Shown here one piece after another: positions 1 through 27,562 of a DNA stretch of 27,562 nt (within the stretch, counting starts at the first letter, position 1; each line of letters opens with the position of its first letter). The stretch is taken from assembly GCF_006345805.1 (NCBI RefSeq), contig NW_021834737.1, forward strand, positions 1-27,562, given 5' to 3'. Origin of the DNA: Octopus sinensis. Its lineage: Eukaryota. The notes under the pieces were generated by a model, which was not told the DNA's origin, made no database searches, and was given only the letters and a program-made list of their open reading frames with translations. A program made the translations under genes and the position numbers.

Positions 1-437
1 GAAGGAGAGAGAAAAGTAGAAGGTAGAGAGAGAGAGAGAGAGAAAAATGAGTGAGAAAGAAAGAAAGGAGAAATGAGAAAGAGAGTGTTCGGTAGAAATA
101 AGAAAGAAAACGAGAGAGGGAGAGAGCGAAGGAGAGTGTGTCACAGAGAGAGAGAGAGAAAAATGAGTGAGAAAGAAAGAAAGAAAGAAAAGAGAAATGA
201 GAAAGAGAGTGTTAGGTAGAGATAAGAAAGAAAACGAGAGAGGGAGAGAGAGCGAAGGAGAGTGTGTCACAGAGAGAGAGAGAGAGAAAAATGAGTGAGA
301 AAGAAAGAAAGAAAGGAGAAATGAGAAGAGAGTGTTAGGTAGAGATAAGAAAGAAAACGAGAGAGGGAGAGAGAGCGAGGGAGAGAGAGCGAGGGAGAGA
401 GAGCGAGGGAGAGAGAGCGAGGGAGAGTGTGTCACAG
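1..437. repeat. Purine-rich minisatellite, three copies of a ~126-bp GA-rich unit
   Basis: The unit-end marker GTGTGTCACAG recurs, ending at 146, 272 and 437. The third copy is lengthened by repeats of a 14-bp GGGAGAGAGAGCGA sub-unit. Confidence 0.85.
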
Positions 438-714
438 AGAGAGAGAGAGAGAGAGGGGGGGTGGTTGAAGTGTGAGAAATTAATCTAAGAGGTTCAATGA
501 ATGAAAGAAAGACGGTGAGAGCGCAAAAGACGGAAGAATAACGGAGAATACAGTGGAATATTCGCGGTTGTAAAAACAGACAAAATGAACAAACCGGATT
601 ATTTTGCAAAAAGTAGGAAAAAAATTATAGATTTGTGGTTTTCTGTTGAGATGATAATAAATATAAATGATATAGCGTATTATTGACAGCCATGCATTAG
701 GAATAAACACACTC

Positions 715-1334
715 ATATGTATAAGCATACATACATACATACATACGTACATACATACATACATACATACATAAATACATACATGCATACGTACATACAT
801 ACGTACATACATACACACATACATACATACGTACGTACATACATACATACATACATACATACATACATGCATACGTACATACATACGTACATACATACAC
901 ACATACAAACATACGTACGTACATACATACATACATACATACATAAATACATACATGCATACGTACATACATACGTACACACATACACACATACATACAT
1001 ACGTACGTACATACATACATACATACATACATACATACATACATACATACATACACACATACATACATACATACATGCATACATATATACATACATACAT
1101 ACATAGATACATACATACACACATACATACATTTACATACATACATACATATATACATACATACATACATATATTAACATACATACATACATACATACAT
1201 ACATACATACATACATACATACATACATACATACACATATACATACATACATACAAACATATATACATACATACATACATATACTACATACATACATACA
1301 AATACATACATACAACATACCATACATACACATA

Positions 1335-1368
<34 letters not shown>

Positions 1369-1423
1369 CATTTACATACAGACATATATACATACATACA
1401 TACATACATGCATACATACTATA

Positions 1424-1462
<39 letters not shown>

Positions 1463-2052
1463 CATACATACAGACATATATACATACATACATATATACA
1501 TACATACAACATACATATATACACACATACATATACTACATACATACATTACATATACACACATACATACATACATAATATATACATACATACATACATA
1601 CATATATACATACATACATATATACATACATACATACATATATACACACATACATGCATACATTACATACATAATACATACATACATACATACATACATA
1701 CATACATACAGACATATATACATACATACATACATACATAAACAACTATAAATACATAACATACATACATATATACATACATACACCATATATACATACA
1801 TAATATATAATATATACATACATATATACACATACATATATACATATATACATACATACATTTATACACACATACATATATACATACATACATACATATA
1901 TACATACATACATATATACATACATACATACATATATACACACATATATATATACATACATACATACATATATACACACATACATACATACATACATATA
2001 TACATACATACATACATACATATATACATACATACATACATACATACACATA

Positions 2053-2086
<34 letters not shown>

Positions 2087-2135
2087 CATACATACATACA
2101 TATATACATACATACATACATACATGTGTATGTAT
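715..2135. repeat. Compound (TACA)n/(TA)n microsatellite, ~1.4 kb
   Basis: Directly visible. It accounts for the MYVC/HTYI ORFs between 480 and 2216. Confidence 0.95.
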
Positions 2136-2179
2136 GTGTCTATGCACATGCATACAACTCTTTCTCTCTGTATACATTA

Positions 2180-2596
2180 GTGTGGCTGTGTGGTAAGAAG
2201 CTTGCTTCCCAACCACATGGTTCCGGGTTCAGTCTCACTGCGCGGCACCTTGGGTAAGTGACTTCTGCTATAGACTCGGGCCGACCACAGCCTTGTGACT
2301 GGATTTCGTATAGGAAAGCTGAAAGAAGCCTGTTGTGTGTATGTGTGTATATATATGCATGTATGTATGTATGTATGTATGTATTTGTGTGGTGCGTCTG
2401 CCCTCGCCCACCCCATCATCACTTGACAACCGATGCTGGTGTGTTAACGTCCCCATAATTTTGCGGCTCGGCAAAAGAGACCGATTGAATAAGTACTAGG
2501 CTTACAAAGAATAAGTCCTGGGATCGATTTGTTCGACTAAAGGCGGTGCTCCAGCATGGCCACAGTCAAATGACTCTGCAATAACTAAAAGAATGT
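2180..2596 (+). mobile_element. tRNA-derived SINE, family 1, near full length, with an internal TG/TA microsatellite
   Basis: A-box-like TGGCTGTGTGGTAAG and B-box-like GGTTCAGTC. The body matches copies at 18100-18492, 18977-19153, 22753-22909 and 24440-24650. It resembles octopus tRNA-derived SINEs from memory; I did not assign a named family. Confidence 0.85.
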
Positions 2597-2718
2597 GTAT
2601 ATACATATCTTTCTCTTTTTTCTTTCCTCTGTGTATGTGTGAGTGTGTGTATACACACTCACATATTTATACATATATACATATGTATGTGTGTGAGAGA
2701 GAGAGAGGGAGAGAGAGG

Positions 2719-2757
<39 letters not shown>

Positions 2758-2879
2758 CTTGTGGTTTTAATGTTTAGGGATATTCGGATCAGAATCTTAA
2801 GATCGATCCCTGACGACGCGTTCTGTCCTTCAAGAAGACCTTTAATTTCACGTTGCTCCGGTCCACTGAAGCAGGCAAA

Positions 2880-3340
2880 AACATGAGTAGTACCTGTAAC
2901 CCAAAGTAGGCCGAATTTGCCTCACTCTGAATCTCCCTGAGAGCTATGTTAAAGCTACACGTGCCTATGGAATACTCAGCCACTTGCACGTTAATTTCTC
3001 GAGAAAAAACTCTTCCGTTGATTGGATCAACTGGAACATTGGCAGTTGTAACGAACCTTCTCCAGACACCCCGTTTGCTCGTCCTTCTCCTGGCCCCACT
3101 CTGATCAACTACTGTCACTATCATGTCGTTCCGGATCGTACAGTGCCACGTCTTCCTTCGTCTTCCTCTCGATCTTTTCTCTATTTCCGGCGTCACCTCC
3201 AGCATGATGGTGGCATGTCTCTCCTGCAGTAACCTCTTCGTTTGGTGTCACTCTGTTACTGTATGAGATGCACAGGACGGAACGGGTCGAAATATGTGTT
3301 GCACCTAAAAAATCTATTACACATTCCATCTCCTATTCCA
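2880..3340 (-). mobile_element. Degenerate 3' fragment of an RTE-like LINE (ORF2 C-terminus and 3' UTR)
   Basis: ORF 2789..3205 contains RSRGRRRKTW..IRND...VWRRFV, resembling the RGRPRKTW...D...WR tail of RTE-clade ORF2. A frameshifted RW-MCN-like motif lies near 3320-3335. Confidence 0.6.
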
Positions 3341-3525
3341 TTAACACTATTACCCCAACCGCCACTACGAAGTTCCTGCAATACATCTACAGACAACAAC
3401 AGGTAGTAGAAACTGTGCTGGTGATTTACTCATCAGTTATTTATACATTTTGTACAATGTTTCCCTTATTATCCACCATCACCCGTTTTACGGACGACAG
3501 TGCTTACCTTTAACGCGTTGAGAAG

Positions 3526-3759
3526 ATGGAAAAAATGGTATTAGACGTCTCACTCAAAGACATACCTATACCCGGAAGAAAAGAATACAAGAGATTATTT
3601 CTTGAGAAGACCAGCCAATTCATTCGTAGAATGCGATAGAGAGATGACTTCTTCGACCACAAAGAAAACAAACCAAACGAGTCAGTAACTAATCAAATTC
3701 TTCAACGCGATTTTAAATCACGAAACTCCACAAGCAGACACACTCAACATAATAAATAG
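3526..3759 (+). pseudogene. N-terminal fragment of a Penelope-like element ORF with an in-frame stop
   Basis: Manual translation gives MEKMVLDVSLKDIPIPGRKEYKRLFLEKTSQFIRRMR*RDDFF...DFKSRNS. This resembles the SLKNIPIP...Y...EK...FI.RMRWKA.FF...GFKS motif I recall from Penelope-like ORFs, with TGG changed to TAG at 3637-3639. Confidence 0.6.
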
Positions 3760-4418
3760 AAAGGGATTAGAAATAGTAAATAACTTAAATATACACGATA
3801 GAACTGAACCTTGTGTATCACAAAAACCACACAAATAAAAAACACATCACATACCAGTGCGAGATTTCTTTTTCCCCTGATGAAGGAGTAATTATTGTGA
3901 TGCACCCTCGTGCATTAAATATGGTAATGAACCCCTGAAATGGCCATAGGGGATGTAAATATGGTTTCTTCTTTTTTGCTCGGACACTGGCTTTTCATAA
4001 TGGGTTTTCCCTTATCTTAAAATATAATTTTTAATCGAAAAAATTTCTAAACGATGAACTTTTATCTTACCTTATATATTATATATTTATGTTTCCAATA
4101 TATATATATGTTTTTTTATATTTTTATATATTTATTTATTTATATATTTATATATTTCTTTATATTTTTATATATTTATTATTTTAGATGTTATAATGTT
4201 AAAATATATTTTTTTAGTCGCTAAAGTATAAATTTTTAATCCGATAGACTGTAATAACACATTTCTATTATATGCTTGTATTAATGAAATATGTTTCATC
4301 TTCTTTGATTTTATGCATCTATATTCTATGTGTATGGAAAAGCATTATGTGATTAAATGTTCGAGATGTGATATGTTACGTGGATGACCTTATATTTGTT
4401 TGTTCTGCAACCATAGTT

Positions 4419-4449
<31 letters not shown>

Positions 4450-5049
4450 GGAAAAAAGCAACAAAAATGGATCAAAATATCGGTACAATTGTTTCGTACG
4501 AGGACATCTTTAATAAGCTACAAAAAAATGCAGTAAATATAGATGGCTCGTACTCGTCAGCCGAAAAAACATCAGAGATTCCCAATCATCAAAAGGGGTA
4601 GATACAAATGAGAGTGTAAGTTTAACTGCATTGAAGAAAGTTCGATTCCTGGAGATCCGATGAAATGTCTTGAACTTACAGAATTTATGCATGTCCATAT
4701 ATAGCTCATAGTGAATAGATAATCAAGTTATGTGAAGAAATTTTGGATACATATATATAAAAGCATACTGGGAGAAAGGAAAGAAACGAAACGAAACGAC
4801 GCGAGGACGCTCAGTCATACAATAATGTAATAAACAAAATATATGCATACATACATACATATATGTACGTACCTACATCTACATGTATATATACATGCAT
4901 ATATAAATATATATATGTGAGTACAAGACACCACAAATAGACGTAGAACTCAACGAGAAACGAAAACATAAAAACAAGGGAACGGACTTTTTTTAACAAC
5001 GAAAAAAATAGAACACAGGACAAACAACACACGGAACATTCCCCTATAC

Positions 5050-5086
<37 letters not shown>

Positions 5087-5629
5087 TAATATATATATAT
5101 AATATATATATATATATAAGATGCGAAATATGCATTAAGTAAAAACTAAATTCAGCGCTTTAAACTATATACATTGAATAAGATTATTAATTAATATATT
5201 TATTTAATAAACATCCAAATAAAGTCTAATACACATTAAGCAATTTATACTAAAAACCTTAAGTTTAAGTAATATACACAATGCTAGTACAAGCCATAAA
5301 TACTGGAATCAAAAATAGAAAATGGTTCAAATATACACAATCCGTTATATAAACTAACTATAGTATTAATATATATGTAGTATCTATAGATTTAATATTT
5401 CACTCAATAGCATAGTTGGCCAAAATATCAATTAATATAAAACTAATTTACTTAAATGTAATACTACGTCATAAATATACCACCTAATTATTAAATAATG
5501 TATTGTCTAACAAAACAATTTCATTAAATACATTAAATCCATTTATAAAAATCATAATAAAGCATAGTAAATAAATAGATATCATAACTAATAATTATCA
5601 AGAAACTATATATAAAAATAATAATATTT

Positions 5630-5630
5630 C

Positions 5631-5665
<35 letters not shown>

Positions 5666-5870
5666 GAACAACAACAACAACAACAACAACAACAAGAACA
5701 ACACAACAACAACAACAACAATAACAACAATAATAATAATAATAATAACAATAATAATAATAATAATAACAATAACAATAACATAACAATAACAATAATA
5801 ATAATAATAATAATATAATAATATAATAATATAATAATAACAATAATAATATAATAATAATAATAACAAC

Positions 5871-5914
<44 letters not shown>

Positions 5915-5935
5915 CAATAATAATAATAATAATAA

Positions 5936-5989
<54 letters not shown>

Positions 5990-6010
5990 TAATAATAATA
6001 ATAATAATAA
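5630..6010. repeat. (AAC)n followed by (AAT)n microsatellite
   Basis: Directly visible. It is the source of the poly-L/Y/I/C ORFs. Confidence 0.95.
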
Positions 6011-6376
6011 ATTGATGTATCAATACCGGCAGATGACAACGTGTATCTAAAAGAACTGGAGAATCTTTCAAAATACAAAGACCTGGAAATGGAGGTAACC
6101 AGAATGTGGAATCTAAAAACAGAAACAATTCTTATCATAGTAGGTGCATTAGGCATGATAAAAAAAATATTCAGACAAATACATAACAAAAACACCAGGA
6201 CTTACAAACACATATAACATACAGAAAATTGCACTACTAGGCACTGCACACATCCTACGCAGAACACTTTCCATACAATAACCATCAGAGCATCACAACA
6301 AATCACAGCACATACCCAAGGCACACAGAGATGCGCTCGGTAGTGAAGTGAAAGCACGCTATAAAAAATAAAACTA

Positions 6377-6380
<4 letters not shown>
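6011..6380 (+). mobile_element. 5'-truncated R4/Dong-type non-LTR retrotransposon tail (restriction-like endonuclease) within (AAT)n
   Basis: Translates as IDVSIPADDNVYLKELENLSKYKDLEMEVTRMWNLKTETILIIVGALGMIKK, then a frameshift in an A-run, then YSDKYITKTPGLTNTYNIQKIALLGTAHILRRTLSIQ* (stop 6279-6281). (AAT)n lies on both sides. Confidence 0.75.
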
Positions 6381-6452
<72 letters not shown>

Positions 6453-6861
6453 TTATAGAGTACAAAATCCTTCCATATTTACATAATGCGCAACCTATGA
6501 CTACACGGAACATATCCTTGCTGTGATGCATTCGATTTTGGGCTCAGCATATAAATATTGAATTGCAAAATTTCCAAATAAACTTCAGGTATTCATGGCA
6601 TTAATAGTTAAGATATCAATATTTATGTTATTATTGCTATACAGTATCTTTCTTTCTAAAGTCCCAAATGGCTGTGAAAACGTTTTTTTCTTTAAATAGT
6701 CAAATTATATAATTATCTAGGAAAAGAGTAAAAGAAGAAGAGTAATACATTTGAATAGTGAAGTTAAATGATCATGAACTGAATGTGGTACACAATAAAC
6801 TATTTGTTTATCTGGAAGTTCCGAGTTCAAAACCTGCCGATGCTAACTTTACGGTTGATTA

Positions 6862-7015
6862 ATTAAGTCGATTACATCAACCCCAATGTTCAACTGGTAC
6901 TTATGTTATCGATCTCGAAAGGGTGAGAGGCAAAGTTGATGACCTCGGCGGAATCTGAACCCAGAAAGAAAAGACGGATTAAATGCTGCTAATCATATCG
7001 TCCGGTGTGATGACG
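6862..7015 (-). mobile_element. SINE family 2, degenerate fragment
   Basis: Shares TCGATTACATCAACCCC...ACTGGTACTTAT...GGCAAAGT...CTCGGCGGAAT with copies at 7945-8164, 8187-8331, 9760-9990 and 26894-27100. Confidence 0.7.
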
Positions 7016-7090
7016 ATTTTATTGAAATTTCTGTAGAACTTGGGAACAATTATTTCGATATTCCACAAGCGTCAATTCTGCGAATGTTGA

Positions 7091-7393
7091 TGTTGTTTGT
7101 TATTTCTCGAGCTATTCCTGGCTCATAAGGGCCTGTTTCCCGGTTTCATTGCGTATAGGTTCCCCACCTGGACGAGGCGCCGTTCCGTCGCAGGTGAGCT
7201 GCAAGATGCAGGAGGAGAGAGTGGGAGAAAATTGTGGCGAAATAGTCAGAAGTTCGCCATTACCTTCTGTCGGAACCGCGTGGACCTTAGGTGTTTCGCT
7301 CATAAACGCACATACCGCTCGGTCTCAGATTCGAACCAGCGATTCCTCAACCGCGAATCCGCTGCTCTACCCACTAGGCCATGTGCCTCCACC
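7091..7393 (-). mobile_element. tRNA-derived SINE, family 3, full length
   Basis: The minus strand begins GGTGGAGGCACATGGCCTAGTGGGTAGAGC (A box) and contains GGTTCGAATC (B box). It ends in an AACAAACAAC-type tail. Confidence 0.75.
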
Positions 7394-7437
7394 AATCCTA
7401 AAATGGCAAAAACAGTTTCTTTTTCTTAATTTTGAAA

Positions 7438-7805
7438 ATGCATGGCTGTGTGGTAAAGTTGACCATTTTGCAACCATGTGTTTTGCGTTCAGTCCTCATG
7501 TGTGACACTTTGGATAAACGTCTTCTATTACAGCTCCAGGCCAATCATTGCCTCAAGGGCGAATATAAGAGTTGGGGAAACTGTGCAGAAGATCATCGTA
7601 CACAAACATACATGCATATGTGTGTGTATGTATGTGTGCATGTGCTTGTGTGTGTGTGTGTTTTATTCTCGCCACTCCATGGTGGTTTGTTTACGCTCAA
7701 CGAACTAGCGGCTCGGCAAAATATAACGATAGAATAAGCAGCGCATTTCAAAATAACCACTTGGCTCGTTTTGTTCTACTAAAACCCTTCAAAGCATGGG
7801 CGCAA
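7438..7805 (+). mobile_element. Highly diverged SINE family 1 copy
   Basis: TGGCTGTGTGGTAA head, internal (TG)n and TAGCGGCTCGGCAAAA...GATAGAATAAG in the same order as in 2180-2596. Confidence 0.65.
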
Positions 7806-7944
7806 TCCAACAGCTGAAAAACGAAAAGATAGCTTTTATTTGTTCACAGCATGAAACTCTTTGGATAGAGATGACAAGGACGGACAAATCAGCCAATCAA
7901 AGTGTAGAAGAGAACTCAGAAAAGGTTCAAAACCATTACCATCA

Positions 7945-8164
7945 ACAATACAAGTTGCAACTTTTGGCGCAAGGTCAGCAATTTCGGGGGTAAAGGAGTT
8001 AAGTTGATTACATCAACCCCAGTGTACAACTGGTACTTATTTTATCGACCTGGAAAGGATGGGAGGCAAAGTTGTCCCGGGTTGAATTTTTAATCAGAAT
8101 GTAAAAACGGATGAACTTCTGCTAAGCATTTCGTCCGGCGTATTAACGATTCTGGCAGCTCGCC
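7945..8164 (-). mobile_element. SINE family 2
   Basis: The minus strand starts GGCGAGCTGCCAGAATCGTTAAT. Collinear with the other family 2 copies. Confidence 0.75.
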
Positions 8165-8186
8165 TCCTTGAGTCGGGTATATATCA

Positions 8187-8331
8187 TTGGTTTCAAATTT
8201 TGGCACAGGACCAGCTATTTCCGGGGGAATAGTAAAACGATTACATCGACCCTCTGTGCTCATCTGGTGCTTATTTTATCGACGCCGAAAAAGATGAAAG
8301 GCAAAGTCGATCTCGGCGGAATATGAACTCA
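8187..8331 (-). mobile_element. SINE family 2, 5'-truncated
   Basis: GGTTTCAAATTTTGGCACAGG...GATTACATCGACCC...GGCAAAGTCGATCTCGGCGGAATATGAACTCAG. Confidence 0.7.
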
Positions 8332-8388
8332 GCCCACAGCCGTCCCTGCACCTATAAATATATATATATATATGTGTATGTTTACTCC

Positions 8389-8435
<47 letters not shown>

Positions 8436-9114
8436 AAATCCGTTCTGTCTGTCTGTCTGTGTGTTTCCTAGGATCTCGGGCATCCTCCATCTGATTGCGC
8501 TAAAATTACTAAAAAATTACTAAAATCGATTCAAAGTTAGAATGCGATCGATAAAGCCGTGGGAACGTGCATTTGTACGCGCAAGTACATCAGCTATTGC
8601 AATCAATACTAGGTGTACGCAAGAAAAATGCACGTGCAGTTGCGCAAAAAAAGCCGGTTGGCTTGAAATAATGCCACAAAATGCAGTATATTTAAGAGAC
8701 CAAAAAAGTAAGATGCGAAAGAGATATTTTCTTCAAACTTGGCATGAAGGAAGGAAAGACTATTTGGTTTTTCAAGAAGGGGTTGTTGTTTTTTTACCTC
8801 AACGTCGTTTAAGTTAAGTTAAGCTACAAAATTTCACAAGCATAGGGAGGAAGATAGATGTTTCACGGACGACGGCCGAACCAAGAAAGAAAGATCAGGC
8901 TTGGCCGAACACTGGTCACATGGAGAGAGAAGAGAGAGGGAGAGGCAAAGGGACTGAAGAATTAAGGAGGGTCGAGAAAAAATGACAGGGACACAGTGAA
9001 GTGAAAAGAGGGGGCAAAGTGAGCAAGAGAAGGTAGGGAAATGTGAGAGAGGGGGAACGAAAGAACGAAGAATAATGTCGTACAAGATTTACATAAACAC
9101 ACACACACACACAT

Positions 9115-9116
9115 AT

Positions 9117-9194
<78 letters not shown>
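9115..9194. repeat. (GATA)n microsatellite
   Basis: Directly visible. Confidence 0.95.
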
Positions 9195-9195
<1 letters not shown>

Positions 9196-9432
9196 TACTA
9201 ATTTGAGCCATGAACTCCTTATAAAAATAGGGCAAGCTTCAAACCCTAGACAGCTGCGGCATAATCTCCGTCTTTCTATGTGAACTTTTTGAAAATCATT
9301 GTAAATTGTGAAACCGGTCGAAGCTTCAAATATTTTCGTGATAAACAAAATATCTTAACCATTCTCAATGCATTTTCAACCTCTGTTTTCCAGTATTTCC
9401 GCCCGTGTGGAGTAAAATAAATTTGTTTACTC

Positions 9433-9468
<36 letters not shown>

Positions 9469-9759
9469 TATGCCTGTGCACGTTTGTGTGTGAGGTGACT
9501 GTCTATTTGGCCTGAATTAGCCATTGTCCCTTCTACATATATTTGCCCGCTATTCTGTAGTAGCACACACAAATACACACACAGACAAACACTCACACAA
9601 ATACACACACAGACAAACACACACACAGACATACACACACACAGACAAACACTCACACAAACACACACACACACACACGTACACAGACAACTACCAGTCT
9701 GTTTGCTTGTTCATCTATGTCTCTGACACATACACACACACACACATTCATAAGTACAA

Positions 9760-9990
9760 TTTTTTTTTTTTTTTTTTTACTACCCACAAGGGGCTAAACA
9801 CAGAGAGGCAAACAAGGACAGACAAACGGATTAAGTCGATTATATCGACCCCAGTGCGTAACTGGTACTTATTTAATCGACCCCGAAAGGATGAAATGCA
9901 AAGTGGAATTTGAACTCAGAACGTAACGGCAGACGAAATACGGCTACGCATTTTGCCCGACGTGCTAATGTTTCTGCCAGTTCGCCGCCT
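9760..9990 (-). mobile_element. SINE family 2 variant with a poly(A) tail
   Basis: Minus-strand head GGCGGCGAACTGGCAGAAACATTAGCACG and B-box-like GAGTTCAAATTCC. The T-run at ~9760-9778 is the A tail. Confidence 0.8.
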
Positions 9991-10001
9991 ACGTACAATG
10001 T

Positions 10002-10892
10002 AAGTTTTAAAATGGTACCCGGATAGACAAATTTTAAAACGGTACCCGGATAGACAAGTTTTAAAATGGTACCCGGATAGACAAATTTTAAAATGGCACG
10101 CGGATAGACAACTTTGAAAATGGTACCCGGACAGACAAGTTTTAAAATGGCACGCGGATAGACAATTTTTAAAATGGTACCCGGATAGACAAGTTTTAAA
10201 ATGGTACCCGGATAGACAATTTTTAAAATGGTACCCGGATAGACAAGTTTTAAAATGGTACCCGGATAGACAAGTTTTAAAATGGTACCCGGATAGACAA
10301 ATTTTAAAATGGCACGCGGATAGACAACTTTGAAAATGGTACCCGGACAGACAAGTTTTAAAATGGTACCCGGATAGACAAGTTTTAAAATGGTACCCGG
10401 ATAGACAATTTTTAAAATGGTACCCGGATAGACAAGTTTTAAAATGGTACCCGGATAGACAAGTTTTAAAATGGTACCCGGATAGACAAATTTTAAAATG
10501 GCACGCGGATAGACAACTTTGAAAATGGTACCCGGACAGACAAGTTTTAAAATGGTACCCGGATAGACAAGTTTTAAAATGGCACGCGGATAGACAAGTT
10601 TTAAAATGGTACCCGGATAGACAAATTTTAAAATGGCACGCGGATAGACAACTTTGAAAATGGTACCCGGACAGACAAGTTTTAAAATGGTACCCGGATA
10701 GACAAGTTTTAAAATGGCACGCGGATAGACAACTTTGAAAATGGTACCCGGACAGACAAGTTTTAAAATGGTACCCGGATAGACAAGTTTTAAAATGGCA
10801 CGCGGATAGACAACTTTGAAAATGGTACGCGGACAGACAAGTTTTAAAATGGTACCCGGACAGACAAGTTTTAAAATGGTACCCGGATAGAC
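10002..10892. repeat. Minisatellite, 33 copies of exactly 27 bp (consensus AAGTTTTAAAATGGTACCCGGATAGAC)
   Basis: Counted unit by unit with no indels. A few recurring sequence variants are present. Confidence 0.97.
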
Positions 10893-11199
10893 ATCAGGTG
10901 CAGTAAATACCAGTATCTAAGTTAGATAGCCACTCAGGGATTCTTGTTCTGCTAGAAAAGCAGAAACATTTCCCTTGCATCGCACTCTACTTCATAGAAA
11001 ACGGTAGGGTCCATTTGATAACTTATTCTCACTACAATATGCTGAGAGGAAAGAATATTAAAGGTGTGGTGGTTACGCTTTGATGGATAGAATGTCTTTT
11101 GATGGTAGGTCGGATCAGGGTAGAATCGGGGCTAAACAACAATGTTCAGCACAATAACAAAAAAACAGAAGTAATACCAGCTCAAGCGCCAGAACTGTC

Positions 11200-11211
11200 A
11201 CCACCCCCATT

Positions 11212-11242
<31 letters not shown>

Positions 11243-11640
11243 CTACCACCACAACCACCACTACCACAATGTCTTGTACACCTACCCACAATCACCACTA
11301 CATTCAAACCTACCATTACCACCACCACCACAACCGCCACAACCACAACCATTACTTCTGCCACCTCCTCTACCTACCCACTCAACGACACCCACTACCA
11401 CCACCACCACCACCACCACCACTACCACCACCACCACCACCACCTCCACTTCATTTCCCACAACAACCCTCTATCCAGCACAGCTACCTCCGCTTCACCC
11501 CCACAACCCCCACAACTACCACGACTGTTACCTCTACGACCACCACCACCACCACCACCACCTCCGCCCCCTCCATGAGTATGTGTGGGTGTAGTAATTA
11601 TCACTGTTGCTGTTGATGGTGGTGGTGGTGTCGTTATTGT
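11200..11640. repeat. Low-complexity (CAT)n/(CAC)n triplet region
   Basis: Directly visible. It produces the poly-T/H/P ORFs. Confidence 0.85.
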
Positions 11641-12189
11641 AGGTGTTGGAGCGCGAAGTGTGTCTGAGCACGTGAAAAGTGACGGCGCGGCATTCCCCGC
11701 TCCGCAACGCCTCGTTAGGCTAATTGGTACGTGTGGGAGTTTGCGTGGGTGTCTTTTGGGGACGTTCTTAGTTTTGCGTAGGAGGAAAAAAATGCCGTGG
11801 AACTCCACAACTTTTGCGATAGGCACCAATAACTCAAAGACAGCACCTGCTGTGTGGGTGTGTTATTCCTCGTGTGTACTACACGTGAGTTTAGGACAGA
11901 TGTAAATAGAGAGTTGATGGCAGAGAACGGTTGAGGGTGCGCAGACAGATAGAACGATAGATAGAAAACAGATCCATCTTGACACATAGTGAGGGCGCCT
12001 GTATTGATGGGTGGGGGTCAGAGTAGGGTTGGCGGCCCTCAAGTAAAAAAAAAAAACAAAGAATAATAAGAGATGATTACGTGTGTATACAAGTATGCAG
12101 AACGTATGGTTGTGCGTAGAATGTTTGAGAGAGTGTTGTTTATATTCCAGTGTGTATTTTTCGTTCAATTCGTCTGTCTTTCATACTTG

Positions 12190-12203
12190 TGTGTATATGT
12201 GTA

Positions 12204-12251
<48 letters not shown>

Positions 12252-12541
12252 TTTCTACGAGCGCGTGTATATTCTTATCGGTATACTCACATACACATAG
12301 AGAACACACGCACATACACACTCATACACACACTCGGGTACACACAGATATACATAGTCACAGATATTTATTTAAATGCGTTTATGTATGTGTGTGTGTG
12401 CATATATGTATATATATGCATATAAACATATATAGACACACACACATATATATACACACACATGTATATACATATGTATATAAATATATATATAAATATA
12501 TTTATATACATATATATATACACATATATCTATATGTATTC

Positions 12542-12573
<32 letters not shown>

Positions 12574-12627
12574 ATAATATATAAAATATGAATTAGAGTT
12601 ATACTCACTAATGTTATTATATATATG

Positions 12628-12661
<34 letters not shown>

Positions 12662-12711
12662 TATGTAAACACACACATACATTCATATATACATATATAT
12701 ATATATATGTT

Positions 12712-12753
<42 letters not shown>

Positions 12754-13440
12754 TATGTGCGAGTGTGTGCGTACGTGTGTGTGTGTGTGTTTGTATGTAT
12801 GAGTGTGTACGTTGATGTATGTTCGTAAAATGCATTCGTTTTCCTATGTAAGCGTGATTGATATATTTATACATGTCAGCGGTTTTAGTGATTAGAGCAT
12901 GTATGAGAGTGTGTTTGTTTGTTTGTTTGTGTGTCTGTGTGTCTGTGGTGAGGCGTGTGTCTGGATGTGTATGCGCGTGTGTATGTTTGTTTATGTGTGC
13001 GTGTGTTTGGGTATACATGGATCCGTATCAGTGAATCAACATCATCACTATCATCATCGTCATCATCATTATCAGCATCATTGTTATCGTCATCATCATC
13101 GTTGTTGTCGTCGTCAGTATCATCATCATCACCACCACCACCACCACCACCACCACCACCACCACCATCATCCTCATCATCATCATCATCATCATCAAAA
13201 ATACTTCAACACACACACAAATCGTAGACGCACATATATACACACCGCAACGTACATGCACACGAACATAAATACATTTCGCATACATACACCCAACCAT
13301 ACATTGGTGAATGTGTATCGATACGTGAGTATATAAATACTCACATATATATAAACACATACATATACGCATAAATACGCAGATACTTACCTACACACAC
13401 ACACACAAATACACACACATACATACATATATATACATAT
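12190..13440. repeat. Mixed (TG)n, (TA)n, (CA)n, (CAT)n and (CAC)n microsatellites
   Basis: Directly visible. Confidence 0.85.
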
Positions 13441-13860
13441 GTATTGCCTTCAGGCACTTTTTCCACAGCCAGCCCTATACTTAACTCGTCCTGTCGAAAG
13501 ACGCTTGTCCTGACGTCCTGGTTTTGTTATTAGTGTTTTTACGTATTTTGTATTCTTATTCGTGCTATCATTATTGTTTTTACGTATTTTTGTATTTTTT
13601 TTCGTGTAACATCGTCCGTTTTTCCGTCCCTGTGTTGTATACTTTCGAGGCTTTCTTCCAAGGAATCTAATGCGATTGGCTTAGATTTCCCTTGGTGGCT
13701 GCCCAGATCGGAGCAATCTCAAGATTAATCAGCCGAAATTGCGAAGATGATCTGGTTCTTGACTGATGACTGAGAGCTTCGAAAGTCCCGTCCGTGTTTT
13801 TAGTCGTCTTCTAAATGTTTCACGTTCTTGTCCCTGTTTGTGTATTTTTTTAACTTTTAC

Positions 13861-13908
<48 letters not shown>

Positions 13909-13978
13909 ATATATATACATATATATATACATCTATACATAGATACATAGATACATGCACACACACATACACATATGC

Positions 13979-14043
<65 letters not shown>

Positions 14044-14048
<5 letters not shown>

Positions 14049-14672
14049 CTGAGCAGATGTAAAGATCTTGAAATAGGAATTAGCAAATGTTGTACCTGAA
14101 GACTAAGATAATACCTGTTGTCATAGGTGCCCTAGGAATGATAGCAAAAGGGGCTGATTGCTACCAGATCAGATACAAAAACCCCAAAATGGCAGAATTC
14201 AAATGATAGTGCTCATGGGAACTGCTCATATCCTATGCAAAATACTTTCTATGTAATCTCAAGTTTTAAAACAAACTCATAATTTTCTTATGGTTTCTTA
14301 AACATTCCCTAGGACAACATTATTTACAAAACCAAATATATCATTTTGGCCGCCATGGGTTTTGCAGTAAATCACTAAATCATCCATAACTTTTGTATTA
14401 TCCTCTCAAATTACACCAAAATCTCAGACAATAACAAATAATATCGTATTTATTGCCTGTGATAATTATAGAATATAAAACAACTTTGATAAAAAAATTA
14501 TACCTACTTTTCTGACGAAAACAATGCCGTTCTGAACATTTTGGTCGCAACACTATGGTTGTGATGCCTGTTCCTGGTGCACCCTTATTAGACAGGTAGT
14601 CATGATGGGTATACTGGGTTTCGTATAATTTACCCCAGTGTCACTTTGATGGAATGCATTGCTCTCTCACTC
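14044..14672 (+). mobile_element. R4/Dong-type retrotransposon 3' fragment, copy A
   Basis: Near-identical to 14754-15385 but with frameshifting indels. Flanked by (AAT)n. Confidence 0.7.
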
Positions 14673-14748
<76 letters not shown>

Positions 14749-14753
14749 TAATT

Positions 14754-15385
14754 AAAAAACTGAGCAGATGTAAAGATCTTGAAATAGGAATTAGCAAAAT
14801 GTGGTACCTGAAGACTAAGATAATACCTGTTGTCATAGGTGCCCTAGGAATGATAGCAAAAGGGGCTGATTGCTACCAAGATCAGATACCAGAAAACCCC
14901 AAAATGGCAGAAATTCAAATGATAGTGCTCATGGGAACTGCTCATATCCTATGCAAAATACTTTCTATGTAATCTCAAGTTTTAAAACAAACTCATAATT
15001 TTCTTATGGTTTCTTAAACATTCCCTAGGACAACATTATTTACAAAACCAAATATATCATTTTGGCTGCCATGGGTTTTGCAAGTAAATCACTAAATCAT
15101 CCAAACTTTTGTCTTATCTTCAAATTACACCAAAATCTCAGACAATAACAAATAATATCGTATTTATTTCCTGTGATATTATAGAATATAAAACAACTTT
15201 GATAAAAAAAATTATAACACTACTTCTGACGAAAACAATGCCGTTCTGAACATTTGGTCGCAACACTATGGTTGTGATGCCTGTTCCTGGTGCACCCTTA
15301 TTAGACAGGTAGTCATGATGGGTATACTGGGTTTCGTATAATTTACCCCAGTGTCACTTTGATGGAATGCATTGCTCTCTCACTC
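14754..15385 (+). mobile_element. R4/Dong-type retrotransposon 3' fragment, copy B
   Basis: KLSRCKDLEIGISKMWYLKTKIIPVVIGALGMIAKG...IQMIVLMGTAHILCKILSM* (ORF 14646..14972), followed by a ~410-nt 3' UTR and (AAT)n. Confidence 0.75.
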
Positions 15386-15435
<50 letters not shown>

Positions 15436-15464
15436 CAATAATAATAATGATAATAATAATAATA

Positions 15465-15933
15465 AAATGGACTTGTTTATTAATTGACATGAGTATTCTC
15501 TGTGATCACAATATAGCGGCGAAAGAATTTGACAAGATTAGTAAATATAAAGACCTACTAATGGAAATTGAAAAAAATGTGGCATCTCAAGGCAACTACA
15601 GTACCAGTGATTGTAGGATCTCTAGGAATGATAAAAAAAGGTACTGAAACCTATTTGAAAATGATTCCAGGCTTACCATCCCTACAGGAAGTACAAAAAA
15701 TCGTATTACCTGGAACGGCTCATGTACTGAGAAGAGCACTATCGTTGTGAAAATAACATCAATCCATGAATTTATTTAGTTATTAATTTTTGAATACATA
15801 TTTTATCTGTGAATTTGCGCGTGTAATCTGGGAATGCATACAATGCCCTTCTCTGCCCTAGGTGTATGGAAAACACTCGGTGAGAAACGGGAGAAAATTT
15901 GAAGAAAGAAGGTTAAAACATGATATAAAATTA

Positions 15934-15934
<1 letters not shown>
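15465..15934 (+). mobile_element. R4/Dong-type retrotransposon 3' fragment, different subfamily
   Basis: CLLIDMSILCDHNIAAKEFDKISKYKDLLMEIEK, then a frameshift, then MWHLKATTVPVIVGSLGMIKKG...VQKIVLPGTAHVLRRALSL* (ORFs 15372..15647 and 15568..15750). (AAT)n lies on both sides. Confidence 0.75.
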
Positions 15935-15971
<37 letters not shown>

Positions 15972-15981
15972 TATAATAATA

Positions 15982-16029
<48 letters not shown>

Positions 16030-16082
16030 TAATAATAATATAATAATAATAATAATAGTATAATAATGATAATAATAATAAC

Positions 16083-16158
<76 letters not shown>

Positions 16159-16171
16159 TATAATAATAATA

Positions 16172-16228
<57 letters not shown>
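15935..16228. repeat. (AAT)n microsatellite
   Basis: Directly visible. Confidence 0.95.
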
Positions 16229-16230
<2 letters not shown>

Positions 16231-16309
16231 GTTTCAAATTTTCAAAAGAGTAATAATAAGCTTTATTTCTGGAATGAGATCAACAACATGGGCAGAACAA
16301 AATCAACCG

Positions 16310-16343
16310 CAGACACAACAACGACAACAACAACAGCAACAGC

Positions 16344-16381
<38 letters not shown>

Positions 16382-17720
16382 CGCCGACAACAACAACGCC
16401 GACAACAGCAAGAACAGCAACAACAACTGACATGGCCATAAAAAATCGATGTCGACCGCTTGAAACAACAACAAGAACAAGAACACTATCTGAAATCAAA
16501 GAACGAATTGTAAAAAAAAAAACATCCAAAAAACATAACAGAACTACAACAACAAAAAAAAAGTTTTACAGCAAACAACTGTGAGCATCATCATCATCAT
16601 CATCATCACTATCATCATCGTCGTCGTCGTCGTCATCAACATCAACACCACCACCACCGAAGCCACCGTCGCTGTCGCCGTTGTCATCCTCATCCTCCTC
16701 CTCATCATCATCATCATGAACATCCCGTTATCGTCATCATCATCATCATCATCGTCACTTTCATTGTCATTAATATCATCGTTATCATCATCATGTTTGT
16801 CATCGTCGAAATCATCATCATCACCACCCCTCACTACCCTCCTCCTCCTCCTCCTGATTATCATCATCATTGTCATCATCGTCGTCGGTAGTATCAATAA
16901 CAAGCCTAAAGAGAAAGCGCCAGGACCTCCCGCCCCTCTCCTCTTACCATTTCCAAGGACCAACTTCAAAGGTTAACTTCAAAGGTACAACGATCACATG
17001 GACAATAGCAGAGTTTTTTCCAACCACCACCACCACCACCACCACACTCAGCTCCACTACCATAACCACTACCAAAACCGGTACAACCACCACCACAATC
17101 AGCACCATCAGCACCACCGCCGCCACCATCACCACCACCACAACCAACACCACCACCACAACCACTACTATCACTACCACCACCACCATCACCGCCACAA
17201 TCACCACCACCAGCAGCGCCGCCACCGCCACCACCACCACCACCACTATCACCATCACCACCACCACCACCACCACCATCACCACCATCACCACCATCAC
17301 CACCACCACCACCACCACAATAAGCACCACCACCACCACAACCGGCGTCTCCACTCACACAACCTGCAGCAGCACACCACCACCGTCGTCGACACCATCA
17401 CCGCCACTAGCACCACCACTACATGTACCACCACAAGCACCACCAACAACAACAACAACTACAACAACAGCAGCAACAACACCATTAGGAACAATAACAA
17501 CACCAACACAACCACCACCACCAACATCAACAACAACACAACCACCACCACTACAATCATCACTATAATCACAACTACTACTACTACTACTACCACCGCC
17601 GCCTACACGTCCAGCCTTTCAGCACCGTCATCACCATCAATTTTATCTGTCATCATTATCGTCATCAGCACCTCACCACCACCACCGCCACCACCACCAC
17701 CACCCATTACAACTGCTTTC
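16310..17720. repeat. Cryptic triplet region, (AAC)n/(CAT)n/(ACC)n
   Basis: Directly visible. It yields overlapping homopolymeric ORFs on both strands. Confidence 0.85.
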
Positions 17721-18099
17721 CAACTCCACCATCAATCCCACTACCATTATCTTCGCCACCGCCATCAACTCTCTTGCTTCTTTGCGATTAGAATTTGAAT
17801 ATCCCTAGAGGAAGTTTTTATCTACTAATTACTTGGATAACCTCGAAGTTCGCTGTATTCCATATCTCCAACTCTACTGTTGCGCATTTAGTATGCAACA
17901 AGTTCCTCTCGTTTATTGACTCGAGGCCATATCATTGATAACTACAATGAGTGTCAACGTACTCTTTCGACAGACATACACACATACATAAAAAATATAC
18001 ACGCACAACGTACACACGCATATATATATATATATAAACACATGTATGCATATAAATACACGCACCCACACATACACGCACGCACACATATACTCTGTT

Positions 18100-18492
18100 A
18101 CTATTTTACTCTCTTACTTGTTTCAGTCATTTGATTGCGGCCATGCTGGAGCACCGCCTTTAGTCGAGCAAATCGACGCCGGGACTTATTCTTTGTAAGC
18201 CTAGTACTTATTCCATCGGTCTCTTTTGCCGAACCGCTAAGTTACGGCGACATAAACACACCAGCATCGGTTGTCAAGCGATGTTCGGGGAACAAACATA
18301 CACATACACACACACACACATCATATATACGACGGGTTTCTTTCAGTTTCCGTCTACCGAATCCACTCACAAGGCTTTGGTCGGCCCGAGGCTATGGTAG
18401 AAAACACTTGTCCAAGATGCCACGCAGTGGGACTGAACCCAGAACCATGTGGTTGGTAAGCAAGCTACTTACCACACCGCCACTCCTGCGCC
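18100..18492 (-). mobile_element. SINE family 1, full length
   Basis: Minus strand GGCGCAGGAGTGGCGGTGTGGTAAGTAGC...GGGTTCAGTCCC. Collinear with 2180-2596. Confidence 0.9.
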
Positions 18493-18976
18493 TTATTCCG
18501 TTAAGCTAAGATAAAACAAAAAATTACTCCATATGGTAAGAGATAAATATTGTTCCCTCTTTACAGTATGTAGTTATGAGCTACCAATAGTTTCAGGCAT
18601 GATGATATTATCTAGACATGTTTGAAACACGCCTAGTATCTTCAAGTAATCTTCAGGGGCTGGGCACGTGGCCTATAGAACAAGAGAAATCACGAGAAAA
18701 AAAAACCGAGATCGAAGAGTGTTCACAAAGTGGAATGGTGACAAAAACGTTAAAAAAAGAAAGGAAAATGGAAGAATTAGAGTTATGTCCCCTTTGACTG
18801 TAGAGTTGTTAGTCGAGATGGTGTAGAATCAACGGAAGAGGTCTAAAGTTCATATATATATACATGTACATATGCATGTACATATATATATATATATATA
18901 TACATGTATATATGTACATGTACATGTATATATGCACATGTATATATGTATGTATATAAATATATATATATATGTT

Positions 18977-19153
18977 TGTCTCTCTGTGTTTATCCTCTCA
19001 CCATCGCTTGACAACCCATATTAGTCTGTTTACGTCCCCGTAACTTAGCGGTTCACAAACGATATCGATAGAATAAGTACTAGGCTTACAAAGATTAAGT
19101 CCTCGGGTCGATTTCTCCGAGTAAAGCTGGTGCTCCAGCATGGCCGCAGTCAC
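18977..19153 (+). mobile_element. SINE family 1, 3' half
   Basis: CATCGCTTGACAACC...CCCCGTAACTTAGCGGTTC...GGTGCTCCAGCATGGCCGCAGTC. Confidence 0.8.
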
Positions 19154-19614
19154 CGAAAAAAATTGGAATCAACAAGAAGGTGTATGGCTGAACATTTATT
19201 TTCAATCACCATAATTGTCTCTGCGCAACGTATGTAGTGGTTTTGCCACCGTTTCCTCGTATTATGAGATCTAGTATTATGAGATCTTCGACTATATATA
19301 TATATATACACACGTAAAATATATATAGGGTAGTGAGCTTTTTAGAAATTTCACCACCAGTGGCCTAGCATGCATAAGTCAATCAATACAGCATATTCTC
19401 AATATAAAATAATGTACATTTAAACACAAGAGAAAACTGCCTTTAATAAGCAGTTTTTACACGATAGAAGAAGCAGTCAAAACGGCCCAAACCACATTTA
19501 AAAACAATCTTCAAAAAGAATGAAAAATAAAAAGTTTTACCTTGTTATTTTTATTTCGGTCAGTCTTAGGTTTCTAAATTTGTTAGCGAATATAATAATC
19601 TCCTAGGCGAATTT

Positions 19615-19925
19615 TCATCAGTGACCGCAACATAACACTAACATATATACACGTAAAATATATATAGGGTGGTGAGTTTATTTAGAAATTTCACTACCAG
19701 TAGCTTAACGTGTATAAAAAGTCAATGGACAATATATTCTCAATATAAAATAGTGTACATTTAAACACAAGAGAAAACTGCCTTCAACAGGGAGTTTTAC
19801 ACGCTAGAAGAAGTAGTCAAAACAACCAAAACCACATTTAAGAGCAATCTTTAAAAGGAATGAAAACTAAAAACTGTGTTAATCGTCTCTTAATTAAGTT
19901 AGTGTTATGGCGCGGTCACTGATGA
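19615..19925. mobile_element. MITE-like segment bounded by 28-bp inverted repeats
   Basis: TCATCAGTGACCGCAACATAACACTAAC (19615-19642) matches the reverse complement of 19898-19925 at 26/28. No target-site duplication is visible. Confidence 0.45.
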
Positions 19926-19938
19926 CGGAGGTAACAAT

Positions 19939-20290
19939 AACAAGAGCTCTCAGAAAGTGCAAACCTCCGCCAAGGCAACACCAACGTCCTCTCAATGATT
20001 AGCCAGACATGATTTTTATAATGAGAATATCCGAAGTAAACTTGATTGCTCTCACAAACAAGAATACTAAAAATGAACCTGACCACTCTCAAAAATAATT
20101 CAGAATCTTTGTCCGGTACCGGATCGATCCCAAAATCTAATCAGTTCTTGCCAGTCGCGAGGCCAAACATCCCTGAATGTTTCATCCGATTCCATGCAAC
20201 GATTTTTGAGATATCTTGTCCACGAACGAACAAACAAGCAAATACGACTGAAAAACAATACCTCCGCCTTCGCTAACGCAGAGGTAATTA
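19939..20290 (+). mobile_element. Putative non-autonomous Helentron-like (HINE/DINE-type) element
   Basis: 5' subterminal ACCTCCGCC (19963-19971) recurs as the left arm of a 3' hairpin, TACCTCCGCC...GAGGTA (20259-20286). Confidence 0.45.
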
Positions 20291-20946
20291 TTACAGGAAA
20301 ATTAGTAAATTAGTTGCAATTAATGAAGGTTTCGTTTCTTGGTTTATAAAAGAAATGGCAATAAATGGCTGTTATACGTCTTAAAATGGTTCCAAAGCGC
20401 TGGAGAAAATAAATTTGAAAACGTAATTATTTTAACACACTCTCATCGAAGAAAATGTAAAGCTATGGCTATGTCGATAAGTAGTTCGCCTAGGGATTTG
20501 ACTGATAAAAACTGAAAGAACCTCAGCTTATATAATATGTACTGCACTTCAAACAGTGTATTGTATATATTATATATATGTACACACACACACACACACA
20601 CTTATATATATATGTGCCTGTCCTTGTATGCATGCATACGCTTACATATATCTATCAATCTATGTATGTGTGCATATATGTATGTATGTATGTATGTATG
20701 TATATATATATATATATATATATAATAGAAATATTAAAATAACTAAGTCTCTCTAAAAGAGAACAGCGGCAGCGTTCCCGGAAAATAATAGTTATCGCCA
20801 TACTAATATGGCATTCTTATAAAAATAAGAAAAAAGCTGTCCGCTTATTAGCTCCATGAGGCCATCGCCTTAAGTTAGCTATTTGATACACAAACTGTAT
20901 CCATATAACCTTCGAACAAGGGAGGTCAGTCGCTCCACACTACTTG

Positions 20947-21004
20947 ACCGGCAGCTACAGACGCGTTTCGGGGTATTGCCCCTTTTCAATGCAGCGTAGC
21001 CAGC
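20947..21004 (-). ncRNA. Type I hammerhead ribozyme, U3-A8 variant, intact
   Basis: GCUGGC-UAC-GCUGCA-UUGAAAA-GGGG-CAAUA-CCCC-GAAA-CGCG-UC-UGUAGC-U-GCCGGU. Predicted cleavage between 20960 and 20959. Confidence 0.8.
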
Positions 21005-21203
21005 CAGTAGGTGTCGCTTCCGACAATCTCTGTTCGATGGTTTTATTTACCTAGTTTCGGTGGAATACATCCACTTGTTTTCAATAATAGAAATATTAAA
21101 ATAACTAAGTCTCTCTAAAAGAGAACAGCGGCAGCGTTCCCGGAAAATAATAGTTATCGCCAAACTAATATGGCATTCTTATAAAAATAAGAAAAAAGCT
21201 CCA

Positions 21204-21245
21204 TGAAAAGGGGCAATACCCCGAAACGCGTCTGTAGCTGCCGGT
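21204..21245 (+). ncRNA. 5'-truncated hammerhead at the inversion junction, probably inactive in cis
   Basis: Begins at UGAAAA and lacks U3 and the 5' strand of stem I. Stem II, GAAACGCGUC and the 3' strand of stem I are intact. Confidence 0.7.
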
Positions 21246-21546
21246 CAAGTAGTGTGGAGCGACTGACCTCCCTTGTTCGAAGGTTATATGGATACAGTTT
21301 GTGTATCAAATAGCTAACTTAAGGCGATGGCCTCATGGAGCTAATAAGCGGACAGCTTTTTTCTTATTTTTATAGAATGCCATATTAGTATGGCGATAAC
21401 TATTATTTTCCGGAACGCTGCCGCTGTTCTCTTTTAGAGAGACTTAGTTATTTTAATATTCTATTATTGAAAACAAGTGGATGTATTCCACCGAAACTAG
21501 GTAAATAAAACCATCGAACAGAGATTGTCGGAAGCGACACCTACTG

Positions 21547-21604
21547 GCTGGCTACGCTGCATTGAAAAGTGGCAATACCCCGAAACGCGTCTGTAGCTGC
21601 CGGT
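21547..21604 (+). ncRNA. Type I hammerhead ribozyme, U3-A8 variant, one stem II mismatch
   Basis: Same motif, with stem II GUGG/CCCC (T at 21570). Predicted cleavage after C21591. Confidence 0.75.
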
Positions 21605-21907
21605 CAAGTAGTGTGGAGCGACTGACCTCCCTTGTTCGAAGGTTATATGGATACAGTTTGTGTATCAAATAGCTAACTTAAGGCGATGGCCTCATGGAGC
21701 TAATAAGCGGACAGCTTTTTTCTTATTTTTATAAGAATGCCATATTAGTATGGGCGATAACTATTATTTTCCGGGAACGCTGCCGCTGTTCTCTTTTAGA
21801 GAGACTTAGTTATTTTTATATTTCTATTATTGAAAACAAGTGGATGTATTCCACCGAAACTAGGTAAATAAAACATCGAACAGAGATTGTCGGAAGCGAC
21901 ACTACTG

Positions 21908-21965
21908 GCTGGCTACGCTGCATTGAAAAGGGGCAATACCCCGAAACGCGTCTGTAGCTGCCGGT
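21908..21965 (+). ncRNA. Type I hammerhead ribozyme, U3-A8 variant, intact
   Basis: Stem I 21917-21922/21953-21958, core 21923-21929, stem II 21930-21942, GAAA 21943-21946. Predicted cleavage after C21952. Confidence 0.8.
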
Positions 21966-22151
21966 CAAGTAGTGTGGAGCGACTGACCTCCCCTGTTCGA
22001 AGGTTATATGGATACAGTTTGTGTATCAAATAGCTAACTTAAGGCGATGGCCTCATGGAGCTAATAAGCGGACAGCTTTTTCTTATTTTTATAAGAATGC
22101 CATGCCATATAGTATGGCGATAACTATTATATATATATATATCTGTCTGTT

Positions 22152-22195
<44 letters not shown>

Positions 22196-22348
22196 CCTGT
22201 CCTTGTGTATCTATATTGTTTATAAGACTATATGTATTTATATTACATTTATGAATTTACTTAATAGCTTTATGTGGGAGTTAACCCTGGAGTTAAACCA
22301 ATTAAAGCCTGGATCACTCCATTCTCCTTGGTGGTGATTATTTACTTA

Positions 22349-22660
22349 TTGGATCATCCCATAAATAATGCGGTTGTTTCAACTGCATGAACTAAAAGTC
22401 GGAGAGGGATGGGGCAAACTACCTGCATTAACTTGCTAGAAAAGCAGGTAGTAATTTTACCTTGTCCTTATTTGTAGTGCAAGGTTTGAAGAGTGCAATT
22501 CGATTTTAACAGTTATTTTTTCAAAACTATAATGGAAGTAACAAAAGAGAATATTCGGCATACTTTGCTTTATGAGTTCAGAAGGGCAACAGCGCAACGT
22601 AAAGTGCGATGAATATTAATGCCGTATATGGGGAACAGACAATAAGCGTAAGACATGTGT
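22349..22660 (+). mobile_element. Mariner-family DNA transposon 5' fragment
   Basis: From the ATG at 22532: MEVTKENIRHTLLYEF, then a frameshift, then KGNSAT*SAMNINAVYGEQTISVR, resembling the N-terminal helix-turn-helix of mariner transposases. TA at 22347-22348 precedes a candidate left TIR. Confidence 0.7.
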
Positions 22661-22752
22661 GTTACTACGTTACATGTACCACGTGTTTGCGTTGTTGTTT
22701 TTTCTTGTTCTTTTATCTTTGTTTTTCTTTTTTGACTTATTATATATATATA

Positions 22753-22909
22753 GACGAAGGAGCGGCTGTGTGGTAAGTAGCTTCCTTACCAATCACTTGG
22801 TCTCAAGTTCAGTCCCACTGCAGGGTACCTTGGACAAAGTGTCTTCTGCTATAGCCTCAAAGCCTTGTGAGTAGATTTGGTAGACGGAAACTGAAAGATA
22901 CCCGTCGTG
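22753..22909 (+). mobile_element. SINE family 1, 5' half
   Basis: GGCTGTGTGGTAAGTAGCTT...AGTTCAGTCCCACTGC...GGAAACTGAAAGA. It stops where the internal microsatellite normally begins. Confidence 0.8.
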
Positions 22910-22977
22910 ACCGCGTGTGTACCGTTGGCGATTTTTTTTCCTCCGTCTTCCCTCCTCTGGATCTTTCCTTTTCCTAT

Positions 22978-23012
22978 GTTTCTGACGAAGGGCTCCGCTC
23001 GAAACATAAAAC
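22978..23012 (+). ncRNA. Minimal hammerhead-like motif, Penelope type, probably decayed
   Basis: GUUU-CUGACGA-A-GGGC-UCC-GCUC-GAAA-C-A-U-A-AAAC: canonical core, 4-bp stem I, 4-bp stem II. Stem III reads ACAU rather than the palindrome ACGU. Confidence 0.55.
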
Positions 23013-23111
23013 CCTCTTTCTTCCCTTCCTTCCTGAGCATCCAATAATACTATTTTTGTTCCACGTCCTCGCGTTGTTGTGTTTTCTCTTTGTGTTTTCA
23101 TGTTTGGATTA

Positions 23112-23142
<31 letters not shown>

Positions 23143-23215
23143 GTAGGTCCCGGGTTGATTCGGGGTTAACCACAGTAAATAAGGTACTCAATACATATAG
23201 AGTAAAATTAATTTA

Positions 23216-24331
23216 TTATATAGAAGGAGCTTCTACAGGACTAGAACTGTTTCATTCAAGAGAAATCTTCAGGAAGCTAGTTAACAAAATTGTATTGGCA
23301 TTTATACATTAGGCAGGTTTAAAGGGGTGTTGGTGGGGGACTTTTTTGGGGGTAGGCATAGCGCAAAATATCATACTTGGGGGAGTGGTCAAGAGTCAGT
23401 GTTAATTAGATATAAGAATAAATAAAAAAATAAAAAATATATAAAAAAATAATATACAAATATATATAAAAAAAGGGAATAGAGTTTTAGGTAAATAAGG
23501 AGATTCTCACTTATACCTATGCACATAGTAACATATATACACACACATCAAACATATATACCTATACTACACACATACGTACACACACACATATATACAT
23601 AATATACACTTACACATACATATACATACCTACACATCACATATATGTTTACATACACACACTCACATGCATACACGTATACACACATGTATATACACAC
23701 ACGACCACACATAGATATACACGCATGTGCTGTGGGTGCATATGTGTGTGTGGATATGTGTGTGTATGCGTGTATGTGAGTATGTGTGTGTATTGTATAT
23801 ATATTTTTTCTGTGTGTATATGTATGTGTGGTCGTGTGTGTATATATACATGTGTGTATACGTGTATGCATGTGAGTGTGTGTATGTATACATATATGTG
23901 TATGTGTAGGTATGTATATGTATGTGTAAGTGTATATATATATGTAATATATGTGTGTGTGTACGTATGTGTGTATGTTATGTATATATGTGTTGTATGT
24001 GTGTGTATATATGTATACATATGTGCATAGGTATAAGTGAGAATCTCCTTATTTACCTAAAACTCTATTCCCTTTTTTTTATATATTTTTATATATTTTT
24101 TATATATTTTTTTATTTTTTTATTTATCTTCTATCTAATTTAACACTGACTCCTTGACCACTCCCCCAAGTATGATATTTTGCGCTATGCCTACCCCCAA
24201 AAAGTCCCCCACCAACACCCCTTTAAACCTGCCTAAATGTATAAATGCCAATACAATTCTTGTTTAACTAGCTTCCTGAAGATTTCTCTTGAATGAAACA
24301 GTTCTAGTCCTGTAGAAGCTCCTTCTATATA
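23216..24331. repeat. Long inverted repeat, ~510-bp arms and ~85-bp spacer
   Basis: 23216-23725 is the reverse complement of 23811-24331, including the irregular microsatellite part, with scattered small indels. Confidence 0.9.
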
Positions 24332-24368
24332 TAAATTATATATTATATATATATGCATATGTATATAT

Positions 24369-24402
<34 letters not shown>

Positions 24403-24439
24403 CATACATACAAACACGTATATGTGTGTGTGTATACAT

Positions 24440-24650
24440 GTGAGTCTGTGTTTGTCCCCCCACCCCAACATCGTTTGACAACCAATGCTAGTGTTTACAT
24501 CCCCGTGAAATAGCGGTTCGGCAAAAGAAACCGATGGAATAAGTACCAGGTTTACAAAGAATAAGTCCTGGGGTAGATTTGCTCGAATAAAGGCGGTGCC
24601 CCAGCACGGCCGCAGTCAAATGAGTGAAAGAAGTAAAAGACAAGAAAAGA
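24440..24650 (+). mobile_element. SINE family 1, 3' half
   Basis: GTGTTTGTCCCC...CATCGTTTGACAACC...GCGGTTCGGCAAAAG...GGCGGTGCCCCAGCACGGCCGCAGTCAAATGA. Confidence 0.8.
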
Positions 24651-24667
24651 AAGAATATATGTACGCA

Positions 24668-24705
<38 letters not shown>

Positions 24706-24875
24706 TATGTCTATATAAATGTATATCATATATACATATACATATTTCTACTTACTTATATACATACATATATATATAATTTTTTTTCTAGTTTCAGCTC
24801 AGAGCTGCGGCCATGCTGATATATATGTATTTTATATATATATATATATATATATACATATTTCTACTTCCTATA

Positions 24876-24909
<34 letters not shown>

Positions 24910-25606
24910 GTAATATATATATATGTAGGTATTTATATATATACATATGTACATATATTTGTTATATATATATGTGTATATATATTATATATATATATAT
25001 AATATATAATATATATATATATATAATTCTACATAGATATATGCATACATACTAACACACACATATATGAATATATATATATATATATATTCATACTTAT
25101 GTATAATTCCATTCCCTGCTCCCTTTTGGCCTCATATCCTAACATTCATAAAGCGTTCACTGTTCGTTCTATGAATAAACCTGGGTGCGTATGTAGAATT
25201 TTAATCGGGGCGGTTACGTCATCCCTGTGTATGAGAGAGAGTGTATGTTCGTATGTGCTGTTTGCGAGCTTGTTCGTACAAGAGTTATTGTATTGAAACG
25301 GATATTGAGCTTTGGATCCCATTGCGCCCACACTCAGATATTTAAAAACTTTATGCTGTTGCTGCTTGTATGGATTTTGGTTCTGTTCACTCAAGTGGTT
25401 TATCGTTGGCTGTTGGTCTTTCTTTTCTCCTTCGTTTACATTCTCCTTCCAAGCATGGCGATGTTAAGTAACACTTGACTTGTTATATACTTTAGGCCAT
25501 ATAATTTATTTATATTTGTATCTTAGTGCATGTTCGGACACATGCACGAATTCGCCCTGTCACCACCCCTTCTTGCCCACGCATGCATCCAAATCTATCT
25601 ATCTAT

Positions 25607-25641
<35 letters not shown>

Positions 25642-25795
25642 TCTGTCTGTCTCTCTATCTGTATTTCTTTCTATGTATGTATGTATGTATACGCATGTAA
25701 GCTCATAATTGCAAACAAATCAAAACAGAGAAATGCATGTTCAATTGCAAAGGAGAGTGAAATATCAATTCTTTTCGTTTCAGCTGATTATATAT

Positions 25796-25838
<43 letters not shown>

Positions 25839-26893
25839 ATATTATATATATATATATATATACCACCATATGTGTGAGTGTGGGTGTGTTTCATTCAATT
25901 CAATGCAACTCGAAGTTTCGAAGGCTCTCCCATCGAATCTAACTCATCAGGCCAGAGATCGGATCTGAAAATTCTACCGAATATGTTGAATGCTACCATC
26001 TTTTGAATATTTATTCAGTAGTCTACACACACACACACACACTTCTATATGTATATATATATGTGTGTGTGTGTGTGTATGTATGTATATATATATATTT
26101 GTTTTGCCACAGTAAGATATATGCTATCTTTGACTATGTTGCACTTAGCTGCATCATTAGAACTTTGTTTTCAAATTCTTTCCATCGTCAACGTCTTCGC
26201 TTTATTTCGTGTAGGTTGTGTTTGGTGAAGGCGAGTATGTTTTTATGGTCCTATTTTCTATTGTGTGAGAGAGTGGATTCTGTATGTGCACTGGCTCTGT
26301 AACTTGGCTAAGTTGGATGATGAGGATGCGTTGAAATATGTCTTTTTATTATCTCGTTAGTGATATGGCGACGCCATTTTGGTTACAATGGAAGATGGTT
26401 GATATTAAACTCGAAACCATTTCTATTATATAAAATGCAGAGTCGTTCTGATATTGCGCGTCAATGCATATCATACGGCGCACTAAATCTCTATTTGTAC
26501 TATTAGTTCAGAATTTTTTCTGAAAACCTCTTTGTTATTAGTAAAAGGGTTTTGTTAATTGGGTATAACATACTAATTTGTAATTTTCTGAGACTGCTAA
26601 GATGTTCAATCATTTTACTTCAAAGGCTCATTTCCTCTAAAGATGTCCTAAACCTCTAAGATCCCTCCCTAGAGTTGCTTCAACAAGAATTAACCTCGCA
26701 AATTATCCGCTCTTGAGTTTGTCTTTTTAACCTAATCCAGAATTATCCCCGATGCATAGAACTCATCACATTTGATTCTACGTTACAAATTAGCGTATAT
26801 ATCTTGTATGTATTGATAAGGTATTCATTTTATATTTGTTACTCTTTATGTGCGCGCGCGTATGTGTTTGTGTGCATATTTTTGTATATGAAT

Positions 26894-27100
26894 GTGGCGA
26901 GCTGCCGGAATCGTTAGTGCAGAAAAGTACTTACGGATATTTCTTTCGGCTCTTTACCTCCTGTGGAGGTCAACTTTGCTTTTCATCCTTGTGGGGTGGG
27001 GGCCAATAAAATAACGTACTAGTCAGGTTCTGGGGTCAATGTAATCGATTCATCGATCCCCTCCTCTCGAAATGACGGACTTTGTGCCTGAATAAGAAGC
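26894..27100 (+). mobile_element. SINE family 2, diverged
   Basis: GGCGAGCTGCCGGAATCGTTAG...GAGGTCAACTTTGCTTTTCATCC...GGGGTCAATGTAATCGA. Confidence 0.7.
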
Positions 27101-27190
27101 CTTGAACCGAATCGGTGCGTTGCGTGTGTCTAGTTGTTCGGTATTTCGGTGAGACATGATGTTCATTGTTTTTTGAAGCAACGTAAACTA

Positions 27191-27300
27191 ATGGCGAGAA
27201 AGTTCTATTTATGATCAGAAGGTCTTGGGTTCAATTCCTAGTTCGGGCAGCGCGCTGTTTCCTTGAGCATGTGCTTCCTTTCACATTGCACTAGTCTACG
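27191..27300 (+). mobile_element. Degenerate tRNA-derived SINE head
   Basis: B-box-like GGGTTCAATTCC followed by GTTTCCTTGAGCA...TTTCACATTGC. Confidence 0.45.
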
Positions 27301-27344
27301 ACATAAATGGATACGAGCCGAGTGCCACTACCTCTCTTTCTCTC

Positions 27345-27348
27345 TCTG

Positions 27349-27398
<50 letters not shown>

Positions 27399-27432
27399 AA
27401 TCTATCTATCTGACTGCATGTCTGCCTGTCTG

Positions 27433-27480
<48 letters not shown>

Positions 27481-27545
27481 CCTATCTTTCTATCTATCTA
27501 TCTGACTGCATGTCTGCCTGTCTGTCTGTCTATCTATCTATCTAT
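27345..27545. repeat. (TATC)n/(TGTC)n microsatellite
   Basis: Directly visible. Confidence 0.95.
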
Positions 27546-27562
27546 ATCTCCAGCTATTTCGT

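What the first reader, a model, noticed from the sequence alone, without database searches (positions are those of the whole stretch)
20722..22130. Candidate cephalopod non-LTR retrozyme: ~362-bp tandem units, each with a hammerhead ribozyme
Seen: a non-coding ~362-bp unit is present in about four copies' worth of sequence, each with a hammerhead motif at the same position. Predicted GUC cleavage sites on the + strand fall at 21232, 21591 and 21952, 359 and 361 nt apart. The unit has several further perfect hairpins (GAUACA/UGUAUC, GCCAUA/UAUGGC, GUGGA/UCCAC, UGUCG-GAAG-CGACA). Established: metazoan non-LTR retrozymes are short tandem repeats with type I hammerheads whose transcripts self-cleave into monomers and circularise, and are thought to be mobilised by Penelope-like elements. 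Inference: this is such a family in an octopus-like genome and should yield ~360-nt linear or circular RNAs. I do not know of a description of this family but cannot check that.
Basis: partly seen in the sequence, partly recalled or inferred. Interest (0 to 1): 0.92.

Follow-up and report, generated by a model that had tools for sequence, protein, structure and literature searches.

The report
Octopus hammerhead-ribozyme repeat element (retrozyme)
A 1.4-kb block of 362-bp repeats in an octopus genome carries a self-cleaving "hammerhead" RNA motif and looks like a retrozyme, a small parasitic element already known from mussels, corals and salamanders, so it is a new example of a known kind, not a new kind of thing.

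Summary
The repeat is real, but it is not four units head to tail. Positions 20722-21203 hold 1.33 units in the minus orientation and 21204-22130 hold 2.56 units in the plus orientation. They are joined head-to-head and lie inside a (TA)n microsatellite. Each unit carries a type I hammerhead-like motif: helix I 6 bp, helix II 4 bp, helix III A-U capped by the palindrome CGCG, cleavage site GUC. Rfam does not detect it. A covariance model built only from four experimentally validated retrozyme ribozymes (coral, mussel, axolotl) does, at 32 bits and E about 3e-7. A generic descriptor gives about 0.001 or fewer chance hits per window. The core reads UUGAAAA instead of CUGANGA. This is the U3-A8 covariant of the C3-G8 pair, already reported in Schistosoma Penelope-like elements. 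Only two motifs are intact (cleavage after 21952 on +; after the complement of 20960 on -). The 21591 copy has a helix II mismatch, and the 21232 copy is cut by the inversion junction. The unit is non-coding, 41.6% GC and strongly self-paired (z = -6.4). The partial tandem, inverted truncated arm and (TA)n target match the insertion signature of Penelope-like elements. The host is an octopus. No related copies could be fetched and no RNA data were available, so cleavage and circular RNA remain untested. Verdict: new member of a known kind, moderate interest.

The parts
20700..20726 (.). Left flank: (TA)n run that closes a (TATG)n/(TA)n compound microsatellite. Presumed target DNA.
   Evidence: Sequence read; TRF row 20661-20723; junction printout.
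20722..21203 (-). Inverted arm: 1.33 units in the minus orientation. M1 is 20722-20959 (unit positions 1-238). M2 is 20960-21203 (unit positions about 122-362, with a 15-nt deletion between AGCT repeats next to the junction). Its sense-strand 3' end points outward (left) and ends in ...CUAUUAU followed by (AU)n.
   Evidence: Inverted repeats I1-I5; blastn of the unit against the window; copy alignment; junctions.
20954..20995 (-). Intact hammerhead-like motif on the minus strand. Predicted cleavage after C17, the complement of 20960, that is between 20960 and 20959.
   Evidence: Descriptor hit; model R1 32.0 bits, E=2.6e-7.
21198..21238 (+). Head-to-head junction of the two arms (about 21200-21206, TGA microhomology) overlapping a truncated hammerhead remnant with GUC ending at 21232. 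Core nucleotide 3 is missing. The inverted arm supplies GCUCCA by accident as a pseudo helix I strand with one mismatch.
   Evidence: R1 24.3 bits with a deletion at model position 7.
21204..22130 (+). Partial tandem: 2.56 head-to-tail units on the + strand (29-nt P0, 359-nt P1, 361-nt P2, 178-nt P3). The sense 3' end points outward (right) and ends in ...CUAUUAU followed by (AU)n.
   Evidence: TRF period 361, 2.6 copies, 97% matches.
21556..21597 (+). Hammerhead-like motif with a G-to-U change at position 10.2, giving a U.C mismatch in helix II. Cleavage is predicted after 21591.
   Evidence: Copy alignment; R1 24.9 bits with the mispair flagged. It was not found by the strict descriptor.
21917..21958 (+). 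Intact hammerhead-like motif: GCUGCA UUGAAAA GGGG CAAUA CCCC GAAA CGCG UC|UGUAGC. Cleavage is predicted after 21952.
   Evidence: Descriptor hit; R1 32.0 bits, E=2.6e-7; helices I and II appear in the MFE of the 76-nt junction-spanning RNA.
21592..21952 (+). The only unit bounded by two complete ribozymes. Predicted 361-nt monomer RNA, 41.6% GC, 61% of bases paired as a circle.
   Evidence: MFE -115.3 kcal/mol, z=-6.4, 0/100 shuffles as stable; circular fold.
22131..22143 (.). Right flank: (TA)n run followed by TCTGTCTGTTTGTC(TC)n. Presumed other half of the target microsatellite.
   Evidence: Sequence read; TRF row 22154-22190.

Best explanation
The block 20722-22130 is one integrated copy of a non-autonomous, hammerhead-bearing retroelement of the metazoan non-LTR retrozyme type, in an octopus genome.

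Shown from the sequence:
- A 362-nt non-coding unit carries a type I hammerhead-like motif with the architecture of validated animal retrozyme ribozymes. Helix I has 6 bp, then a UAC/U internal loop, then a long distal stem. Helix II has 4 bp. Helix III is a single A-U pair (plus C-G) capped so that ACGCGU is a palindrome. The cleavage site is GUC.
- The core has U3 and A8 where the consensus has C3 and G8. This keeps the 3-8 Watson-Crick pair.
- The monomer is predicted to fold into a compact structure in which its two ends pair.
- The DNA is arranged as a partial tandem of 2.56 units preceded by an inverted, 5'-truncated 1.33-unit arm.
- Both outer ends fall on the only two CTATTAT sites of the unit and abut (TA)n.

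Inferred:
- Family members are transcribed through two or more units.
- Neighbouring ribozymes pair through the palindromic helix III into a double hammerhead and cut after C17, releasing 362-nt RNAs with 5'-OH and 2',3'-cyclic phosphate ends.
- A tRNA ligase (RtcB type) closes these RNAs into circles.
- A Penelope-like element (PLE) reverse transcriptase/GIY-YIG endonuclease nicks a (TA)n tract.
- cDNA synthesis is primed at internal UAUUAU sites of the RNA.
- The enzyme copies round the circle, or along an uncleaved multimer, more than once. Priming from the second DNA strand produces the inverted arm.

This particular locus is probably a recent progeny copy. Units differ by about 0.3% substitutions plus single-base homopolymer indels. 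At best it could release one monomer, 21592-21952.
For: - Motif recognised independently. A covariance model built only from the coral, mussel and two axolotl ribozymes printed in the supplement of PMC7229834 gives 32.0 bits, E=2.6e-7 for the two intact copies. It gives 24-25 bits for the two damaged copies. Unrelated background scores 9.6 bits or less.
- Chance is excluded. The generic descriptor has an expectation of about 0.0003-0.001 per window.
- All 13 pairs, including the 3-8 pair as U-A, form in a registered alignment with the validated ribozymes. 98.5% of cells are paired, and 0/500 shuffles reach that.
- Architecture matches the literature. Canonical metazoan type I hammerheads have helix I 6 bp, helix II 4 bp, and helix III 1-2 bp with a 2-4-nt palindromic loop, and work as dimers. 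The U3-A8 covariation was found in about 1,300 motifs of Schistosoma mansoni related to the Cercyon PLE (PMC4209133).
- Co-folding two copies forms the intermolecular ACGCGU helix: -51.9 versus 2 x -22.9 kcal/mol.
- Unit properties fit. 362 bp lies within the 150-450 bp range and 41.6% GC is below 50%. There is no ORF over 55 codons in the consensus and no Pfam hit in the window. The fold is self-paired with z=-6.4 (criteria in PMC7229834).
- Insertion signature fits. PLE insertions are 5'-truncated partial tandems, often with an inverted 5'-truncated copy at the 5' end, and prefer (TA)n (PMC8557442). Here the anatomy is exactly that. CTATTAT occurs only at unit positions 169 and 232, and both outer ends sit on these sites.
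- A second, unrelated hammerhead-bearing element 1.1 kb downstream has the same head-to-head inverted layout next to (TA)n.
- The host is an octopus. Octopus vulgaris carries Penelope-like elements (PMC13282606).
Against: - No Rfam hammerhead model reports the motif, even at E<=10 on an 86-nt slice.
- Two of the classically invariant core positions (C3, G8) differ. No cleavage data exist for this sequence, and PLE-type hammerheads tested in vitro cleave poorly.
- Only one locus is available. No other genomic copy could be retrieved, so neither family status, nor conservation of the core relative to the rest of the unit, nor covariation within the family could be tested.
- The copies within the array are too similar to be informative.
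- No reverse transcriptase or GIY-YIG ORF lies in the window.
- The link to PLE enzymes rests on resemblance of the insertion anatomy. LINE enzymes also produce twin-primed inversions.
- My model R1 has only four training sequences and a shortened calibration, so its E-values are rough.
Confidence: 0.8

Rival explanations
1. A dead relic. The unit descends from a hammerhead-bearing element, but the U3/A8 core is catalytically inert. The block is then just a young, decaying insertion or minisatellite that makes no processed or circular RNA.
For: Rfam models fail. Two invariant core positions are changed. Two of the four motifs at the locus are visibly damaged. Related PLE hammerheads cleave weakly in vitro.
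Against: The two core changes are exactly the pair that restores Watson-Crick pairing between positions 3 and 8. Two independent random hits would rarely do that. The same covariant is frequent in Schistosoma PLE motifs. Every other conserved nucleotide and all helices are intact in two copies. Units differ by only about 0.3% substitutions, so the insertion is young.
Confidence: 0.25
2. Not an independent retrozyme family but a fragment of an autonomous Penelope-like element, namely tandemised pseudo-LTR (terminal repeat) sequence.
For: PLE pseudo-LTRs carry hammerheads. Vertebrate retrozymes are sequence-related to the pseudo-LTRs of PLEs (bioRxiv 10.64898/2026.07.22.740005). The insertion anatomy is PLE-like.
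Against: The repeat period is 359-362 bp with no intervening coding sequence, whereas PLE partial tandems repeat at element length, 3.4-4.4 kb for Naiads. No RT or GIY-YIG ORF lies anywhere in the 27.5-kb window. The ribozyme has the canonical 6/4 helix sizes of retrozymes. PLE min-hammerheads instead have helix I of 4-5 bp and helix II of 7-8 bp.
Confidence: 0.12
3. An ordinary tandem and inverted duplication (satellite DNA formed by replication slippage or recombination, or an assembly fold-back artefact) in which the hammerhead-like motif is coincidental.
For: The window is extremely rich in micro- and minisatellites. Most differences between units are 1-nt homopolymer indels typical of long-read assemblies. 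Inverted duplications can be assembly artefacts.
Against: The motif's chance expectation is about 0.001 or less per window, and it scores 32 bits with a model trained on other phyla. The junction is not a perfect palindrome: the sequence to the right of the junction is not the reverse complement of the sequence to its left. The two arms end at different unit positions (175 and 238) that share the heptamer CTATTAT. A fold-back or unequal crossing-over does not predict that.
Confidence: 0.04
4. The functional output is double-stranded RNA. Read-through of the inverted arms gives a long hairpin (171 nt or more of perfect stem with a 215-nt loop) that feeds small-RNA silencing of the element family.
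For: Inverted repeat I3 (20818-20988 versus 21204-21374) is 171 nt, 100% complementary, with 215 nt between the arms. Longer arms pair in other registers.
Against: This is a by-product of the insertion anatomy and does not explain the unit or its ribozyme. No expression data are available. It is compatible with the main explanation and is not an alternative to it.
Confidence: 0.15

Closest known systems
Mytilus galloprovincialis (mussel) non-LTR retrozymes (Cervera & de la Pena 2020, PMC7229834)
   Same: Both hosts are molluscs. Both have tandem repeats of 350-390 bp with one type I hammerhead per unit. Helix sizes are 6/4 bp. Helix III is A-U capped by a CG-palindrome (mussel GAAA-CGCGCG-UC|UGGCGU, octopus GAAA-CGCG-UC|UGUAGC). 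Both are low in GC and have a highly self-paired monomer.
   Different: The mussel core is canonical CUGAUGA and the octopus core is UUGAAAA (U3-A8). I saw no sequence similarity outside the ribozyme by eye, and no alignment was run. The mussel element has shown self-cleavage and abundant circular RNA, whereas nothing is tested for octopus. The mussel genome holds about 5000 motifs, and the octopus copy number is unknown.
Axolotl/newt retrozymes (satellite 2 type; HHR_Amex1/Amex2)
   Same: Helix III is a single base pair capped by a palindromic tetraloop, so the ribozyme is expected to work as a dimer of neighbouring units. Monomers are 330-350 nt. Loop 2 is similar (CAAAAA/CACUA versus CAAUA).
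   Different: The host is a vertebrate, the core is canonical, copy numbers are enormous, and activity and circular RNAs are demonstrated.
U3-A8 hammerhead variants found in Schistosoma mansoni through the Cercyon Penelope-like element (Cervera & de la Pena 2014, PMC4209133)
   Same: The same covariation of the core 3-8 pair, U-A instead of C-G.
   Different: Those are minimal hammerheads with helix II of 7-8 bp, helix I of 4-5 bp and no helix III loop, and they mostly occur as single motifs. The octopus motif has the canonical 6/4 architecture with loop 3 and sits in a 362-bp tandem unit.
Penelope-like element insertions (Craig et al. 2021, PMC8557442)
   Same: The DNA-level anatomy matches: 5'-truncated partial tandem, an inverted 5'-truncated copy at the 5' side, and a (TA)n microsatellite target with no recognisable target-site duplication.
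   Different: There is no RT/GIY-YIG ORF, and the repeat period is 362 bp, not several kb. The octopus element would be a passenger of such enzymes, not a PLE.
Plant LTR retrozymes and hammerhead viroids (Avsunviroidae)
   Same: Small non-coding RNA with a hammerhead, processing of multimers to monomers, and circularisation. A stable non-catalytic fold competes with the ribozyme fold.
   Different: The plant elements have type III hammerheads, LTRs, PBS/PPT and 4-bp target duplications. Viroids have ribozymes in both polarities and no DNA stage. Here there is one polarity only and a genomic DNA copy.

Membership tests
Metazoan non-LTR retrozyme (Cervera & de la Pena 2020) | Short tandem genomic repeats of about 150-450 bp | tested here: met
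   Consensus 362 bp. 2.56 units lie head-to-tail on + (TRF) and 1.33 units are inverted.
Metazoan non-LTR retrozyme (Cervera & de la Pena 2020) | A type I hammerhead in every repeat (the criterion for an 'active' element in bioRxiv 10.64898/2026.07.22.740005) | tested here: inconclusive
   Four motifs lie at the same unit position. Two are intact (32 bits), one has a helix II mismatch and one is truncated by the junction. All carry U3-A8 instead of C3-G8.
Metazoan non-LTR retrozyme (Cervera & de la Pena 2020) | Low GC (<50%), no LTR, non-coding | tested here: met
   GC is 41.6%. The longest stop-free frame of the consensus is 55 codons. No Pfam domains are found in the window's ORFs. There are no terminal direct repeats other than the units themselves. 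PBS/PPT motifs were not searched specifically.
Metazoan non-LTR retrozyme (Cervera & de la Pena 2020) | Monomer RNA predicted to be highly self-paired | tested here: met
   MFE -115.3 kcal/mol, z=-6.4. 61% of bases are paired as a circle.
Metazoan non-LTR retrozyme (Cervera & de la Pena 2020) | Self-cleavage of transcripts; monomeric linear and circular RNAs in tissues | not testable with these tools
   No transcriptome or wet-lab data are available. Only folding predictions were made.
Metazoan non-LTR retrozyme (Cervera & de la Pena 2020) | Multi-copy family dispersed in the genome; co-occurrence with autonomous PLEs | not testable with these tools
   There is no other copy in the window and no cephalopod genome in the collections. 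The literature reports PLEs in Octopus vulgaris. No PLE ORF lies in the window.
Hammerhead ribozyme, type I | Three helices around the core; U4 G5 A6 A9 G12 A13 A14, A15.1-U16.1, H17 not G, G10.1-C11.1; helix I open | tested here: met
   The descriptor hit shows all these positions. The structure-registered alignment shows 13/13 pairs.
Hammerhead ribozyme, type I | C3 and G8 of the CUGANGA box (forming the tertiary C3-G8 pair) | tested here: not met
   The sequence is UUGAAAA, with U3 and A8. The pair itself is kept as U-A, a natural covariant reported in PMC4209133. Whether this copy is active is unknown.
Rfam Hammerhead_1 / hammerhead models | Score at or above the family's gathering threshold | tested here: not met
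   There is no match at gathering and none at E<=10 on 1.7 kb or on 86 nt.
Penelope-like element (autonomous) | ORF with reverse transcriptase and GIY-YIG endonuclease between pseudo-LTRs | tested here: not met
   There is no such ORF in the array or anywhere in the window.
Plant LTR retrozyme | Type III hammerheads in LTRs, PBS, PPT, 4-bp target-site duplication | tested here: not met
   The ribozyme is type I, with helices II and III capped and helix I open. There are no LTRs. The flanks are (TA)n with no discernible duplication.

The most novel reading that the evidence does not exclude
The junctions of this locus are a direct footprint of how retrozymes move. Both arms start at internal UAUUAU sites of the RNA, not at the ribozyme-generated 3' end. 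Both run through the cleavage/ligation junction, three times in the right arm and once in the left. They meet head-to-head inside a (TA)n tract. This is what twin-primed, rolling-circle reverse transcription of a circular retrozyme RNA by a microsatellite-targeting Penelope-type enzyme would leave behind. If so, this is locus-level evidence for the so-far hypothetical PLE mobilisation of animal retrozymes. It would come from a cephalopod family whose canonical-architecture ribozyme works with a U3-A8 core.
Probability: 0.3. Interest if true: 0.6.

Novelty: new member of a known kind. Interest (0 to 1): 0.42.

Why it matters
Retrozymes and their abundant circular RNAs are established in cnidarians, bivalves, amphibians and other animals. 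I found no description for cephalopods. A recent detailed repeat annotation of Octopus vulgaris does not mention ribozymes. A cephalopod family would extend the known range. It would give octopus RNA biology, already unusual for its heavy RNA editing and SINE/LINE activity, a further class of small circular RNA to look for. It would also explain one class of 'unknown' tandem repeat.

Two details are of specialist interest. First, the ribozyme has the canonical retrozyme architecture but a U3-A8 core. That makes a natural test case for the C3-G8 tertiary pair, and it shows why standard Rfam scans miss such elements. Second, the insertion anatomy (partial tandem, inverted truncated arm, (TA)n target, priming at internal UAUUAU sites) ties a retrozyme copy to the integration style of Penelope-like elements. 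That link has so far been argued only from co-occurrence and sequence relatedness.

Tried and rejected
- Rfam scans of the window at gathering threshold, of 20600-22300 at E<=10 and of 21895-21980 at E<=10 found no hammerhead or other ribozyme family. They returned only microsatellite-driven miRNA-like noise.
- I searched public DNA collections for related copies with a degenerate hammerhead pattern. The metagenome scan gave one hit, L001, which I rejected as chance because it has no helix II pairing and a C3.A8 mismatch. Viral contigs gave none and prokaryotic genomes gave none.
- I tried an indirect route through gene calls on assemblies. The 55-codon antisense frame of the unit has no relative among 5.8 billion proteins. 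The Octopus bimaculoides proteins found are not in the gene-position index, so no octopus contigs could be fetched.
- Coding potential is rejected. The frames are short and unconserved and have no Pfam match.
- tRNA or tmRNA genes: none.
- A hammerhead on the opposite polarity of the unit: none.
- A fold-back assembly artefact is rejected, because the junction is not a perfect palindrome and the arms end at different unit positions.
- MAFFT alignment of the octopus motif with the validated ribozymes misaligned the 3' half. I replaced it with an N-padded, structure-registered alignment. Its pair counts therefore lean towards the structure.
- I wanted to read Przybilski & Hammann 2007 on tolerance to C3-G8 exchanges, but the paper is not held. 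Only its title is cited.
Full report
OBSERVATION

Tandem Repeats Finder reports a 361-bp period at 21204-22130, with 2.6 copies and 97% matches. The stretch before it, 20722-21203, is not a further direct copy. It is the reverse complement of the unit. For example, 20798-21092 is complementary to 21459-21753 over 295 nt, and blastn of one unit against the window shows the same.

In sense orientation the pieces are as follows:
- M1: 20959 down to 20722, unit positions 1-238.
- M2: 21203 down to 20960, unit positions about 122-362.
- P0: 21204-21232, unit positions 334-362.
- P1: 21233-21591, 359 nt.
- P2: 21592-21952, 361 nt.
- P3: 21953-22130, unit positions 1-175.

The consensus is 362 nt, and the block holds 3.9 units' worth of sequence (1409 bp). 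The unit occurs nowhere else in the window.

THE HAMMERHEAD MOTIF

On the sense strand the motif reads GCUGCA-UUGAAAA-GGGG-CAAUA-CCCC-GAAA-CGCG-UC|UGUAGC.

- Helix I is 6 bp (GCUGCA/UGUAGC). It continues beyond a UAC/U internal loop into a long distal stem that closes the rest of the unit, so the motif is type I.
- Helix II is 4 bp with a G10.1-C11.1 pair.
- Helix III is A15.1-U16.1 plus C-G, capped so that ACGCGU is a perfect palindrome.
- H17 is C, within a GUC triplet.

Rfam does not report any hammerhead at gathering score, at E<=10 on 1.7 kb, or on an 86-nt slice. I therefore tested the motif in three independent ways.

(a) A generic type I descriptor that allows the 3-8 pair to be C-G or U-A finds the two intact copies. 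It gave 0/300, then 1/4000 whole-window and 3/20000 local dinucleotide shuffles. That is an expectation of about 0.0003-0.001 per window.

(b) I built a covariance model only from the four ribozymes whose self-cleavage was shown experimentally. They are printed in the supplement of Cervera & de la Pena 2020 (coral Amil224, mussel Mg353, axolotl Ax353 and Ax330). Run over the whole window with filters off, it scores as follows:
- 20954-20995 (-) and 21917-21958 (+): 32.0 bits, E=2.6e-7.
- 21556-21597: 24.9 bits.
- 21198-21238: 24.3 bits.
- Unrelated background: 9.6 bits or less.

(c) In a structure-registered alignment with those four ribozymes the octopus sequence forms all 13 pairs. Overall 98.5% of cells are paired, and 0/500 shuffles reach that. 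Slid controls give 30-44%. I set the register myself, so this count leans towards the structure.

THE CORE

The core is UUGAAAA, not CUGANGA. Positions 3 and 8 form a Watson-Crick pair in the active fold (summarised in PMC3884650). Here both have changed so that the pair is kept as U-A. Cervera & de la Pena 2014 found exactly this covariation, 'U3-A8 instead of C3-G8', in Schistosoma mansoni through the Cercyon PLE, and retrieved about 1,300 motifs with it.

The same paper describes the canonical metazoan type I hammerhead. Helix I is 6 bp, helix II is 4 bp, and helix III is 1-2 bp capped by a 2-4-nt palindromic loop, which makes the single motif unstable and favours an active dimer. That is the octopus architecture.

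Co-folding two copies forms the intermolecular ACGCGU helix: -51.9 versus 2 x -22.9 kcal/mol. The 76-nt RNA spanning a unit junction has helices I and II in its minimum-energy fold.

The mussel ribozyme is the closest in detail: GAAA-CGCGCG-UC|UGGCGU versus GAAA-CGCG-UC|UGUAGC.

Whether the U3-A8 version cleaves is not known. PLE-type motifs tested in vitro were weak.

STATE OF THE FOUR MOTIFS

Two are intact: the one cleaving after 21952 on +, and the one cleaving after the complement of 20960 on -. The 21591 copy has G10.2 changed to U, giving a U.C mispair in helix II. The 21232 copy is cut by the inversion junction. It lacks nucleotide 3, and its 'helix I' strand GCUCCA is supplied by the inverted arm by accident. 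Hence only 21592-21952 is bounded by two complete ribozymes.

THE UNIT

- GC content is 41.6%.
- The longest stop-free frames of the consensus are 55 codons (individual copies reach 69). No Pfam domain is found in any window ORF. The antisense frame has no relative among 5.8 billion proteins.
- The 361-nt monomer folds at -115.3 kcal/mol, z=-6.4, with 0/100 shuffles as stable. The antisense strand folds at -101, z=-4.4.
- The first 23 nt pair with nt about 300-325, which brings the ends together. 61% of bases are paired as a circle.

These are the sequence-level criteria given for metazoan non-LTR retrozymes: 150-450 bp repeats, a type I hammerhead, GC below 50%, no LTR/PBS/PPT, and a highly self-paired circle. 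Mussel units are 350-390 bp.

INSERTION ANATOMY

The sense strands of the two arms diverge from a central junction at about 21200-21206. The junction shows TGA microhomology and a 15-nt deletion between AGCT repeats in M2. The RNA-sense 3' ends therefore point outward.

Both outer ends abut (TA)n. On the left this is ...UUUCUAUUAU followed by (AU)n, and on the right ...AACUAUUAU followed by (AU)n. CTATTAT occurs exactly twice in the 362-nt consensus, at positions 169 and 232, and the two ends fall on precisely these two sites. Given one end, the chance that the other falls on such a site is about 2/362.

Neither arm starts at the ribozyme-made 3' end. The right arm crosses the cleavage junction three times and the left arm once. 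The template was therefore a circle or an uncleaved multimer.

Units differ by about 0.3% substitutions plus private single-base homopolymer indels. This indicates a young insertion, and possibly some assembly error.

Craig et al. [quoted passage not shown] The octopus block has all three features. Neither the 2020 retrozyme paper nor the 2026 preprint on retrozyme origins mentions inverted arms or microsatellite targets for retrozymes.

A fold-back artefact is unlikely, because the junction is not a perfect palindrome and the arms end at different unit positions.

NEIGHBOURHOOD

The window is microsatellite-rich, non-coding octopus DNA. A transposon fragment at 14646-14972 hits only Octopus bimaculoides proteins, at 74-82% identity. 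Three copies of a tRNA-derived SINE are present.

Two further hammerhead-like motifs lie just downstream.
- Motif B, 22978-23012 (+): GUUU-CUGACGA-a-GGGC-ucc-GCUC-GAAA-CA-UA|AAAC. It has a canonical core and the extra nucleotide before helix II that is typical of PLE min-hammerheads.
- Motif C occurs twice in opposite orientation, at 23228-23278 (-) and 24270-24320 (+). It scores 18.1 bits, E about 0.003, and has core CUGAAGA, helix I of 6 bp and helix III of 4 bp.

Motif C sits 25 nt from the outer ends of two 300-nt arms that are 95% identical. The arms are again head-to-head, and the outer right end abuts (TA)n.

B and C lie between the head (22754-22908) and the body (24440-24640) of one SINE copy. 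In the other two copies the head and body are separated only by a short microsatellite. B and C are therefore nested insertions into that microsatellite.

Hammerhead-bearing elements that insert at TA-rich microsatellites with inverted arms are thus recurrent here. This supports reading the 362-bp array the same way. No RT/GIY-YIG ORF is in the window. PLEs, including recently active ones, are annotated in Octopus vulgaris.

WHAT COULD NOT BE DONE

No cephalopod genome or transcriptome is reachable with these tools. I therefore could not test copy number, conservation of the core relative to the rest of the unit, covariation within the family, or expression, and cleavage and circularisation cannot be tested by computation at all.

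VERDICT

On sequence evidence the block is a retrozyme-type element, a new member of a known kind, in an octopus. It has a documented but uncommon core covariant and an informative PLE-like insertion anatomy.

My confidences are:
- 0.8 that it is a hammerhead-bearing retrozyme-type insertion.
- About 0.55-0.6 that the ribozyme is active, and then probably as a dimer.
- About 0.3 that the junctions really record rolling-circle, twin-primed reverse transcription by a PLE enzyme.

Interest is moderate at 0.42. Retrozymes are already shown in molluscs, so the finding is an expected extension of a known pattern and not a surprise.

Noticed in passing
window 22978-23012 (+), within 22909-23116: A solitary hammerhead-like motif with a canonical C3-G8 core: GUUU CUGACGA a GGGC ucc GCUC GAAA CA UA|AAAC. 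It has the extra nucleotide before helix II that is typical of PLE min-hammerheads. Its 15.2-16.2 positions are not palindromic; ACAU could be a decayed ACGU, but that is a guess. The descriptor's chance expectation is about 0.001 per window. It lies in a 208-bp segment ending at (TA)13, and a weakly similar 'tail' (76% over about 50 nt) sits at 22675-22721 before another (TA)n.
   Followed up: partly
window 23203-24345; motifs at 23228-23278 (-) and 24270-24320 (+): A third hammerhead-like motif: AGCUUC CUGAAGA UUUC ucuu GAAU GAAA CAG-8nt-CUG UA|GAAGCU (18.1 bits with the retrozyme-trained model). It is present once near each outer end of a head-to-head inverted repeat. The arms 23209-23507 and 24040-24345 are 95% identical, with microsatellite in the middle, and the right end abuts (TA)n. 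This is the same layout as the 362-bp array and may be the 3' ends of a Penelope-like element.
   Followed up: partly
window 22754-22908 (head) and 24440-24640 (body): One copy of a tRNA-derived octopus SINE is split by about 1.5 kb. The split carries the two hammerhead-like elements above, inserted into the SINE's internal (TG/TA)n microsatellite. Intact copies are at 2184-2592 (+) and 18490-18110 (-), and a further body fragment is at 18983-19152.
   Followed up: partly
window 14646-14972 and 15372-15647 (+): Two fragments of a retrotransposon-like ORF tail (…KIIPVVIGALG…), each directly preceded by an (AAT)26-27 microsatellite. The first hits only Octopus bimaculoides uncharacterised proteins at 74-82% identity, which identifies the host lineage. 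There is no Pfam domain.
   Followed up: partly
window 10002-10893: A minisatellite of 33 copies of a 27-bp unit, AAGTTTTAAAATGGTACCCGGATAGAC, at 90% matches with no indels.
   Followed up: no
window 726-2125 and 29-373: A very long (CATA)n tract of about 350 copies, and a 124-bp purine-rich repeat of 2.8 copies. Overall, more than 80 tandem-repeat rows fall in 27.5 kb, and long (AAT)n, (ACC)n and (TA)n tracts occur throughout.
   Followed up: no
window 20658-20728 (+): Rfam mir-297, mir-3149 and mir-1277 give sub-threshold matches (up to 56.7 bits against a gathering score of 90) on the (TATG)n/(TA)n microsatellite that flanks the array. These are low-complexity artefacts, not miRNA genes.
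   Followed up: yes
L001 (metagenome contig PJEL010041813.1) 1-900: The chance hit from the metagenome scan lies at the edge of an unrelated eukaryote-like tandem repeat of about 240-300 bp ('aatcgccacaaac…'). No hammerhead could be drawn there.
   Followed up: partly
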